Source of the DNA: Candidatus Bathyarchaeia archaeon
Lineage (GTDB): Archaea > Thermoproteota > Bathyarchaeia > Bathyarchaeales > Bathycorpusculaceae
DNA: 64,000 nucleotides
Direction: 5' to 3'
Assembly: GCA_049512075.1 (NCBI GenBank)
Contig: JBEKXL010000003.1
Location: 143,688-207,687 of the forward strand
Shown: one piece after another, positions 1 to 64,000 of the stretch
Position numbering within the stretch: the first letter of the stretch is position 1
How the letters are laid out: each line of letters begins with the position of its first letter
Translations under genes and position numbers: made by a program
The notes under the pieces: model-generated
The model's database searches: none
What the model saw: the letters and a program-made list of their open reading frames with translations, nothing else
What the model was told of the DNA's origin: nothing

Positions 1-159
1 AAAGGCTCTCGTACTGACATGAATTTGCGAATTCGTTATATGGGCGAAGATTTTGGCACGGGCTTAGACCAAAAAACAAGCGTGCAAGCTCCAAACCACA
101 AGGAATGTGGAAAACCCATAATTCTTAAATCCCTAGGACGAAGAACTAAAGGGCGAGTA

Positions 160-1530
160 GTGCTGGAAACATTGGAAAGTGCCTTCAAACTAAGGACGCT
201 CAAACTATCGGCAGTCGCGATAACAAGCGTAGTTTTCGTTGAAGTGACCATCGGCCTAGTAGTGAACAGCCTTGCAATTGTAAGCGATGGTTTGCATGCA
301 TTGCTTGACGCTTTAACTACTCTTGTCCTTTTTTTGGCAGTGCGTGAGTCTGCAAAGCCTCCTGATGAAGAACACATGTACGGGCATGAGAAATTCGAAT
401 CGATAGGCGGTTTCGTAGGTGGGCTTGCGCTTGTAGTTGTAGCATTGCTTATCATATATGAGGCCGTCTTGAAGATATGGCGTGGACAAAGTATCAACTT
501 GGGGCTAGAGTATGTGGGCTTCATAGCTATTGGCTACACTTTCTGCATAGATTTTTTCAGAGTCGGAACACTCGTTAAGGCGCGCAAGAGTGAAAGTGCA
601 ACAATGAGAGTCGGGTTCTATCATGCTATTGCAGACTTGAGTTCAACGGTAATAGCGTTTCTGGGATTTGGATTGGCGACTTTAGGGTTCTATTACGGAG
701 ATTCCATTTCTTCGATGGCACTTGGGGTTTTGTTGACTTACCTTAGCGTGAAGCTTGTTTGGAGCAGTGGAATGGAGTTGACGGACACGATATCAAAAGA
801 GGTGGCGGACAAGGTCAGGCATGAAATAGTCGGAACACAAGGGGTGTGCAAGCTTGAAGCTTTAAAAATCAGAAAAGCAGGAGAAAAGACCTTCGTCAGA
901 GCAACTGTCCATGTGCCGGACTATCTGAATCTTGAAGAAGCTCACGAATTGACTTCCAAGATAGAGTCAAACATTAGGAGCGTGTTGGGAAACTGCGACG
1001 TTGCAATACACACTGAGCCTTGCAAGCCAGAAATCCCTACCGAAAAGCTCGTAGAGAAACTTACGCTAGGGGTTCAAGGTGTAGAACAAGTGCATGAAAT
1101 CAGCACTACGCACACGGGTGGAAAACTGTACATCACCTTGCACGCCAACGTGGATCCGAAAATCTCAGTTGAAACAGCCCATGAGATAGCTCAAGAGATC
1201 GAGAACAGAATTGAAGAAAGAATACCCGAAGTAGAAGATGTGACCGTACATATGGAACCTTTTAGTCCCAGGAGACGAAAGGGTTCGATGGTTAACGAGG
1301 AAGAAATCAGTCGTACAGTTCACAGCATAGCAGACAACTATCGGCAAGCCTTTCGAGTCAAAGGAATAGTAACTTATGTGGCCAGAAAGAAGCTGTACAT
1401 AAACATCGACTGCAGTTTCGCAAAGCAAATCTCGCTCAAAGATGCGCATGAAATGGCTTCAAAGGTTGAAGAGCAACTTAGAGAGCACTTCGCCGAAACT
1501 ATTGTCACTGTTCACATGGAACCAAGCTAG
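160..1530 (+). CDS. Cation diffusion facilitator (CDF) transporter with three C-terminal dimerisation domains
   Basis: SDGLHALLD, KPPDEEHMYGHEKFE and HAIAD CDF motifs; three repeats of AHE...V.V/IH.EP. GTG at 160 is the likelier start (ORF track opens at 19). Confidence 0.9.
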   Translation: MLETLESAFKLRTLKLSAVAITSVVFVEVTIGLVVNSLAIVSDGLHALLDALTTLVLFLAVRESAKPPDEEHMYGHEKFESIGGFVGGLALVVVALLIIYEAVLKIWRGQSINLGLEYVGFIAIGYTFCIDFFRVGTLVKARKSESATMRVGFYHAIADLSSTVIAFLGFGLATLGFYYGDSISSMALGVLLTYLSVKLVWSSGMELTDTISKEVADKVRHEIVGTQGVCKLEALKIRKAGEKTFVRATVHVPDYLNLEEAHELTSKIESNIRSVLGNCDVAIHTEPCKPEIPTEKLVEKLTLGVQGVEQVHEISTTHTGGKLYITLHANVDPKISVETAHEIAQEIENRIEERIPEVEDVTVHMEPFSPRRRKGSMVNEEEISRTVHSIADNYRQAFRVKGIVTYVARKKLYINIDCSFAKQISLKDAHEMASKVEEQLREHFAETIVTVHMEPS

Positions 1531-1587
1531 TCGCTCGTCCAGGTCATTGGGAAAGCCTATATTGGCAAGACTTACTTTTAGTTTGAA

Positions 1588-2292
1588 ATGAGTTCGTTGG
1601 CAATGGATAACGACAATGACTACATATTGAAAGTGTCGAATCTTAGTGTGAGGATTCAGAACCAGGCGATCTTGGATAATGTGAATTTCAAGGTCCAGAG
1701 GGGAACGACGTTGGCTGTTCTGGGACCTAACGGTGCGGGCAAAACAGTTTTGTTCAGGACATTGCTGAATCTGGTGCCATATGACGGGAAGGTCGAATGG
1801 AAAGGAAAAGTGAAGATAGGTTACGTGCCTCAAAACATTGCTGTTGGCGATATTCCCATTTCTGTGAAAGAGTTCTTGTCGTTCAGGGACGCGTCAGATG
1901 TTCCCAGTTGTCTTGATGCGGTCAGACTTGACGGAAAAGACGTGTCGGGCAAGAGGTTAGGTATACTGTCTGGCGGTCAGTTGCGGAGGGTGCTCATCGC
2001 GTGGGCTCTGATAGACAATCCCAACGTGTTGCTTTTCGATGAGCCAACGACTGGCGTTGATATCGGCGGTGAAGAGCCTATTCTCGTTATGCTCAACGAG
2101 CTGAAGAAGAGTAAGAATATGACGATACTCTTGATAACACATGATGTGCACATCGTCAACGAGTATTCAGACTATTTGTTAGCCCTGAACAAGTGTGTGA
2201 ATTTTTTCGGGGAATCGAAGGAAATAATGAATCCGACCGTTCAAAGAACGCTCTACGGCGAGACAGTGTGCGTTGGAGCGCCACAAAGATAG
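1588..2292 (+). CDS. Zn/Mn ABC transporter ATPase (ZnuC-like)
   Basis: GPNGAGKT, LSGGQ, FDEPTTGVD, ITHD, IGYVPQ. Confidence 0.9.
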   Translation: MSSLAMDNDNDYILKVSNLSVRIQNQAILDNVNFKVQRGTTLAVLGPNGAGKTVLFRTLLNLVPYDGKVEWKGKVKIGYVPQNIAVGDIPISVKEFLSFRDASDVPSCLDAVRLDGKDVSGKRLGILSGGQLRRVLIAWALIDNPNVLLFDEPTTGVDIGGEEPILVMLNELKKSKNMTILLITHDVHIVNEYSDYLLALNKCVNFFGESKEIMNPTVQRTLYGETVCVGAPQR

Positions 2293-2295
2293 AAG

Positions 2296-3084
2296 GTGTT
2301 GTTTGCGTTAGAGACGTTGATTCTTAGCTTATCGATAGGGGTTGCAGTGGGTGTTTCAGGCGGCTATCTGGGCTCTCTCATGGTATTGAAAAAAATGGCG
2401 CTTGTTGGCGACGCATTTTCGCATGTAGCGTTGCCTGGGCTTGCGCTGGGGCTTCTGTTCCATTTCCCCGTTTTCCTCGGGGCATTCGCTGTCCTCTTTG
2501 TCTCCGCCGTCGTCGTTTGGCAGTTGGGAAGGGTTACTAAGTTATCTTACGAATCTATAGTTGGAGCAACGTTCACGCTGGCGTTGGCAATAGGAATATT
2601 GATGGTGGTAAACGGTCAGCTTGATCTACTGGAGGCTCTCTTTGGCGACATAACAAACGTGACTCTGTTTGACGCAACAACAGCGGTAGCAATTTCCATT
2701 GTGGCTATTCTTCTCACGAAGATGATTTACAAGAAACTCGTCTTGGGAATGATTTCGGAAGAACTGGCAATCTCAAAAGGCATTAGCGTCTCTAAGACAG
2801 ATCTTTTGTATCTTCTGCTGGTCTCCCTCGTAGTGGCAACGGGCATAAAAATTGTTGGAAGCCTATTAGTCGGTTTCTTGGTCGCGGTTCCTGCAGCATC
2901 CGCGAAAAACATAAGTTCTAACCTACTCAAATACTCAGTCATGAGTTCAGCATTTGGGGCCATCAGTGCGTCCTCGGGGGTCTTGCTGTCAAACTATCTG
3001 AACCTGCAATCAGGCCCCATGGTGGTTATTTCTGGAATCACGATTTTCGCGGTAACAGTAGCGCTTAGATGGAAGGCAAAGTAG
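2296..3084 (+). CDS. Zn/Mn ABC transporter permease (ZnuB/ABC-3)
   Basis: ALVGDAFSHVALPG ABC-3 signature, LFGDI, multiple TM helices. Confidence 0.92.
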   Translation: MLFALETLILSLSIGVAVGVSGGYLGSLMVLKKMALVGDAFSHVALPGLALGLLFHFPVFLGAFAVLFVSAVVVWQLGRVTKLSYESIVGATFTLALAIGILMVVNGQLDLLEALFGDITNVTLFDATTAVAISIVAILLTKMIYKKLVLGMISEELAISKGISVSKTDLLYLLLVSLVVATGIKIVGSLLVGFLVAVPAASAKNISSNLLKYSVMSSAFGAISASSGVLLSNYLNLQSGPMVVISGITIFAVTVALRWKAK

Positions 3085-3181
3085 GCGCGCGTGAAGCTTG
3101 TGTCATGAAACCACGTCAGAGAATAATCAAAATACGAGTTCAAAGCGAGTTCCTCTAACGCGCGCGACACTGACCTAGAAC

Positions 3182-4612
3182 CTATGTGATGCTGCGGATG
3201 TTTTCCAGGACACTGCCTAGACGGGAGACGTTCTTTATCGCGGTTCTGACGCGGTAGGGACTTTTAATCAGTCTAGCCATTTGCTTTGAAACAAAAGTTG
3301 GCCGTCGGGCAAAGTGGTAGAAGCCATCATGAATCATCCACCTTATTTCGCTGTAAGGCACTGCGGTGGGATATATCTCCGAAACTGCGATTCCTGTCTC
3401 CCAGTATTCGCCTCCTTTCAGAAGCCCCTTGGCTTCGCATTCGTCCCAGATATCAGTTCCAGGATAAACCCCCAGAATATTGAACTGCGGTACATCTATC
3501 GGAATTCTGTTTGCAAACTCTATCGTGTTTCGGATTTCTTCTCTGGTCTCATTAGGCGCCCCGACGATGAAAGATCCGACTATTATGTCAGCTCCCGCTT
3601 TTCTCGCTGTTCTTACAGCAGTTCTAGATTGTTCAGGCGTTATCCGTTTGTTGTAGTAGTCCAGAATTCTTTGATTGGCGCTTTCGATGCCGAAATAGAG
3701 GACCTTGCAGCCTGCTTTGGCAGTTTCCCAGAACATTTCATAAGAGCCATTGTCGACTCTTCCTTCGCATATCCACTCCATGTCCAGCTTTTCCCTTCTC
3801 ATCTCTCTACAAAGCCTGATGACGTTCTTCGGGTTACCCGTGAAATTGTCATCCACAAAGATGAACTGCTTGTACCCCTCCGAAGCAAGAAAACGCAGTT
3901 CTTCCATAGTATTCTCGACGGATCTGGGTCTCCACCTGTTGTGAGCAAACTGTGTGCAACAACAGAATCGACATCTGTAGACGCAGCCGCGCGAAGAAAC
4001 AACGCTGGTGAACTTTCTCGGAGCTATGTTGGCTCCTGCCATTACTGAGTGGTAGTCTTCGCCGACCAGTGAACGATCTGGAAAAGGAAGGCCGTCCAAA
4101 TCCTTTATCAAAGGACTGTCAGCCGTGGAGGCCACTCCGCCCTCGTTCCTGAAGCTGATTCCGAGAACATCCTTCAACCTTCCCTTGTTCTTGAGACAAT
4201 CCACCAGGTCGACGACTGTTCGTTCTCCTTCTCCACGCACGATGATGTCGACTAAAGGATACTTTCTCAGAACCCTTTCGGGATTGAATGTGGCGTAGTA
4301 GTTTCCGAAAACCACGGTAAGGTTCGGATTTTCCTTTTTGACCTCAGCGCTTATCATCGCGGCGGTACGGCCGGAGGTTGCGAACGTTGAAAAACCAAGA
4401 ATGTCAGGGTTCTCGGCCTTCACCCATTTCGCCGTCTCTTTCACTGTGAGGCCTTTCGCTGCCTGATCGAGCACGGAGACCTCAACACCGTTTTGCTCCA
4501 GCACTGCAGCCAGATACAGGATTCCAAGAGGAGGCCAGGCGCCAAGGGATTTTTTCCTCTCGCGATCATCCAGATCTACGTTCGGACCAGCATTGACGAA
4601 AGAGAACTTCAT
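3182..4612 (-). CDS. B12-binding radical SAM protein
   Basis: PPLGILYLAA, GEGE, SRGCVYRCRFC (CxxxCxxC), FVDDNF, FGIES. Confidence 0.92.
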   Translation of the reverse strand: MKFSFVNAGPNVDLDDRERKKSLGAWPPLGILYLAAVLEQNGVEVSVLDQAAKGLTVKETAKWVKAENPDILGFSTFATSGRTAAMISAEVKKENPNLTVVFGNYYATFNPERVLRKYPLVDIIVRGEGERTVVDLVDCLKNKGRLKDVLGISFRNEGGVASTADSPLIKDLDGLPFPDRSLVGEDYHSVMAGANIAPRKFTSVVSSRGCVYRCRFCCCTQFAHNRWRPRSVENTMEELRFLASEGYKQFIFVDDNFTGNPKNVIRLCREMRREKLDMEWICEGRVDNGSYEMFWETAKAGCKVLYFGIESANQRILDYYNKRITPEQSRTAVRTARKAGADIIVGSFIVGAPNETREEIRNTIEFANRIPIDVPQFNILGVYPGTDIWDECEAKGLLKGGEYWETGIAVSEIYPTAVPYSEIRWMIHDGFYHFARRPTFVSKQMARLIKSPYRVRTAIKNVSRLGSVLENIRSIT

Positions 4613-4694
4613 ACGTCCACCGTATTCCGCCTAAATCTTGGTTCAAGAGTATTTTCATTGATTTCATGTGCGAGCTTCTTCGCAACGGGCGCTC

Positions 4695-5552
4695 CTATCT
4701 CAGACTTTCCATGAGTGCCTGCATGCCGCTTGAAGCAAGAGTCAGCAACTCTAACGTTTTGTACGCGTCTGCCATGCTTTTGGCAGTGTACTCGACTCTT
4801 AAGCCGTCAATTCTCTTGATGCTGGTCAACAGTTCGGCAGCATCCGCAAATTGGCTTGCCAAGAAGTTTATCGCCATCCTCACGGGCTTCTTGGCGACCA
4901 ACAGTCCGGCTTTGTCCTTTTTCTGAGCGGCGACTGCCTTTCTGACAGCTCTTCGCAGCTCCTTTTCAATACTGAGCATGCTCGCACTTTTTGCTGAAAG
5001 CCGGCTCATAGAGGTTTTCAGCGCAACGGTCTCAGCCCATGGCGCGGTTTTCTTGACATCATCCTCCAAGAGCTGGGCTTCACCAGCGACCAAAGCCACG
5101 GGAACGCCTAGCTCTCCGGCAACGTACGCGTTGAGGAGGAATTCACTAGCGGCTATTCCGTTTACTTCCACGCGGTTTATGCTCGCACCGCTGTAAGTGT
5201 GGTCAAACGTTGACTTTGCAGTGCCGAATTTGGCGTGGTACCCAAGAAACATCGCTGTTTTGCAACCTTCTATCCCTGAGACCATGCTTAGCGGGCGAGG
5301 AAAACCTCTCACGATCTCGACATACTCGGGCAAGTCGTCGATTAGAAGGTTAACCATAGGCCCGTGACTATCTGCAATGATGACTTTGTCAAAACCGTTT
5401 TTGCTCAGCTCATCAGCCGCAATCAACGTGATTCTGGTGGCGATTCTCCTTGCCTCTTCATACAACGGGCCCTTCAGATTCAAGTGACCCGGGATGACGA
5501 TGTAAGGCATGCCTTCGAGATCAACGGAAATGAAAGCCTTCATAGAAGCCAC
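4695..5552 (-). CDS. M55 family D-aminopeptidase (DppA-like)
   Basis: ISVDLEG, ADSHG, FLGYHAK, FDHTY motifs. Confidence 0.92.
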   Translation of the reverse strand: MASMKAFISVDLEGMPYIVIPGHLNLKGPLYEEARRIATRITLIAADELSKNGFDKVIIADSHGPMVNLLIDDLPEYVEIVRGFPRPLSMVSGIEGCKTAMFLGYHAKFGTAKSTFDHTYSGASINRVEVNGIAASEFLLNAYVAGELGVPVALVAGEAQLLEDDVKKTAPWAETVALKTSMSRLSAKSASMLSIEKELRRAVRKAVAAQKKDKAGLLVAKKPVRMAINFLASQFADAAELLTSIKRIDGLRVEYTAKSMADAYKTLELLTLASSGMQALMESLR

Positions 5553-5726
5553 TCATTACAGTTGTATAAGAATGTGATTTAAGAATTACTGTTCTCCGAC
5601 AGCTCTTGCGATTGCGGACTTTCGAACACTCAGACGGCGGAAGCAGTTTGTCAAACCTGCAAAAAGATTCTTTTTTATATAAGCAGTGTGCGTAATAAAT
5701 TCGGAGTATGCTGTGAAGGGATTTCG

Positions 5727-6155
5727 ATGGCAGGAATGTTGTCAGTTAGAGAAGTGATGACGCGCGATGTTAAGGTCGTAAGAGAAGACACGAGCATGCA
5801 AGAAGTAATTGCAACCATGATGAAGTTTGACATAAGTAGCGTGGTTGTTGTCCAGAAGGAGAGGCCTATTGGACTGATAACTCATAAGGACATATTGACC
5901 AGAGTGCTTCAGCCAGAGCTCCTTCCCGCCACTTTGACCGCGAGAAACGTGATGTCGGCTAGCCTCGTCACCATAGGAGAAGAAGCCAGTCTGGAAGAGG
6001 CAGCAAGACTTATGGTCAGAAAGGGCTTCAAGAAGCTGCTAGTAGTGCAAGACGGCAAGCTCGTCGGAATTATCACAAGCATGGATATTGCCAGAGAAGA
6101 GCCTAAACTAACAAAGCTCTTTGAGGAATTGCTGAAATACTGCCCAAAACGCTGA
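5727..6155 (+). CDS. CBS domain pair protein
   Basis: Two CBS repeats (VREVMT...IGLIT..DI; VMS...LVGIITSMDI). Confidence 0.9.
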   Translation: MAGMLSVREVMTRDVKVVREDTSMQEVIATMMKFDISSVVVVQKERPIGLITHKDILTRVLQPELLPATLTARNVMSASLVTIGEEASLEEAARLMVRKGFKKLLVVQDGKLVGIITSMDIAREEPKLTKLFEELLKYCPKR

Positions 6156-6373
6156 CAACGAAATTCAAGGTTCGGCGACAAGCAATTAACAAGAATATCG
6201 ACAGTGCGCCCTGACGGCTCGTTAGGCCAACTGGACTTGATCATCCATCCACATGCCCATCTATTTCTATAGGCTCCTGTTGTAACATAGCATTAACTGA
6301 CATTATAACGAGGAGCGGGCCACCTTTGACGGGCGCGCGCTCAACTCCATGCCCTATGAAGTTGACGCAGGCT

Positions 6374-7822
6374 TCACTCAGTTGAAAGGCCATAATGTTC
6401 TTCGATCATGTGATGGTACTGATCTACTGGCATGCTGGAGGCAACCGCTCTTTGCACAACTTCGCTTAGGGAGGGGTGAATGTGCATTCCTTCGACTATT
6501 GGCTCTGCACTCTGGGTAGGCGTGTACATGAGGTTTATTATCTCCTGGATAAGGACAGAGGCGTATGGTCCGATGATGTGTGCACCCAGGATCTTCGTTG
6601 TAGTCGACTCCATTATGACCTTGACGAAAAAGTCTTTCACACCCATGGCCAATCCCTTGGCAGTGTCTTCGTAGCGTTGGATTCCAATCAGAACGTTGCT
6701 CTTGCCATACTTTTCTATCGCTTCTGTCTCTTTGAGTCCAACGCTGGCAATTTCCGGATAGGTGAAGACGGCGTTCGGCACCGCGTGATAGTCGACTTTG
6801 ATTCGTTTCTTCTGCACAGCATTGTAGTACACGAGCAATGCTTCGTAGTTCGCCACGTGCTTGAAGAGGTATTTGCCGTCGGCATCCCCAAAGGCCCAAA
6901 CGTTTGGCTGCGACGTTTCCAAATATTCATTGACAATTATCCATCCCTTTTCGTCTGTTCTTATTCCAGCCCTTTCCGGATGAAGTATGTCCGTGTTTGG
7001 TGCCCTTCCTGAAGCGATCAATATTTCTTCAGCGGCTACCTCTGCTTCTTTCCCACTCTCTCTGTTGACAGCAACTAGTTTTTTCCTTCCAGCTGAAGTG
7101 TTCTCGACGCTGCGAACCTCATGGTTGGTCATTATCGTGATGTGCTTCTGCAGCTCTCTCTTTGCCAGTGCCGACACTTCGGGCTCTTCTTCTGGAATGA
7201 ACTGCCGATTTCTGCCGATAACAGTGACTTTCGACCCCATGGCAGAAAAGAAATGGCCGTATTCTGCTGCGATGTATCCTCCGCCGATGATTGCTATACT
7301 CTGGGGGAGGCTGTCCATTTTGAGGATGGTGTCGCTTGTATGATATTTGATGTTTTCTAGGCCTTTTATTGCTGGGATTAGCGGTTTTGATCCAGTGCAC
7401 AAAAAAATCATTTCTGACTTTATGGTTTCCTTTCCAACCTTCATAGTGTATGGTGCGACGAATTCGGCCACGCTGTTGTAGTAATCCAAGTTTTTGGTGT
7501 GGGTGAGCCCTTGCTTCATCGCGTTTATGTCTACATGAATCAGTTTTCTCATTCTCTCCATAACTGCTCGGAAATCCACGTTTTTCATGTCCACGGATAT
7601 TCCAAACTCCTTGGCCCTTTCAATTGTCCTCACCATCTCGGCGGGGTACAGCAGGATTTTGGAGGGAATACAGCCTCGCGTCAGGCATATTCCGCCAGGC
7701 TCGTCCTTGTCTATCACCGCAACCTTAAGGTCAGGGGTTTCTTGTTCCATAGCATTCACGATTTCCAGGGCAGATCCCGAGCCTATGACGATGAGATCGT
7801 ATTCCTTCACTTCAATCACCAC
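6374..7822 (-). CDS. Dihydrolipoyl dehydrogenase / mycothione reductase-like flavoprotein
   Basis: IGSGS, GGICLTRGCIPSK redox disulfide, GGGYIAAE, HPSLSE. Confidence 0.9.
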   Translation of the reverse strand: MVIEVKEYDLIVIGSGSALEIVNAMEQETPDLKVAVIDKDEPGGICLTRGCIPSKILLYPAEMVRTIERAKEFGISVDMKNVDFRAVMERMRKLIHVDINAMKQGLTHTKNLDYYNSVAEFVAPYTMKVGKETIKSEMIFLCTGSKPLIPAIKGLENIKYHTSDTILKMDSLPQSIAIIGGGYIAAEYGHFFSAMGSKVTVIGRNRQFIPEEEPEVSALAKRELQKHITIMTNHEVRSVENTSAGRKKLVAVNRESGKEAEVAAEEILIASGRAPNTDILHPERAGIRTDEKGWIIVNEYLETSQPNVWAFGDADGKYLFKHVANYEALLVYYNAVQKKRIKVDYHAVPNAVFTYPEIASVGLKETEAIEKYGKSNVLIGIQRYEDTAKGLAMGVKDFFVKVIMESTTTKILGAHIIGPYASVLIQEIINLMYTPTQSAEPIVEGMHIHPSLSEVVQRAVASSMPVDQYHHMIEEHYGLSTE

Positions 7823-8060
7823 GAGCTTGTTTGGAGATTAGGAGTGAAAAATGTAATAAATGTGATTGTTGAACGCGCAACCCGCGCTTTCATTGCGTGC
7901 TCTTTACAACCGGGACCGGAACTGGCCCTGCACCACTGATTCTCAGTATTGATTTTGACTTCATAAGCGCTTTATCAAGAAAACCAGCATTAACGCACAG
8001 GCTCTCACGCTTCGATGTGAGAGCCCAATTTGTAACAGCAACAGTCAAGAGGACATTAAA

Positions 8061-8516
8061 GTGATTGTCAAAAACAGTTCAAAATACCCTTCCGACCAGG
8101 TTGAAAACCTCGTGAAATTCGCTCTGAAGAACGTTCCACATTCCGAAGAATTGGAAGTGCATGTGAAAAATAGCAAACACGCATTCTACGGACGAATCTT
8201 CGCAAGCGCAGAGGATTGTACATGCGACTGCAACGGCCAACGCTTCCTAATTGTAGTCAGGATAGGCAGGGCGAAACACTTCCCGTACCTTTCCGTCTAT
8301 CCGGACCACAAACGGTGCCAAAAGTACGCGGTAATGTTGAACGACTGGAAGGAAGCACTCGTGAAAGTCACGGCGCATGAAGGAATGCACCTGAGACAAT
8401 GGATAGAGAAGAAACCCATGTGGGAACACCAGGCAGAAAGGCACGCAATAATGATTCTGGGCAAGTACCGAGACACTGTCGTCGCTTGTGCGCCGCTACT
8501 GAGTCCCATTGACTAG
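8061..8516 (+). CDS. Hypothetical protein with HExxH motif (zincin-like)
   Basis: VTAHEGMHLRQ followed by WEHQAE; GAGG upstream of GTG. Confidence 0.6.
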   Translation: MIVKNSSKYPSDQVENLVKFALKNVPHSEELEVHVKNSKHAFYGRIFASAEDCTCDCNGQRFLIVVRIGRAKHFPYLSVYPDHKRCQKYAVMLNDWKEALVKVTAHEGMHLRQWIEKKPMWEHQAERHAIMILGKYRDTVVACAPLLSPID

Positions 8517-8842
8517 ATAGGCGATCTTAGCGCGCATGTGTGTTCCTAGGTTCGATGTTTGAGTGTGATGAGGATGAGCAGCGTTCTTGTGTTGCGTGAT
8601 TTGTGTGCGCGCGCAACGGGTGTAGGCCCCTCTATTTGAAGTTAAATATGACTTCTCGGTTCTGGGTGTGCGGCAGTGTGGATGGGTGGTCCTAAACTGG
8701 TGTAAAACGCTTTTTGTTCTTCTCTTGCCTGTTTGCGATTGATATGGCTTGTTTGAGGGGCAAATCTTGCGCGCGCTGTTAATCCAAGTATGCTGAAACA
8801 CCTTTTGCATCATAGCCCAGCAAAGTCGCTCCCCTTTTTCAC

Positions 8843-8960
8843 TTGTAATGTCAGATGTAATGTGTACTGTTACAAACCATGGAGAAAATCAGGCTGGACT
8901 ACTGTTCAGAGTGGACTCGGCCCTTTTATTTGTAATGTCAGATGTAATTTTCAATGTAAT
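8843..8960 (+). repeat. Duplicated TTGTAATGTCAGATGTAAT with TGTAAT hexamers at 12-bp period
   Basis: 19-mer at 8843 and 8930; TGTAAT at 8844, 8856, (TGTTAC 8868), 8931, 8943, 8955. Confidence 0.85.
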
Positions 8961-9182
8961 AGACAGGGACGGTAGTGTTGCCCGCGGTACAAAGCCAGAA
9001 CGGTTAGGTCTGGCAGGCTTACTTCGCCGTTGCCGTCTATGTCGCGCGCGCTGGTCATTAAACAGAAAAATAGCGTTTGAGGCGTGTGCTCTATGCTTTG
9101 CCGATTGCCTCCTTTGTGCAAGGTTTATTACTTCAATCACGAGTAACCAATAAGCCGTTGGCGATCTGAAGGAAGGCTGCAT

Positions 9183-10475
9183 ATGCGTACGTACGTTCAC
9201 CGTCTGCCCGGCATCGTTTTAACTGGCCATGAATTCAATGTGCCCTTTGATCACAGGCAGCCCGATGGCGAGATGATAAGCATCTTTGGACGCGAAGTGG
9301 TTGCGAGTGACAAGGAAAAGAGCGATTTGCCGTGGCTTGTCTTCTTTCAAGGTGGTCCCGGTATGGAAGCGCCGCGTCCTGAAAACAGCAGTGGCTGGCT
9401 GAAAAGAGCACTGCAAGAGTATCGTGTGTTTCTGCTTGATCAACGCGGGACAGGCCGCAGCACGCCCGTCAACTATCAGACGTTGGCGCGGTTCGCCACT
9501 GCTAGAGAGCAGGCTGAATACCTGAAGAATTTTCGCGCTGATTCAATCGTGCGAGACGCTGAATTGATTCGACGCGAATTGCTCGGAGAGGGTGGCCGCT
9601 GGAGTGTGCTGGGGCAGAGCTACGGGGGCTTCTGCGTGACGCATTATCTGTCCGTCGCGCCAGATGGACTGAAGGAGGCGATTATGACTGGTGGATTACC
9701 GCCGTTGAATCGGCCGCCCGACGACGTTTATCGCGCCACTTATCAGCGCGTCATTGACAAGAACAGACTTTACTACGAACGTTACCCCGATGACATCGGA
9801 CGTGTGAGAGAAATCGTCGACTATCTAGAGTCGCATGAGGTGAACTTGCCAGGTGGCGATAGACTGTCACCGAGACGGTTTCAGCAACTCGGCATAGCGT
9901 TCGGGATGAACAACGGTTTCGAACAAGTTCACTACCTGCTCGAAAAAGCGTTCCTTCGCGACGCAGCTAATCTGCAGATAAGCTATGCTTTCCTGCGCGG
10001 CTTCGAAAACTCCCTCTCGTTTGAAACCAACCCAATCTACGCGATTCTGCACGAATCACTCTACTGCGAGGAAACCGCCTCCAACTGGTCAGCTGATCGC
10101 GTCCGACAAGAGTGCCCAGAATTTGAGATCACACGTGATCAACCTGTGTACTTCACGGGCGAGATGGTGTATCCATGGATGTTTGACGAGTACAAGTACC
10201 TGCGACCATTGAAAGAGGCGGCGGAGATTTTGGCGACGTACGACGGCTGGCCGAAGCTGTACGATAAATCGGTCTTGCAATCGAACACAGTTCCGTGCGC
10301 AGCCGCCATTTACTACAACGACATGTACGTCGAGCGAACGCTCTCAGAGGAAACCGCAAAGAACATTCGCGGCATCAAGCTATGGGTCACCAGTGAATAC
10401 TATCACAATGGCCTGCGCGCCGATGGTGAAAAAGTGCTGGGCCGCTTACTGGGCATGCTCCATGGAGAAAACTGA
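9183..10475 (+). CDS. Prolyl aminopeptidase (alpha/beta hydrolase)
   Basis: FQGGPG, LDQRGTGRS, GQSYGG nucleophile elbow, YYNDMYV, HNGLR. Confidence 0.92.
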   Translation: MRTYVHRLPGIVLTGHEFNVPFDHRQPDGEMISIFGREVVASDKEKSDLPWLVFFQGGPGMEAPRPENSSGWLKRALQEYRVFLLDQRGTGRSTPVNYQTLARFATAREQAEYLKNFRADSIVRDAELIRRELLGEGGRWSVLGQSYGGFCVTHYLSVAPDGLKEAIMTGGLPPLNRPPDDVYRATYQRVIDKNRLYYERYPDDIGRVREIVDYLESHEVNLPGGDRLSPRRFQQLGIAFGMNNGFEQVHYLLEKAFLRDAANLQISYAFLRGFENSLSFETNPIYAILHESLYCEETASNWSADRVRQECPEFEITRDQPVYFTGEMVYPWMFDEYKYLRPLKEAAEILATYDGWPKLYDKSVLQSNTVPCAAAIYYNDMYVERTLSEETAKNIRGIKLWVTSEYYHNGLRADGEKVLGRLLGMLHGEN

Positions 10476-10735
10476 TACGGCACTCAATTACATCGAAAAA
10501 TATGCAAAGCTGTATCGCGTGGTGACAGAAGCCAACAAGTCGGCCAAACATGTGTGTGAGTAGCGCTTTCAAAGATTGGGCAGACGCGTTGAATGGAGCG
10601 CTCTGACATTTGGGTTAAAGCTTGGCAAGCGCGTGGTGGCTGAATTTCAGTGTTTCAGAAAGAGATAAAATAGGCATGTTATGACGGTATAGTGTTGCCG
10701 AAGCTGTGGCTTGGGAATAAAGGCATGAGTCTGGA

Positions 10736-10996
10736 GTGAGCTGTTTGACTTCATTATTGTGCAGATTGGGGCTACACAAGTGGAAGAATTACGGAGAAGT
10801 TGTGAAGATTAGCTGGAAGGAGCCAGGGTTTGTTCCATCAACCACGGAGAAAATTGAAAAGTTTGTGCACTCGGAGAGGATGTGTTTGCGATGCGGAATA
10901 AAGGAGAGGAGAAGATTCGCTGAAAACCGAGATGGATCTCAAGCAGCAATAGGATGGGAAAGAATAAACAACGGAACACAGAATTCAACACAGTAA
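10736..10996 (+). CDS. Small Cys/His metal-binding protein (DUF1660-like)
   Basis: LLCRLGLHKW ... RMCLRCG. Confidence 0.65.
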   Translation: MSCLTSLLCRLGLHKWKNYGEVVKISWKEPGFVPSTTEKIEKFVHSERMCLRCGIKERRRFAENRDGSQAAIGWERINNGTQNSTQ

Positions 10997-11052
10997 GCGC
11001 GCCTCAAAGATGCACACGTATTCTGTACAATAGTCGTGTTTTGCTCCTCTAC

Positions 11053-11253
11053 TTACATGACAGAGTTCCATACGTTCATCGAGTGTGTGGCAGGTTCTAT
11101 GAGCGGCATGAACTCTTCTCTGAATCTTATCATCGCATTGTCTTTTCGCATTCTCGCCCTCCATTTTTCAGCTTCCGCCAGGTCCTTGAACGCCATCATT
11201 TCAACATGCACACCCGACAAGCTATCGAATGCTTGGCGATAGATTCTCCATGA
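11053..11253 (-). pseudogene. 5'-truncated small alpha/beta barrel (NIPSNAP-like) gene fragment
   Basis: SWRIYRQAFDSLSGVHVEMMAFKDLAEAEKW...SMNVWNSVM reads as a C-terminal two thirds; it begins right at the (GC)4 run 11254-11261. Confidence 0.5.
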
Positions 11254-11325
11254 GCGCGCGCTCCGTTCCAAGTCATATTAATGATTTAATCAAGTTGTAT
11301 CAATGATTTAAGCGTCCGCTATCAG

Positions 11326-12633
11326 GTGAGCGAGAAGCCAAAGAAAAGAGAGTTAAGATTCAAATACAGGAAAACCCACTTTTTTCGGCAATCGGAGAGG
11401 CTAGCGTTGTTCAACGAGTACAGAGATATGCCGAAGGAGGCAAAGTACCTGATATACTCGTCGATATTTCCCTCCCTCGCATACGGGATGTTCTACACTG
11501 ACCTATCATATTTTCTCACTACGGTTCAGGGGCTGTCCTACGAGTTGATGGGAACCGTGATAACCCTAATGGGAGTGTCTACGGTCATAGCCAGCATCCC
11601 GCTGGGAATAGCCGCCGACAAATACGGAAGAAAAAGATTCCTAGTACTGGGCAACGTGCTCGCGAGCAGCATAATCGCAGTTTTCGCTTTAACTACAAAC
11701 CCTGCGTTGCTCGTGCTCGCTGCGATCGTTGAGGGAGTTTCTGAAGCGTCTTTTTCGGCTTCAACAAATGCTCTGCTTGCGGAGAAAGCTGGAGATACAA
11801 GGAGGAACAGCGCCTTCTCCCTAGCTGGCTTCGCGCAGGGTATAGCCTTCGGCGTGGGGAGTTTCATGATACCAGTTGTTGTGATATTCTCTGCATTCGG
11901 GCTTACGAGTGGGGAAAGCCACGTTCTGCTTTACGTAATACTGGCTGCCATCAGTCTGGCTTCAACGCTCATCATGCTCAAGATCAGCGAGTCGAAAAAT
12001 CTGAAGAAAGCCCACGCAGGCGTGAGGGAACTGCTTCCTAAGAAATCGATACGGGTCTTAATGAAATATGTGTTGACCAGTGCCATAATCGCCTTTGGGG
12101 CGGGCATGGTGGTCCCGCTGATGGCCGCTTGGCTTAAGGCTCAGTACGGTATTTCAGACGCGATAAGCGGTCCTATTCTGGGAGTTTCAAACATAGTGAT
12201 TGGAGTAGCAACTTTGGCCGCGCCTCCGCTTGCCAGAAGAATCGGCATCGTCAAAGCCATCGTCGCAACCCAAGCATTCTCAACTATATTCATGTTTGCC
12301 ACGCCATTATTCCCTGATTATGTCTCAGCCAGCGTGGTCTACACTTCCAGAAGCTTCCTGATGAACATGGCAAGCCCGCTTCAGCAGTCCATGATAATGG
12401 GACTAGTGGCAGAAGACGAGCGAGGCGCAGCCTCTGGAGTAAGCGCTGCCCTGTGGAGGTTGCCCAACGCCTTAAGCAGTTTCATCGGCGCCTATCTGAT
12501 TGGCATAGGGCTATTAGCAGCGCCCTTCTTCCTGGCTGCCGTCTTGTACATTGTTTCAATCGCGCTGTTCTGGTACTACTTCCGGAACACAAGAATGCCA
12601 GAAGAGGAGACTACCAAAAACGTTGCTAATTAG
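11326..12633 (+). CDS. MFS transporter
   Basis: GIAADKYGRKR motif A, about 12 TM helices. Confidence 0.92.
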   Translation: MSEKPKKRELRFKYRKTHFFRQSERLALFNEYRDMPKEAKYLIYSSIFPSLAYGMFYTDLSYFLTTVQGLSYELMGTVITLMGVSTVIASIPLGIAADKYGRKRFLVLGNVLASSIIAVFALTTNPALLVLAAIVEGVSEASFSASTNALLAEKAGDTRRNSAFSLAGFAQGIAFGVGSFMIPVVVIFSAFGLTSGESHVLLYVILAAISLASTLIMLKISESKNLKKAHAGVRELLPKKSIRVLMKYVLTSAIIAFGAGMVVPLMAAWLKAQYGISDAISGPILGVSNIVIGVATLAAPPLARRIGIVKAIVATQAFSTIFMFATPLFPDYVSASVVYTSRSFLMNMASPLQQSMIMGLVAEDERGAASGVSAALWRLPNALSSFIGAYLIGIGLLAAPFFLAAVLYIVSIALFWYYFRNTRMPEEETTKNVAN

Positions 12634-12762
12634 CAGGTTTGAACAGCACACGCCCAAATTTCATCGGAGACGGCATCGTGGCCCACGCGAGCGTCACTAG
12701 GCGTTAAGATGGAAAGAAGAATGACAAAGCGAGTGAGTTGTGGAAAGGCAAAGCGCGAATGG

Positions 12763-14415
12763 CTAGGCTTTCATTTGTTCTAGCTTCTGGTTGAAGACTT
12801 TTCGAACCAAAGACAAGGGTAAGTAGCCGTTGGCAATCAGGGTGTCGTGGAAGAATCTCTCATTGAATTTGCTGCCCATTTTCTCTTTTATCTCACTCTT
12901 CAACTGCAGAATCAAGTGTTTTCCCAGCAAGTACGAAAGCGGGTAAGCTGGCGTCTGCGTGTACCTCCTGACTTCGGCGGTAGCACCTTCCTTTGACATG
13001 CCCGTTTCCTCGACGAGCATGCGAACAGCATCGTCAAAAGTCATCTCGCCTCTTGACAGCTTAACATCCACGACCATACGAACAGCTCTCCAGATAACGT
13101 CGTTGATTTGAATAAGCTTGGTTTCGTTATCTGTTATGAAGCCTTTTTCAGCCATCATCTCTTCACAATAGTGAGCCCATCCTTCTGTGGTTTCCACTCC
13201 GTTAGGCAATAGGCGGATTATGCTGTGTCGGTTCGAGACAGCGCCCTGCAGGAAGTGTCCTGGATAAGCCTCGTGCACAGCAGTGTTTCGCACAGACTTG
13301 TGGTTCAGGTGGTTGCCTAGGTTTGCCACGTCTTTAGGCCTTGTGACTATGTAAATTCCTATCTGGGGCTTGTCATACTTTGCAGGCATCATTAGAGCCG
13401 CGAAGGGTATGAGAGGCGCAATGAATGCTGGTGTCTCCCTCACGTACAGCTTGTCTTCAGGATAGACCGTGGCTATGCCTTTCTTCTGCACGAACTCTTT
13501 GGCCTCTTCCATGGTTTTCTCGGTGAACTTCAAAGCTTCCTCGAAGGTTTTCGGAGCGTCCGATTCAATCTTCTTAATCACGTACTCGACTGTCTTTCCA
13601 GGTGCTATTTGCTGTGCAAGCCGTTTTCTCTCAGCCTTCAGCTTCCTAAGATAATCTTCCCCCAGCCTGAGTATCTGTTCAGAGGTCATGCCTAGGTCCC
13701 GCAGTCTGATGAGCTTCTCATACTTCTCCTTGCCCAACGCCCAATTCTCAGTCGTTCTCGGCAGAAGACTGTTAAGCCACTTCAGATGTTTCTCAAGCTC
13801 AGGCATGAGTCCCTCAACCGCTCTGCTCAGCCGGCCATAGGCTTTGTCTGAGATCTGTCCCTTGGCTATCTGCAGCAGGAACTGAAAGAGACCGCCAATA
13901 CTTTGCGCTGACTCTAGGGCGACTTCGGTCCAAAGCTTCACCGGGTTGGACTTATCAAACCTGGAGCGGAACTCTTCAAGATACTTCGGAGCCCGTTCCA
14001 AGCGGGAGGCTATCGCGTCCATCCTCTTCTCCAAAGGTGCATAATCTCTAGTGAGCATCAAAAAGACCAGCCCGCCCAAAATGTCGAAGGCATCAGGGTT
14101 GAGCTCATGCAACCGATGCTCGTAGAACGAAAACCGCGAGAACTCGTGAACCCTCTCCATCACTTCCCAATCCAGTTTATGCTCATCGTTCAGCTCTCGC
14201 CTCTTAACAGTCTCCTTTAGCCGGTTCAGCCACTGTTCCTCCAGCTCAAGATTCTTCAGCAGTCTCGCTGTCGATCCATCCGGCAGCACGTAATCATAAG
14301 GGTCGTGCAACCCGAGTTCCGTGGCATAATCAGGATTGCACTCAAGAAACTTGTCAATCATTTCTTTCGTTACCTCATCAAACCTCTGATCTGCGCTCAA
14401 CAATTGCCACCTCAT
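12763..14415 (-). CDS. DUF885 family metallopeptidase-like protein
   Basis: HEAYPGHFLQ, EGWAHYCE, WRAVRMVVDV, SYLLG. Confidence 0.9.
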   Translation of the reverse strand: MRWQLLSADQRFDEVTKEMIDKFLECNPDYATELGLHDPYDYVLPDGSTARLLKNLELEEQWLNRLKETVKRRELNDEHKLDWEVMERVHEFSRFSFYEHRLHELNPDAFDILGGLVFLMLTRDYAPLEKRMDAIASRLERAPKYLEEFRSRFDKSNPVKLWTEVALESAQSIGGLFQFLLQIAKGQISDKAYGRLSRAVEGLMPELEKHLKWLNSLLPRTTENWALGKEKYEKLIRLRDLGMTSEQILRLGEDYLRKLKAERKRLAQQIAPGKTVEYVIKKIESDAPKTFEEALKFTEKTMEEAKEFVQKKGIATVYPEDKLYVRETPAFIAPLIPFAALMMPAKYDKPQIGIYIVTRPKDVANLGNHLNHKSVRNTAVHEAYPGHFLQGAVSNRHSIIRLLPNGVETTEGWAHYCEEMMAEKGFITDNETKLIQINDVIWRAVRMVVDVKLSRGEMTFDDAVRMLVEETGMSKEGATAEVRRYTQTPAYPLSYLLGKHLILQLKSEIKEKMGSKFNERFFHDTLIANGYLPLSLVRKVFNQKLEQMKA

Positions 14416-14731
14416 TCTTGGACAGAACGTGTGCAGAAGAGATAATTAAGGCTTGATAGACGACGAGTGTTAAAATAGCAATCAAGGACTTCTGATACCT
14501 GGGTTATGAAATCCCTCCAACGTGAGAACACGTCGGAAGTAGCGGGCAGCCAAGCTCTTGGAAAGTCACAATTATCTGATTAATGGTTATTGTTAGAAAC
14601 TCTAGCTAAACTGGCAAAAACCCACAACCTATGCTAGTCTCGAGCATCACGGGAAGCTGAACCTTACATCACTATTCAGGATTCACAAATCATATCAACT
14701 ATACCAAGTTATTCTTAGTTTCTGACTAAGC

Positions 14732-14881
14732 ATGTCGGAAAAGACCTTTCAAACACAGACAACAGCCGAACGAGTGAAATGTAACAAATGTGGAAAAAGG
14801 GACGCAACACACGAAGATCACTTGTGTGACAGCTGCCGTTTCATGCAAACCATGGACAACATCGCAAAGAGCAGAGAGTAA
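14732..14881 (+). CDS. 49-aa CxxC/CxxC zinc-finger microprotein (below ORF-track cutoff)
   Basis: Manual translation MSEKTFQTQTTAERVKCNKCGKRDATHEDHLCDSCRFMQTMDNIAKSRE. Confidence 0.6.
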   Translation: MSEKTFQTQTTAERVKCNKCGKRDATHEDHLCDSCRFMQTMDNIAKSRE

Positions 14882-14940
14882 GAAAATCAGACAAGAATCA
14901 CTCGAACCCAAAACTCAACACGATCGACTCAGGTAGGACT

Positions 14941-15366
14941 CTAGAGAGCTCCAAACCTTCTTCTCAGATTATCCCTAATCACATCTATGCTTGTCTTCTC
15001 TTCTTCTGAAGCCCGATTTCGCATTTCCTCTATCTGCTGCCCGCGCGCTTCTTCCTCGCGATTGTATTCATCAAGGGATGTGTTCGTCCTCTCTATGACC
15101 TGCTTAACCCAATCCAGCTTGTCCTCAAGGTCGTATTTCGTCGTCACAAGCCGAAGATTATCGCCCACCACAAAGAGCTTCCTATCCCACAGGTGTCTAC
15201 TCGACTTCCACTCACGCTCAAAAATATCCTGCCAAACATGACTGGGCACAGAATCTAGAGGAAGATCAATGACGTAAGCATCAGCAAAATAACGATCTTT
15301 GCTTATAGCAATGGAATCGACATTAATAGGCTCGGAAAGTTTCACCTTACGCAAGTAATCTCTCAT
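14941..15366 (-). CDS. Hypothetical protein with coiled-coil C-terminus
   Basis: GGAGG RBS before ATG at 15366; natural amino-acid composition. Confidence 0.65.
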   Translation of the reverse strand: MRDYLRKVKLSEPINVDSIAISKDRYFADAYVIDLPLDSVPSHVWQDIFEREWKSSRHLWDRKLFVVGDNLRLVTTKYDLEDKLDWVKQVIERTNTSLDEYNREEEARGQQIEEMRNRASEEEKTSIDVIRDNLRRRFGAL

Positions 15367-15533
15367 ACACAACCTCCAATTCAATCTTACCGCTCCTACT
15401 TTAAAAGTCCTGTGCCACATGTTCACAAATGCAAACACACGCCATCCATGTCGGCGTTCAAATTCCATTTTGAAGATATGTGACGCCTAGAACCATGGCA
15501 CGCAGAGAAAAACAGGTGCTGGTAGACGAATTT

Positions 15534-16316
15534 TCACATCTTCCCTTTAGCCTGTATCGTGCGAAGCGCAGACAGGTAAGCTACGGCGCCGATTACCGTG
15601 AAAGGCAGGCTGGCCAACAGAATGCTAAGGAGAGAAAATGGTTGCACAGGATTTCCCAAGAAGGTGTTTCGCATGGCCTGAGCTGCAAGACTGAGCGGGT
15701 TCGCCGAAACAAGGCTGGTTAAGAACGTTGGCAAGTAGTTTCGGATAATCTCAATGGGGTAATACACTGTGCTAAGAGTTAGCAGCAGTATCTGCACGAC
15801 TTGTTGATAGGCGAAGAAATATTCGCCATGAGTCGAAGCCACGGCTGCAAGAGCAGCTGAAATTCCAGCCAGCCCCATTGCTAGAAAAAAAAGAAATGGC
15901 AACAAGAGCAGAGTGTTACCTACAGTCGCCACTGGAAGAACGACCAGGGCTACGAGCAAGAGCGAAGCCGAGTAGACCATCGCAGAAAGCCCACCTGCAA
16001 GCAAGTAGGCCACAACAATGCCCGGCGTGCTTATGGGCAAAGAGAGATAGTATTGGATTACGCCTTCACGAATAGCTAGCCAGATGCGTCTCCCAGTGTC
16101 CAAAGCAGCTACGAACATCCCCATTACGACAACCGCCGGGACGAAGAATTGGAAGTAGTTAATCTTTGAAATTGGTATTATCTGCTTATACACGAGAGCT
16201 ACGACAAGCATATCTGAAAGATTCAGGCTCAGAAGAACGGCCATCAGCCATTTCGTCCTGAAAAAGTAGGAAAAGTCATTTCGAGCCAGCTGCAAAATGG
16301 CAAGAAGCTCCGTCAT
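15534..16316 (-). CDS. ABC-2 type permease
   Basis: YFQFFVP, STVYYP, NPLS motifs; in an operon with the ATPase. Confidence 0.85.
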   Translation of the reverse strand: MTELLAILQLARNDFSYFFRTKWLMAVLLSLNLSDMLVVALVYKQIIPISKINYFQFFVPAVVVMGMFVAALDTGRRIWLAIREGVIQYYLSLPISTPGIVVAYLLAGGLSAMVYSASLLLVALVVLPVATVGNTLLLLPFLFFLAMGLAGISAALAAVASTHGEYFFAYQQVVQILLLTLSTVYYPIEIIRNYLPTFLTSLVSANPLSLAAQAMRNTFLGNPVQPFSLLSILLASLPFTVIGAVAYLSALRTIQAKGKM

Positions 16317-17089
16317 CCGCTCTTCACTCCTTCCACTAAACGTCCAAGAAGAAAAACAGCCAAACCAAGAGTGCTCACCGCAAGGGCTGTCAGCGCAGCA
16401 ACCGCGATTGTCGGGTTAAGCAGCATACTCGGATCAAATCCCAGAGCGAGGTGAACAAGGTCTGCCCCATAAGTGAGGGGACTGAACTTTGCCACGAAAT
16501 CGTAGCCCGGCGAAGCACGCGCCAAGAACACGAGAGGATACAACACCGTGCTAAACCGGATGACCAGCGCGCTTAAACCCGTCGTGACAGCCACGTACAA
16601 GTCACTCGACTTGAAGGCAATGAACGACAGCCCCAACATTAACCCAGCGACCCCGAAACCCAAAAAAAACAGTGCCGCGGCCGCAGCTATCACAGAAAGA
16701 ACTGTCAGATTGCCTATAAGAGCCAGTATTATGGCAAAGGGAACCATGAGCATCAGCGCTAGCTCGAGTCCACCCTTCAAGGCTATGGACAAGAAGAGTT
16801 TCGACCTTGAAACCGGCAGGCTCAAAAGGTACGGAAGCCTTCCCTCATGCGCGGCTTCCACAAATTCCCTTCCAGCATGTGAACCAACATCAAACGTCAT
16901 CATAACCACAAAACCCACTGCATAAAACTCCTGATAGTTGGGTATCTGAGGGATGCTGACGAGCTGGGATATCAGAGCGCCGTATATGAAAATTTGTATT
17001 GTGAAAGAGAACCATTGGAGACCTATCCACACGGGCGGATAGAGCTCGTGCTTCAAGTCGAACCACACTAGGCGAAGGACATCAAGCAT
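16313..17089 (-). CDS. ABC-2 type permease
   Basis: LLSLPVSR, STVLYP, SPLTY motifs. Confidence 0.85.
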   Translation of the reverse strand: MLDVLRLVWFDLKHELYPPVWIGLQWFSFTIQIFIYGALISQLVSIPQIPNYQEFYAVGFVVMMTFDVGSHAGREFVEAAHEGRLPYLLSLPVSRSKLFLSIALKGGLELALMLMVPFAIILALIGNLTVLSVIAAAAALFFLGFGVAGLMLGLSFIAFKSSDLYVAVTTGLSALVIRFSTVLYPLVFLARASPGYDFVAKFSPLTYGADLVHLALGFDPSMLLNPTIAVAALTALAVSTLGLAVFLLGRLVEGVKSG

Positions 17090-18038
17090 TCTCGTTAGTC
17101 TCCAGCTTCTTGCCAGTGAAGCTCAAGAAAACATCGTCCAACGACGGTTCAGTCACTCTCACGGACGAAACGCGTATCTTCCTTTCATAGCACAGACTCG
17201 TCATCTTCGGAACCCAAGCTTCTGCCATTGAAACGTAGGCCTTGTATTTGTTATCTTCCAACGGTGCCAGCTTCACTGTACCTGGGATCTTGGCCAATTC
17301 CTCCTGGAACGCTGCATCGTTTTCGACGTGCTCCAGCTCAAGCTCAACGATATCGCCTCCCGTGATTTTGTCCTTCAAATTTTGAACCGTGTCGCACACG
17401 ATACTTTGCCCTTGATCTAGAATGGTCACCCTGTCAGCAAGATACTCTGCTTCGCGAACCTCGTTCGTAGCGACGATAAGCGTTACGCCTTTCTCTTTCA
17501 GTCCGAGTATCTTCCCCCAGATTGTTCTCTTTCCGCGCAGGTCAACCTGACTGCTTGGTTCGTCGAATATGGCAAACTTCGGATTCTGCACCAATACCTT
17601 GGCAACTTCCAGTCTCTTGGCTTGGCCGCCTGAAAGCTGCATGAACAACTTGTTGCGCGCGTCCCAGAGCTCCATCTCCCTCAGGACCTGCTCAATCAAA
17701 CCGTTGCGCTCGCTCTTCTTCACTCCGCACATCGCAGCGTGAAACTGCAGAATCTCCGCTGGCTTATGCCTCCAAAAACCTCTGGCCTCCTGAAACGAAA
17801 TCCCCAATATCTGACGAACTTTCGTCGGATACTTCACAACATCAAACCCCATTACTATTGCCACGCCTGAGGTGGGTTTCAAAACAGTCGCCAGAGTCAT
17901 CAGCAGCGTTGTTTTTCCAGAACCATTCGGTCCTAACAGAACCATAATCTCCTCTGGGTTTACAGTGAAATCGAGACCCTTAAGCGCGTACGTCTTGCCG
18001 TACCGTTTGACCAAGTTCTGAGTTTCAACCGCGTACAT
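17082..18038 (-). CDS. ABC exporter ATPase (DrrA-like)
   Basis: GPNGSGKTT, LSGGQ, FDEP, C-terminal PSLDDVFL..TG. Confidence 0.9.
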   Translation of the reverse strand: MYAVETQNLVKRYGKTYALKGLDFTVNPEEIMVLLGPNGSGKTTLLMTLATVLKPTSGVAIVMGFDVVKYPTKVRQILGISFQEARGFWRHKPAEILQFHAAMCGVKKSERNGLIEQVLREMELWDARNKLFMQLSGGQAKRLEVAKVLVQNPKFAIFDEPSSQVDLRGKRTIWGKILGLKEKGVTLIVATNEVREAEYLADRVTILDQGQSIVCDTVQNLKDKITGGDIVELELEHVENDAAFQEELAKIPGTVKLAPLEDNKYKAYVSMAEAWVPKMTSLCYERKIRVSSVRVTEPSLDDVFLSFTGKKLETNENA

Positions 18039-18207
18039 GAGCCAAATTCCTTGATGGTTTACGTCCACAAGAGATTGTTGAAAGATATAAGAATACTGCG
18101 CAAACTCTGTTCCTAAGGACGGGTGGTTTCTCTCGCCCGGGCTGATATCAAGTTCATTTCAATATTTTCCCATTCAAGTCACAAAAACAGTTTATTTTCA
18201 CGCACTT

Positions 18208-19086
18208 TCAGGACACGAAGACAATAGCCGCGATTATTAGGAAAGCTCCTATGCCCGAAATCAATGTTAATGTCTCGTTCAAAAAGATTGAGGAGATTGC
18301 CAAAGCAACTAGTACTTCCGCCAGAAGAATGATAGTGGAGTTCACGGCGGAGATGTATTTCAAGCCTTCCGACCATAGGTAGTAAGGAATTACCCAGCAG
18401 AATATTGCAGTGTAAGCAATGGCAAGCCACGCGTCAATCGGCAATTGGGAAGGTGAACTGGTCGAAAAAAGGAGGGACGGTATTAGGGGCAGCAGGGTAA
18501 CGAAAATCACCCAAGTTGTGGGCTGAATTACGTCTCTAACACCTGAGACCAATCGTTTGTTGTAAACCGTGAAAAACGCCCAAACGACTCCAGAGAAAAG
18601 AACCAGCAAATCGCCGACAATCGCCCCTTGGCCCAGCATTTGAAAATCGAGGTTCGTCGCTATCAAAAAAACCCCGACAATTCCGAACAAGATTCCCAAT
18701 CCTCTCCTGTTTCCCAGGCGTTCTTTCAGTATCACCCAACTCAGTATGGCAACCCATATAGCACTTAGATTAACAAGCAACGACGATTTAGAAGCCGAGG
18801 TAGAGTTCATTCCAACGTACTGGAACAAATAGGCAACTCCGTTGGCGATGCCCAAGAACCACACAACTCTCCTCCTCGCGAATTCGAATCCGTAATTCCT
18901 CCTTATCAATAGTAGAAACAACATTATGATCGAGGCAATAGAAAACCTCAAAAAAACGAACATGTAAGCGTCTACATACTTCAAGCCGATTTTTATCGCT
19001 GGAAAAGAAGTGCCCCACAAAACGCTAGCGATGCCCGTCAAGATGATCGCTCTTATCTTCCTGTCTCGTCTGCTTGATTCCTGCAA
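18208..19086 (-). CDS. DMT/EamA transporter
   Basis: LWGTSF..IK, LRF, LKERLG; two EamA repeats. Confidence 0.9.
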   Translation of the reverse strand: MQESSRRDRKIRAIILTGIASVLWGTSFPAIKIGLKYVDAYMFVFLRFSIASIIMLFLLLIRRNYGFEFARRRVVWFLGIANGVAYLFQYVGMNSTSASKSSLLVNLSAIWVAILSWVILKERLGNRRGLGILFGIVGVFLIATNLDFQMLGQGAIVGDLLVLFSGVVWAFFTVYNKRLVSGVRDVIQPTTWVIFVTLLPLIPSLLFSTSSPSQLPIDAWLAIAYTAIFCWVIPYYLWSEGLKYISAVNSTIILLAEVLVALAISSIFLNETLTLISGIGAFLIIAAIVFVS

Positions 19087-19225
19087 GTATTATTCCTTTC
19101 TTTTCCACTCATGCGCACTGGTTCAAATAAATCTACTGAAAGACTGAAAGCAAATGCAACAAGCGCGCGTTAGGTTGACGTTTAAATATGACTTGAAGGA
19201 TAAGAGATGACGGTGAACATTCGAA

Positions 19226-19507
19226 ATGGTTGGGCCTGCATTGTCTCTGCCTGCAAAGTGGGAACAGTTTCTGAAACATTTGGCCGACGATCACGAGATT
19301 GATATCAACGCCGTCGTCAGTGAACTGTGCGAATGGGCCTTATCCGATGATGAAGACAAAGAACAGTTCAAAGCTTGGCTAGATGAGGCTTATCCGCCAG
19401 AAGGAGAAGCTGAAGAAGGAGCAAGAGCCGCAGGAGAAGAAGCCGCCGAGGAAGAAGAAGAGAACGCAGAAGCATCTGAAGAGGAATCCCACGAACACCG
19501 AGACTAA
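19226..19507 (+). CDS. Small acidic hypothetical protein
   Basis: TTTAAA TATA-like box and GGTGA RBS upstream; Glu-rich tail. Confidence 0.55.
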   Translation: MVGPALSLPAKWEQFLKHLADDHEIDINAVVSELCEWALSDDEDKEQFKAWLDEAYPPEGEAEEGARAAGEEAAEEEEENAEASEEESHEHRD

Positions 19508-19650
19508 TCACAAAGCCACGCTAGGCTCATAATGCCCGCCAGATAACTCGCGCATTACATTCGCATTGAGAAGCTACCAAAAACTGGCCATTTCGAACCT
19601 GTTTTTCTAAACACTCTGCAACTTTTGCTTATTTCTTCGAAAGGAAGCTC

Positions 19651-19806
19651 GGTGGGGCCGGCCGGATTTGAACCGACGACCTTTCCCCGGGGCAGTGTTC
19701 TTAACGCTGTCCCTACGGGTTTCTCTGACCGCTCCAGAACCTCTTCATCCCTTTTGAGGTCCGCAAACCTGTTGCTACATTCTGGAGCCCGTCGTCATAC
19801 CTGTCT
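19651..19806 (-). pseudogene. 5'-truncated, divergent tRNA-Trp(CCA) copy with C/D-type intron and an additional ~32-nt insertion near position 43/44
   Basis: 29 bp identical to the intact tRNA-Trp (19775-19803 vs 21667-21695); T arm GTCGG-TTCAAAT-CCGGC; acceptor 3' strand CGGCCCC-ACC; first ~13 nt missing. Confidence 0.85.
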
Positions 19807-20276
19807 GTATCCTTACTAATGAGTTATTGTTTCTTTCTTCTCCTTTTTGGGTTTTTTGGTTTTCTTTTTGGGGGGCTAAATTTTGCTTTTCGTCTTCGTT
19901 GTCGGATTCCATATTTATCACTCAAGGGACATTCCTTTTTTCGTAGTTGACGCGACGAGGAGACAATATGCCTTTTCATGACATTTTAATGACACTCCGA
20001 ATGGAGATGAAGGGAGAAATTTATGTTTCTGAGGATTTGGTCTTTTTATGTTGACGAAGAAACAATAAATTTCTAGCTTGGGGGCGACCTTCATCGGAAT
20101 GAGGAGAAAGGCTTATGTCTCCGAGGAGATTTTTGCGTGAGCTTGATTGAGCAATTTTCTTAGTCTCTTGGGTGAGGTACACTGGGGGAGATATAAGAAA
20201 ATTGCGAAGTTCATTGGGGTGGGTTTTAACCATTTGCATTTGTTGGTACTGGTGCGTTAAGGGACACGATACCTTC

Positions 20277-21002
20277 TTAATACACAGGAGCGTCATCTAA
20301 GTCTGACCTGATTGGAATTTTGCTAATACCCTGTTTCTTCATCACCGATTCCACTGTATCTCTAAACCATTCTTGAGCAGTAGGCGACACATACACATTC
20401 TCGATTAACATGTCCAAGTTAACGTCAATGTATTCGCCTCTGTCAAATATGTCTGGGGCAGTGGGAAAATAAGCGTTAGGAAGCTTGATGATTATGGCTC
20501 TTAGTTCCTGCTCATTTTCATAATTTCTTCGCTTATGCCAAAATGGGTTGGTAACCCACTCTTCGGGAAAAGTCTCTGTGTTGTAGTCTATGTACTTGAT
20601 TTTGCTAATAAGAACATAATCATTTGCGCTTGAACTGAAGGACTGTGTTAATCGCTTGAATGTTGATTGTACTGCTATGCCCTCTGCTTCTTTAATATAT
20701 AGTTTCCAGAGTGGCGCAGAATCCTGTTCACTTAAGTTCCAGCAATTAATGATAACGAATCGTCTGAAATGTTCCAATGTCATCCCCTCAGGAAAAGGTT
20801 TGTACGTTTCAAGTCGCAGCTTGACATTTGCCTTTGAGGTCGAACCTTCAAAAGGATCGCCTAGTTTATCAGATCTACAGAAAAAAAGCGCTTTCTTGTC
20901 AAGTAGTGATACAAACTTTGCGAAGCCCATATATCGCCATATTTTTGCATTCTCATTCGTAGGTTTTTGGCATGTGGATTCGTCCGTGTACTTCGCCTGC
21001 AA
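20277..21002 (-). CDS. DUF2971-like protein in a tRNA-flanked islet
   Basis: IWRYM.F.KF.SLL...LFF...DPFEG, INCW...DSAPLWKLY, HKRRNYENEQELR; AT-rich. Confidence 0.7.
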   Translation of the reverse strand: MQAKYTDESTCQKPTNENAKIWRYMGFAKFVSLLDKKALFFCRSDKLGDPFEGSTSKANVKLRLETYKPFPEGMTLEHFRRFVIINCWNLSEQDSAPLWKLYIKEAEGIAVQSTFKRLTQSFSSSANDYVLISKIKYIDYNTETFPEEWVTNPFWHKRRNYENEQELRAIIIKLPNAYFPTAPDIFDRGEYIDVNLDMLIENVYVSPTAQEWFRDTVESVMKKQGISKIPIRSDLDDAPVY

Positions 21003-21063
21003 TTTTTAGGATTCCACCTCTCGGAAACTCAGGGTAGTTTTTGCGGCGGCTTCGATTTTTGAC

Positions 21064-21225
21064 GCGCGCTAGCGTGTTCCTAAATTCCCTTTTTTGGGCG
21101 TGACGAGTTGGTCCATGTCCTACAGACGATACTTCTCGCATCAATAGTCACACGGTCATCCTCGAACCAAGCGAGCCTGTAACAAAAACCAGCTCGCGAA
21201 TGAATTTAGGAACAGGCATGCGCGC
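21064..21225. mobile_element. MITE-like element, copy A
   Basis: Perfect 13-bp inverted repeat TGTTCCTAAATTC (21075-21087 / 21202-21214), each 5 bp inside a GCGCGC; homologous to 61250-61406. Confidence 0.7.
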
Positions 21226-21536
21226 TAGCTTGCCGAAGCCTTCCTTTTGGTAAATTGTTTTGGTGGGTTAATAGCATTTTCCAATGCCTCTTTCAGCAAT
21301 TTTTCAAAGTCTTTTAGATCTTGATCTGTAGACCCAGAAGTATCTGCACCATTACCAGCTTTGCTAGATTTGTCTTCTTGTTTACCTGATTCTTCGCCTT
21401 CACCTTTTTCTCCTAGTTCTTCTTTCCCCTCTTTCCCTTCTTCTTCTGACTCTGATTCTGTTTCTTCACCAGATTCCTCTTCTGACTCGTCGTCAGTTTC
21501 TTCTCCTTCATCTCCATCGCCTCCTTCATCTTCAGC
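21225..21536 (-). pseudogene. Start-less fragment of a highly acidic protein
   Basis: Open frame AEDEGGDGDEGEETDDESEEE...DFEKLLKEALENAINPPKQFTKRKASAS*; no start codon; GC runs at both ends. Confidence 0.65.
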
Positions 21537-21569
21537 GCGCGCGCATGCTCAGATTTATTGGAATTGTTT

Positions 21570-21711
21570 TGGTGGGGTCGCGCGGATTTGAACCGCGGAC
21601 CTACGGGTTTCTCCGTGACAGCTCCAGAACTTCGTCATTCCAGCGTTCTGGTCAGCAAACCCGTTTCTACATTCTGGAGCCCGTCGTCATACCTGCCTAG
21701 ACTACGACCCC
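21570..21711 (-). tRNA. tRNA-Trp(CCA) with 65-nt BHB intron at 37/38 (21609-21673)
   Basis: Acceptor GGGGTCG/CGACCCC plus ACCA; anticodon arm ACGGG-CTCCAG|A-CCCGT; T arm CGCGG-TTCAAAT-CCGCG; BHB CTCC/GGAG with AGA and AAA bulges. Confidence 0.97.
21609..21673 (-). ncRNA. Intron-encoded box C/D guide RNA of tRNA-Trp
   Basis: Guide AACGGGTTT followed by G and D' box CTGA (N+5 gives C39); C' ATGACGA; second guide TTCTGGAG complementary to the anticodon loop. Confidence 0.85.
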
Positions 21712-21844
21712 CGAGAATTCCTTAAGAGACTTTGGATATATGCGTTATTCCTTCATCGGCCAGATTGCGTAGATGAATAGCATCGGATATGGAGTTCAAA
21801 CGTGGGAAGCGATAAGCTTATGAGTACAAGACTGACGTGTATGT

Positions 21845-21972
21845 TGGGGTTTGCCGGTCATAGGGCGTGGGTCCCACCTGATCCCATACCGAACTCAGAA
21901 GTTAAACCACGTTCCGTTTCCGGTTGTAGTGTGGTCTTCGGCCATGTGAACCCGGGAAAGCTGGTAGCCCCA
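21845..21972 (+). rRNA. rrf: 5S rRNA (stand-alone)
   Basis: CCTGATCCCATACCGAACTCAGAAGTTAA 5S signature; helix I TGGGGTTTGCCGG / CTGGTAGCCCCA; TATA-like CTTATGA ~25 nt upstream. Confidence 0.95.
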
Positions 21973-22054
21973 TTTAATCAACCTGTTGATTTGGAGGAGA
22001 ATTAGCTAAGACTTATAACTAAGCGCTGATAGTCTTTTTCCAAAAGGTGAGTCT

Positions 22055-23194
22055 GTGAACATAATCCTGGCATTGATGGGTGCTCAGACCAAGCTTGCAC
22101 AGTTTGGAGACACGAGTATAACTTGGATTTTGAACATTCTTTTCTACGTCATTTTTATCGTTTTCATATTCTATGGGCAGAGAATTCAGATGTACGTGAT
22201 GCTCAGGGAAGTTGAAGTGTCACTGTATAAGCTCAAGTTCATAAAGGAAGAAGGACGAAAAATCGCGGTGGAAACCATAAAGGAGATTGGAAAGCCGCAG
22301 GCAGACCCCACCGACAAGGTTGACAGGTTCTTGGAGTACTTCACGATAGGGCCGCAGAACCTTGACCCCGCAGGCGTAGTTTGGAAGCTTGAACACATAC
22401 TCGACGTTAGAGACACACGTTTCAAGGATGAAGTGAAGTCGATGGCGCCAGCCTCAGATGAAATTCAAGTGAACAACCTGGAAAACACCCTTGAAGCGGC
22501 CAGCGCGCTTAACTTCATCTACAAGGTTATTCGCCACTATTACCTGCTCGGCAAGAAAACCCTGAGCCTCTACGTGATAATGCAGATACAGATGATCCTG
22601 CCGCTCGTCATGCGGGAAGCAGAAGCATACGCGAGCGCTTTAAAGGCGTTTGCGTATGGTCAGCCGATAGGCGATGGGGCGGGCGCACTTGTCGCGGCAA
22701 AACTCATGCACGGATACGAAACAAGAAAAGTGGCGAAAGACTGCGTTGTCGCCACTGTTCCATATGAAGGACGCACCGCGTTCGTAATAAAAGCTGAGGG
22801 ACCAGGAGGAAACGTGGGCAAACCTGGAGACGCGATAAAGGCGGTCATTGAAGAGAACGAAGGGAAAATTGCCACAGTGATCATGATTGACGCTGCCCTG
22901 AAACTTGAAGGGGAGGAGCTGGGAGAGGTGGCTGAAGGAGTGGGCGCAGCAATCGGCGGACCGGGCGTTGACCAGTACAAGATTGAAGACTCACTGCTGA
23001 AATATCACATTTCGATAAACGCCGTGGTGATAAAAGAGGACATCGGCGACGCAGTGTCGCCTTTGCGCAAGGAAGTGTTTGATTCGACTGACAAAGTGCT
23101 TGAAAGGGTGAAACAGGTCGTGGTGGAAAAGACGAAGGAAGGAGACAAAGTGATAATCGCCGGAATCGGAAACACCATCGGCATCGGACAATAG
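22055..23194 (+). CDS. DUF1512 family protein
   Basis: QPIGDGAG, KAEGPGGNVGKPG, IDAALKLEGE, IGNTIGIGQ. Confidence 0.85.
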   Translation: MNIILALMGAQTKLAQFGDTSITWILNILFYVIFIVFIFYGQRIQMYVMLREVEVSLYKLKFIKEEGRKIAVETIKEIGKPQADPTDKVDRFLEYFTIGPQNLDPAGVVWKLEHILDVRDTRFKDEVKSMAPASDEIQVNNLENTLEAASALNFIYKVIRHYYLLGKKTLSLYVIMQIQMILPLVMREAEAYASALKAFAYGQPIGDGAGALVAAKLMHGYETRKVAKDCVVATVPYEGRTAFVIKAEGPGGNVGKPGDAIKAVIEENEGKIATVIMIDAALKLEGEELGEVAEGVGAAIGGPGVDQYKIEDSLLKYHISINAVVIKEDIGDAVSPLRKEVFDSTDKVLERVKQVVVEKTKEGDKVIIAGIGNTIGIGQ

Positions 23195-23206
23195 GAGACG
23201 AATGAA

Positions 23207-23638
23207 ATGAGCGGAACCTCAGCTTCAACAACGACGAGCAGAATCTCGTCATTCGTGCTTCTCGTAGTGTTCATAACCCTGGCGTTGTCACTCGTGGCAC
23301 TGATTTTTGCAGCAGCCCTCGTGGTCGGATACTTCAACGTCGGAAACGATCTGACAGGCGCATATGTTCTGCTGGCCCTCGGCATTCTGGGAATAGCCAT
23401 ATCCACGTACGTGCTCGTTGAGACGAGAAGAAGACTGTCAAAACTGAAAATCGTAGTTCCTCCCGTGATGACGACTGTCGAGTGCAGAAAGTGCGGCGTT
23501 AAGAACGTCAGAGAATTCCAGCGCGGCGACTACATATTCAAGGAAACTGACCCCTGCCAGAAATGCAACGATAAAATGTTGATAACGGCAATCTATAGGG
23601 AAGTTAAAGAAAAGGAAAAGGAACGATTCCCGTTCTAG
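23207..23638 (+). CDS. Membrane protein with C-terminal zinc ribbon
   Basis: Two TM helices, CRKCG...REFQRGDYIF...CQKC. Confidence 0.75.
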   Translation: MSGTSASTTTSRISSFVLLVVFITLALSLVALIFAAALVVGYFNVGNDLTGAYVLLALGILGIAISTYVLVETRRRLSKLKIVVPPVMTTVECRKCGVKNVREFQRGDYIFKETDPCQKCNDKMLITAIYREVKEKEKERFPF

Positions 23639-24540
23639 GTCAGGACGAGACAGCCGTCCTCAACTATCATGACCGTGTGCTCCGCCTGAGCGACGGTTCT
23701 TCGGCTTGCTTCAACGAAAACAGGATAGTACATGAGAGCCTTCGAAGATAGAAGCTCATTGAACGCTTCTCTGTGATGTTCTTTGGGCACTACGCCCTGC
23801 AACCAGCGCTCCGCAAAGGGGAGAGTCCTGAAATTCTCCTCAATGAATTTCAGAAGCTGCTTAGCATACGGATCTTTTGGCGATCTCGACTTGATGAACC
23901 TGAAAATCGTAGACTCGTCCCCGTCCTCAACTCTTCCAACTGCATCCGGCATCGTCACGAATGGCTCAATTGCATAGACTCCGCCGAGCTTGAGTTTCGT
24001 AAAAGACAACTGGGAAACATTCGGTATTGAAGTGCCAGTGTGCAAGATGTACCGACCAACCTGATGCCCAGTGAGATTTGATATCGGTTTGAAACCGCGC
24101 GATTTTATCGTGTTCTCGATCAATGTGCCGAGTTTTGAGGCTGAAATCCCTGGCTTAATGTTCTCTGTGGCAACTTTCAAGGCGCGCTCCGCAGTTGCCA
24201 CGAGATCTTCGTAATCACGGTTCAAACAAACAGTCACCGCGGTGTCGGTCACGTAGCCGTCTACATGTGCGCCAATATCTACCTTAACAACCGAGTTTTC
24301 GGGAACCCGCCTCTTGTCACCCGGCGGAGACGTGTAGTGTGCCGCCACCTCGTTTATCGAAACATTGCATGGAAACGCTGGCTCTGCACCCTTTTTCTTT
24401 ATCAGATCCTCCGCCTTCTCGCAGATGTCGATTATCATAATGCCTTCACGAACATAGCTCTTAATCTCCTCACGTGCTTCCCGAAGAATCCTTCCTGACA
24501 ACTTGAACTTCTCGAAAGCTTCCTTGTCATATTCACTCAT
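23635..24540 (-). CDS. map: Methionine aminopeptidase type II
   Basis: AFPCNVSINEVAAHY, KVDIGAHVDG, NLTGH, AIEPF, AQAEHT. Confidence 0.96.
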   Translation of the reverse strand: MSEYDKEAFEKFKLSGRILREAREEIKSYVREGIMIIDICEKAEDLIKKKGAEPAFPCNVSINEVAAHYTSPPGDKRRVPENSVVKVDIGAHVDGYVTDTAVTVCLNRDYEDLVATAERALKVATENIKPGISASKLGTLIENTIKSRGFKPISNLTGHQVGRYILHTGTSIPNVSQLSFTKLKLGGVYAIEPFVTMPDAVGRVEDGDESTIFRFIKSRSPKDPYAKQLLKFIEENFRTLPFAERWLQGVVPKEHHREAFNELLSSKALMYYPVFVEASRRTVAQAEHTVMIVEDGCLVLT

Positions 24541-24669
24541 TAAACTTCCAACCTACAGGGGCAAAGCAAGACTGAAATCTATTCACAATTCCCTTTTTCT
24601 ACACACAGGTGGCTTAAATGTTTAATCGGCAACGAATTGAAGACACGAAGCTGGCGCACCCGGTCGCCC

Positions 24670-25233
24670 TTAGCCCTTGGATTCGAAGACTTTTGGCTCA
24701 AGAGTCGAGTATTTGTCTCCTCCAAGATGAAAAATCATGTGTGTTTTTCCCAGGTCATACGAGTCTCTGAAGGCTCCTTTGTCAACGTGGGCGTCAACTA
24801 TTTCGCCCAAGAATATCGTGTGGTCTCCTGCCGTGAATTGACTGTGAAGTTTACATTCTAGATGACCCACGCATTCTTCTATGAGTGGCGCTTTGACTTT
24901 CTTTCCCGGAAGCGGTGTTAAGCCTGTTTCCTTGAATTTGTCATGGTTTCTGCCGCTGGTTGTTCCGCAGAGTACAGCCTTGTCCAGCATGTCCATCGTA
25001 GGTATGTTAACTACAAACTCTTTCGTTTCTTCGATTAGCGTGTGTGAGTGTCTTCGTGGCGAGACGCTTATGGCCACGAGCGGCGGGCTTATCGAGGTAG
25101 GCATTGCCCACGCCAAGGTTATGATGTTGGGTTTTCCAGTTTTTCCCACGCTCGTGACGAGCACCGTGTGCATCGGATGAAGAAGCCTGTAGGCTGAACT
25201 AGCGTTGACTTCGACTTTTTCTTTCTTGCTCAT
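24670..25233 (-). CDS. Flavin reductase family protein
   Basis: NIITLAW, EFVVNIP, SGRNHDKF, LECK, GDHTIFLGEI. Confidence 0.9.
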   Translation of the reverse strand: MSKKEKVEVNASSAYRLLHPMHTVLVTSVGKTGKPNIITLAWAMPTSISPPLVAISVSPRRHSHTLIEETKEFVVNIPTMDMLDKAVLCGTTSGRNHDKFKETGLTPLPGKKVKAPLIEECVGHLECKLHSQFTAGDHTIFLGEIVDAHVDKGAFRDSYDLGKTHMIFHLGGDKYSTLEPKVFESKG

Positions 25234-25247
25234 GTGCCACACGCACC

Positions 25248-26378
25248 TCAACGTTTGATATGATACTTCCCTATTTTGTCTTTGGCTTTTTCCCGTCTCT
25301 TCTGGTGCTCCGCAAGAAACCGGTTGATCCGTTCGGTCAGGTCCCTTTTGCATTCACCGCACAATATTCCGCCTGTCCTGCACTTTCTCTCTCTTTCCGC
25401 GAGCCTCTTGTCATCTTCCTCGAAAAGGTAGAGAAAGTACTGGTAGACCGAGCAAACGTCCGGGTTCGCGCCTTCCTTCCTCTGCTCCGCCATCGTTCCC
25501 TTTCCACCTGTGAAAGCGTTCCAGACTTTTCTCTTCACGACATCAGGCGGGTCAACAGTGAATATCGCCGTGTCCGGTTCAGACGCGCTCATTTTTCCTC
25601 CTATTCCCAACCCCGGCAAGAAGCGATTGTGAATTTGCGCTGGTTTGTAGTAGCCTAGTTTTGGAGCGATATCGCGGGTGATTCGCCAGTAGGGGTCCTG
25701 ATCGATGGCCGCAGGGATGAGGGCGGGAACGTTTTCGCCGGTCAGCTTCTTGTGTATGAAGCAGGGAACCGCTTGCACGGCCGGCCAGAACACCCAGCCG
25801 AGGTTCGTGCTCTCCTGGAATCCGAAGGTGGCTTTGGCCGTTGAGTAGGTTATACGCTTGGCAACTTCCAGTGCAATGTCGTAGAGCAGGTCAATGTCCT
25901 GAACGTCGTAGATTATGAACGTCTTCTCCGGCTCAAAACCCAATGCAACTAAGTCAAGAGCGTTATCATAACCTGTTTCCGTGGTTTCCGCGAGTTTGCG
26001 TTCGTCGTCCACCACAAATTTCTCGTCGTCAGTCATCTGGAAATAGAGCCTAGTGTCAAATGCATCCTGCAAGTGTTTCGTGAAAATCCACGGGACAAGA
26101 TGCCCTATGTGTACAGGACCAGAGGGACCTCGGCCAGTGTATAACACGAACTTTGTTCCCTTGTCGTACAAGTCCAAGACCGTGTCCAGGTCGCGGTGAG
26201 AGAAGAACAGTTTTCTGCGCAGTTGGAGATGAAGTTCGCCCGTGGATTTTGCCAGCCTCTGCAGCAACTCGTCGGTCAGGGGTTGGGTTCCAAACTCACG
26301 TATCAAACGGTCATAGTCAACCTTGCCCCGAACTTCCCATGGGGTGACAACCATCTCATTTTTTTCCTCATCTGTCAA
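25248..26378 (-). CDS. trpS: Tryptophanyl-tRNA synthetase (archaeal type)
   Basis: VTPWEV, YTGRGPSGPVHIGH, AIDQDPYWR, KMSAS. Confidence 0.97.
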   Translation of the reverse strand: MTDEEKNEMVVTPWEVRGKVDYDRLIREFGTQPLTDELLQRLAKSTGELHLQLRRKLFFSHRDLDTVLDLYDKGTKFVLYTGRGPSGPVHIGHLVPWIFTKHLQDAFDTRLYFQMTDDEKFVVDDERKLAETTETGYDNALDLVALGFEPEKTFIIYDVQDIDLLYDIALEVAKRITYSTAKATFGFQESTNLGWVFWPAVQAVPCFIHKKLTGENVPALIPAAIDQDPYWRITRDIAPKLGYYKPAQIHNRFLPGLGIGGKMSASEPDTAIFTVDPPDVVKRKVWNAFTGGKGTMAEQRKEGANPDVCSVYQYFLYLFEEDDKRLAERERKCRTGGILCGECKRDLTERINRFLAEHQKRREKAKDKIGKYHIKR

Positions 26379-26459
26379 ATTTGACCGCCTACTACCACGG
26401 TTTCCTATACAATTCAGAGAAAACGTATTAAGTTTTGTGCGAGCATGTGCTCTTGCCTT

Positions 26460-26843
26460 TCAAAGGGGGATATAGACCAAAAGAAAGGATGAGATGATTA
26501 AGAAGATTCCCGCTATGATCAAAGTCAACCCCAATCGGATGTGACCCTTTGGCTTCCACGCGTCTCTTCGCATCATCTCAGAAGGCCCTACAGTCTCTTT
26601 GCCCAATGCATTTGCTAATGAAGCCCGCAACGCGGCGCTTGAAGTATTGTGGCTTATTCCGCCCGAACCGAGAAGAAACCCCGCACCTGCAAGAATTAAC
26701 AATATCCCATCCAAAGCTGAGATTTCTGGAGGCTGGTAAGCAAGTGAATAGAAAGGCGATGGGCCATACCAGGATGCGACCGCGTGCGCATATAACTGGA
26801 GAAGCTAAAAGCTAACGCCGTAAGTCGCAAGGGCAACTAGCAC
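26460..26843 (-). pseudogene. Small membrane protein gene, possibly interrupted by an in-frame TAG (26805-26807)
   Basis: Hydrophobic frame VLVALATYGVSF*LLQLYAH...ALDGILLILAG continues in frame with ORF 26460..26714. Confidence 0.35.
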
Positions 26844-27197
26844 GGAAGCCCGCTTAACAGTGCAGCATTACGCAGACTGTATTTGTTCACAGTTCTCAGA
26901 CATAAAGATGCAGCATGAAGGATAAAAGGCCTCCCACGCGCATGATTAAGGCTGGACTACTACATTTGGAAGGCCTTACTTGGTTCCCACAGTCTCCCCC
27001 ACTGCAGGAGTAGATGAAGCCAACAAGACCTGGATTGTGCTATCTGAAAGCCCGCACCGCAGAAATTGCAGTTTGAACAACCTTGAACTTCTAGTTGTCG
27101 TAAATCTCTACGATAATAAGGACGTTCTGGGAAAGGCCAATGCTTAAATAATGAAGTTGTCCTCTCAATAAATGCTCGAAGCAGGGAGTGAACAAAG

Positions 27198-27527
27198 TTG
27201 ACAGATGACAAAAAATGGGCGAAAGATTTAAGTATCAAGTGCGGCGTTGAGCCCAGGTTTCTAGAACTCGCACTTGAAGAACTGAAAGAAAGTTGCGGCG
27301 CCGATTCTCCTACTTCAAAAGAAATCGTCGAAGAACTCACAACAACCTGCCACTTTGATGAAAAGGAGCTCAGGGAATTCATAAAAGAAGTATCCAAGAA
27401 TTGCCCCATGGATATAAAGAAATTGAAAAAAAGCGTCGAAGACGCACACGGCGATAGGGAAACAGTCTACAATGCAATTGAAAACATATCCGGAACAGAC
27501 TTTCGCCGTCGCGAGGGCACCATTTAG
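27198..27527 (+). CDS. Hypothetical helical protein
   Basis: GGAGTG RBS, TATA-like boxes upstream, natural composition. Confidence 0.6.
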   Translation: MTDDKKWAKDLSIKCGVEPRFLELALEELKESCGADSPTSKEIVEELTTTCHFDEKELREFIKEVSKNCPMDIKKLKKSVEDAHGDRETVYNAIENISGTDFRRREGTI

Positions 27528-27796
27528 CATTTAGCCGCTCAAGCACACGACAGCAATGGCTCAGGTTCAACAAAGGATGATGCCCTGAATCTTCCAGTTT
27601 TGCCGAGTAGATTCATCCAGACAGACGTCAGGCCATGGACCTGTTCCGTTAAGGCTACCTTCAGCAGACCTCTTCGGATTTTACGACGTCATCATAACAC
27701 GTATGAACCGCACGCGTTCTGGAGTCAGGCTTTTATTAAAATGTGAACAACTACATTACGAAATCCAGTGCATCCTGCTTACGGGTGTGGAACGGC

Positions 27797-29308
27797 ATGG
27801 TTGAGTTAAGAGAACACGAACATCGGACGCTTTCGGCAATGGGCAGACTCATCGGGGAAGCGAATGTGGAGCGACTCATGAAAGAGAGCGGATTGTCAGA
27901 TGCGGCTGTAATGCGTGCCGCCATCACGCTGCAGGAAAAAGGGCTTGTGAGAATCCATGAACGCAAGGAGACTGTGTTGAAGCTTAACGCAGAAGGAAAG
28001 CTTCACGCGAGAAAAGGCCTGCCAGAACGGCGCCTCATAAACGCTTTGGAAAACCTCGGCGAAGAAGCTTCGCGCAAAAGTGCCTTTGAAAAAGCAGGCT
28101 TGGAAAAGCAATTCATACCAATCGCGCTGGGGTGGGCTCAGAAGAAGAAATGGACGACGCTGGACTCGAAAGCAGACGTGTTGCAGGCGGTCATGAAACC
28201 GGAAGTGGGTATTGATGAGAGATTGCTGCAGGTTCTGAATGAGAAGGAAAAGGTGATGGCTGAAGAGCTGGATCCTGAGCTTCAAGGGGCCGTGCAGGTT
28301 CTCAAAGGCAGGAAGCTTCTTGACGTTGAAGGAAAGACAAGACGCGTTATCGAGTTGACACCAGCCGGCAGGGAAACACTGGAGGAAGGAGCAAGTGAAG
28401 CCCCTGAAGTGACTCAGTTAACGCAGGAGCTTATTGTCGGCGGGAAATGGAAGAAGGTGAAGCTTCAAAGATACAATGTAGAGGCGCCGGTGGCTGAGAC
28501 GTGGCCCGGCAAGAAGCATCCCTACATGCAATTCCTCGAAGAAGTGAGAGACAAGCTTGTCACTTTAGGATTCAAGGAAATGGTCGGCACCGCTGTTGAA
28601 ACGTCCTTCTTCAACTTCGACGCCCTCTACACGCCTCAGGACCATCCAGCTCGCGAAGCATCAGGCATATACTTCGTCAAATCGCCAAAAGAAGGAAGCA
28701 TAGACGTTCCCAAGAAAATCCTTGACAACGTGAGACAGACTCATGAAAACGGTTGGAAAACAGGCTCCACCGGCTGGAAATACAAATATTCCACGAAAGA
28801 GGCCAAGCGCCTTATTCTGCGAGGACACGGAACATGCCTCAGTGCGAGAACGCTACTGAGCAAAGACCTGCAAGTTCCAGGCAGATACTTCTCGATTGTC
28901 CGATGCTACAGACCTGAGATAGTGGACAAGACACATCTGACAGAGTTCAATCAGGTTGAAGGCATAATCATTGACAAGGATTTGACACTGCGAGATCTGC
29001 TGGGTGTGCTAGGAAAATTTGCCACCGAAATCGCGGGGGCGGACAAGGTCAAGTTCAGGCCGGACTACTTCCCCTTCACAGAGCCGAGCGTTGAACTTGC
29101 TGCGTACAGGAAGGGTTATGGATGGATAGAGTTCGGCGGCTCAGGAATCTTCAGACCTGAAGTTACAATGCCCTTGGGCATTAAGGAGCCAGTTATTGCG
29201 TGGGGTTTAGGCATAGACCGTCTGTTCATGATGAGGGCTAGGATCGAGGAGATACGATGCATTTTCACTCAAGACTTGGACTGGGTGAGGAGGAAAGCGG
29301 TGGTCTAG
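27797..29308 (+). CDS. pheS: Phenylalanyl-tRNA synthetase alpha subunit
   Basis: NFDALYTPQDHPAR, THLTEFNQVEG, YFPFTEPS, GSGIFRPE, AWGLGIDR. Confidence 0.97.
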   Translation: MVELREHEHRTLSAMGRLIGEANVERLMKESGLSDAAVMRAAITLQEKGLVRIHERKETVLKLNAEGKLHARKGLPERRLINALENLGEEASRKSAFEKAGLEKQFIPIALGWAQKKKWTTLDSKADVLQAVMKPEVGIDERLLQVLNEKEKVMAEELDPELQGAVQVLKGRKLLDVEGKTRRVIELTPAGRETLEEGASEAPEVTQLTQELIVGGKWKKVKLQRYNVEAPVAETWPGKKHPYMQFLEEVRDKLVTLGFKEMVGTAVETSFFNFDALYTPQDHPAREASGIYFVKSPKEGSIDVPKKILDNVRQTHENGWKTGSTGWKYKYSTKEAKRLILRGHGTCLSARTLLSKDLQVPGRYFSIVRCYRPEIVDKTHLTEFNQVEGIIIDKDLTLRDLLGVLGKFATEIAGADKVKFRPDYFPFTEPSVELAAYRKGYGWIEFGGSGIFRPEVTMPLGIKEPVIAWGLGIDRLFMMRARIEEIRCIFTQDLDWVRRKAVV

Positions 29309-31006
29309 ATGCCGACAATAGACATAGACTATGCCGAGTTCGAAAGACTGCTTGGAATGGAACTGCACAAAGACTTGGACAAGATCAACGATATACTGGC
29401 TTTTGTGAAGGGAGAAGCGAAGCTGTTCGACGAGAAAGAAGGCACTATGAGCGTTGAAATAAAGGATACAAATCGGCCGGACATCTGGAACATTGAGGGC
29501 TTGGTCAGAGCTTTACGAGGGTTTCTGGGAATTGAAGAAGGCTTGAAGGGGTATGCGGTTGGCAAACAGTCAGCCGAGGTTCACGTTGATCAAAGACTAG
29601 AAAACATACGTCCTTACATCGGCTGCTCCATAGTCAAGAATCTAAGGCTGACGGACAGCGTAATTCGCGGCTTCATGCACATGCAGGACAAGCTCGATCA
29701 GACATACGGAAGAAATAGACGGCGAGCATCAATTGGGCTTTACAACCTAGACTTGATTAAACTACCATTGCAGTACACGGTCGCAAAGCCAAATGAAGTC
29801 AGCTTCGTGCCACTGGGCTTCACGGAAAAGATGAGCCTAAAAGAGATACTGGCATATCATCCAAAAGGTCTCGAGTACGGCCACATCGTACGCAAACACG
29901 AGGTCTACCCCATCCTTCTAGATGCAGAGAATAAGCCGCTCTCTTTTCCGCCCGTAATCAACTCGAACGATCTTGGAAGAGTCACAGAAGACACGAGGAA
30001 CATTCTTGTCGAGGTTACTGGAACAATGGACGAAGCCGTACTCAACACTCTAAAAATCGTCACTCTGTCCTTAATCGACCGTGGGGGTGAAGCCTACGCG
30101 GCCAAAATCCACTATCCACACAGGCGCTTGGATATCATGACACCTAGTTTCGACATTGGCCAAATGGACTTGAACGTTGAGTATACTAACAGGGTCTTGG
30201 GTTTGCAGCTGAAGGCCAAGCAGATTGCGCAAATGCTTCGCAAGGCAGGTCATGGCACTGAAGAAATTGAGAGGAATCGAGTGCATGTGCAGATTCCATG
30301 CTACAGAATCGACGTGATGCACTCCATAGACCTCGTCGAAGACGTTGCAATAGCCTACGATTACAACAACATCAAGCCGTTATGGCGCGAAATGCCCACA
30401 ACCGGCAGGGTGAGACCTGAACAGGGCATGATTGATGTTGCGAGAGAGCTGATGATTGGACTGGGATTTCAAGAAGTCCTCACATACACGCTCACAAACC
30501 CTGAGAACCTGTTCAAAAAAATGAACCGCAAGAAAGAGAGAATAGTTGAAATCTCCAACCCTAAAGTCATAACATTAACATGCCTGAGAAACTGGTTGTT
30601 ACCGAGCCTCATCGAATTTGTGAGCAACAACCTGCACGTTGAATGCCCGCAAAAACTCTTCGAGCTCGGCAAAGTCACCCTCCTGGATGAGAAGAAAGAA
30701 ACGAGAACGAGGGACGAAGACAGACTTGCCGCAATCATTTACGACGCAAACGCCAGCTTCACGGAAGCCAAGTCAACCCTGGAAGCTTTCATGGCGAACT
30801 TGGGGCTGGAATGGCAAATAAGAGAAACGGAACATCCAAGCTTCATAAACGGCAGAGCATGCAAGACAATCGTCAAAGGAGCAGAAGTTGGAATCCTGGG
30901 CGAAATTAACCCGAAAGTCCTAGAAACATGGAAACTGGAAAACCCCACGGCAGCTTTCGAGCTAGACATTGAGAAGATAATCAAGATCAAACAAAAAGAA
31001 CAGTAA
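29309..31006 (+). CDS. pheT: Phenylalanyl-tRNA synthetase beta subunit
   Basis: MPTI, NRPD, GRNRRRASIG, SFPPVINS, DLVEDVAIAY. Confidence 0.97.
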   Translation: MPTIDIDYAEFERLLGMELHKDLDKINDILAFVKGEAKLFDEKEGTMSVEIKDTNRPDIWNIEGLVRALRGFLGIEEGLKGYAVGKQSAEVHVDQRLENIRPYIGCSIVKNLRLTDSVIRGFMHMQDKLDQTYGRNRRRASIGLYNLDLIKLPLQYTVAKPNEVSFVPLGFTEKMSLKEILAYHPKGLEYGHIVRKHEVYPILLDAENKPLSFPPVINSNDLGRVTEDTRNILVEVTGTMDEAVLNTLKIVTLSLIDRGGEAYAAKIHYPHRRLDIMTPSFDIGQMDLNVEYTNRVLGLQLKAKQIAQMLRKAGHGTEEIERNRVHVQIPCYRIDVMHSIDLVEDVAIAYDYNNIKPLWREMPTTGRVRPEQGMIDVARELMIGLGFQEVLTYTLTNPENLFKKMNRKKERIVEISNPKVITLTCLRNWLLPSLIEFVSNNLHVECPQKLFELGKVTLLDEKKETRTRDEDRLAAIIYDANASFTEAKSTLEAFMANLGLEWQIRETEHPSFINGRACKTIVKGAEVGILGEINPKVLETWKLENPTAAFELDIEKIIKIKQKEQ

Positions 31007-31063
31007 GGTTGCCCTAGCCAAGCTCATTTCTTCCCAATTTATAATAATACGGTTTTAACATGT

Positions 31064-31651
31064 TCAGAGTTCGTGCCTCATGACAGGTCGAGTCTCTGAG
31101 CGGCGAATGACCTCCAAGAACCCAGCCTTACGAAATGCCGAAGCGAGACCAGTATAGACGAATGGATCAGGAGGTCTCCAATCTTTCTTAGGTTCAACCG
31201 GGTATCCTTCAACAATCTTGCCCTCTTGCCCTCTCACGTAGTCCACAGCCGCACCCAAGAGTCTCACACTCACTCCCTTGCCTCTGAATGCCTTGGCAAC
31301 AAAGAAGCACACAACTGACCACACAGGCTTATCATCAACCCGACTCAATATTCTCGATCGCTCCAGCCTTGGAAAAGCCTCTCGCGGTGCAACTGAACAC
31401 CACCCAATCGGCCGGCCTTCTGAGTACGCGAGAATCCCAGGAACCTTGCCGGAATCCACTAGGCCTTTCAAAGCCTTCCTGTTCATTTCACCTCGCTGCC
31501 GCACAAAATCTGAGCGGGCTAACCTCCAGGACATGCACCAACAACCTCCGCATGCGCCACGCTGACCGAACAACTTCTCAACATCAGCCCACTTCTCACG
31601 CGTCAACGGATGAAACTCTAGAACCGAAACATCCCTTTCCTTATTGGGCAC
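31064..31651 (-). CDS. GNAT family acetyltransferase
   Basis: CGGCWC, GWCSVAPR, FRGKGVS, VEGYP. Confidence 0.88.
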   Translation of the reverse strand: MPNKERDVSVLEFHPLTREKWADVEKLFGQRGACGGCWCMSWRLARSDFVRQRGEMNRKALKGLVDSGKVPGILAYSEGRPIGWCSVAPREAFPRLERSRILSRVDDKPVWSVVCFFVAKAFRGKGVSVRLLGAAVDYVRGQEGKIVEGYPVEPKKDWRPPDPFVYTGLASAFRKAGFLEVIRRSETRPVMRHEL

Positions 31652-31728
31652 TCAGATCCCCAATTGTCTCGTTAGATGCGTAGGCATATGAGATCATTGA
31701 AACGCACGTTCATTTATGATTTTTGCAA

Positions 31729-32040
31729 GGACCCTTGACTTAACCTGCTTGGACAAGTGGAGTGGGAGACAGTAACCCTTAACTTTTCAGCCGCTCCTTT
31801 CTTTTCTGGCGATGACAGGAAATTGAGCCCTTCATAATCCCGCCGGCAAATCCACGCAGACGGACTCAACGGAAGAGGGCAAGCTTCACGCTTGCCGGTT
31901 CTTGTGATGGCGAGTTTACCCAAGCATGGGACACGGCGGGCGCGGGCCTAAAACCCTACGACGGAGAGAGCTTAACCTAGAGGGGCGCACCGCCCTACAG
32001 TGAAGTTAAGTGTTAGGTTACGTAGGAAACAAGAGGGCCC
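31729..32040 (-). ncRNA. Putative ~310-nt structured non-coding RNA of unknown family
   Basis: Paired termini GGGCCC..TTG / CAAGGGTCC and nested helices; G-U pairs work only on the minus strand; no SRP helix 8 or RNase P CR motifs. Confidence 0.6.
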
Positions 32041-32108
32041 GCGAAAACAACTCTTAAGTTCGTCATGTGCATACAGATAGGTAAAACCTGAAGCAGGCAG
32101 AGCAGAAT

Positions 32109-33197
32109 TTGGACTTAGAAACAAAAATCGAGCTTGTGTGCAGACCGCCGACGGAAGAAGTCATAACCCCGGAAGACTTGCGGAAGCTTCTGGAGACTGA
32201 GCAGCATCCCATAGCCTACAACGGCTGGGAACCATCCGGTCTAGTTCACCTTGGAACCGGGCTGGTTTGCGCGTACAAGATGAAGGACTTCATAGAAGCT
32301 GGAATACACTACAAGGCTTATCTTTCCACGTGGCACGCTTGGCTAAACAACAAGATGGGCGGCGACATGAAACTCATAAGAAAAGCCGCAGACCTCTTCA
32401 AACACTCATGGATAGCCCTGGGCGTTCCAGAAGACAAGATCGAATTCATCTACTCAGACGAACTCTACGACGACCTGAAATACTGGGAAAAAACGGTCAT
32501 GGTGGCAAAAAACCTCTCAATAGCCAGAGTAACCCGCACACTTGAGGTCGCGGGAAGACAAGAATCTGAAGCCAAGCACGTTTCAGACTACCTGTACACG
32601 CCCATGCAGGTAGCCGACATATTCCACATGGAAGTAAAAATCTGCCAACTCGGCATAGACCAACGCAAAGCCAACGTCGTAGCCCGAGAACTGGGCGAAA
32701 AGCTCGGATGCTGGAAACCCGTGTGCGTCCACCACAGCTACCTACAAGGCCTCGCGAAACCGCCCATCTGGCCTATTCCAAAAGAGAAAGAAAGAGAAAT
32801 ACTCTCATCAATAAAAATGTCAAAAAGCAAGCCCGAAACCTGCATATTCATCTACGACCCGCCTGAAGAAATCAAACAGAAAATCTCACAAGCCTTCTGC
32901 CCCGAAAAAACCGTGGAGTACAACCCAATCCTGGAAATATGCAAATTCATAATCTTCAGAGAAAACAAAACCTTCACCATACAGAGACCGCCCAAATTCG
33001 GCGGGTCAATCACCTTCAACAACCTCAAAGGACTCCAGAAAACCTACGCAGACGGAAAACTGCACCCGCAGGATCTTAAGAACGCTGTGGCAGAAGAACT
33101 CGCAAGAATCCTTGAACCCGTCAGAAGATACTTCGAAGACAACAAAGAAGCAAGAGAATGCCTCAACGCGGTAAAAAACGCCAAAGTAACAAGGTAA
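32109..33197 (+). CDS. tyrS: Tyrosyl-tRNA synthetase (archaeal type)
   Basis: YNGWEPSGLVHLG, YTPMQVADI, GIDQRK, KMSKS, LHPQDLK. Confidence 0.95.
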   Translation: MDLETKIELVCRPPTEEVITPEDLRKLLETEQHPIAYNGWEPSGLVHLGTGLVCAYKMKDFIEAGIHYKAYLSTWHAWLNNKMGGDMKLIRKAADLFKHSWIALGVPEDKIEFIYSDELYDDLKYWEKTVMVAKNLSIARVTRTLEVAGRQESEAKHVSDYLYTPMQVADIFHMEVKICQLGIDQRKANVVARELGEKLGCWKPVCVHHSYLQGLAKPPIWPIPKEKEREILSSIKMSKSKPETCIFIYDPPEEIKQKISQAFCPEKTVEYNPILEICKFIIFRENKTFTIQRPPKFGGSITFNNLKGLQKTYADGKLHPQDLKNAVAEELARILEPVRRYFEDNKEARECLNAVKNAKVTR

Positions 33198-33202
33198 AAA
33201 CC

Positions 33203-33616
33203 TTGTCAGCACATCTCAGGGAAAGACAAGAAAAAATCCAGCAAACACTAGAATGCCTAGCAGAAGAATCAGCCAGAGGAACACCGATAATCGTTGAAGG
33301 CAAAAAAGACTTGGAAACCCTGAGAACTCTGGGCGTGCAGGGGCAGATAGTGACCGCAAAAACCGGCGGAAAATCCCGTTTAGACCTCATCTCAGAAATA
33401 GAGAAAATCGGCAACCGAGAAGTCATTCTGCTCTTGGATTTTGACAGACGAGGAAAAGAATGGACAGCAATCTTGAGACAGAACCTGGAAAAAGCAAGGA
33501 TAAAAGCCAACGTTACATTCCGGAAAGAACTCCTGAGGTTCGCGGGCAAGGAACTCAAGGACATCGAAGGCTTGGCAGCCTACTTGCAAACGTTGAGCAA
33601 AAAACTCGGCGCATGA
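33203..33616 (+). CDS. Stand-alone TOPRIM domain protein (RNase M5-like)
   Basis: IIVEGKKD and LLLDFDRRG. Confidence 0.85.
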   Translation: MSAHLRERQEKIQQTLECLAEESARGTPIIVEGKKDLETLRTLGVQGQIVTAKTGGKSRLDLISEIEKIGNREVILLLDFDRRGKEWTAILRQNLEKARIKANVTFRKELLRFAGKELKDIEGLAAYLQTLSKKLGA

Positions 33617-33815
33617 ACCCGGACTTGTTTCCAGCCCGTCCACAACGCATCCATCACCCTTACTTCTGAGCACGGTACGCACTCAAGGCTTCGCCGCAGA
33701 AACACTCAGTCGTCAAATGAAGCTTTGACAAAACCTAGAGAAAAATAAGAAAACCTTAAAGAGGATGATCAATAATTCATAAATGTAATATATAGTAGAT
33801 ATTAAGATACAATCT

Positions 33816-33847
33816 CGTGACTCGAGAACGACAATCCCCGAGTCACG
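33816..33847 (+). promoter_or_regulatory. Hairpin in the dnaG leader
   Basis: CGTGACTCG (33816-24) / CGAGTCACG (33839-47) between a TATA-like TATATA and the GGAGGTG SD. Confidence 0.55.
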
Positions 33848-33891
33848 CGATTAACGCTAACCCTTAACCCATCACTCGGAGGTGCACTAAC

Positions 33892-35052
33892 ACGGGTTCA
33901 TCCCAAACATTTACCATAAAGTATGTCATACACGCGAAATTCGAAATAGAAGGAGTAGTTGAAAAACCGGACGTGATAGGAGCAGTTTTCGGGCAGACAG
34001 AAGGCCTTTTCGGACCCGAGCTTGACCTGCGGGAACTGCAAAAATCCGGCAGAATTGGAAGAATAGAAATCGAGTTACACTCAAAAAACGACAAGACCAC
34101 AGGCACGATAACGATTCCAACAAGCTTGGATCGGGTTTCCACAGCATTGATTGCTGCGAGCATAGAAAGCATAAACAGGGTAGGCCCATGCGCTTCAAAG
34201 GTGACTCTTGAAAAGGTCGAAGACGTCAGAGAAGCCCGAAGAAAGATAATCATTGACAGAGCCAAAGACATCCTTCACAAATGGACAATCGAATTAATGC
34301 CTTCAGTGGACGAAGTGTTCAAAGAAGTTTCCGAAACACTCAAAATAGGAAAAGTTGGAAAATACGGCTCAGAAGAACTACCCGCGGGACCTGAACTTGA
34401 AACCGCAAAAGAAATAATCCTCGTTGAAGGAAGAGCAGACATCATAAACCTCATGCGTTGCGGCCTGATGAACACCGTGGCTCTGGAAGGCGCAAAGGTT
34501 CCAGAAGCGATAAAAACGCTCTGCAAGGAAAAGGAAGCAACGGCCCTCCTTGACGGAGACAGAGGCGGAGACCTAATCTTCAAAGAACTCTTACAGGTGA
34601 CCGACGTAAAGTACATCGCCAGAGCACCGAGAGGAAAAGAAGTCGAGGAACTGAACTGCAAGGAAATATTCGAAGCTCTCGACGCCAAAATTGCTATTCA
34701 AGATGCAACGAAGCCGGAAGCGCCCAAGCCGGTGAAACGGGAAAAGCTGAAAGTAGAAGTTCCAAAGGAAATCGTTGAAACAATAAAATTATTGGAAGGA
34801 ACTTTGGAAGCCGTGCTATTGAACGAAAAATCAGAACAGATGGAACGGCTGCCGGTCAGCCAGCTTGCCGAAAAGCTCCAACATGCCGAAGGCGTGGACA
34901 CAATAGTCTTCGACGGCATAATAACACAGCGAATCGTCGATGTGGCAAGCGAGAAAAACATAAAAAGAATCATAGCTTCACGAGTGTCAGACGCCGTTAA
35001 ACCTTCATTAACCGTGCAGCTCATAACTTTTGGAGAGGTCGCCGAGGGCTAA
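33892..35052 (+). CDS. dnaG: Archaeal DnaG (exosome-associated primase-like), probable ACG start
   Basis: KYVIHAKFEIEGVVEKPDVIGAVFGQTEGL, VEGRAD, DGDRGG, VFDGIITQR; conserved N-terminus lies upstream of the first canonical start (33973). Confidence 0.93.
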   Translation, partial: TGSSQTFTIKYVIHAKFEIEGVVEKPDVIGAVFGQTEGLFGPELDLRELQKSGRIGRIEIELHSKNDKTTGTITIPTSLDRVSTALIAASIESINRVGPCASKVTLEKVEDVREARRKIIIDRAKDILHKWTIELMPSVDEVFKEVSETLKIGKVGKYGSEELPAGPELETAKEIILVEGRADIINLMRCGLMNTVALEGAKVPEAIKTLCKEKEATALLDGDRGGDLIFKELLQVTDVKYIARAPRGKEVEELNCKEIFEALDAKIAIQDATKPEAPKPVKREKLKVEVPKEIVETIKLLEGTLEAVLLNEKSEQMERLPVSQLAEKLQHAEGVDTIVFDGIITQRIVDVASEKNIKRIIASRVSDAVKPSLTVQLITFGEVAEG

Positions 35053-37433
35053 CCGCCAAAGAAGTCCGTGAGCTTCCTAGTTTCTTTTCCACCAGTCTTG
35101 GACTTCAAAAGTTGCTCTTCAGTCACTCCGAAGCTCTCAAGAATTCTCGCCGCCGCAGGCACAACCTGCTTGGACACGTAGTACTCCATGTCAACATCAT
35201 CGTAAGAAGCAAGGGTGTAAGGCTTAACCCTCTCGTACAGACGGCCCTTGCCACCGACCACCACGTAGCCTATTTTATCCCCCACCGCTAGTTCCCAGCC
35301 CTTCGCCCTGAGCATCTTTGCAGCTTCAACATGAGAAGCCCTAACCTCGTACTCCTCGGCAGGCTTGCTCAAAGTTTTCCAGATGACAAGATCACGGTAG
35401 GGGACACGCTTCTGCTGAAGCTCATAGATGAACTGCTGCACAAAATCCACAGCCTTCCTGGGCGATTGCTCCTTCAAAATGATTTCCAACACTTTCTCCT
35501 GCACCTTTTTGGCTACGGTCGCCCAGTCTCCCCGCACAACCTCCATGCCCACAATGTCAAGGCGCCCGTCAGGCAGAAGCCCGGCATAGCGTTTCTTGGC
35601 TTCCGTGAAGAATATTCTCACGTAGACCTTGTCCGGCTTTATCTCCAGCCCCAACTTTTTCCCAACGTCCTTTGTAAGTTTTTCAATTCGGTCAGGCTGG
35701 TTCTCGATGAATATGCTGTCCGTGTCGCCGTAGACTACTTTCAACCCGTCCTTCTCAGCCATTTGAATCGCTGTGAGTATTGTGTGTCTCCCCCAGGCAG
35801 CCGCTGCCTCAGCCACGGGCTTCATGTACCACCTCGCACCCGTCCACCCGGCATAACCATAAGAAGCGTTGGTAATCACCTTCACGGCCTTCTGCCGCGC
35901 GTCCAAGACACGGTACTCAACGCTCTTCGGCTGAAGCTCCTTCATTTTCAGACGAATTTCATCTCGGACGCGGATGAGATAGGAAAGGACCTCTTTGTAG
36001 AAGCCAGGAGGCTCTTTGCGAAACTTGTGATTGACTTCCGGGGTCACGTACACTCCGCCTGGCGGTTCCGTTTCTTTGGGTGATACGTAAGTGTCCGGAG
36101 AGAGGTTGTAAGTGATCATTATGTTCGGGTACATGGACTTGAAGTCTAAGACAGCGATGTTTTCGTGCAATCCTGGCTTAGGCTGGAGGACGAGACCGCC
36201 CGCGTACGGCCTGTAAGGCTGCTCGACTCTCCTGGGCACGAGTTCACCGAGCTTGTGAGTTCGCTTTATAAGAAACCATTCAACCCGGAAGCCTGCTGCT
36301 GCCGTCCCGACATGGTCTAGGGGCAGACACACAAGATTGGAGAGTTGCATGGCGAAATCCAAGATTGCCTCAGTTATTCCCATGATGCAGCAAGTGTTGT
36401 CCATGGAAAACTGTTTCAGGTTCCCACGCTTCGCTTGGGCGTCCCAGTAGTCTGCGAAGTCTATGTCCTCGACTACAGTGCGGTTTTCAATCTTCATGAC
36501 GCCAAGATAATCGGCCAGATTAGCCAGAGTCTTGACTTTGACTTCTGGAAATTCTCCTGCATAATCGGCCAGATCCAGGTTTATCCTACCGTTCAATGAC
36601 ACGTGACCGTAAACACTCGCGTGCGGTTCCGTTTTCGCTCGGTCTATGCGCAAATGCAAACCAAGCTTCTTGCACCTTGCCATGAGATACTGCCAGTCCT
36701 GTCCATTCACGCCGTAGCCTACGATAACGTCGGGATCGACGCTTTCCACGTAATTCATGAAGGCCTCCAAGACCGGCTTGTCGTTCCTGCTTTCGTCTGC
36801 CAAGAACTGCTTCTGCTCGTCACGATTCGAAGTGGTTGAAATCATGATGATGGGATTTCTGTCGGGTTTAGGAGAACCCTCCGGGCTGTAGCATATTGTT
36901 GAAAAGCCCAACACTCGCAACGACGGAGCCTCTACCTTCTCAACGGGCTTCGGGAACGATTTTGCCAAGTAGACCTTGTCTACTCGAACGCCCAGCTTGT
37001 TTGCTTCCTCAATTGCTTCTATTTCGTGCCATCCACACGGAACAACATCGTTGTCGATAAGATACCGCATAGCAACACGAATGTCATCTTCGAAACAATC
37101 TTTTACACCTTCGAACTCTCGAACCTGCTTTGCACACCTTGTCAGTCCCTCAGCGTTTTTGCAGTGAACCTTCACCGCCTTCACAGGCTTTCCAAAAAGC
37201 CTGCGCTCAACAATCTCAGGCTTCGCCGCCAAAACGCAAGGGCTCGTGGCAATTCCATCAACAACCTTCGCAGGATCCGCATCATCTGCAACCACTGCAT
37301 AAAAGTACGGGACAAAACGCCTGTCGACAATCAGCACCCTCTTGCCATCGTTGGTTATGCCCCAGAGCCAGATTTCCGAGTATTCATCTTTGACCTCGTA
37401 ATTGATGTCTAGGAGCCAAAAAGTGACCTTCAT
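35049..37433 (-). CDS. polB: Family B DNA polymerase (PolB3-like)
   Basis: DFKSMYPNI, KVITNASYGY, YGDTDS, KKRY; C-terminal PIP-like LTDFF. Confidence 0.96.
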   Translation of the reverse strand: MKVTFWLLDINYEVKDEYSEIWLWGITNDGKRVLIVDRRFVPYFYAVVADDADPAKVVDGIATSPCVLAAKPEIVERRLFGKPVKAVKVHCKNAEGLTRCAKQVREFEGVKDCFEDDIRVAMRYLIDNDVVPCGWHEIEAIEEANKLGVRVDKVYLAKSFPKPVEKVEAPSLRVLGFSTICYSPEGSPKPDRNPIIMISTTSNRDEQKQFLADESRNDKPVLEAFMNYVESVDPDVIVGYGVNGQDWQYLMARCKKLGLHLRIDRAKTEPHASVYGHVSLNGRINLDLADYAGEFPEVKVKTLANLADYLGVMKIENRTVVEDIDFADYWDAQAKRGNLKQFSMDNTCCIMGITEAILDFAMQLSNLVCLPLDHVGTAAAGFRVEWFLIKRTHKLGELVPRRVEQPYRPYAGGLVLQPKPGLHENIAVLDFKSMYPNIMITYNLSPDTYVSPKETEPPGGVYVTPEVNHKFRKEPPGFYKEVLSYLIRVRDEIRLKMKELQPKSVEYRVLDARQKAVKVITNASYGYAGWTGARWYMKPVAEAAAAWGRHTILTAIQMAEKDGLKVVYGDTDSIFIENQPDRIEKLTKDVGKKLGLEIKPDKVYVRIFFTEAKKRYAGLLPDGRLDIVGMEVVRGDWATVAKKVQEKVLEIILKEQSPRKAVDFVQQFIYELQQKRVPYRDLVIWKTLSKPAEEYEVRASHVEAAKMLRAKGWELAVGDKIGYVVVGGKGRLYERVKPYTLASYDDVDMEYYVSKQVVPAAARILESFGVTEEQLLKSKTGGKETRKLTDFFGG

Positions 37434-37658
37434 GACCAGCCCTTCATTTCAAATAATCAATACTGAGCGAACGCAGCTTTTAAAAGCTTCACGCAAGGCA
37501 AACTAGAAAAAACGTACTTAGCACATAGGGGTTAGCACGCTAATAGACAAAATGGGCCTCAGGAAATCATGAGCTACGTGCCCCAACACGAAGGCTCGAA
37601 ATTCAACATGAGCCATTAGCGTTTCTCAATCAACGTTTGCGCTTCTCGAGTTTCTTCA

Positions 37659-39782
37659 TCACTGGTGTTTCTGCAGAAGGTCCACCACTTCGGGGAAGTC
37701 TATCCCCAGCGCTTTTACTTTTTGCAGAGTGGGGACTCCGTTCTTGTTCCATCCTCGTCTTGCGTAGACTGCGTCCTTCAGCTTCTCGTACTCTGCCTCG
37801 CGATATTTCCGCAGCACTGCCATTTTTTCTTCGGTGGACTTGCCAGCTGGGTCGTAGCCGATTTTTTCTTTCAGCTGTTTGTCGTAGCGTTCTGCTCGGC
37901 TTTCGTACTCCTCCTTTGTGACAGGCCCGACTGAACGGTAAGGTAATGCGTCGTACTTTCGCGTGCCGAAACCCATCCTGAGGTTGAAGATGCGTTGGAA
38001 GTTGTACACCTTTTCACTCATGAAGATCATATCTTCAACGGTGACCTTTTTGCCGGTGACAGCTGAGAAGAATCGTGCGTAATTTTCCACGTGTGCCATC
38101 ACTTTGGCGGGTTCTTTCGTGTTCTTGTTGTCGACTGGAACAACATCGTTCCATGGGAGCTTACACAATCCGTTAAGGCCGAACCACGTGCGGAACATGG
38201 GGAACCAGTGCAGGTTTTCAGCCTTCTGCTCAAAGGTCGGCATGAGGTTGTGAACCATGTCCAAAAATATCAGCCACGCCTCATCGTGTTGAGGACCTTT
38301 CAAAGCAAGCCCATAACCGCCCTGCTGCGCGAGCGATTCTTTCGTAACGTACTCAGAGAACTCCAGCCCCTTGGCCTCCATACCGATGTCCTGCAACACC
38401 CTCGGGTCAGCGCCGTATTTCTCTGCGAAAAGCTTCTTCATCCACCTTATGCCCTTGCCAACCACGGTGCCGAAGCCCTCGCCTCTTGCCATCTGGTGTA
38501 CAAGTTCCAGGGCTGCCTCTTTGTTTCCAAACCTCAGGTCTAAGCCGCCGGTTGCTTTCTCGTCTATCAAGCCCATCTCGTAACATTCCATGGCGAACGC
38601 CGTCGCCGTGCCCACCGAAATAGTGTCCAAACCGTACACGTCACAGTAGAAGTTCATCTCAATAACATGGTCAGCGTCGAAGATTCCGCAGCCGCTGCCC
38701 ACCCCAGCGATTGTTTCGTACTCCGGACCACTCACGAAGACTTTCTGCCCCCTGTACGGCCCTGTCTTAGGCTCGAAGTCTTTAACGCCGTGAGCGCACG
38801 CTAACGCACAGCCCATCCAGCAACCGTCAAAGCCCTTGTGGAACTTTTTCCTGTAAACTTCCTTGCCCAGTTCTCCAGCCTTTGGGTTGCTGCCGAACCT
38901 GAAATTGTTCACGGGCAGAAGGTCAAAGTCGTTCATTATCGTAACAAGATGCGTCGTTCCAATCGTCGCCATCTCGTTCTGTTTCGCATCGAGGCTTCGA
39001 ATCTCTTGGCTGTGAGCTGTGCCCGCCTGCCTAACCATCTCGGCGTCCACAGGACCGTTGGTCTCCACGGATATCCTGCCAGAATACTTCACCACTACAG
39101 CTTTCACTCTCTTGTTGCGCAAGACGGTACCGATTCCGCCTCTTCCCGCCTGCTTAAACCGATGAATCTTCCGCCCAGCATCAAACCATGAAAAGTTCAG
39201 GCAGCCGAAAAACGTGTGCTCAGCTCCCGGCCCTGACGAGACCACCGAGATGCACTGCCCATTTTCGGGCGCGTACTTCTTGGCCAAAAAGTCTGTGATA
39301 AGATGAGCTTCAGAAGGCAATGAAGACGCATCTTCAACTTGAACCCTGCCCTGATCACCGTCAACGAGTATAACCACTTCAGACTTCGCCCTTCCCTGAA
39401 TCTCAAGCGCGTCCCAACCGACAAACTTCAAGTACGGGCCAAAATAGCCGCCCACGTTTGAGTCAATCACGCTGTCGGTCAGCGGGGAGATTGAAACCGC
39501 GATGCTCTTTCCGCTGCCCGGGTAAACCGGAGTACCGCCCAACGGACCGCACGCGATGCACACCTCGTTCTCAGGATCGTCCCATTTGACAATGCAATCC
39601 TCTGGCAATGCGTTCCAAAGCAGCCAAAGGTTGAAGCCGCGGCCACCCGTGAACGTTTCTCTCATCTCTTTGCTGACCGGTTTGCTGGCAACACGCATGT
39701 TCGAAAGATCTATGTACAATGTTCTGTTGTTGTAGCCCCTCTCAACCTTGCCCAGCTCGTATTTGAACTCGACAATCACCAA
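37659..39782 (-). CDS. Tungsten aldehyde:ferredoxin oxidoreductase family protein
   Basis: AGRGGIG, GCWMGCALAC, GPEYET, CDVYGLDTIS, YARRGW; start uncertain (ORF opens at 39863). Confidence 0.92.
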   Translation of the reverse strand: MVIVEFKYELGKVERGYNNRTLYIDLSNMRVASKPVSKEMRETFTGGRGFNLWLLWNALPEDCIVKWDDPENEVCIACGPLGGTPVYPGSGKSIAVSISPLTDSVIDSNVGGYFGPYLKFVGWDALEIQGRAKSEVVILVDGDQGRVQVEDASSLPSEAHLITDFLAKKYAPENGQCISVVSSGPGAEHTFFGCLNFSWFDAGRKIHRFKQAGRGGIGTVLRNKRVKAVVVKYSGRISVETNGPVDAEMVRQAGTAHSQEIRSLDAKQNEMATIGTTHLVTIMNDFDLLPVNNFRFGSNPKAGELGKEVYRKKFHKGFDGCWMGCALACAHGVKDFEPKTGPYRGQKVFVSGPEYETIAGVGSGCGIFDADHVIEMNFYCDVYGLDTISVGTATAFAMECYEMGLIDEKATGGLDLRFGNKEAALELVHQMARGEGFGTVVGKGIRWMKKLFAEKYGADPRVLQDIGMEAKGLEFSEYVTKESLAQQGGYGLALKGPQHDEAWLIFLDMVHNLMPTFEQKAENLHWFPMFRTWFGLNGLCKLPWNDVVPVDNKNTKEPAKVMAHVENYARFFSAVTGKKVTVEDMIFMSEKVYNFQRIFNLRMGFGTRKYDALPYRSVGPVTKEEYESRAERYDKQLKEKIGYDPAGKSTEEKMAVLRKYREAEYEKLKDAVYARRGWNKNGVPTLQKVKALGIDFPEVVDLLQKHQ

Positions 39783-40004
39783 TGTTGACACCCACGCGAA
39801 TTCAGAACCAGAAGCTACACAGGACACATTGATAGGTTTTTCGACAGTTTCGGGGAAAACCAAAACATTATAGAAAGCAATTCACGCTTAGAATACCATT
39901 TGATTGGCGGGGAACACAATTGATTCGCGGGTGATGAATCTATGATTTTAATATCAGAGGCAGACTATGGAATGTCAACTATCTAATGTGCGAGGTCAAG
40001 AGTT

Positions 40005-41081
40005 TTGAAGATTCTGGAGATAAACGTAAAGAAAGGTTTTGCGAAGGTTGTTCCTGAAACGATTGATGATTTTTGGCATTTGTACAACGTTATTTACAGA
40101 AACGACAAGGTCTACGCTGGTACGACGAGGGAAGTCAAGGTTGATGAGAAGTACGGCAGACCCAAACGGGGGGAAAGAGTTCCTGTTTTTCTCGGAGTCA
40201 ACGTGGAAGATGTGGGTTGGGACAAGTTTTTGGGCAGGCTCAGAGTTCACGGCACCATATGCGAGGCGCCGGAAACTGTGCCCACTGGTGCGCATCATAC
40301 GCTAAACGTCACGTTGAACACGCCGATTACCATCGTCAAGAAATCTTGGACAAGGCATGAGGTTGAGAGGCTGAAGAGAGCCAGCAGAACCTCCGAAAAA
40401 CCCATCATCGTGGTCTCCATAGACGATGAATGCTACCTCATCGCGACGACTGCCCAGTACGGAATCGAAGAAAGAGTTGAGGAGAGAATAAAGCTTCCGG
40501 GAAAACATGAAGCGGAGAAGAGAAGCGAAGCCACAAGCGCGTATTTCAGAAAGGTGCTGAACAGTCTGCGTCATGTGTGGACGCCCGTTCACAGTCCTAT
40601 AGCAATCATAGGCGTGGGCTTCGTCAAGAATGATTTTGCGAGGTTTGTGGAAACCGAAGCGCCCGACGTTGCAGCTTCAGTGGCGGACGTGAAAAGCGTC
40701 AACAACGGAGGCATGGCAGGAATACATGAAGCGCTTCGTTCTGGCGTGCTATTGAAAACCGTGAGAAAGCTGCGAGTCGCCGAAGAAACAGAGCTTGTCG
40801 AGGAGATTTTGAAGAGGCTTGGAAAGAACGAGGCAACAGTGGCCTACGGGTTTGAAGAAGTCAAGCGGGCAGCGGGGCTCGGCGCAGTTGAAAAGGTCGT
40901 CTTGACAGACAAGATGCTCCGCGAGTCTGATGACGAGAAGCGTCTGCTGATAGAAGAAGTCATGGAAACGGCTGAGCAGAAAGGCGGCACAATAACCGTC
41001 GTCAGCACGGAGCACGAGGCTGGAACTCAGCTCAGTGGACTCGGCGGCATAGCTGCACTCCTGCGCTTCCCACTGCATTAA
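40005..41081 (+). CDS. pelA: Pelota (Dom34) ribosome rescue factor
   Basis: PETIDDFWHLYN, RLRVHG, GAHHTL, LGGIAALLRF. Confidence 0.95.
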   Translation: MKILEINVKKGFAKVVPETIDDFWHLYNVIYRNDKVYAGTTREVKVDEKYGRPKRGERVPVFLGVNVEDVGWDKFLGRLRVHGTICEAPETVPTGAHHTLNVTLNTPITIVKKSWTRHEVERLKRASRTSEKPIIVVSIDDECYLIATTAQYGIEERVEERIKLPGKHEAEKRSEATSAYFRKVLNSLRHVWTPVHSPIAIIGVGFVKNDFARFVETEAPDVAASVADVKSVNNGGMAGIHEALRSGVLLKTVRKLRVAEETELVEEILKRLGKNEATVAYGFEEVKRAAGLGAVEKVVLTDKMLRESDDEKRLLIEEVMETAEQKGGTITVVSTEHEAGTQLSGLGGIAALLRFPLH

Positions 41082-41235
41082 GACTCAGGCTGACTATGGT
41101 TCAGTTGTCTGCTGGAAAGGCGAAAAAAACGCCGTTTGGAATCAAAACTGTATTATATTAGGACGTAGGCAAATCAAAACATTAACAGCAATGCCTATAT
41201 CGTCCGAGCGACATTGTATTCTTGAGGAATGAAAA

Positions 41236-42453
41236 ATGAACATGACAGAAAGCAACATCATTGAGCAGTGGGCAAGCAAATATCCTGAAGTCGTCTCGTG
41301 GCTTGCTAAACTCCAAGTCAAGGAGTTGAACGCGCTGAGCCTTTACCACTTCTGTCAGTGGGCAAACAAAAACCCAACTGAACTGCTAGCGTTGAAAAGC
41401 AATCCTGCCAGCCTAGAGATTGAAAAGCTATTAGACGCTTATGTCGCTGCCAAGCTGTCAGACACTAACGCACTCAGGTTCTGGCGGGTCAATGCGGTCA
41501 AGAGTTTTTTCAAATACTCCTACGTCAGCATAGCAAAAGCAGCGGGCAACATCCAGCTTGTGAAAACTAAAGACTACAACCGATTGTCTAAAGAAGGCTT
41601 AAAGCGTCTGTGGGACAACACCTACAACTTGCGCGATCGTGCGCTAATCACGTTTGTCTGCTCAACTGCCATTGCTAAGGAAACGCTTGGAAGCATCTGT
41701 TGGAAGCATTTACAAGACGACTGGGAAACCGTTGAGCTGCCTTCTATCAATCTCCCACCTGAGATATTGAAAGGTCACGGCAGAGGCAAATATGCTGGCG
41801 TCCGACAAATCACGTTTTTGACGCCTGAGAGCAAACGCGACCTGGTCAACTATAAGGTGTGGCTTGAGCAGAAGATTGGTCGCAAGGTCACGGCTGACGA
41901 TCACATCTGGCTAGAAACCATGCGCCCTTATCGCCCAGTAAGTTATGATGCTTTAGGTTTTGCAATCTGGCAGTTGTCAAAGCGCACAGGTGTCCCCTTC
42001 AGCCTGCATGATGGCAGACGCTGGGTCACAACCGCGCTAGAGCAGGTTGCCATAAGCCAGAACTGGGCGCGCGTCCTCAGAGGTCGCAAGGTAGCAGGTG
42101 CAGAAAGTCCCTATTCTCGACCAAACATTGAAGCGTTAAGAGCCAAGTTCAAGGAGGCCGTTGGGTTGTTGGAGTTTACAACTGTGACTGCCACACCGAC
42201 AGTTCCTAAAGAAGTCGCCGACAAGTTGGCAGCGTTGGAGCAGGAGCAGACCGAGTTGAAAAGGCGATACGGCATAATGCGCGAGAGGACTAAGGGTTGG
42301 AAACAGGTTGCCAAAAATCGCAATGTTTGCAAGGACAGCAAAAACTGCCAACGGATTGTCAGCGAGGACGAGTTGCCTACGTTGTTGAGTGGTGGATGGC
42401 GCGTCGTTACTTGTCTGTCGTCTGGTAAAGTCGTTGTAAGCAACGAAACATGA
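41236..42453 (+). CDS. Tyrosine recombinase/integrase
   Basis: LRDRALI, SLHDGRR (HxxR), ESPYSRP (Tyr); first catalytic Arg position reads STAIAKE. Confidence 0.85.
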   Translation: MNMTESNIIEQWASKYPEVVSWLAKLQVKELNALSLYHFCQWANKNPTELLALKSNPASLEIEKLLDAYVAAKLSDTNALRFWRVNAVKSFFKYSYVSIAKAAGNIQLVKTKDYNRLSKEGLKRLWDNTYNLRDRALITFVCSTAIAKETLGSICWKHLQDDWETVELPSINLPPEILKGHGRGKYAGVRQITFLTPESKRDLVNYKVWLEQKIGRKVTADDHIWLETMRPYRPVSYDALGFAIWQLSKRTGVPFSLHDGRRWVTTALEQVAISQNWARVLRGRKVAGAESPYSRPNIEALRAKFKEAVGLLEFTTVTATPTVPKEVADKLAALEQEQTELKRRYGIMRERTKGWKQVAKNRNVCKDSKNCQRIVSEDELPTLLSGGWRVVTCLSSGKVVVSNET

Positions 42454-42467
42454 TCTCCTTTTTTTGT

Positions 42468-42932
42468 TTAGATTTCAAAGATTTCAGAAGTCGGATGGAA
42501 AGGCTTCTTTTCTCTCTCTTCCTTCTTAGATGTTGTTTGTGGTTTTCGTTTTCTTGCTTTTTTTGTATATCCCCATTGAGCAATAGAGGTTTTCTTGTCG
42601 ATGTGAAAGACTCTGAGAACATCTGTTTCAACAGCTTGTGGTTGCTTGCCTCTGACCACTAAAAACTTCTCAGTGTATTCATAGACCTCTCTCATACTGT
42701 TTTTCTCGTTGATTATGATTTTGCGCTTTACTACTCCTTGACTAACCAATTCTCTGAGATGTTTGCTTAAAGCACCCGAAGACAATTTGGTAAGCGATTT
42801 GAGTTCCGACCAACTTCTATGTTTCTTTTCATTTTCGTCATAAAATGCACGTATGATCTTTTCCTTTGTCCTCAGTGCCTGCTGTTGTTTTTCCGTGAGT
42901 TTGCCTTCACATTCGGTACCGATTAAAGGCAT
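42468..42932 (-). CDS. Winged-helix transcriptional regulator
   Basis: SWSELKSLTKLSSGALSKHLRELVSQGVV. Confidence 0.75.
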   Translation of the reverse strand: MPLIGTECEGKLTEKQQQALRTKEKIIRAFYDENEKKHRSWSELKSLTKLSSGALSKHLRELVSQGVVKRKIIINEKNSMREVYEYTEKFLVVRGKQPQAVETDVLRVFHIDKKTSIAQWGYTKKARKRKPQTTSKKEEREKKPFHPTSEIFEI

Positions 42933-43013
42933 TGTTGACCGTCCCGTGATAATTTGTTCACGATTGCCTTATGTATAATCATATTCACGTTGTTATTCAT
43001 AAACATTGCGTGC

Positions 43014-43178
43014 GTGAGCAACGTGAAGGACAGCACAACAATAACAGTGAAGAAAAAAACTCTTCTTCGTCTCATACTACACTGCCGCAAAAACCAGAGC
43101 TATGATAATCTCATCAACGTTTTGCTAGACAATGAAGAGGCCGTTGAAAAGGCAGCTAAAGAGGTGCGACAGCAATGA
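43014..43178 (+). CDS. Small RHH/antitoxin-like DNA-binding protein
   Basis: STTITVKKKTLLRL...SYDNLINVLLD; divergent from the wHTH gene. Confidence 0.65.
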   Translation: MSNVKDSTTITVKKKTLLRLILHCRKNQSYDNLINVLLDNEEAVEKAAKEVRQQ

Positions 43179-43492
43179 GCATGGAAAAATGGTTCAGCGG
43201 CTTTCCATATACAGAGAAAACGAAGCATTTGTACCGCGAGTACATGGCGATGTTCTGCGACATCCTCAAGACCACACCGGACGACCTTGCCATCAAAACA
43301 CCTGAACAGGTCGTAGAAATCCAAGCAACACTTGCAAACGCTATGAAGAAAATGGGTTTGTCGGAATACACTGTGCATTTGCGGATCCACGCTTTGCGTT
43401 CGTTCTGGCGATACAATGGCGTAGAGTTGCCCGAAGATATTTTCAACTACAAAGATTGTGTGTGGCTCAAACGGGAGAGGAAACAACAATGA
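43175..43492 (+). CDS. Stand-alone integrase N-terminal (core-binding/SAM-like) domain protein
   Basis: TEKTKHLY...F...TPDDL...LSEYTVHLRIHALRSFWRYN. Confidence 0.7.
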   Translation: MSMEKWFSGFPYTEKTKHLYREYMAMFCDILKTTPDDLAIKTPEQVVEIQATLANAMKKMGLSEYTVHLRIHALRSFWRYNGVELPEDIFNYKDCVWLKRERKQQ

Positions 43493-43830
43493 GCGACAAC
43501 TCAGAGTTTTCAACAGAAAAAAGGTCACGTCGAGCCAAGATAGGCCTCCCAGGAACTGTAGAACTGGACGAACAGAAACCTACTGAAACCGATGCCGGCA
43601 AAGCAGCACTTAGGGAACTCATCAGGCAAGCAGCAGAGGACGGAGTAAACGCAGCACGCGCACGCATTACAGAACAACTTCCAACTGCTAAACCGTTAGC
43701 CCCTAAACCTGAAGTCATCGTTGAGCATGGCAGTGAAGTTCTCAAAAACCCTCCAGACACGGCACCTCCAGTCGAGAAGAAGGAAGAGACGCCGTTACAT
43801 CAATGGATACGGAAAAAGCGAGGTGATTGA
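43489..43830 (+). CDS. Hypothetical protein (Pro/Glu-rich)
   Basis: ATGA overlap with the upstream gene; GGAG RBS. Confidence 0.6.
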   Translation: MSDNSEFSTEKRSRRAKIGLPGTVELDEQKPTETDAGKAALRELIRQAAEDGVNAARARITEQLPTAKPLAPKPEVIVEHGSEVLKNPPDTAPPVEKKEETPLHQWIRKKRGD

Positions 43831-44720
43831 GAATGGATAAGGAAACTATCAAGGACCTCTTAGAAGGGAAGTTAGTACGAGTAACAATGGTACCAGACAA
43901 GTTGACTGACCCGATTGACAACTCAATCTTTACACTCAAGGACGTTTTGGAACATGGATATGTGAGTACAGGTGTGCCACTCGCAGTTGAAATAGCAAAA
44001 GAAATCGAGAAGCTCGCGGAATGGCAGACGACATTGCAGCAGAGATTTGATGCTGGCAAAATAGGTATCGACGTTGGCATCTGTCAAAACAAGAGAGTTA
44101 ACGACCGCTACGACGAGTTAGATCGCAATATCCACCACACGACACACACCGCTGAAATCCAAAACGAGAAAACAGGCAAGTTCTTGAAAGCGGAAATCAC
44201 CATCAGCATTTTACCAACTCTACCTGGCTTCTCATATAGCCCTGAGCAGGTTAGGCGATCATTGTCAAAACTGTTGCCATACACCGTAAAGCAGTTGCTG
44301 GACAACGGCGAGTTCAGCCTGTCAGACAAGGATTATTTGGAATACACCCAAGCAGAAGACAGGACAAAATGGCTCGCAGACCACGAGATAAAAGGAGGAC
44401 AGTTTAATCTCTTCTGGATGAAGGACGCTGCTCAAGAACTGCCAAACGTTGAACCTGTATTTGCCGACGCAGTTGGCAGATTGCGGATGCTAGCCGTCCC
44501 AGAACAGGTTATCAACGACTTCAAAACTGTGACCTCATTGCTAACGGACGACCTGAAGCAAAACTACTGGCGACATTACAACTCACTGATGCTCGCCATA
44601 TCTCGCATAGCACTGGCCGAGGCAAGGAGAAATCCACTTGACCTCTCAGGCAACAGAGATTTGGCAGCAGAAGCGGACAAAACACTCGGCAAGATGGTCG
44701 AGAACCCAAGAGGTGAGTAA
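43827..44720 (+). CDS. Hypothetical protein of the element
   Basis: 297-aa ORF, GAGGTGA RBS, operonic overlap. Confidence 0.7.
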   Translation: MRMDKETIKDLLEGKLVRVTMVPDKLTDPIDNSIFTLKDVLEHGYVSTGVPLAVEIAKEIEKLAEWQTTLQQRFDAGKIGIDVGICQNKRVNDRYDELDRNIHHTTHTAEIQNEKTGKFLKAEITISILPTLPGFSYSPEQVRRSLSKLLPYTVKQLLDNGEFSLSDKDYLEYTQAEDRTKWLADHEIKGGQFNLFWMKDAAQELPNVEPVFADAVGRLRMLAVPEQVINDFKTVTSLLTDDLKQNYWRHYNSLMLAISRIALAEARRNPLDLSGNRDLAAEADKTLGKMVENPRGE

Positions 44721-45020
44721 ATGGCAATAGCGGATTTAAGAGTGTATCTGAGAAGCCTACCGTTCTTTTATCCCAAAACCATGGGATGCAGCGGCATTAA
44801 CCAAAGCGGTCAGATAATGAATGCTGGTTCAGATGAAGTAGACGAAACCGTCTTTGTTGAACTACCTTCAGTTCCTGCTCAAGCTGGTCAAGTGCAAGCT
44901 GACTTTGAAAACCTAAGCGGATCGCCAACTGCAGAAACCGTGAAGAAGTGGCTCAGCAAACATACGCCTCCAATGACAGAAGCGCAACGGACGGCAGCGA
45001 TAGCAGCGTTCAACGTGTAA
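44721..45020 (+). CDS. Hypothetical protein; stop codon abuts the hammerhead fold
   Basis: GAGGTGA RBS; immediately follows the previous stop. Confidence 0.65.
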   Translation: MAIADLRVYLRSLPFFYPKTMGCSGINQSGQIMNAGSDEVDETVFVELPSVPAQAGQVQADFENLSGSPTAETVKKWLSKHTPPMTEAQRTAAIAAFNV

Positions 45021-45092
45021 GCTCCCCGATGAGTTGGTGAAAATCCAACGAAACCTGCCGTTATGCACCCAACGGTAGGTCGGAGCGTGCGT
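45012..45092 (+). ncRNA. Type I hammerhead ribozyme (CCGAUGA core variant)
   Basis: Stem I GCTCC/GGAGC; core CCGATGA; stem II GTTGG/CCAAC; GAAA; stem III CCTGCCGTT/AACGGTAGG; GUC cleavage triplet ending at 45081. Confidence 0.85.
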
Positions 45093-45283
45093 GTAAATCG
45101 TCCGCGCATAAGCTCCCAGCTTCGACCAATGGGAGGCTTGCAGGGTAAACGGCTTCCCCTTGCAAGCTTCCAACTCACAGTTGCCTTATGATTGGGGGCA
45201 ACGACCGTCGCTTAAGTGGGACGGCCTACCGGGACCTTGACGCGCCGCGCGCCAGACCCCTCCTAATAACGAGATGATGTAAG

Positions 45284-45457
45284 ATGCCTAAACCTCCACG
45301 CAACGATAAGGTTTTGTATTGGGACAGCGAGCGACACGAATACGTCCTGCTGCCGGCACCGCTTAAGGCACATTGGGGATTGAAGCGGAAACGAATAGCC
45401 CTGGTGCGCGGCAGGGAAAGAGCAGGAATGTGGAAAGATGTCAGAAAAGAAGCCTGA
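45284..45457 (+). CDS. 57-aa basic hypothetical protein (below ORF-track cutoff)
   Basis: Manual translation MPKPPRNDKVLYWDSERHEYVLLPAPLKAHWGLKRKRIALVRGRERAGMWKDVRKEA. Confidence 0.4.
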   Translation: MPKPPRNDKVLYWDSERHEYVLLPAPLKAHWGLKRKRIALVRGRERAGMWKDVRKEA

Positions 45458-45530
45458 TTGGAAGCCTAAGTCACCATCAAGAAAGAAGTGGATGGAAAAC
45501 GGGAAAGACTAAAACGGAGGCGAATGTAAA

Positions 45531-45935
45531 ATGAAGAATGAGGAAACGTTGCTACCTAGAGCCTGTCCATTGTATCTTGAACTGTGTCCTTACGACCTGA
45601 AAAGACTAGGCGAACCAAGACTGGAACAAGGCAGATGCCCAGTGCCAAGCTTGATCACCAAGAACATTGTTGAAGCAGGAGCAAAGGAAGACCCTAAACA
45701 AATGGTTTATGTTACTTGCCCCGAAGTTTATCGACAAAACAAAAACGCTATTGACGACCCAACTCAAGGAATAGGAGGCGTTGTGTGTTATCGTCCTTCC
45801 GATCTTACAACCGACTTCCGCGATTGCCAATTTTACAGCGAGTGGTTTTGCAAGTACAGGGGCAAGAAACCGAAACCGTACAAAGCACCACCTAAGAAAC
45901 AAGAGTTGGTTCATAAGAGCAGGTTAGAGAAATGA
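45531..45935 (+). CDS. Cys-rich hypothetical protein coupled to the ATPase gene
   Basis: GGAGG RBS; seven Cys; stop overlaps the next ATG. Confidence 0.6.
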   Translation: MKNEETLLPRACPLYLELCPYDLKRLGEPRLEQGRCPVPSLITKNIVEAGAKEDPKQMVYVTCPEVYRQNKNAIDDPTQGIGGVVCYRPSDLTTDFRDCQFYSEWFCKYRGKKPKPYKAPPKKQELVHKSRLEK

Positions 45936-47290
45936 AGCGTTTTACTGATAAAGACTTCGCGCGCGCCATAGTAGTTTATCGAGAAGTCGCTATGGCAAAG
46001 AAGAGAGTCAAACGAACGCCAGGCGAGCTGATTAACAAAACCCTTTTTGAACAGGTCGAAGACGGCAAATATCTAGGCGTTGACCTCTCCGAGTTACAGT
46101 TTATCACAGGCAAGGAAGGGCCGCTAACCAAGTGGGAGACTGATGACCTTGACTACCTTCCCCTCCCGCGCCTTCCATGGCGAAGGCTTCACCCACTCTG
46201 CATAACGGAAGAAAGTGCGGAACAACTCTACACAGATGTTAGGCGTTTCATCTACGACCACATCGACTTCTCCAAAGACGTTGAATACGACCTCTGCGCT
46301 TCATGGGTTCTGCACACTTGGAGATTGGAAAACTGGAACGTCACACCCTACCTGTCCTTCTTTGGCCCACCAGCAAGCGGCAAGACGTGGGCGATGGAAG
46401 TGTTAGCGGCGTTGTCGTTTAGGTCGCTGTTAGCCGCTATGTCGCCAGCCTCACTCTACTACGCCACGCAAGAATGGCATCCCACCTGCTTCCTTGACGA
46501 GACAGAGATGTATTTGAGAGGGGAAGAGAAGGCCGACATCCTCAACTATCTGAACATGGGCTACCGGCGCGGGCAAGTGGTAATAAGGACAACAGAGGAT
46601 AAGGACGGCTCACGCTCACCTGTAATGTTTGACGTTTTCGGGCCTAAGTGCCTTGCTGGAACCAAAGAACTATTCGACACCTTGAAGTCTCGCAGCTTCA
46701 CTTTTACCATGAGCAGGAAGACGCGCGAGATTAAGATGACAATCGATGAGGACGCCATTCTCCAACTTAGAAACAGGTTGTTCTCGTACAGGGTCAGGCA
46801 GCTAGCGGCAAACAGAAATCTCATTCTGTCCGCTGACACTTTCCTAAACCAAATCAGAGACGGCAGACTACGAGAGTTGTTTCACCCGCTAATCTCCTGC
46901 TGCCCTCAATCTGTTATTCCCCTGCTTGTCGAATATGCCGTACAACTAGACACCGAGAAAGAGCAGGAGGAAGCTCTAAGTTTGGAAGCGAGGGTTTTCA
47001 ATGCTGTTCTAAAGGCTCGGCAACTCAACGAAGACTTTATTCCGCTAAAGGCCGTTGCTGAAATTGTGAACGAGAACCTCCCACTGAAGGAAGGTTTTAG
47101 CAATCGCGCCATAGGCACATACGTTGCAAAACTAGGCTTCAAGAAACAAATCCATAAGAACCGTGCGCACGTTGTCTGGGACGAGAAACTCATCACTCGC
47201 CTTGCCAAACGCTATCCAATCGACAAAGCAGATGATAGCCCTCCTGAACCTGAACCGTACGACCATTACGCTCACCCTCCTCAGACGTGA
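45932..47290 (+). CDS. P-loop ATPase, putative replicative helicase/Rep (DUF3631-associated type) with C-terminal wHTH
   Basis: WVLHTW, TPYL, GPPASGKT Walker A, CFLDETE Walker B, LNMGYRRG, FGPKCLAG, SR finger. Confidence 0.75.
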   Translation: MKRFTDKDFARAIVVYREVAMAKKRVKRTPGELINKTLFEQVEDGKYLGVDLSELQFITGKEGPLTKWETDDLDYLPLPRLPWRRLHPLCITEESAEQLYTDVRRFIYDHIDFSKDVEYDLCASWVLHTWRLENWNVTPYLSFFGPPASGKTWAMEVLAALSFRSLLAAMSPASLYYATQEWHPTCFLDETEMYLRGEEKADILNYLNMGYRRGQVVIRTTEDKDGSRSPVMFDVFGPKCLAGTKELFDTLKSRSFTFTMSRKTREIKMTIDEDAILQLRNRLFSYRVRQLAANRNLILSADTFLNQIRDGRLRELFHPLISCCPQSVIPLLVEYAVQLDTEKEQEEALSLEARVFNAVLKARQLNEDFIPLKAVAEIVNENLPLKEGFSNRAIGTYVAKLGFKKQIHKNRAHVVWDEKLITRLAKRYPIDKADDSPPEPEPYDHYAHPPQT

Positions 47291-47492
47291 AGACGTGATA
47301 GACGTGGTAGCAGGAACCATACCCCCCTTGCAATACGCGAATACGTGATCATCAAGTGAGTGAGTTTTATAAGATTTTTATTTATCTCTTCAAATCATCC
47401 TTCTTTTGCTGACAGAACAACGGCACAGCAGCAGGGTATATGGTCTCCTGTTCCCCGTCTTTCACGTCTTCGCGTCTCACTAGCGACCAACA

Positions 47493-48182
47493 GCGAACTT
47501 GCCATGCGGGAGTATCCGAAACGTCGAACCTGCAATCTGCCCGATTTCTACCTGCTTTGACAAGTTGATGATGAGTTCGAAGCGAACTGCCAACATCGAA
47601 CTTGGAGTATCCAATGGGCGGCTTTCGAACTTCAATCTGCCCAAAACATCCCTGCTTTACTGCCAATCTCCTCAAATCATCCTTGTTATCTGCCCATTTT
47701 ATCCTTACCGAAGTGTAGGTGTGCTGAACAACAGGAGATGCCCATTTCATCCTTGCATTGGCGTTTGTGGGACGTTTCAGGCAGCAGGATTGAGCGTCGA
47801 ACTGGGACGAATAATGTAAAATACGCCCAAATCGTCCTTGTTTTCGGAAATCGGGCGTGTCAAGCGACTGTAAAAATCTTGGAAGTCGAACCTCAAAACT
47901 CAACCTAACCGCGGTAGGTCGCCGCTGCTTTGTACTTATTGTGCTTTTCCGAAATCCAGTCGAAAAATACACCATCATTTCCCATGCAAGCGTCTAGGCG
48001 TCGAACTGTAGCGGAAAGGGTCGAACTGGGGAGATTTCGAAGCGAACTGGGCGAACTAGGAAAGAATCTGGGAGATTGCTTTTTCATTGTTTCCTGCTGT
48101 CTCCCATGCCATCATCGGATACTCACCTAAAACTCGTCTATCCTCCCCTGCTTGCAGATTTGACTCTCGAACTGGGGAGATT
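47493..48182 (+). repeat. Iteron-like array of CGAAC(T/C) repeats, putative origin
   Basis: 12 co-oriented copies counted; TCGAACTGGGGAGATT identical at 48021 and 48167; TTCGAAGCGAACTG at 47576 and 48036. Confidence 0.7.
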
Positions 48183-48238
48183 AAGGTGTTCAGCAGCGAG
48201 ACATTCACTTTTCCATCAAAATTCCTGCACCTTGCGTT

Positions 48239-48291
48239 CTTTAAATGGTGTCTCCCCTGCTGAAGGTCGAGATCGCTGTTGAACTGTCAAC
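48239..48291 (+). repeat. 53-bp direct repeat, copy 1
   Basis: CTTTAAATGGYGTCTCCCMTGCTGAAGGTCGAGATCGCTGTTGAAYTGTCAAC; three mismatches vs 49358-49410. Confidence 0.9.
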
Positions 48292-48398
48292 TGCTAAAGC
48301 GTCGCCATGCTAGAACGCCATCGACAGTACACCTATCTATGTGCGCGCACTAGGTGCTTTTCAGGTCACAGGCAGCGAGTTCTCAGACGCGTTTCGTA

Positions 48399-49097
48399 TC
48401 AGACTGTTTCTTTGCTTGCCGAAAGACGGAAGTCTATTAATCTCGGAGCAAGTAGGCGAAAGACGTGATAGTCATCTAAATTCTGCTCATGGAAGTTTCT
48501 GGTAATGAAGGTGAATTTTATGAAACCGAATACGAGGTCATTATACCTTTCTCTAAAAGCACTATATGTTTGGTCCAGATATTCGGTCTGTGCACGCGAG
48601 CCAGGAGTTTGAGCAATCGGTTCAATCTTCTTGGTCTTCTCCTTCACAAGCATCGCAAAGTCAGTAACCATTGTCGAATACCTGCCAAACAAGCGCAACA
48701 GTCGAATGAAGACGGGTTTAAATTCGGTTATAGTGTTCTTCTTTTCAAAGAGTTCAAGACTCTTCCGCAATTCTGCATAGTCTTCTTGAACGGTTCTGAA
48801 ATTCTCACGGAACTGAGTTGTCTCGCGTGGCGTGACATCTATGTGAAAATCATTATGCATGTATGCAATTGAATACATGTAGTTATCTCCCATAAACTGT
48901 CCCAATGATTCCACATAGTACCAGAACTCCTTGAGCACATTTTCTGGAACCTCATTCTTCACGGCGGTCTCAGAAACCCGACCCTCCATGTAGTTTATGA
49001 TGCCTTGCCGTGCTATCTCACTCCAATTCACTTCACCAAAATGCTTCATCTTCTCATCCAGTTCGTCGGTTATGTAAAGTGTAATGTTTCTTGCCAT
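48399..49097 (-). CDS. Protein with N-terminal RHH/antitoxin-like domain and helical C-terminus
   Basis: MARNITLYITDELDEKMKHFGEVNWSEIARQGI. Confidence 0.7.
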   Translation of the reverse strand: MARNITLYITDELDEKMKHFGEVNWSEIARQGIINYMEGRVSETAVKNEVPENVLKEFWYYVESLGQFMGDNYMYSIAYMHNDFHIDVTPRETTQFRENFRTVQEDYAELRKSLELFEKKNTITEFKPVFIRLLRLFGRYSTMVTDFAMLVKEKTKKIEPIAQTPGSRAQTEYLDQTYSAFRERYNDLVFGFIKFTFITRNFHEQNLDDYHVFRLLAPRLIDFRLSASKETV

Positions 49098-49224
49098 TGC
49101 TAATCACTGTAAAGAAAGTAAACCCAAATGGTCTTATAAGTGTTGCTGTGGATTATGTGGGTTCTGCAGCTATTAACAGTGGATAAAAGCAAACATATAA
49201 TAGGACGATCAACCCACTGCTACT

Positions 49225-49340
49225 AGGCGCGCACAAATCGGGCTTCAACGGCGACCAGGGTCGTGTTGGCCGCACGGTGTGAGGTCGCTGTTGAGGCAAG
49301 CGATTTGTCTGAGAATAGGTCAACGTGTTATTTTAGTTTT
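49225..49340 (+). ncRNA. Putative hairpin small RNA
   Basis: BRE/TATA-like AAAAGCAAACATATAA at 49185-49200; stems ACAAATCG/CGATTTGT and GCTTCAACGGCGACC/GGTCGCTGTTGAGGC; T-rich tract at about 49328-49341. Confidence 0.5.
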
Positions 49341-49357
49341 TCCTTGCACTCTCACGC

Positions 49358-49410
49358 CTTTAAATGGCGTCTCCCATGCTGAAGGTCGAGATCGCTGTTG
49401 AATTGTCAAC
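49358..49410 (+). repeat. 53-bp direct repeat, copy 2
   Basis: Matches 48239-48291. Confidence 0.9.
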
Positions 49411-49438
49411 AACTCACCGACGTTGCCAACTGCCTGGT

Positions 49439-50395
49439 TCATCTTCTATTGAGAACGTAAGCGAGATACACCGCAATCAGAGGGCCGAAAACTGTTGAAA
49501 ACGCTATGAGGGCAGCGTCTGCGTTGATTTCGCCAGAGTAGAGCAAAAAGACAGGGGCGACGAGGCTGACGGCCGAAATGATGCCGACGACTACCACGTG
49601 TTTGTGAATATCATGCCTTTTGAGGGTTTCAAATATGGGATACTTAAGACTTGGCTTGTCGGTGAAAAGCAGGGTTCCCCGCTTTTGGAAATCTTCAATG
49701 TCACCGTTCATTTGGACTAGTCGGCTCTTGGTCGGCTCGATCAGAAATTGTCCAAACTCCGTGAGCACGAAGAACACCGTGTCCCCCTGCTCCTTCTTGG
49801 TCCTATGTTCAAGAGTATAGATCAGGCGGCTCTCAAACGCCTTCCTGAACTTGTTTAGTTCGCCGCCTATTTCTTCCATCACGACCTTCACGTCACCCAT
49901 CTTCCAATATTCATTCAGGAGCACGTATGTCTCGCGCAGGTATCTGAGACATTGATGCCTCGCTGGCTCCAATCCCTCGTGCACGTACGACGCGAGACTT
50001 GTCCACGCATCGTACACTTTCAGAAATATCTTCTCGTCTGAAGAAAGGTAAAGCTCGTAGAACACTGGAACTCCTTTTGACAATATCATGCGCCGCCCCA
50101 AAAACGAGATGCCAATAGCCCCGAGGAAAAGAAGAATAGTTACGCTGCCCCCAAGTATGGAATTTTTCGAGACGTAAAACACGAAAAACATGGCTGCCAT
50201 GCCGCCGAGCACCAATAAGATCCCCAAATTCTGAACCCTTCTACCCGATCTTGATAGGTCGTTGTAAGTTCTTATGCGTGTTTCAAGTACATCCTTGTGG
50301 TTTTTGAAATAATCCTCCATGGAACGCTCGGGCATCTGCATGTTTAACCATTGTCGGAAACTGCAGATATAATTCTTTTCCTCATAGCGCTTCAC
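49439..50395 (-). CDS. Hypothetical membrane protein (two TM pairs around a helical domain); start uncertain
   Basis: 318-aa ORF with N- and C-terminal hydrophobic hairpins. Confidence 0.65.
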   Translation of the reverse strand: MKRYEEKNYICSFRQWLNMQMPERSMEDYFKNHKDVLETRIRTYNDLSRSGRRVQNLGILLVLGGMAAMFFVFYVSKNSILGGSVTILLFLGAIGISFLGRRMILSKGVPVFYELYLSSDEKIFLKVYDAWTSLASYVHEGLEPARHQCLRYLRETYVLLNEYWKMGDVKVVMEEIGGELNKFRKAFESRLIYTLEHRTKKEQGDTVFFVLTEFGQFLIEPTKSRLVQMNGDIEDFQKRGTLLFTDKPSLKYPIFETLKRHDIHKHVVVVGIISAVSLVAPVFLLYSGEINADAALIAFSTVFGPLIAVYLAYVLNRR

Positions 50396-50519
50396 TGGGC
50401 TGGGTGCATAGAGAAGCGGTCAAACGATATTTTAACTGAGTAAAATGCCGCATACTGGTTTGGTTTGGCACAAGGGTATTATATAAAGCCATAACATATC
50501 CCTAGGGTATAAGTTTGAG

Positions 50520-51113
50520 ATGAATGAAATGAGCAAGAGAAAACCGTCCATACACCTCCAGAACATAGTTGCTTCAGCGACGGTCAATCAGAGGATTAGC
50601 TTGAAAACGATTGTTGAAAAGTTTCCGCACGCCGAGTACAGTCCAAAAGTGTTTCCTGGGCTTGTTTTCCGGTTGAAGAAGCCCAAGACGGCTACGTTGA
50701 TATTTGAAACGGGCAAGATGGTTTGCACGGGGGCGAAGTCGGAGAAGGAAGCGATTCAGGCGGTTAATAAGGTGACGAAGGAGCTGAAAAGCCATGGAAT
50801 ACCAATCACCAACAAACCGGTTATCACCATACAGAACATCGTTGCTTCGGCGGAGTTAAACGGGGAAATAGACTTGGAGAACGTCGTTTACAAGCTCAAG
50901 AGAGTGATGTATGAACCTGAACAGTTTCCAGGAGCGGTCTACAGAATGGAGCAACCGAAGGTCGTGTTTCTCATATTCTCAGCGGGAAAGCTGGTGTGCG
51001 TGGGCGCTAAGAAAGAACAAGACGTCTATGAAGCGGTTGGCAAGCTTCAGGCATTACTGGAAGAACAAGAGCTCATTTTCTACCCAGAAGAGAAGGCTGC
51101 GAGCACTGGGTAG
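50520..51113 (+). CDS. tbp: TATA-box-binding protein
   Basis: Two repeats QNIVASA...Y.P..FPG...LIF..GK.VC.GAK. Confidence 0.98.
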   Translation: MNEMSKRKPSIHLQNIVASATVNQRISLKTIVEKFPHAEYSPKVFPGLVFRLKKPKTATLIFETGKMVCTGAKSEKEAIQAVNKVTKELKSHGIPITNKPVITIQNIVASAELNGEIDLENVVYKLKRVMYEPEQFPGAVYRMEQPKVVFLIFSAGKLVCVGAKKEQDVYEAVGKLQALLEEQELIFYPEEKAASTG

Positions 51114-51262
51114 TCCATGTTGAAATTCGAACTCTTGGTTTTGATTGCTTAATCCGCGATTTTTCTGAGGCTCAATTCGTTTATGCGGTTCGTGCGTAAT
51201 GAACAAAATGTACTTTAGTTTTGTTGTGTTTTAGTGGTTTCGATAGATAGGTTAGGGAATGA

Positions 51263-52213
51263 GTGGCGTTGAGCGTTAACACTGCCGTTTGCAACGTGTG
51301 TAATCGAAGGGAAGCATTTTTCTTCAGATCCTACTCTGGGATGGGTCTCTGCAAGAGGTGTTTTACCCAGTCCATTGAGGAAAAGACGAGGGCAACGATT
51401 GCGAAGTATCAGATGTTCAGGTTCGACGACAGGATAGCTGTGGCTGTTTCAGGAGGGAAAGACAGCGTTAGCCTGCTGCACGTTTTGGCGAAGATAGAAC
51501 TGAGACATCCGAAGGCTCGGCTTGTCGCCGTCACGGTTGACGAAGGAATCATGGGCTACCGAGACGAAGCATTGAAGATAGCCGCAGAAAATTGTGAAAA
51601 GCTTGGCGTGGAACATTGCGTGGTTTCTTTCAAAGAACTTTTCGGCTGCACCTTCGACCAGATGGTGAGGCGCTTGAAGGGCAAGGACGATGTGAAGCTT
51701 ACGCCGTGCGCGTATTGTGGTGTCCTGCGGAGAAAAGCTTTGAACACAGCGGCGAGGAAAATCGGCGCCGACAAGCTTGCAACGGCCCATACTCTCGATG
51801 ACGAGACGCAGACGATTCTTCTGAACATTCTCCACGGAGACGTCTTGCGAATAGCAAGGGAAAAGCCGGTTACAGACGAAGTGCACCCGAAGCTCGTGCC
51901 CAGAATAAAGCCCTTCTGCGAGATTCCTGAGAGAGAAACCGCGCTGTACGCATACGTCAAGGGAATAAGATTCCAGAGCACTCCGTGTCCCTACGCTTCA
52001 GAGGCTTTGAGGAACGACGCACGCATGATGCTTAATAGGATGGAAGAAAAGCACCCTGGGATAAAATTCACCATTTTCAAGTCGATAGAGAAGATTAGGC
52101 CTGCAATTGAGGAAACCGCAAAGAAGGAAGGGCTGGGCGAGTGCATCGAATGCGGAGAACCGACAACGGATAAGATTTGCAGGACGTGCCAGCTGCTGAA
52201 GCTTATGAAGTGA
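51263..52213 (+). CDS. tRNA 2-thiolation protein (Ncs6/TtuA family)
   Basis: N- and C-terminal CxxC zinc fingers, PP-loop SGGKDS, PCAYCGVLRR, PCPY. Confidence 0.9.
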   Translation: MALSVNTAVCNVCNRREAFFFRSYSGMGLCKRCFTQSIEEKTRATIAKYQMFRFDDRIAVAVSGGKDSVSLLHVLAKIELRHPKARLVAVTVDEGIMGYRDEALKIAAENCEKLGVEHCVVSFKELFGCTFDQMVRRLKGKDDVKLTPCAYCGVLRRKALNTAARKIGADKLATAHTLDDETQTILLNILHGDVLRIAREKPVTDEVHPKLVPRIKPFCEIPERETALYAYVKGIRFQSTPCPYASEALRNDARMMLNRMEEKHPGIKFTIFKSIEKIRPAIEETAKKEGLGECIECGEPTTDKICRTCQLLKLMK

Positions 52214-52231
52214 TGTGAACCATGGCTTGCA

Positions 52232-52459
52232 CTAAGACGTTTGAAGACCTCTCTCCTTCGCGGCGGCATCGGTTTTCATTTTGCGCAGCATGACCGACGC
52301 CTCGTTGGCCGTGCTAGCTGAGGCCAGTTTCTTTGCCTTCTGAAGGAAGATTGTGAAGCCACAGTGCGGGCACGTTCTTGTCTTCTGGTCAGCTTTGGCG
52401 AGCAGAAGGCCGCCGCATCTGCTGCAAACAACTATCAGTGTTGGAGCCATTGCCTTCAC
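52232..52459 (-). CDS. Zinc-ribbon protein (DUF1922-like)
   Basis: CSRCGG...KTRTCPHCG. Confidence 0.7.
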   Translation of the reverse strand: MKAMAPTLIVVCSRCGGLLLAKADQKTRTCPHCGFTIFLQKAKKLASASTANEASVMLRKMKTDAAAKERGLQTS

Positions 52460-52519
52460 CTATCGAAAGCCTTTTCCACATCCAACTAGATAACGCTTAG
52501 TGCTGAGAGGAATGGGTGC

Positions 52520-52888
52520 ATGAGCAACGATCAAGAAGGCAAACCAAAATCAGCGTCGAGTCTGGTTCAGGCGGCAGTGCACTATTTCAAGAAAGAGGGT
52601 TATAAGGTTGAGCAGAACGCTACGACGCTTGAAGGTTTCAGCGGGGTTTCGAGAGGTTTTGATTTGATAGTTCAGAAGGGACGCGTTGAGCAGGGCGTCT
52701 GGGTTAGAGATTGGAACAGGACCATAGGAGTCAACGTGATAATAAATATGGACAAGGCCTCTGAGGATGTGGGGCTGTCTGGCCCCATTATAGTGGGTGA
52801 AAAATTCAGCGATCACGCAAAATCCTACGCAAACCGAAGAAAAATCACGCTGCTCACAAAAAGACAAATAACCTTAAGCCTAAGGTAA
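52520..52888 (+). CDS. Mrr/PD-(D/E)xK endonuclease-like protein
   Basis: YFKKEGYKV, GFSGVSRGFDLIV, FSDHAKSYA. Confidence 0.65.
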   Translation: MSNDQEGKPKSASSLVQAAVHYFKKEGYKVEQNATTLEGFSGVSRGFDLIVQKGRVEQGVWVRDWNRTIGVNVIINMDKASEDVGLSGPIIVGEKFSDHAKSYANRRKITLLTKRQITLSLR

Positions 52889-52893
52889 ACACG

Positions 52894-53481
52894 CTAGATC
52901 TTTAAGAACTCATCGAGCAGGCCTTCATTCTCCAGTTTGCCCAGCCAATCCACAACGCCCACACAGCACTTGCTGGAATCAGCCATCACTTCCAGCATTG
53001 CGCCGACGATTTCTTCTGCACTCTTCCCTGTGACGTCCAATTCGCAGGTTCTTCCTTCCCCTCCCGCGTTCAAGGCGTCCACCAAGCACACATCCAATAT
53101 TTCAGAGGCCAGGTTCTCCATCATCTTGGGTTCAGAAAAGCCGCACCGTTTCATGAACTCCCGCAGCTCAACAGGATCACGCCTCAACACGAACACGAAC
53201 GTCACAAGTTTCGGTGGAACAACGCTGACGGCGTAATGCCCATCAATTACAACTTCCTCCTTGTCTGTTTTCTCGACTAGCTCACGAATTCTCTTTCTCA
53301 TCCTTGATTCGTCGACTATAATCGTATCTCGCCTCTCATCTTTTCCTGAGGTAAGATGATCTCTCAGGGCCAAGTCGGTCAAGTTGATGTACAAAGCGTC
53401 AAGCTTGGCTGTAAGCAAACGTGCTACTGAAGTTTTTCCAACGCAAGGCGTTCCAGTTACCAAGATGACGCGTTTAGGCAT
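52894..53481 (-). CDS. Adenylate kinase AK6/Fap7 family
   Basis: GTPCVGKTS, IDGH, ENLASEILD. Confidence 0.9.
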   Translation of the reverse strand: MPKRVILVTGTPCVGKTSVARLLTAKLDALYINLTDLALRDHLTSGKDERRDTIIVDESRMRKRIRELVEKTDKEEVVIDGHYAVSVVPPKLVTFVFVLRRDPVELREFMKRCGFSEPKMMENLASEILDVCLVDALNAGGEGRTCELDVTGKSAEEIVGAMLEVMADSSKCCVGVVDWLGKLENEGLLDEFLKI

Positions 53482-53568
53482 GGGTAAGCAAACCTTACTG
53501 GTTCTAGTTAGGCGCGTGGCAAAATAAGGTTTCCAAAATTCTTATTGCACACCTGTGTGCACTCTATC

Positions 53569-53891
53569 TTGGGCTGGCGAGTCGGTGTGTGGCTTTCGAG
53601 CCTCATATTGGAAGGCTTGAGGAAACTCCGCCCACGCGTAGAATTGCAACGCTCGAAAGGGCGTAAGGTGAGAACCTTGGCTACGGAGCAGAAACGAAAC
53701 GTCCGCCCGGCAAATGCCTATGACACATGCTAAGTTGTCGAGAATGCCGGGTGTGAAACGGTGAAACGGCCGTCCTGCAAGTGGAAAGGGCAAACAGACG
53801 CCGATGAAGAATCTACCTGAAGCGCGGGTAGCCCGATTAGCCGAATGCCACAAAAAACAAAAGGCGGGTTACGGCCAACACACCAGCCCAA
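53569..53891 (+). ncRNA. rnpB: RNase P RNA
   Basis: CR-I GAGGAAACTCCGCC, GCAGAAAC, TGAAACGG, CR-V ACAAAAGGCGGGTTAC; P1 TTGGGCTGG/CCAGCCCAA; TATA-like CTTATT upstream. Confidence 0.95.
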
Positions 53892-54778
53892 TTTTACTGC
53901 ACACCGCCGAAATTCTAAACGTACTAATCCAAATGAAGAACGACAACAAAAGCGACTACACCATAAAATTCACAAACAAAGCACTAACATTCTTGAGCCA
54001 ACACACCAGCTTAAACGAACCAGAAGCAGTTAAAGCACTAATAGCCAAACTGCAAACCCGAAACGGATACAAACGAAACCTCTGCATAGCCTACAACAAA
54101 TACTGCAAGCACTACCAAATAGAATGGAAAATGCCCCACTACGAACCCGAAGCCCAAAACATCAAACTACCAACCAAAGAAAGACTGAACATGCTCATAG
54201 CAAACGCAAGCCAACCACTCGCACTAAAACTAACTCTCAGCATGGAAACAGGACTCAGACCCGTGGAACTATGCAGATTAAAAGTCAAAGACGTAGACAC
54301 CGACCACAAAGTAATCAACCCGATAACAGCCAAACACGGAGCACCAAGAACCCTGAAAATATCTAACAACCTAAACGAAAGAATACAAGAACACATACTG
54401 AAAAACAACCTCACCGCAAACGACAACCTATTCAAAGGCACATCCGACGACTACGGAAAACACTACCGAGCCATGAGAAACGCACTAGCACAGAAACTCA
54501 AAGACCCAAACATACACAGCATAAGACTATACGACTTCCGACACTACTTCTGCACGACAACTCTACACAGAACCAAAGACCCATTCTACACCATGACCCA
54601 AATGGGACACAAGAAACTAACAACGACACAGAAGTACATGCATTTACTAGACCTTAATGATGATGAATGGACAGTCAAGACAGCCACCAACATCAAAGAA
54701 GCCACAGAATTCCTAGAAGCGGGATTCGAATACATTCAAGAAATAGACGGAATCAGACTATACCGAAAACGCAAATAA
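53804..54778 (+). CDS. Tyrosine recombinase/integrase whose 5' end overlaps rnpB
   Basis: ETGLRPVEL (R), TAKHG (K), YDFRH (xxR), MGHK (H), TQKY (Y). Confidence 0.9.
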   Translation: MKNLPEARVARLAECHKKQKAGYGQHTSPILLHTAEILNVLIQMKNDNKSDYTIKFTNKALTFLSQHTSLNEPEAVKALIAKLQTRNGYKRNLCIAYNKYCKHYQIEWKMPHYEPEAQNIKLPTKERLNMLIANASQPLALKLTLSMETGLRPVELCRLKVKDVDTDHKVINPITAKHGAPRTLKISNNLNERIQEHILKNNLTANDNLFKGTSDDYGKHYRAMRNALAQKLKDPNIHSIRLYDFRHYFCTTTLHRTKDPFYTMTQMGHKKLTTTQKYMHLLDLNDDEWTVKTATNIKEATEFLEAGFEYIQEIDGIRLYRKRK

Positions 54779-54931
54779 AACACAAACAACCCTTCTTTTT
54801 TCTATTCAATGTCATGCTTAACCAATATGTCGCGCTCAGCTTCGCTTCGCGCTCCAACCGCGCGCGCTAGGTTCGCCTAAAGTTTTAAATTTTGATGGTT
54901 CATAGATTTGTGAATTGGAGGAAACATCATT

Positions 54932-55555
54932 TTGTCATGGGAAGGTTCAATATTGCTTGAAAAGGGCGAAAAGATAGTGACTTCTTGGCGAGGAAACCGA
55001 GAAATGACGCAGAAGGTTGCAGTAAGAGGTCAATATGGACGACAGAGAATAGAGGACGCAAAAGAACGCAAGAATGGTTTTCTTGTACTGACAAATCAAA
55101 GGCTGTTGTTTCTAGAAGAGCATGGAGTATTTAGCAAATCATATCACCAAGTGCTTGCAATACCCTTAGGAAAAGTCAGTGGAATATCGATGGGCGGCAT
55201 GCTCTCTCCTTTTGTCTCAATAGCAGACGATGTCGGAGCGTGCATGTTCCATTTGTGGGGCATTGGAAAAAGTCAATTTGAGCCTTTCCGACAGCAGATT
55301 ATAGATGAATGCCGAAAAAGAAGGGAAGAAATTGAGACAGAGAAAAAGAAAGAGAGGGTTCAAGTGGTTCTAGATTTTTCAGCACTTAAGGACTACATGG
55401 AAAAAGGCGGGCTAATACTTCAAAAAATGAAATGCCCAGAATGTGGAGCACCGTTGACGCTTCCAACTGTGGGAAATCAAACCAAGTGTGATCACTGCGG
55501 GAGCATGATCTATGCGCAAGATATTTTCGAGAAAGTAAAATCACTAATTGGGTAA
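54932..55555 (+). CDS. PH-like domain plus zinc ribbon protein
   Basis: GFLVLTNQRLLF, CPECGAPL...CDHCG. Confidence 0.75.
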   Translation: MSWEGSILLEKGEKIVTSWRGNREMTQKVAVRGQYGRQRIEDAKERKNGFLVLTNQRLLFLEEHGVFSKSYHQVLAIPLGKVSGISMGGMLSPFVSIADDVGACMFHLWGIGKSQFEPFRQQIIDECRKRREEIETEKKKERVQVVLDFSALKDYMEKGGLILQKMKCPECGAPLTLPTVGNQTKCDHCGSMIYAQDIFEKVKSLIG

Positions 55556-55589
55556 GCTTACAATCCCATGGTAAAGTCAGAGTGATGCG

Positions 55590-55790
55590 ATGTTTAATGA
55601 AAAAGGGCGGAAAGACAAGTGCTACGAATGTGGAGGTTCTCTTGAGCTTTTTGAGATTGACATGGAGAATGGAACACGAATAATGAAATGCCAAGTTTGT
55701 GCGCTCTATCATTTCTACAAAAAGGATTTTCTAGCCAAATGGAAACTCAGCAAAGTCAGTAAGGAAGTTCACTCTGGTACTGAACAATAA
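55590..55790 (+). CDS. Small zinc-ribbon protein
   Basis: CYECGG...CQVCAL. Confidence 0.6.
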   Translation: MFNEKGRKDKCYECGGSLELFEIDMENGTRIMKCQVCALYHFYKKDFLAKWKLSKVSKEVHSGTEQ

Positions 55791-55910
55791 ATCGACAGCC
55801 CGCGCGTTCACTCGCACGTTCCAGACGATACGTCACAAACAGCCGAGCGCGCGCTAGAAAAAACTCTTTTATAATGAGATACCACTTTAGTCCATGGAAG
55901 TTGTCTACCG

Positions 55911-56336
55911 ATGAAGGGTAATCCTCTATTCGGAGCATGGAGGCTGAAATCGCTTGAAACAAAGGCATCTGACGGATCTGTCTCCTATCCGTGGGGGAAA
56001 GAAACTCTTGGTTACGTCGTCATCAGCCCAGAAGGCTACTTTTGCGTCGCAATAATGAGCGCTAATCGCAGAAGATTCTCCTCACAAGATATGAAGGGAG
56101 GTAGCGCGGAAGAAAGAGCGAACGCTGCAGATTCATACATATCGTACTCCGGACCGTGTGAAATCGAGAAAGACAAGTTTCGAGTAAAGGTAGAAGTCAG
56201 CCTGTTCCCAAATTGGGTAGGCGGAATCCAAGAACGCAACTACAAGATCGAGGGAAAAACGCTCTCTGTATCGACTACTCCAACTCTTGTAAACGGAAAA
56301 GAACAGGTAGGCTACTTGATTTTCGAACGCGTCTGA
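55911..56336 (+). CDS. Lipocalin-like domain protein
   Basis: LFGAWRLKS, YISYSG, SLFPNWVG, final FERV. Confidence 0.85.
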   Translation: MKGNPLFGAWRLKSLETKASDGSVSYPWGKETLGYVVISPEGYFCVAIMSANRRRFSSQDMKGGSAEERANAADSYISYSGPCEIEKDKFRVKVEVSLFPNWVGGIQERNYKIEGKTLSVSTTPTLVNGKEQVGYLIFERV

Positions 56337-56467
56337 AACTGATCGCGCGCGCATGATCAAGCCGAAGTTTTGAAGCCCCAAGATCCAAAAGCTGTAAGCC
56401 GAGCCTCTTCTAGACTTCGAAAATTATTAAAGCACTATTACGCATATCATACCTTCTGGGAACATAA

Positions 56468-56560
56468 ATGCCGAAAAAAGAAAAACCGTTAACTAAGAAA
56501 GAGCGAGACGAGAAAAGGAAGAAACATAAGGAAAAGCAAAGCAAAACACAGGCTTCTTAA
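56468..56560 (+). CDS. 30-aa Lys-rich microprotein
   Basis: MPKKEKPLTKKERDEKRKKHKEKQSKTQAS; TTATTAAA box upstream, T-tract downstream. Confidence 0.45.
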   Translation: MPKKEKPLTKKERDEKRKKHKEKQSKTQAS

Positions 56561-57064
56561 GCCCCAAGAAAGAGCTTTGCAAAACTCTTTTTCTCTTTTT
56601 ACCATAAAGTTGGCTTCTTTGATGAAATGAAAGAAAGACGCGTCAGTTTTGGATATTATTGGCTTCCTCCATTAATGCGAAAGAAATATGTTTTAGCTTG
56701 TTTATTTATCGTTAATTTGTAGCTGAGATTTATGCCGAGTGTAATGAAACGTAAACAAAAGAATACTCAAATCGCACAACAGAAAAAGACAGAACGGGAT
56801 AAAGAAGCGAAAAAGAAACAGTTGAGACAGCAACTTCCTGCCAAGGGCAAGAAACGTTAAAGCCACTAAAGGAGCTATGGTAACCATCTAAAAGCTTATA
56901 CCTAGAAGACAACAATACAGCGCGCGCTGTTCTGGAAAGACCGAATGAACCAAACTGGCGAAATCTTCATTGCAGTTGAGGTATATAGTGGATACATTCA
57001 AAGAAGAACTTGGGCGACAGATTTGCCCGCCTTAGTCGTCTAGAGTGCGATTTGGGTTTACGCC

Positions 57065-57601
57065 CTATTCTTCTTTTTCTTTCATGTCCAGCAGCATATG
57101 TTTGGCAAGGGTTGAGAAGGTTAAGTATCGATAGTGCACTTTGTCATCAAGGTCTATTATGAAACTGTGAAGTTCATACTTGCTTAAGTGAGCAAACTGT
57201 TTTAGCCATCGTTGGAACTGCATGTAGCCAGAATAGCTTTCATGAAGGGAAATCACAACACCGTTGGCGCCTTCGCCTAGGCCTCTTTCGATCATCACGG
57301 CTTGAGGTATTTCCGCCAATCTTTTTCCATATTCCTCGATGAGCTTCCTCATGGCTTGCAGGTCAGTTGGTGTTTCGAAATTCGCAAAAGTCAACGCGCA
57401 TAAGTGATATCCGAGTTTGTTGAAATCCGGGATAACAGTGTATTCTCTGAGAACATCATCCTTCTCTAACTTCGCAATCGTTCTGCTCACGGTAGGTTGA
57501 GAGACTCCAATTGCTTTCGCAAGCTCTCTGTCGCTTCTCCGACTGTTCTTCATAAGTTCAGAAATCAGACGGCGCTCAACAGGTTTCATATGCAACAACA
57601 T
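57065..57601 (-). CDS. Lrp/AsnC family regulator
   Basis: LMKNSRRSDRELAKAIGVSQPTVSR...YTVIPDFNKLGY. Confidence 0.9.
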   Translation of the reverse strand: MLLHMKPVERRLISELMKNSRRSDRELAKAIGVSQPTVSRTIAKLEKDDVLREYTVIPDFNKLGYHLCALTFANFETPTDLQAMRKLIEEYGKRLAEIPQAVMIERGLGEGANGVVISLHESYSGYMQFQRWLKQFAHLSKYELHSFIIDLDDKVHYRYLTFSTLAKHMLLDMKEKEE

Positions 57602-57644
57602 GACACTATTCCGAATGCTGGGCAGTTAAGTTTTTTGTTTCAAT

Positions 57645-58013
57645 CTATTCAAGTGCGCATGCAGAAATATCCTGACTTTGCCACTTCTTTCCACGGATAA
57701 ATCCTCCATACTTGCAGAATAACATCAGGCCTATTGCTACTACAGTTACAGGATAAATGAAGAGAATAACAGTCATGGTGGTAGAATTTATCCAAACTGA
57801 AGGACCATGTTGCAAGACTAACACTAATCTATAAAGCATAGGAAAAGGGTTGAAAACAAAGAAAACATAACTCCAGACAGAAACTACAGCATCAATTGTA
57901 ACGTACAGAATCCCGTCATTCACCAGTATCGTCAAGAGTAAGCTTACTATTCCATAGACTAAAAGAAAATAGACTAGCGCGCACGCTAATTTGCTCATGG
58001 CTCCACTTCCCAT
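57645..58013 (-). CDS. Hypothetical membrane protein
   Basis: Three hydrophobic segments; AT-rich. Confidence 0.5.
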   Translation of the reverse strand: MGSGAMSKLACALVYFLLVYGIVSLLLTILVNDGILYVTIDAVVSVWSYVFFVFNPFPMLYRLVLVLQHGPSVWINSTTMTVILFIYPVTVVAIGLMLFCKYGGFIRGKKWQSQDISACALE

Positions 58014-58362
58014 TGCGAATCAAATACAACTGCGATGTAAAATATGCTTTTGGTTTGGACAAGACTATACCCCAACCTTAATCTGAACACTGTTCACAAG
58101 TAATGCCGATGCAGAACAGAGAACCCGATGTATCTTCGGAGTGGCTCATGAAAAATGCCGGGCCAGTTACCAGATATCACACCGCCGTGAGCTTCTTACC
58201 GAAGAAGGAAGAGCTCCAGCTCTAAAAAAGACCTTATGACCAACCAACGTGTAACACTTATTCCCAGAATATTCTGGGCAGACCCGATGTGCCTTCGGGA
58301 TAACTTGACTTTTTTTTACTTGCGCGTTCGCACATGGAAAGAAAGAGAGGAAAATGCTGAAG

Positions 58363-58758
58363 TTATGGATGCATTGGCTGCAGTATGGCGAATTGGTTGC
58401 CTTCAGGATCAACGGCTATTGCTGTCCAGCCTACTTGCGGAACTTCTTGCTTCGCAACAATGATCTTTCCACCGAGCTTCTTGATTTTTTCGATGTATTC
58501 ATCAGCGGACTCGACTGAAATGTAGATGACGGGCTTCATCTCCTTATTGGTCTTCTTGTACAAGCCTCCATTAACGCCTGGTCGCATAGGTCTCATCTGC
58601 TTGTCCACTGGTACCGTGCCGAGAAGCCAGTATTCCATGGGTCCACTCATGTCTTCGCTGCCTTTCTCGATCTTCCATCCGAAGACTCCAGAATAGAATT
58701 TCTTCAGTTTCTCGGTGTCGTTTGCCGGGATTTCGAAATGAACAACTGTGTGGTCCAT
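58363..58758 (-). CDS. VOC/glyoxalase family protein
   Basis: VVHFEIPA, FYSGVFGW, INGG-like VNGG, DPEGN. Confidence 0.92.
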   Translation of the reverse strand: MDHTVVHFEIPANDTEKLKKFYSGVFGWKIEKGSEDMSGPMEYWLLGTVPVDKQMRPMRPGVNGGLYKKTNKEMKPVIYISVESADEYIEKIKKLGGKIIVAKQEVPQVGWTAIAVDPEGNQFAILQPMHP

Positions 58759-58900
58759 TATTTCCACCTCTATTTTCGTCAACACAATGTCTTCGAGCTA
58801 ATTAAATGTATGTTGCTCATGGCCACTGCATCAACGCACCTTAGGTTTTCGGGTTCTGATTCGACAGGTCCGCCCCAGCGCCCATACGTGTTCCGCGCGC

Positions 58901-59070
58901 GCTGAGCGCCGTGAACAAGGCTACAGTTCCCGCAATAATCATCGAAACGATAACAGCGGGCCCTGCATAGCCCACAGCAATCCCCAGCACAACGAAAATT
59001 CCCGCACCAATTATCGCTCCAACCCGATTGCCGAAGCGTCCAGAAGATTGAGGGTTCTTTTCAGCTCCAC
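58901..59070 (-). pseudogene. N-terminal fragment of an APC amino-acid permease (frameshifted, truncated)
   Basis: MELKRTLNLLDASAIG/VGAIIGAGIFVVLG...AGPAVIVSMIIAG.VALFTALS, then ends in a (GC)4 run. Confidence 0.85.
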
Positions 59071-59177
59071 TATTTTCCCCTTGACAAATCTGAAAACGTA
59101 GCGCGCGCTAGCATTTTCATCTGTCTTTTGTCAAGTTCGTCTGTCGCGTATACTTAGGGGCAAGCATGAACCGATAA

Positions 59178-60146
59178 TTAGCGCGCGCCAGATGCGAGTT
59201 TCGTTGGCAAGACATCATCACGAGAGTCTGGCGATTTTCGTGTTGTTTCACTCTTGGTTGAGGGTTTTGGTGGTTCTATTCTCACTTTTATTTCCGTCAC
59301 CTCATCGAATTCTTTCTTCACTTGTTCCTCTATCTTTGTCGCTATCTGATCAGCTTCTCTCACCGACATGTCGCCGTCAACTACAACATGCATGTCACCT
59401 ACCAAGTATGGTCCCAGCTTTCGCATACGAATGTCATGCACTTCTCTAACATTCTTGACATCCTTTGCAATGTTTTCTATATCCAACAGTATGTCTGAGC
59501 ATTGACACGCGTCCATTAGGATCAGTGACGATTCTTTTATCACTGAGTATGCCACGGTGAAGACGAAGAAGGCGATTATTATTCCAGCAATGGAATCTGT
59601 CACTCTGATGTTCAAGTATTTGCTCAAGGCTATGCCGACAAAGGCTGTTAAAGAAGTGAGCACATCTTTGGTCGAGTTGAACGCATCTGCCTTGAGCGCT
59701 AAGGAATCATATCTTCTTGCAGCGCGAGCTTTAAAAAATAATATTACCCCTGCTACAGCGGTTGCTAAGAGTGCGGTTGCCATGGCTATCTCTGCGTTGA
59801 CTATCTCTCTGGGAAAAAGCAACCCCTGGTAAGACTCATAAAGGACCAGTCCGCCCGAAACAGTCAAGACGAAAGCGGCGATTATGCTGCTGAAATTCTC
59901 AACTCTGTAATAGCCAAAATGAAATTTGCCATCTGGGGCTTTTCCCGATAATCGCAAACCAACCCAGACGATCAACGAAACAGCGGCATCGGCGAAGGAT
60001 TGGACACCATCAGCGATTAACGCAAGACTCAAGGAGAATATTCCAACGAACACTTCGGCTATGCCCACCAGTACCAGAACCGCAAAAGATTTTTCCGCAA
60101 CTGCTCCGCCTTTGGCAAGTCTGGTTGACTGCAATCTACTAGTCAC
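59178..60146 (-). CDS. CDF family transporter
   Basis: SLALIADGVQSFAD, PDGKFHFGYYRVE, LKADA, RIEP. Confidence 0.9.
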   Translation of the reverse strand: MTSRLQSTRLAKGGAVAEKSFAVLVLVGIAEVFVGIFSLSLALIADGVQSFADAAVSLIVWVGLRLSGKAPDGKFHFGYYRVENFSSIIAAFVLTVSGGLVLYESYQGLLFPREIVNAEIAMATALLATAVAGVILFFKARAARRYDSLALKADAFNSTKDVLTSLTAFVGIALSKYLNIRVTDSIAGIIIAFFVFTVAYSVIKESSLILMDACQCSDILLDIENIAKDVKNVREVHDIRMRKLGPYLVGDMHVVVDGDMSVREADQIATKIEEQVKKEFDEVTEIKVRIEPPKPSTKSETTRKSPDSRDDVLPTKLASGAR

Positions 60147-60230
60147 GTTCCCAAGCTAGTCCTTGATATGGATTATAGCACGCGCTTATAGGGTGTCGGT
60201 ACTGCCGGTTGTCTGGGGCGCGCTAGTTAC

Positions 60231-61157
60231 CTACACCGGAGTTAACCATTCTTTGTGTTTCTCCGCTTTTCCAGCTACCAAGTCCGTGTAGTATTCAGCT
60301 GTACGCTTCGTTACGGGTCCAGGATACTCTTTGCCCAGGGGCAAGTCATCTATGCTGGTTATCGGAGTGATCTCCCCACCAGTTCCACACAAGAAAACCT
60401 CATCAGACCCATAAAGCTCAACGCGCGCGATGTCCCTCACCTCAACTGGAACGTCTAAATCTTCTGGTATTATTTTGAGAAGCGTTTCTCTCGTGACACT
60501 CTCGAGAATTGACGCGGTCACTGGCGGAGTTACCACTTTTCCATTTCTCACTACCATTATGCAGGCGCCGGTTCCTTCACTGATAAAACCCCGGTTATCC
60601 AAGAATATTGCGCCATCACGACCCAACCTCACGGCTTCTCGCAGCGCTAAGGCAGAATTGCCGTAATTAGCCCAAGTCTTCGCCTGTGGAGGAAGCGCAT
60701 CGGAAGCGATACGTCGCCAACTGCTAATCATGAACCTGCGATTCTTAGAAAACTGCGGGTTGTCCCTGCCCAGAACGGTCTCGAAGGTCCATGCTGGAAT
60801 GACGATATGAACGTCTTGTGGTGCTCCGGCCTTTGGCCAGATTCTGGGTTGAATGTAAACGTTCGTGTCGAAACCATTAGTCTCAATAGTCTTTCTTGTG
60901 GCCTCAAGAAGCTCCTCGTTGGTGTAAGGTATCTTCATTCCACAGACTGCTGCAGACCGGTGGAGACGTTCAACGTGAGGCGTCCATCGAAAAATGTTCA
61001 ATTTCCCTCTGCTCTTGACATCATTCTCTACGTAAGCCTTTATTCCCTCGAAAATGCCGAGATGTATAGGTTCCATGGCAGAGACAAGCGCCTTTTCAGT
61101 CTCGATGATCTCACCGTTCATCCAACAGAACTCTGCACCGTGAAATGCAACAGACAT
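60231..61157 (-). CDS. ilvE: Branched-chain amino acid aminotransferase (class IV PLP)
   Basis: FEGIKAY, HVERL, AK..ANY, ISEGTG, ILESVTR, FLCGTGGEITP. Confidence 0.88.
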   Translation of the reverse strand: MSVAFHGAEFCWMNGEIIETEKALVSAMEPIHLGIFEGIKAYVENDVKSRGKLNIFRWTPHVERLHRSAAVCGMKIPYTNEELLEATRKTIETNGFDTNVYIQPRIWPKAGAPQDVHIVIPAWTFETVLGRDNPQFSKNRRFMISSWRRIASDALPPQAKTWANYGNSALALREAVRLGRDGAIFLDNRGFISEGTGACIMVVRNGKVVTPPVTASILESVTRETLLKIIPEDLDVPVEVRDIARVELYGSDEVFLCGTGGEITPITSIDDLPLGKEYPGPVTKRTAEYYTDLVAGKAEKHKEWLTPV

Positions 61158-61249
61158 AAACGGACAGCACCCCCGAACAAAACCTAAGCTCGCAACGCCC
61201 CATATTTATGAGTTTTGATGCAAACCATGGTTGATCTCGCTATAAGCGT

Positions 61250-61406
61250 TAGCCTATGCCTGATCCTAAATTCGTCTGCGAGGCGGCTTTTGCTTCCGGT
61301 TTTCATTCGTTCATGGATCGTGGTGTGCATTTGGATACTAAAAGCGTCATTTAGAAGGCGAAACTTAAGCGTCATTTAGCCAAAATTTAGGAACATACGT
61401 GCGTAC
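61250..61406. mobile_element. MITE-like element, copy B
   Basis: Ends ATGCC-TGATCCTAAATTC (61256-73) and AATTTAGGAACA (61384-95); interior aligns without gaps to the reverse complement of copy A. Confidence 0.65.
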
Positions 61407-61484
61407 AATGGTTAGCACATGGTTACAGCAAAATCTAAGTAAGTGCGCAGCTCCTCACGCTTCGGGGGGCATTACACGACGCGT

Positions 61485-62288
61485 ATGACCCATGCTTCTT
61501 CTCCAGAAACTCCTCCCGCAACAGGCCAGCCGCCGTCAGTAAGCACGAGGTCAAGGAAGAGGTTCTATGCCGTGCTAGGGATTATTGCGGTTGCTGCTGT
61601 TGCTCTAACCCTCGTACTGGTTTTGACACCTCCAAGTGTGGGCGCAACCATACCTTTGACGTACAAATACACTCCAGGAGAGGAAATGACCTACAACGCG
61701 ACCACCATAGCGATGCCGGAGGTTGGAGCGAACATAACAGAACCGGACACAGTCGGAATGGACATCATCAGTTTCGACGGAGAAAACTGCACGATCAACG
61801 AGACAGGGTCAGCTCCAGCGCTTGGTTACTATCAAGCCTACTTCATTTTCACCAGGAACAGCACCGGCTATATAACGTCTGTTAACGGCGTGCCCTGAAG
61901 CGGGTTGTCTTCCGCGTACAGCCATCTTCAGTTTTTCTTTCCGAAAGAAGAGGCAAGGGTGAACGACACCTGGCAAGTTCCGGTGAACTCGAACAATTCG
62001 TTGATTGGTTACAACGGAGTTTTCACCTACAAGTTCGGTAGCGTTAAGAAAATCACGGTACCCGCGGGCACGTACAAGGTCTTCAAGATAGACGTTTCAA
62101 GCAGCAACCTAACGAGCTCGGTTACCGAAAACCTTGTGTTCACATTCGATGTTCAAGCGTACCTTGAGTACGGGACCTGCTGCATGATTGATGCCAACAT
62201 TCAAAGCAGCTTAGGCATTGCAGGGGGCCAGACTGTTGAGAACTCCACAACAACAACACAGGTGACGCTCATAAAGCGCACATTGTAG
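61485..62288 (+). pseudogene. Membrane-anchored beta-rich exported protein split by an in-frame TGA (61896-61898)
   Basis: ORFs 61443..61898 and 61905..62288 share a frame; N-terminal TM, ITVPAGTY motif. Confidence 0.7.
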
Positions 62289-62608
62289 CATATAGAACGC
62301 CTTGGAACATGAGAAGCATCGCTCAGAGGGGCATTCTTAACTCGATCAAGCTTGGAAGAATGAATTCAGGAACAAGCATGCACGCACTTTCGGCAGTGCA
62401 ATCAAATCCTCATTAGAATGCGGAGTAATATCTCCTTTTGCAGTGGATGGAGGTAGAGAAAGGGGCTTTGCGGGAGATGCCTCCACTGCTGGGGTGTGGG
62501 AAGCACCACTTCTGTCTCTGGGAATAACGCGTTATACTGAAGCTGTCATAATTCCAGACTGGTAAAGAGTTCTTTCTGCAACCTAGTGGGGCTGTCGCTT
62601 GTTTTCTT

Positions 62609-63337
62609 CTAGACGGGCTTGTTGTAGTTTAGGAGGCCAATCCAACCGCAGATTACGCGGGTTTTCGCCTTCTCATCGTCTAACGTTACCTCTATCGGCG
62701 GGCGCCCTTCAGGTGCTTGTTTAAACAGGTACTTCTCGAAGCGTCTTGCCCAATCCACTTTGAACAGTGCAATTGCAAACGCTATCCCGACACCTGTGCT
62801 TATCACCAAGGACATTAGGTCGCTTCCTACGCCAAATATGTCCCTGATGATGCCTATTGAAAATCTACTGCCGTAAGCCACAGCTAGGCTCAAGAGTAAT
62901 TTCCCAGTTAGGGCAGGCGCGAAAGCTTTGATTGGATTGTAACGGGAAGCGCCGAGCGGAATGAAAACCAAGTCATCGGGCAGGGGTGTCAAGGCAAAGG
63001 CAAATATCGCGATGGCACCGAACTTGTTGAAGACCTTGACCAGAAAATCCACGTTCTTCTTGTATTTTCCAGTTATGACTTTCTTACTGCTGAGGCCGAG
63101 TAAATACCCAGAGAGTTCTCCGATTGCTCCGCCGAGTGTTGCAGCTAAGGCAATCAGCAGAGGCGCAAAGACCCAACCGCCGCCAATCTTGAGGCCGGCA
63201 AGAGTGAAGACAACAATCGTATCCGGAACTGGTACAATGATGGACATGGCACCAGCCAGGCTCATGACAAATACTCCCAAATATCCGTACTGCATGCAGA
63301 GATTGTACATCCAAGTGAAAATGCCTTGGAACTGCAA
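62609..63337 (-). CDS. VTT/DedA (SNARE-associated) membrane protein
   Basis: GAIGELSGYLLG, FALTPLPDD, GK. Confidence 0.88.
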   Translation of the reverse strand: MQFQGIFTWMYNLCMQYGYLGVFVMSLAGAMSIIVPVPDTIVVFTLAGLKIGGGWVFAPLLIALAATLGGAIGELSGYLLGLSSKKVITGKYKKNVDFLVKVFNKFGAIAIFAFALTPLPDDLVFIPLGASRYNPIKAFAPALTGKLLLSLAVAYGSRFSIGIIRDIFGVGSDLMSLVISTGVGIAFAIALFKVDWARRFEKYLFKQAPEGRPPIEVTLDDEKAKTRVICGWIGLLNYNKPV

Positions 63338-63454
63338 CGTGATTCCTCCAGGTGTCTACAGCGCTAATCCGACATCCTTTGCATTATTAACTGTTATTCA
63401 GAATTAGACACGATTTTGTTCACAATCTGATCATACGCTTTGCGCACGCAACAG

Positions 63455-63990
63455 TAGTTTCCCCCGGAGCAAGCTCCGGGGCTCTATGGTGTTGCTTCTT
63501 CTTGTTCTTCTCGTATGTATTTTCTGACGGCGTCGAGGTTTAGTCCGCCTACTGTGTTAACGCAGTATCCGCCTGCCCAGAGCCTTCCTTCCCAGAGGTG
63601 CCTCTTTAGGTCTGGAAACTCTTGGAAGAGCGTCCTGGCGGTTATGCTTTTCAGGGTTCTCACAACGTCGGGTATGGCCTGTTTGGGTTGTAGTTTGAGT
63701 AGGACGTGTATGTGGTCGGGGGAGACTTTCAGCTCATCCAGAGTGTAGCCGTACTCATCAGCGACTCGACGGATAACCTGTTCAGCCCTTTCACCCACCT
63801 TGCCCCGCAGTATGTTCCGCCGGTACTTTGGAACCCAGACGACGTGGTAGTAAAGGTTGTGTACTGTGTGCGCCCCGGCCTCCATCTCCAAGGTTATCTC
63901 CACATTTTCGTAACACACGCTCAGTATAAAGGCTTAAGTGGGGGAATTCACCGCCCGGGGCAAGCCCCGGGGTTCTCTTCCCCCACACCC
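63455..63990 (-). mobile_element. IS200/IS605-family element, tnpA only
   Basis: Sub-terminal hairpins CCCCGGAGCAAGCTCCGGGG (63462-81) and CCCGGGGCAAGCCCCGGG (63954-71) bracket tnpA. Confidence 0.88.
63484..63918 (-). CDS. tnpA: Y1 HUH transposase
   Basis: YHVVWVPKYRR, DHIH (HUH), LKSITAR, LWAGGY, KYI. Confidence 0.95.
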   Translation of the reverse strand: MCYENVEITLEMEAGAHTVHNLYYHVVWVPKYRRNILRGKVGERAEQVIRRVADEYGYTLDELKVSPDHIHVLLKLQPKQAIPDVVRTLKSITARTLFQEFPDLKRHLWEGRLWAGGYCVNTVGGLNLDAVRKYIREEQEEATP

Positions 63991-64000
63991 TTGAAATAGA

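Follow-up and report, generated by a model that had tools for sequence, protein, structure and literature searches.

The window analysed here, i.e. the whole stretch of 64,000 nucleotides from a peat archaeon of the Bathyarchaeia, is archaeal in content, as judged from an archaeal RNase P RNA, a 5S rRNA and an intron-bearing tRNA. Within it we found an integrated mobile element of ~9.3 kb (41159-50484, with no strand assigned), flanked by a 9-bp direct repeat, GTATTATAT, with copies at 41150-58 and 50476-84. The corresponding empty site occurs in contigs of a diverged, abundant relative (three of four runs), where position 41158 is joined directly to 50513. Taken together, this junction and the GTATTATAT repeat identify 41159-50484 as an inserted mobile element. 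Its neighbours in the host genome, named after their Pfam matches, are a pelota/eRF1-like gene on one side and a TBP gene on the other. The run of element ORFs starts with an integrase-like ORF (41236-42453), whose PHROG match is weak (phrog_1, E 0.0023), and almost none of the ORFs of the element exhibits a match to a known family.

Two blocks of genes on the + strand meet inside the element. The last gene of the upstream block in the ORF list, ORF99 (44721-45020, + strand), ends with a UAA stop codon (45018-20). The downstream block starts with ORF57 (45284-45457, + strand), which encodes a small basic protein, and continues with ORF134 (45531-45935, + strand) and a helicase-like gene of 452 aa (45932-47290, + strand). 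The product of the latter is similar, in its predicted structure only, to the DUF3631 helicase part of phage primase-helicases; a sequence search of the PDB with this protein returned no match. Its homologs are present in 62 of 301 genomes of the order. ORF99 and ORF57 are separated by a gap of 263 nt, which contains the ribozyme candidate described below, and the two blocks are likely to share one + strand transcript.

The candidate is a hammerhead of type I (45021-45086, + strand), delineated by a check of its base pairs and by alignment with a related locus, L028. It comprises a 5-bp stem I (45021-25/45082-86, + strand), the 5' strand of which directly adjoins the stop codon of ORF99, the core segment CCGAUGA (45026-32) with a C at the position termed U4, a 5-bp stem II (45033-37/45045-49) closed by the loop UGAAAAU, the core segment GAA (45050-52), which agrees with the hammerhead consensus, and a 10-bp stem III (45053-62/45071-80). 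The nucleotide equivalent to C17 is 45081, and from the fit of the sequence the cut is predicted between 45081 and 45082. Stem I can optionally be extended by pairing of ACGUGU (45013-18) with GUGCGU (45087-92) beyond an AA bulge (45019-20), so that the fold spans 45013-45092; these pairs were likewise checked. The three helices meet at the core as in known hammerheads of this type: loops cap stems II and III, and stem I is left open. All 26 proposed pairs in the window are of standard kinds. The core fits the consensus at 12 of 13 positions (CCGAUGA/GAA/A-U/C), the sole misfit being the C at U4. The AA bulge 5 bp from the core, combined with a loop II of 6-7 nt, is in our own reading the usual geometry for a contact between loop II and stem I.

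The window hammerhead, taken alone, is doubtful because of its Rfam score below the cut-off, the C at U4, and the background of the descriptor search. Rfam at the gathering score reports no hammerhead in the window, and RF00163 at E <= 0.001 matches nothing in the own genome. With relaxed filters, the locus surfaced as the sole hammerhead match in the window, with a RF00008 score of 14.9 bits (21.4 bits for L028) against a gathering cut-off of 48.5 bits. A type I descriptor that allowed one substitution in CUGANGA matched twice in the own genome, against a mean of 3.0 matches per Markov-shuffled genome (n=12); stems of at least 20 bp in total, as at this locus, were reached in 1 of the 12 shuffled genomes. 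No second ribozyme was detected in the element (Rfam at E <= 5, 41000-50700).

The DNA of 45000-45290 is single-copy in its own genome and was found in 0 of 60 relatives, and a blastn search against phages and plasmids gave no match. An ORF99 profile matched nothing in viral contigs or genome contigs, and its sole match among 401 genomes of the order was the own genome. Patterns for the hammerhead and for the leader had 0 matches in genome contigs and viral contigs. The covariance model R2 recovered only itself in the own genome, and across 151 genomes (150 relatives plus the own one) it yielded one other match, at 17.5 bits, which contains no ribozyme; RF02276 was found in 0 of the same number of genomes, where its controls were likewise detected in 0. 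Single-protein scans of viral contigs with the 297-aa and 452-aa proteins produced no match, and when 17 ORFs of the element were compared with 24 loci, the helicase alone was matched. At the 19 loci of helicase homologs (L003-L021), Rfam at the gathering score reported nothing, and scans for the hammerhead core found none in 21 loci and none in 26 loci in a rescan that included the window as well. Among 5.8 billion proteins we found three relatives of ORF99, with 62-76% identity. Two of them (P0002 and P0004) are known as proteins alone, and the third, with 71% protein identity, is L028, for which the DNA is available. In addition, a diverged contig of 294 nt (run X8) covers 44970-45228. Of the 17 runs covered, none was an RNA run containing the locus. 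The comparisons of loci presented below therefore rest on two sequences, the window and L028 being the sole known copies of ribozyme and leader with DNA compared in full.

Conservation between the window and L028 is uneven. The ORF57 proteins share 69% identity over 55 aa, and the nucleotide identity of ORF57 is 75.4%. The last 35 nt up to 45025 match at 34 positions, as compared with 74.8% identity over the rest of ORF99. The stop codon and the two strands of stem I, GCUCC and GGAGC, are unchanged, while the ~50 nt between them are identical at only 28 of 56 positions; the interior of the L028 ribozyme reads UUGAAAA-GUCUC-UGGGAU-GGGAC-GAAA-CGUUCCCC-UUCUU-GGGGAAUG-UC. L028 nonetheless aligns at 91.2 bits to a covariance model for which the window sequence was the only input. 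On this model-based alignment of window and L028, 51 of 52 paired cells are indeed paired, the lone exception being the 10th pair of stem III, which in L028 has 9 bp. Between the two sequences, seven pairs are changed on both sides (three of five in stem II, four of ten in stem III), a level reached by 5 of 500 shuffles, and slid controls contained 0-1 such pairs. Stem I shows no changed pair (0 of 11), the pairs of its extension being invariant too.

The cores differ at positions 3, 4, 7 and 8 alone: C3-G8 is replaced by U3-A8 and C4 by U4, position 7 is free to vary, and the resulting L028 core is UUGAAAA. Both loci keep G5, A6, A9, G12-A14, A15.1-U16.1, C17 and G10.1-C11.1. As far as sequence can tell, the differences are exactly of the tolerated kinds. 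According to the available text of Perreault et al. 2011 (PMC3088659), the C3-G8 pair covaries to U3-A8 in several natural active hammerheads, and a U4C variant of a viroid had considerably lowered activity in vitro and retained infectivity. The case for a hammerhead is strengthened because L028 rewrites stems II and III yet keeps the same three-way junction. With this covariation, the hammerhead assumed in an earlier, sequence-only reading of this DNA is very probably real, and we consider it quite probable that 45021-45086 represents a true hammerhead lineage, predicted to be self-cleaving.

Three further pairings within this region were considered and rejected. In L028, loop II is able to pair with CUCCCA (-7.6 kcal/mol), and the best partner of the window loop reaches -1.9 kcal/mol; a pseudoknot between loop II and the tail following the first leader hairpin was not accepted as covariation, as the own and the cross combinations were not separable. 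The pairing of UGAGUUGG (45030-37) with CCAACUCA (45170-77) is present in the window, but its hammerhead side is not kept in L028. The pairing of the 3' arm of stem III with 45222-31 is not kept in L028 either.

The predicted cut is followed by a chain of four hairpins. The first of them, H1 (45082-45116, + strand), termed a decoy in the sequence-only reading, has 12 bp with an AA bulge and the loop UAAAUCGUC, and its 3' arm repeats the UAAGCUCC of stem I. The features that the earlier reading had listed here are indeed present: there are two copies of the 9-mer TAAGCTCCC, at 45018-26 and 45109-17, and GGAGCGUGCGUG (45082-93) can pair with CGCGCAU-AA-GCUCC (45103-16), this hairpin being the dominant local fold (both MFE and centroid), with a predicted stability of -15.7 kcal/mol on the + strand and -12.6 kcal/mol on the - strand. 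Of the two identical 8-nt strands UAAGCUCC, one adjoins the stop codon of ORF99 and the other lies 91 nt downstream. The first base of H1 is also the first base of the predicted 3' cleavage product (G45082). The block 45082-45119 is identical in L028 at 38 of 38 positions, including both arms of H1.

H2 (45132-45171, + strand; arms 45132-45/45158-71) was also correctly recognised as a 14-bp hairpin; it contains two copies of the near-palindrome CUUGCARG and has a predicted energy of -22.7 kcal/mol. In L028 it carries three one-sided changes, all of which still allow pairing, and its tip is replaced; this locus additionally has, as insertions, another hairpin of the H2 type and a further two of small size. 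A diverged contig from a sediment metagenome has insertions at 45141, 45143 and 45156, all in the tip of H2. The two remaining hairpins of the earlier reading appear in the predicted folds as well. H3 (45180-45202, + strand) has 8 bp and a conserved loop AUGAUUG; its L028 counterpart, with the stem GUCUCGU/GCGAGAC, exhibits three pair changes on both sides (pairs assigned by eye) around the same loop. H4 (45205-45224, + strand), a hairpin of the form CCGUC...GACGG, is identical in L028 and hence offers no evidence from covariation. The chain is followed by a conserved G+C-rich leader tail (45232-45283, + strand), in which GAGAUGAUG (45271-79), preceding the start codon of ORF57, looks Shine-Dalgarno-like. 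In 45203-45286, 82 of 85 aligned columns are identical in L028. G-U pairs occur in each of the four hairpins, and folding the - strand instead costs 2.8-3.4 kcal/mol of stability, which indicates that the structure belongs to the + strand RNA. We read the region as a conserved, modular, structured leader of the predicted 3' cleavage product.

The significance of these features should not be derived from the window itself. The TAAGCTCCC repeat alone is not beyond chance, since three direct repeats of 8-10 nt turned up in the 501 nt scanned, and the fold z-scores are modest: -2.2 (3 of 200 shuffles as good), -2.1 (5 of 200) and -1.65 (16 of 200). The downstream features stand above chance because they are kept in L028. 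Stem I and H1 are invariant in both sequences and hence yield no covariation that could favour or disfavour either pairing; a recent recombination, or a constraint acting on the DNA or the protein, could account for their identity as well. Other blocks of the leader are equally identical, so that conservation does not single out H1.

The 3' arm of H1 copies the 5' strand of stem I, and hence strand exchange allows GGAGC to pair with one copy or the other. As the 3' strand of stem I has a conserved second partner, the ribozyme fold and H1 are mutually exclusive, as the sequence-only reading had proposed. It should be kept in mind that pairing the first base of the 3' product within a hairpin requires a copy of the 5' strand of stem I. 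To describe the competition, we used a nearest-neighbour equilibrium model without tertiary contacts, with three states over 45008-45120. State A, the hammerhead with the extended stem I, is the least stable (-28.9 kcal/mol in the window, -29.9 kcal/mol in L028). In state B the hammerhead with a 5-bp stem I coexists with the distal 7 bp of H1 (-35.6 and -36.6 kcal/mol), and in state C the full H1 is formed and the ribozyme is open (-37.2 and -37.9 kcal/mol). The cleavage-competent state B lies above state C by just 1.6 kcal/mol in the window and 1.3 kcal/mol in L028, which speaks against the earlier statement that H1 destroys the ribozyme; the two UAAGCUCC copies being identical, B and C differ only by loop terms. 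The modelled barriers in the window are 5.3 kcal/mol for A to B, 9.0 kcal/mol for B to C and 10.6 kcal/mol for C to B.

When the 3' end of the modelled RNA was varied, the probability of stem I was 0.45-0.99 at ends 45096-45111 and at most 0.13 from 45116, except for 0.31 at 45122, falling to at most 0.03 from 45126 on; the probability of H1 was at least 0.91 at each modelled end from 45126 to 45386. For the uncut full-length RNA, the probability of stem I is 0.001-0.03, a value compatible with a role of H1 in gating as well as in capping. The transient windows of stem I formation in L028 differ from those of the window. The sequence-only reading envisaged an attenuator-like relay of four steps, in which transcripts of increasing length would be on, off, on and off. 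The model instead gives on, off, off and off, with stem I probabilities of 0.45, 0.05, 0.002 and 0.003 at 45096, 45120, 45141 and 45176, i.e. there is no return to the on state, and the third element of the relay is not conserved in L028. That element was the pairing of CUCCCA (45113-18) with UGGGAG (45130-35), supposed to sequester the decoy; the complementarity exists, but the sequestering role finds no counterpart, since the pairing is absent from the predicted ensembles and is not conserved, the L028 equivalent of UGGGAG being ACGGAG behind a 30-nt insertion.

Nor does the competition appear specific. The energetic cost of forcing the hammerhead fold is 5.9 kcal/mol for the actual downstream sequence and 5.45 +/- 2.3 kcal/mol when the downstream 190 nt are shuffled (n=300), the hammerhead being disfavoured as much or more in 109 of 300 shuffles; if only the 5-bp stem I is forced, the costs are 1.7 and 0.94 +/- 1.9 kcal/mol, with 60 of 300 shuffles at or above the real value. 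Shuffled downstream sequence being equally unfavourable, the model cannot serve to demonstrate that the ribozyme is switched off by H1, and on the strength of this control the thermodynamic decoy argument was dropped. As to a trigger, no ligand, antisense RNA or ribosome that would act as one was identified; Rfam gave neither an aptamer nor any other family at E <= 5 in 41000-50700, apart from a single miRNA-like match that we attribute to chance. An effect of the ribosome is conceivable, as the stop codon adjoins stem I.

These results lead us to favour, with a probability of roughly one half, an intercistronic hammerhead in the 9.3-kb element of a peat archaeon in which H1 serves to release the product by strand exchange and to cap its 5' end. 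The polycistronic + strand RNA would be cut after C45081; the upstream mRNA would then end in the 10-bp hairpin of stem III, and the downstream mRNA (ORF57, ORF134 and the helicase-like gene) would start with a 5'-OH at G45082 and carry a leader of 202 nt with the hairpin chain H1 to H4. The distal 7 bp of H1 would form first, beside the 5-bp stem I, and the cut would occur in that state. The downstream copy of UAAGCUCC would then displace the upstream copy from GGAGC, and this displacement would free the product, block re-ligation and bury the new 5' end in a hairpin. As a side effect, the same competition probably lowers the cleaved fraction somewhat. Cleavage, folding order, product release and capping are all steps that we infer. 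Release and capping are favoured because the conserved H1 is flush with the predicted cut. The sequence-only reading had itself offered, as its alternative, that the fold shields the 3' product after release, and as H1 begins at the first base of that product, this alternative fits best; H1 is more likely a device for release and capping than a multi-step switch.

The main rival of release and capping is a kinetic gate, a pared-down version of the switch proposed in the sequence-only reading, in which H1 is a true decoy and the cut is made only before 45103-16 is transcribed or while the upstream copy is not occluded, the ratio of cut to uncut RNA being set by polymerase speed, by pausing, or by a ribosome terminating on the UAA that adjoins stem I. 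The modelled probabilities of stem I, high for 3' ends up to 45111 and low from 45116, are what such a gate would produce; full H1 is the state of lowest energy in both loci, the barrier out of the state with extended stem I is low (5.3 kcal/mol), the stop codon adjoins stem I in both loci, and both cores are non-consensus and therefore probably slow. The available text of Carbonell et al. 2006 (PMC1636495) describes natural hammerheads as selected for co-transcriptional action and as trappable by metastable folds. However, the gap between states B and C (1.3-1.6 kcal/mol) is within the error of the model even before any tertiary stabilisation, the shuffled sequences disfavour the hammerhead equally, both in full and with the 5-bp stem I, the Rfam search described above found no sensor, and the later steps of the relay are absent. 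Moreover, with B/C barriers of 9-10.6 kcal/mol a ribosome would cause transient inhibition and no lasting decision. We regard the gate as rather unlikely. A combined scheme, in which a ribosome at the ORF99 stop codon or the speed of the polymerase decides whether the operon RNA is split, and strand exchange later ejects and caps the product, appears distinctly unlikely.

It is also improbable that the hammerhead is a relic, inactive or nearly so because of a damaged core, with the hairpins from stem III to H4 forming a structured leader or a protein-binding RNA and the likeness of H1 to stem I being left over from a duplication. The non-consensus cores of both loci, their scores under the Rfam cut-offs and the high descriptor background would agree with decay. 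The H2-type CUUGCARG hairpin is duplicated in L028, where the motif is found 6 times versus 0.67 expected (reached in 0 of 200 shuffles), an enrichment that suggests a sequence-specific binder. Against decay, the key core positions are kept while both stems have been rewritten with seven compensatory pairs, no pair is broken within the stem length common to the window and L028, and the two core changes are of types that activity tolerates according to the available text of PMC3088659.

Finally, a function of the DNA itself, with the hairpins and the CTTGCAAG palindromes forming a replication origin, an operator or a recombination site before the replication genes, is very improbable: the region does lie upstream of the helicase-like gene, several of its blocks are perfectly conserved, and the palindrome CTTGCAAG occurs twice in the window leader, with three exact copies of CTTGCARG in the L028 leader and a fourth that reads CTTGCAGT (by eye), but the four hairpins, with their G-U pairs, lose 2.8-3.4 kcal/mol of stability when folded from the - strand, H2 and H3 have changed in ways that keep the + strand paired, the start-to-start spacing of the motif is irregular (22 nt in the window versus 25 and 30 nt in two L028 hairpins, one copy by eye), the motif is not enriched in the window (12 found versus 6.8 expected, 9 of 100 shuffles), and L028 possesses the leader yet has no helicase gene within 2.6 kb downstream.

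The locus offers a compact, testable case of a variant-core hammerhead at an operon joint, with both predicted products ending in stable hairpins and with a conserved copy of a ribozyme strand placed so that it could release and cap the product or throttle the cut. Were cleavage and strand exchange both demonstrated, they would provide a natural design rule for irreversible ribozyme cuts and for stabilised mRNAs with a 5'-OH, and the locus would add an archaeal hammerhead outside the haloviruses. The combined scheme with a deciding ribosome or polymerase would, if true, place the processing of a prokaryotic mRNA by a self-cleaving ribozyme under translation- or transcription-coupled control. 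If none of this applies, the locus is an ordinary new representative of an established class of ribozymes, with an unexplained leader structure behind it.

The candidate shares the three-way junction and the core with the known hammerheads of prokaryotes and prophages (Rfam clan CL00010, type I RF00163), and like those described in the available text of PMC3088659 it is intergenic within a mobile element that bears an integrase. The same text reports many prokaryotic hammerheads near integrases in prophages, proposes a role in processing of polycistronic RNA and counts "at least three" archaeal examples; in the available text of a 2019 review (PMC6765202), such processing by prokaryotic hammerheads is merely suggested, with more work said to be needed. 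The present locus differs in that it scores under the Rfam hammerhead cut-offs, in its archaeal host, and in its long conserved leader, where the first hairpin reproduces one stem I strand. In literature searches and in the available text of PMC3088659 we found no description of such a hairpin for prokaryotic hammerheads, although its supplementary alignments may hold examples.

A RF00163 search of 150 genomes of the same family and of the own genome revealed two canonical type I hammerheads in this archaeal family (L032 1501-1559 and L033 1501-1557, - strand; 35.5 and 29.8 bits versus a cut-off of 34 bits). Both resemble the present one in type and in the 5-bp stem II, with a loop of 7 or 8 nt, and in both the stop codon of a small ORF upstream marks the start of stem I, within virus-like gene clusters. 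In contrast, they possess the consensus CUGAUGA core and have a Shine-Dalgarno sequence and an ATG ~10-20 nt past the cut; they have neither the mimic of stem I nor a structured leader, and their flanking genes are unrelated to those found here. As they do without a hairpin copying stem I, the cap is not a general need and H1 appears special to the present module. In the haloarchaeal viruses HF1/HF2, according to the available text of PMC3088659, an HHphage variant is located 13 nt upstream of the start codon of a helicase gene; like the present candidate, it has a variant core and precedes a helicase gene. It lies in an archaeal virus, upstream of early and replication genes, and a 5' end has been mapped near its cut. 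By its description it is set apart through insertions in the core, as against a point variant and a 202-nt leader here.

RiboJ-type insulators are similar to the scheme proposed here in that the upstream RNA is cut off and the downstream message receives a defined 5' end bearing a hairpin. RiboJ, however, is engineered; the body of its ribozyme remains attached to the 3' product, and strand exchange involving stem I is not known to play a part. Parallels to the competition itself come from satellite and viroid RNAs. The hammerhead of the barley yellow dwarf virus satellite is reportedly attenuated by an alternative fold, in work ascribed to Miller & Silver in 1991 and Song et al. in 1999. For the hammerhead of eggplant latent viroid, the available text of PMC1636495 describes a competing structure that lowers self-cleavage and the importance of co-transcriptional timing. 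Those are replicating circular RNAs that protect their mature form, whereas here a DNA element would make an mRNA, and, in contrast to the satellite and viroid folds, the competitor is an exact copy of a stem I strand at the 5' end of the predicted product.

The integrated mobile element (the island, 41159-50484, about 9.3 kb) is flanked on both sides by a 9-bp direct repeat, GTATTATAT (41150-41158 and 50476-50484), and is followed immediately downstream by the TBP gene. An empty site, in which 41158 is joined to 50513, was found in contigs of a diverged, abundant relative from three peat runs. Within the island, the segment from the candidate hammerhead to H4, the last of the leader hairpins, has a counterpart in a freshwater-sediment run, where a 294-nt contig spans exactly this stretch (44970-45228) with 13 substitutions and, in the tip of the second hairpin, H2, insertions behind 45141, 45143 and 45156.

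In the archaeal family of the source genome, canonical type I hammerheads were detected in loci from two further genomes, both on the minus strand: L032 (1501-1559), which scores 35.5 bits against a cut-off of 34 bits, and L033 (1501-1557), which scores 29.8 bits against the same cut-off. In both cases the stop codon of a small hydrophobic ORF marks the start of the hammerhead, and a Shine-Dalgarno sequence and an ATG lie no more than about 20 nt downstream of the ribozyme; the neighboring genes match phage families (a tail completion/Neck1 family and phrog_23653). Our relaxed type I descriptor also gave a second match in the source genome, outside the window on contig C1 near 340887, with the core CTCAAGA (C in place of G5) and stems of 6, 6 and 5 bp; since the background of this descriptor is 3.0 matches per shuffled genome, this match is probably due to chance. 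The same genome carries a second copy, 39% identical, of the 452-aa helicase-like gene of the island (contig C9, 40468-41502), and no hammerhead-like motif was found in the 16 kb around it.

In L028, the relative locus with homologs of the hammerhead, the leader and ORF57, loop II of the hammerhead (UGGGAU) has a complement in the H1 hairpin, namely CUCCCA of its 3' arm (3368-3375, -7.6 kcal/mol). The window counterpart, UGGGAG, lies at a different place, downstream at 45130-35; this may be either a coincidence or a relocated helper element. The near-palindrome CTTGCARG, which may be a binding motif, occurs 6 times in L028 (0.67 expected per 6.3 kb; none of 200 shuffles reach 6), with sites listed at 3448, 3498, 3528, 4014 and 5090, some of them outside the leader; in the window it is not enriched (12 observed, 6.8 expected).

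A noncoding repeat of 60-80 nt (...TTTAAATGG.GTCTCCC..TGCTGAAGGTCGAGATCGCTGTTGAA...) is common to the island and L028, with two copies in the former (48205-48283 and 49342-49402) and one in L028 (6077-6156), at 84-95% identity. Elsewhere in the window, Rfam identifies a tRNA on the minus strand (21573-21711, 50 bits) whose anticodon loop is interrupted by an insertion of 69 nt, presumably an intron; ARAGORN reported zero tRNAs over the whole window. Finally, the ORF located 3' of the ORF57 homolog in L028 (3939-4481, plus strand) encodes the sequence LAGLWDGEGW, which resembles the LAGLIDADG motif of homing endonucleases.

Follow-up and report, generated by a model that had tools for sequence, protein, structure and literature searches.

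In the 64,000-nucleotide stretch of Candidatus Bathyarchaeia DNA analysed here (the window), a tyrosine recombinase gene lies directly behind rnpB, the gene for the archaeal RNase P RNA, and this locus is, on strong evidence, the left edge (attL) of an integrative element that targets rnpB. Comparison with related genomes permitted us to define the target, the att site and the family of elements, and it established that the codons just upstream of Met44 of the integrase are constrained as coding sequence. It is also rather probable, if by no wide measure, that the short-form integrase genes of this family span attP, their promoter, ribosome-binding site (RBS) and start codon being carried at the other end of the element and severed from the gene by integration. 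This split-gene reading is partly supported in the relatives and is unproven for the window copy, which is without an attR. The features of the locus are collected in Table 1.

Table 1. Features of the rnpB–integrase locus (positions are those of the window)
Feature	Position	Strand	Basis
rnpB, archaeal RNase P RNA gene, intact	53571..53889	+	RF00373 and P1 complementarity
ATG within rnpB that opens the 324-codon frame; appears incidental	53804..53806	+	In-frame, open in this lineage
att core, last 23 nt of rnpB, common to attL, attR and attP in relatives	53866..53888	+	Direct repeats
Spacer between att and the conserved coding part; degenerate att-like DNA motif	53889..53911	+	Not constrained as coding
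T run right after rnpB, element-supplied; possible weak rnpB terminator	53892..53895	+	Read from sequence
Ile37–Gln43 codons, within the predicted first helix; coding-type constraint	53912..53932	+	Entropy, AlphaFold2
Met44 ATG, sole canonical start in all close homologues	53933..53935	+	ATG in 89 of 90 distinct loci
Integrase body, tyrosine recombinase	53933..54778	+	PF00589, invariant catalytic residues, fold matches
Conserved C-terminal extension past the catalytic Tyr (predicted strand-helix-strand-strand)	54665..54775	+	AlphaFold2, alignment A1
Downstream mosaic of accessory genes to the contig end	54779..64000	.	Pfam, matches to G002 and G004; right border not found

Organization of the locus

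The RNase P RNA family RF00373 (Rfam) matched over its full model (positions 1–288) at 53577–53883 with 186.5 bits, the gathering score being 84, and the P1 helix is closed by complementarity between 53571–53577 and 53883–53889. The initial annotation had described an integrase frame that opens at an ATG inside rnpB, has no room for a promoter or RBS of its own and reaches its next ATG (53933) within the first helix of the protein, and each of these observations was confirmed. The frame runs from 53804 to 54778 (324 codons, 324 aa; stop codon 54776–54778) without an internal stop while rnpB is intact, residues 1–29 being encoded by the RNA gene. Just 41 nt, devoid of any Shine-Dalgarno-like motif, separate the end of rnpB from the Met44 ATG, which falls inside the helix predicted by AlphaFold2 at residues 34–46. 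The openness of the frame through rnpB is no greater than chance, since two of the three frames in this rnpB sequence are open with an ATG.

The T run that follows rnpB in the window has counterparts in the T/A-rich runs found after att in most homologue loci. In contigs from two metatranscriptome runs, compared over 53000–64000, rnpB was present at high depth up to about 53885–53886 and no contig fell on the integrase, which must be read with the fact that contigs cannot show absence or transcript ends. A contig joint from 53890 to 55808 in DNA run X1 was set aside, its shorter side measuring only 25 nt.

rnpB as an integration target

Homologue DNA was drawn from genomes of relatives, from GTDB species genomes and from contigs of metagenomes. 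Close homologues were defined as those with at least 55% identity; they yielded 90 distinct upstream sequences, 89 of which have an ATG at the Met44 position. The integrase lies directly 3' of a full rnpB in 69 of these 89 loci, and in another 16 behind a 23–30-nt fragment of the rnpB 3' end alone; att was not found in the remaining four, two of which have hardly any upstream sequence.

In the relatives, the end of rnpB recurs as a direct repeat. Copies of the 23-mer with 0–3 mismatches were found downstream of rnpB in G002 (4), G004 (4), G023 (3), G030 (2) and G003 (2), where they delimit segments of about 1–15 kb, in many cases several in a row. Elements bounded by rnpB 3' direct repeats, with rnpB restored, were recognised in G002, G003, G004, G023, G030, G245, G147, G475 and others. 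Allowing up to two mismatches, the 23-mer is present in 144 of 251 genomes of the order, about 37 of which hold two or more copies. Synteny between the window and same-genus genomes stops at 53888–53891 (at 53888 for G002 and G004, at 53891 for G003), and the close homologues are spread patchily, occurring in 23 of 332 genomes of the family and in 17 of 401 in a class-wide sample. Taken together, the recurrent adjacency, the att repeats and tandem arrays of the relatives, the patchy occurrence and the loss of synteny at the end of the att core identify rnpB, and not a tRNA gene, as the target, as the initial annotation had suggested. That annotation had also reasoned that homologues beside tRNA genes, with no duplication of rnpB, would speak against it; the close homologues do not follow that pattern, and only distant paralogues (30–38% identity) adjoin tRNA genes, in the same manner as the close homologues adjoin rnpB. 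A tandem pair of such paralogues at a tRNA-Arg gene of this very genome bears the same far-end motif as the elements described below.

Complete relatives differ in their cargo, in which an AAA ATPase, a TBP paralogue, a HEPN protein and HTH regulators were seen; genes for replication or for capsids were not recognised. A 14-nt internal copy of the att core (53997–54010) was considered as an attP within the integrase gene and rejected, the gene being contiguous across the site. Internal likeness to the att core reaches 12–14 nt only in the window and in locus L091; for 77 of 81 loci it amounts to 4–9 nt, as elsewhere in the gene.

A full-text search of the literature, covering article texts, returned no paper reporting rnpB as an archaeal attachment site. 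The terms "RNase P" and "rnpB" are likewise absent from the article text of the 2021 review of archaeal tyrosine recombinases (PMC8371274).

The integrase

PF00589 is the sole Pfam family above its cut-off (residues 131–282; 66.9 bits against 27.1). The catalytic residues Arg152, Lys177, Arg246, His269 and Tyr278 are invariant in a 28-sequence alignment (A1) and align with those of XerA and IntI4; Tyr243, also invariant in A1, stands where Xer proteins carry the first His. The AlphaFold2 model (pLDDT 82.4) has a two-domain Xer/Cre-like fold, for which Foldseek gave XerA 5hxy (E = 3e-11) and IntI4 2a3v as the best matches and Tn1549 Int, XerH, Cre and lambda Int as further ones. Residues 1–30 of the model fall below pLDDT 50 and are predicted to be disordered. 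Beyond the catalytic Tyr, the predicted extension comprises strands at residues 289–294, 309–314 and 317–323 and a helix at 297–305, with Glu288, Glu305, Gly307, Phe308 and Lys-Arg-Lys 322–324 invariant in A1.

The protein has 961 database relatives, and those that are named come from Bathyarchaeota; in the viral contigs searched no close relative was present, the best match having 33% identity. The XerA equivalog NF040815 is not reached (78.4 bits against a cut-off of 220), and the genome of the window has 18 matches to the integrase family, so that this is not a single conserved chromosomal copy as for XerA. An integron reading, prompted by weak IntI matches and by cassette-like CG-tract boundaries, was rejected, the integron integrase model TIGR02249 scoring 48.2 bits, far under its cut-off of 265. 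Nor was a relationship of SSV type seen: none of the 11 PDB sequence matches with E up to 1 is described as an archaeal-virus integrase. Base composition sets the integrase apart from the neighbouring genes, its coding strand having an unusual excess of A and C (A 0.44, C 0.28, G 0.15, T 0.14).

Constraint at the N-terminus

An ATG occupies the Met44 position in 89 of the 90 distinct loci, and the one exception, L168, is misregistered by one base; in the more distant paralogues the position holds Leu or Val. The seven codons before it (Ile37–Gln43) change mostly at their third positions, the second positions being nearly fixed: across 89 loci the column entropy averages 0.94/0.30/1.40 at codon positions 1/2/3. 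The same pattern (0.91/0.20/1.19) is obtained from the 27 loci that lack any canonical start in frame ahead of Met44. Judged by this substitution pattern, the pre-Met44 codons evolve as coding sequence, and they form part of the predicted first helix. Fourteen relatives of long form hold a GAGGTGA-type Shine-Dalgarno motif and an ATG or GTG 96–105 nt upstream of Met44, downstream of att.

Further upstream the picture is different, and constraint there appears to act on the DNA rather than on the protein. The distance from att to the Met44 ATG is 42–95 nt in short-form loci, and in 48 of 71 of these an 11-nt conserved DNA motif follows att which is read in all three integrase frames (28/9/11). 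Within rnpB itself the integrase frame falls into the three possible frames, a/c/b, as 31/17/10 among 58 rnpB-adjacent short-form loci, and in 19 of the 58 the frame, followed back from Met44, reaches a stop before any ATG, GTG or TTG. As far as can be read from these alignments, the rnpB-encoded N-terminal extension is incidental and not itself selected. Translation from within rnpB thus finds no support as a conserved feature, the frame varying and a third of the loci being without a start.

Database annotation reflects this situation. Among 120 database homologues about 53 are called from Met44, 24 have rnpB-derived N-termini and six start at an ATG in the spacer or at the end of att. Gene callers assign to the family at least five kinds of N-terminus, two of which are translations of one rnpB sequence in two different frames.

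Far ends of the elements

The far (right) ends of the relatives' elements carry a conserved DNA motif adjoining att, and an ATG upstream opens a frame into att. Of the right ends inspected, every one had such an ATG frame, in most cases with a Shine-Dalgarno-like motif before the ATG. A second type of far end has a GTG, ATG or TTG 8–10 codons before att. The motif next to att is read in different frames across elements and is therefore not conserved as protein.

The initial annotation had proposed that the window gene is the int(C) half of a split integrase. In a frame test of this proposal among the relatives, each far end was joined by script to the left end of its own element, mismatched far ends serving as the control. 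The far-end frame ran stop-free into the element's own integrase in 12 of 16 elements, all three frames being represented, against 45.4% of mismatched pairs (permutation p = 0.016 for these first 16 pairs); where att identity was at least 22/23, 10 of 12 pairs were in frame. Two later pairs, G084 and G551, were not fused, which brings the total to 12 of 18. For short forms of the close clade only, 8 of 12 were in frame, a result that is not significant alone, and with the set-aside rows together with G084 and G551 the count becomes 13 of 21. Left out of the 16-pair test were G413, a long form with its own start (not fused); G057b, a paralogue with its own spacer ATG (not fused), which is inconsistent with the retention of the like-kind G057a (fused); element 1 of G002, an orthologue of element 1 of G004 and fused by eye; and element 2 of G004, whose integrase is deleted. 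G454 was scored as fused through a distant ATG only, all of its frames being open. The far-end frame ends 5–17 nt short of the Met44 ATG in G475, G030 and G023 and 55 nt short in G379; G475 and G030 are out of frame despite identical att pairs.

Natural junctions give a mixed picture. Four of the 120 database homologues begin 2–9 residues ahead of the att-encoded peptide and represent natural in-frame junctions. At non-rnpB junctions the closest relative is L091 (94% identity), in which no start is present and a stop lies 8 codons ahead of att. No in-frame ATG precedes att at any of 13 natural tandem junctions between non-rnpB upstream sequence and a short-form integrase; the upstream sequences of nine of these 13 are not of the common far-end type. 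As argued in PMC7253208, split integrases arrayed in frame would be reconstituted and bring about excision, which would explain this lack. The same paper reports tandems for non-suicidal integrases only, and in light of that statement the tandem arrays so common among rnpB-targeting elements count against a split gene. The 417-aa open frame of G056 was uninformative, its upstream frame crossing unrelated DNA behind a degenerate att.

The proposal of a split integrase consequently stands in part. The far-end ATG frames that pass through att in relatives, the proportion of in-frame pairs (12 of 18 against 45%) and the four proteins that start shortly before the att-encoded peptide argue for it; against it are the six of 18 pairs that are out of frame, the lack of an attR and an int(N) for the window copy, and a split that lies upstream of the whole fold.

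State of the window copy

No second rnpB 3' end was found in the window (up to 3 mismatches), as the initial annotation had noted, nor in the 86-contig assembly, which was searched by exact 12-mer scan, by the 23-mer with up to 4 substitutions and by BLAST. An attR, a far-end motif and an int(N) are likewise absent from the assembly, in which this contig stops 10.1 kb past rnpB. The DNA behind the integrase encodes a zinc-ribbon protein, a lipocalin-like protein, an HTH regulator, a glyoxalase, a cation efflux protein, an aminotransferase IV, a VTT domain and an IS200-like transposase (Pfam), and pieces of it match G002 and G004 at 88–99%. The window end is also the contig end, and it falls at the multi-copy IS200-like gene, so that attR may simply be unassembled.

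The window copy may be an old, stranded insertion with a still-intact integrase. The fuller form of this idea, by which it is an immobile relic whose right end was lost and which was kept by chance or co-opted by the host, is a real possibility, somewhat short of an even chance. Apart from the lack of an attR in the assembly and the mosaic character of the downstream DNA, it finds support in G002, where the orthologous integrase (73% nucleotide identity) is broken and sits innermost in a four-att array, and where the genes after the integrase match 56386–63437 of the window at 92–98% with no further att. Arguing the other way, the integrase frame is intact with all catalytic residues present, and an attR could lie unassembled beyond the contig end. 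The relic reading concerns the state of this one copy and is compatible with a start at the far end of the element.

Expression of the integrase and alternative readings

According to the arrangement that we favour, integration would rebuild rnpB with element-derived sequence and set the integrase gene directly behind it. The short forms, the window copy included, appear to have no RBS, promoter space or dependable start on the rnpB side of att. In the excised circle the frame would most likely start at the far end, at an ATG, GTG or TTG 2–60 codons before att, and would then continue across att and through the spacer to reach the first helix. If the start is at the far end, integration parts the gene and its translation start in the manner of SSV-type integrases. 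What remains beside rnpB would still encode the whole folded enzyme, and its expression in the integrated state would have to rely on transcripts that extend out of rnpB and are translated from Met44 or from a chance in-frame ATG within rnpB such as that at 53804.

The alternatives place the start codon elsewhere. An ordinary, non-split integrase beside att could begin at Met44 (281 aa), perhaps coupled to a leader in the circle, the frame through rnpB being an artefact of gene calling. The nearly invariable ATG, the ATGA there that is itself nearly invariant, and the many database homologues called from Met44 agree with such a start; the far-end frames that stop 5–17 nt before the ATG in three out-of-frame pairs would suit termination-reinitiation, and tandem arrays are typical of non-suicidal integrases (PMC7253208). 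We nevertheless regard a Met44 start as unlikely. The seven upstream codons are constrained as coding even in the 27 loci without an upstream start, a start at Met44 would remove most of the predicted first helix, the paralogues have Leu or Val at the same position, and neither a Shine-Dalgarno-like motif nor space for a promoter lies ahead of it. Initiation at a non-canonical codon at or near Ile37 (AUU, AUC or AUA), deliberately weak on the rnpB side of att, would account for the sharp onset of conservation at codon –7 and for the want of coding constraint further upstream. Codon –7 is AUN in 56 of 71 short forms as against 4 of the 14 long forms, which have their own start, and it is GTG in one locus, L065. 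All three Ile codons occur, however, and a Phe, Leu, Val or Tyr codon takes this place in 15 of the 71 short forms; a Shine-Dalgarno-like motif is again missing ahead of it, and literature evidence for AUH initiation in these archaea was not found. An Ile37 start is accordingly given little credence.

Least credible, and in our estimation very improbable indeed, is a selected rnpB–integrase fusion, in which read-through transcripts would be translated from an ATG within rnpB. The window frame is open from such an ATG, an ATG, GTG or TTG in frame ahead of Met44 is present in 39 of the 58 rnpB-adjacent short-form loci, and rnpB-derived N-termini are called in a fifth (24/120) of the database proteins. 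The distribution over the three frames and the 19 loci without a start are close to chance level, though, the residues concerned are predicted to be disordered, and the rnpB-derived peptides come from two different frames of one RNA sequence.

Beyond the far-end start itself, a broader interpretation may be offered tentatively, although we hold it to be somewhat doubtful. A mesophilic, XerA-like family of Bathyarchaeia would have reached the 'suicidal' layout independently, its att lying at the very 5' end of the frame. Promoter, RBS and start would be exchanged on integration for the 3' end of rnpB, and strong transcription of rnpB together with chance in-frame AUGs would be the sole route of expression for excision, a built-in switch between integration and excision. 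The long forms would then be transitions between two archaeal integrase types.

Significance

The RNase P RNA gene joins the stable RNA genes used as landing sites by archaeal mobile elements, and with hundreds of members the integrase family and its att site are open to comparative study. Should the start truly lie across att, split ('suicidal') integrases would extend beyond the SSV-type families of thermophiles, and the presence of split and unsplit layouts in one clade would make the origin of this paradoxical arrangement directly testable.

Comparison with known systems

The archaeal chromosome-dimer resolvase XerA is the best relative of the window integrase in sequence and fold (5hxy, 4a8e) and has the same two-domain architecture. 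In contrast to XerA, the window integrase gene is patchy in distribution, multi-copy and located at att repeats, and its product has an extra C-terminal domain.

The rnpB-targeting integrases would resemble the type I ('suicidal') integrases of SSV1, pTN3 and pT26-2 if, as is probable, att lies within their frame and integration into a structural RNA gene parts the start from the rest. The remaining part, then immediately downstream of the RNA gene, could use the RNA-gene promoter for its transcription; for pTN3, the review PMC8371274 places int(C) behind the tRNA promoter, with in-frame starts near its beginning. Type I integrases target a tRNA gene, whereas the family in the window targets rnpB, and the window integrase, as a XerA/IntI-like PF00589 protein, is not a member of the SSV1, pTN3 or pT26-2 families. 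The break would lie 2–60 codons into the frame, upstream of the whole predicted fold (helix 34–46 to the C-terminus), unlike that of SSV1. The part on the rnpB side would therefore not be a crippled half, in contrast to the inactive halves of type I integrases. The present family differs further from type I in that att is not read in a constant frame from one element to the next, tandem arrays are frequent, long-form relatives of the same clade hold their own start downstream of att, and the hosts are Bathyarchaeia of peat, wetland and sediment and not hyperthermophiles.

Genomic islands and prophages of P4-type arrangement, which occupy tRNA and tmRNA genes at their 3' ends, are similar in another respect: a tyrosine integrase adjoins attL, the element restores the stable RNA gene whose 3' end makes up the att core, and flanking direct repeats, tandem arrays and variable cargo are found. 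The RNA gene in the present case differs, being that of the RNase P ribozyme.

In ICEKp1, ICEclc and ICEEc1 the integrated int uses the promoter of the adjacent host tRNA gene, and in the circle a promoter at the other end of the element (PMC13023037). By analogy, this switch is the transcription logic proposed for the rnpB-linked integrase. These three are conjugative elements of bacteria in which int retains a start codon of its own, whereas in the rnpB-targeting integrases not the promoter alone but the signals for translation, too, seem to be on the other side of att.

Integrase gene

The integrase that lies directly 3' of rnpB ends in a conserved domain of 37 residues that follows the catalytic Tyr. 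A strand-helix-strand-strand fold is predicted for this extension, and in the alignment its last residues are an invariant Lys-Arg-Lys. From the Met44 codon to the end of the gene (nucleotides 53933–54778) the coding strand shows an extreme excess of A and C (A 0.44, C 0.28, G 0.15 and T 0.14), whereas the neighbouring genes are balanced in composition. Judged from its base composition, RNA carrying this bias could hardly fold. An A-rich, T-poor bias was also observed at the right ends of elements in four related genomes (G002, G003, G004 and G030), in the 300 nt preceding the downstream copies of att, the last 23 nt of rnpB.

Features discussed in the text (window coordinates unless a genome is named)
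Feature	Location	Strand	Remarks
tRNA match	21573–21711	-	Rfam; spans 139 nt
TATA-binding protein (TBP) gene	50520–51113		Upstream of rnpB, outside the element
Integrase C-terminal domain	54665–54775		Alignment and predicted structure
Alternating CG tracts	54859–54872, 55846–55858, 56342–56356, 56919–56932		
Low-GC segment, 540 bp	56386–56927		Two small Lys/Glu-rich frames
IS200-like transposase gene	63484–63918	-	PF01797, E = 8e-41; at contig end
Degenerate full-length second rnpB copy, then integrase (locus L172)	Relative G021, contig C1, 259746–260952		
TBP paralogue (at locus L169)	Relative G030, contig C44, 4853–5410		Inside a 4.9-kb att-bounded element
Two paralogous integrases (loci L003, L004)	Window's own genome (G000), contig C1, about 294.6–300.8 kb		2.3 kb apart, beside an oppositely oriented tRNA-Arg gene

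Region downstream of the integrase

The alternating CG tracts lie at the borders between segments of the window whose counterparts in G002, G003 and G004 are found at separate places, sometimes in inverted orientation. The low-GC segment is 98.5–99% identical to G002 and G004, against 85–94% in the flanking orthologous DNA; on these identities it could be a module that was either exchanged recently or is under strong conservation. At the contig end, DNA depth at the IS200-like gene was approximately 7–10 times that of its flanks in one sequencing run, and a multi-copy IS therefore probably caused the break in the assembly.

tRNA and rnpB loci

The match to the Rfam tRNA model would, at its length, be an intron-containing tRNA; ARAGORN reported no tRNA genes across the whole window, the site of this match included. 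The degenerate rnpB at L172 scores 83.5 bits, just under the 84-bit gathering cut-off, and is separate from the good rnpB of G021, which has an integrase of its own. The L172 integrase is the closest to that of the window among the species genomes (73% identity). Of the two paralogues at tRNA-Arg, the second lies behind a tRNA fragment, itself preceded by the motif conserved beside att at the right ends of rnpB-targeting elements; this arrangement resembles a tandem array located at the tRNA gene's 5' portion.
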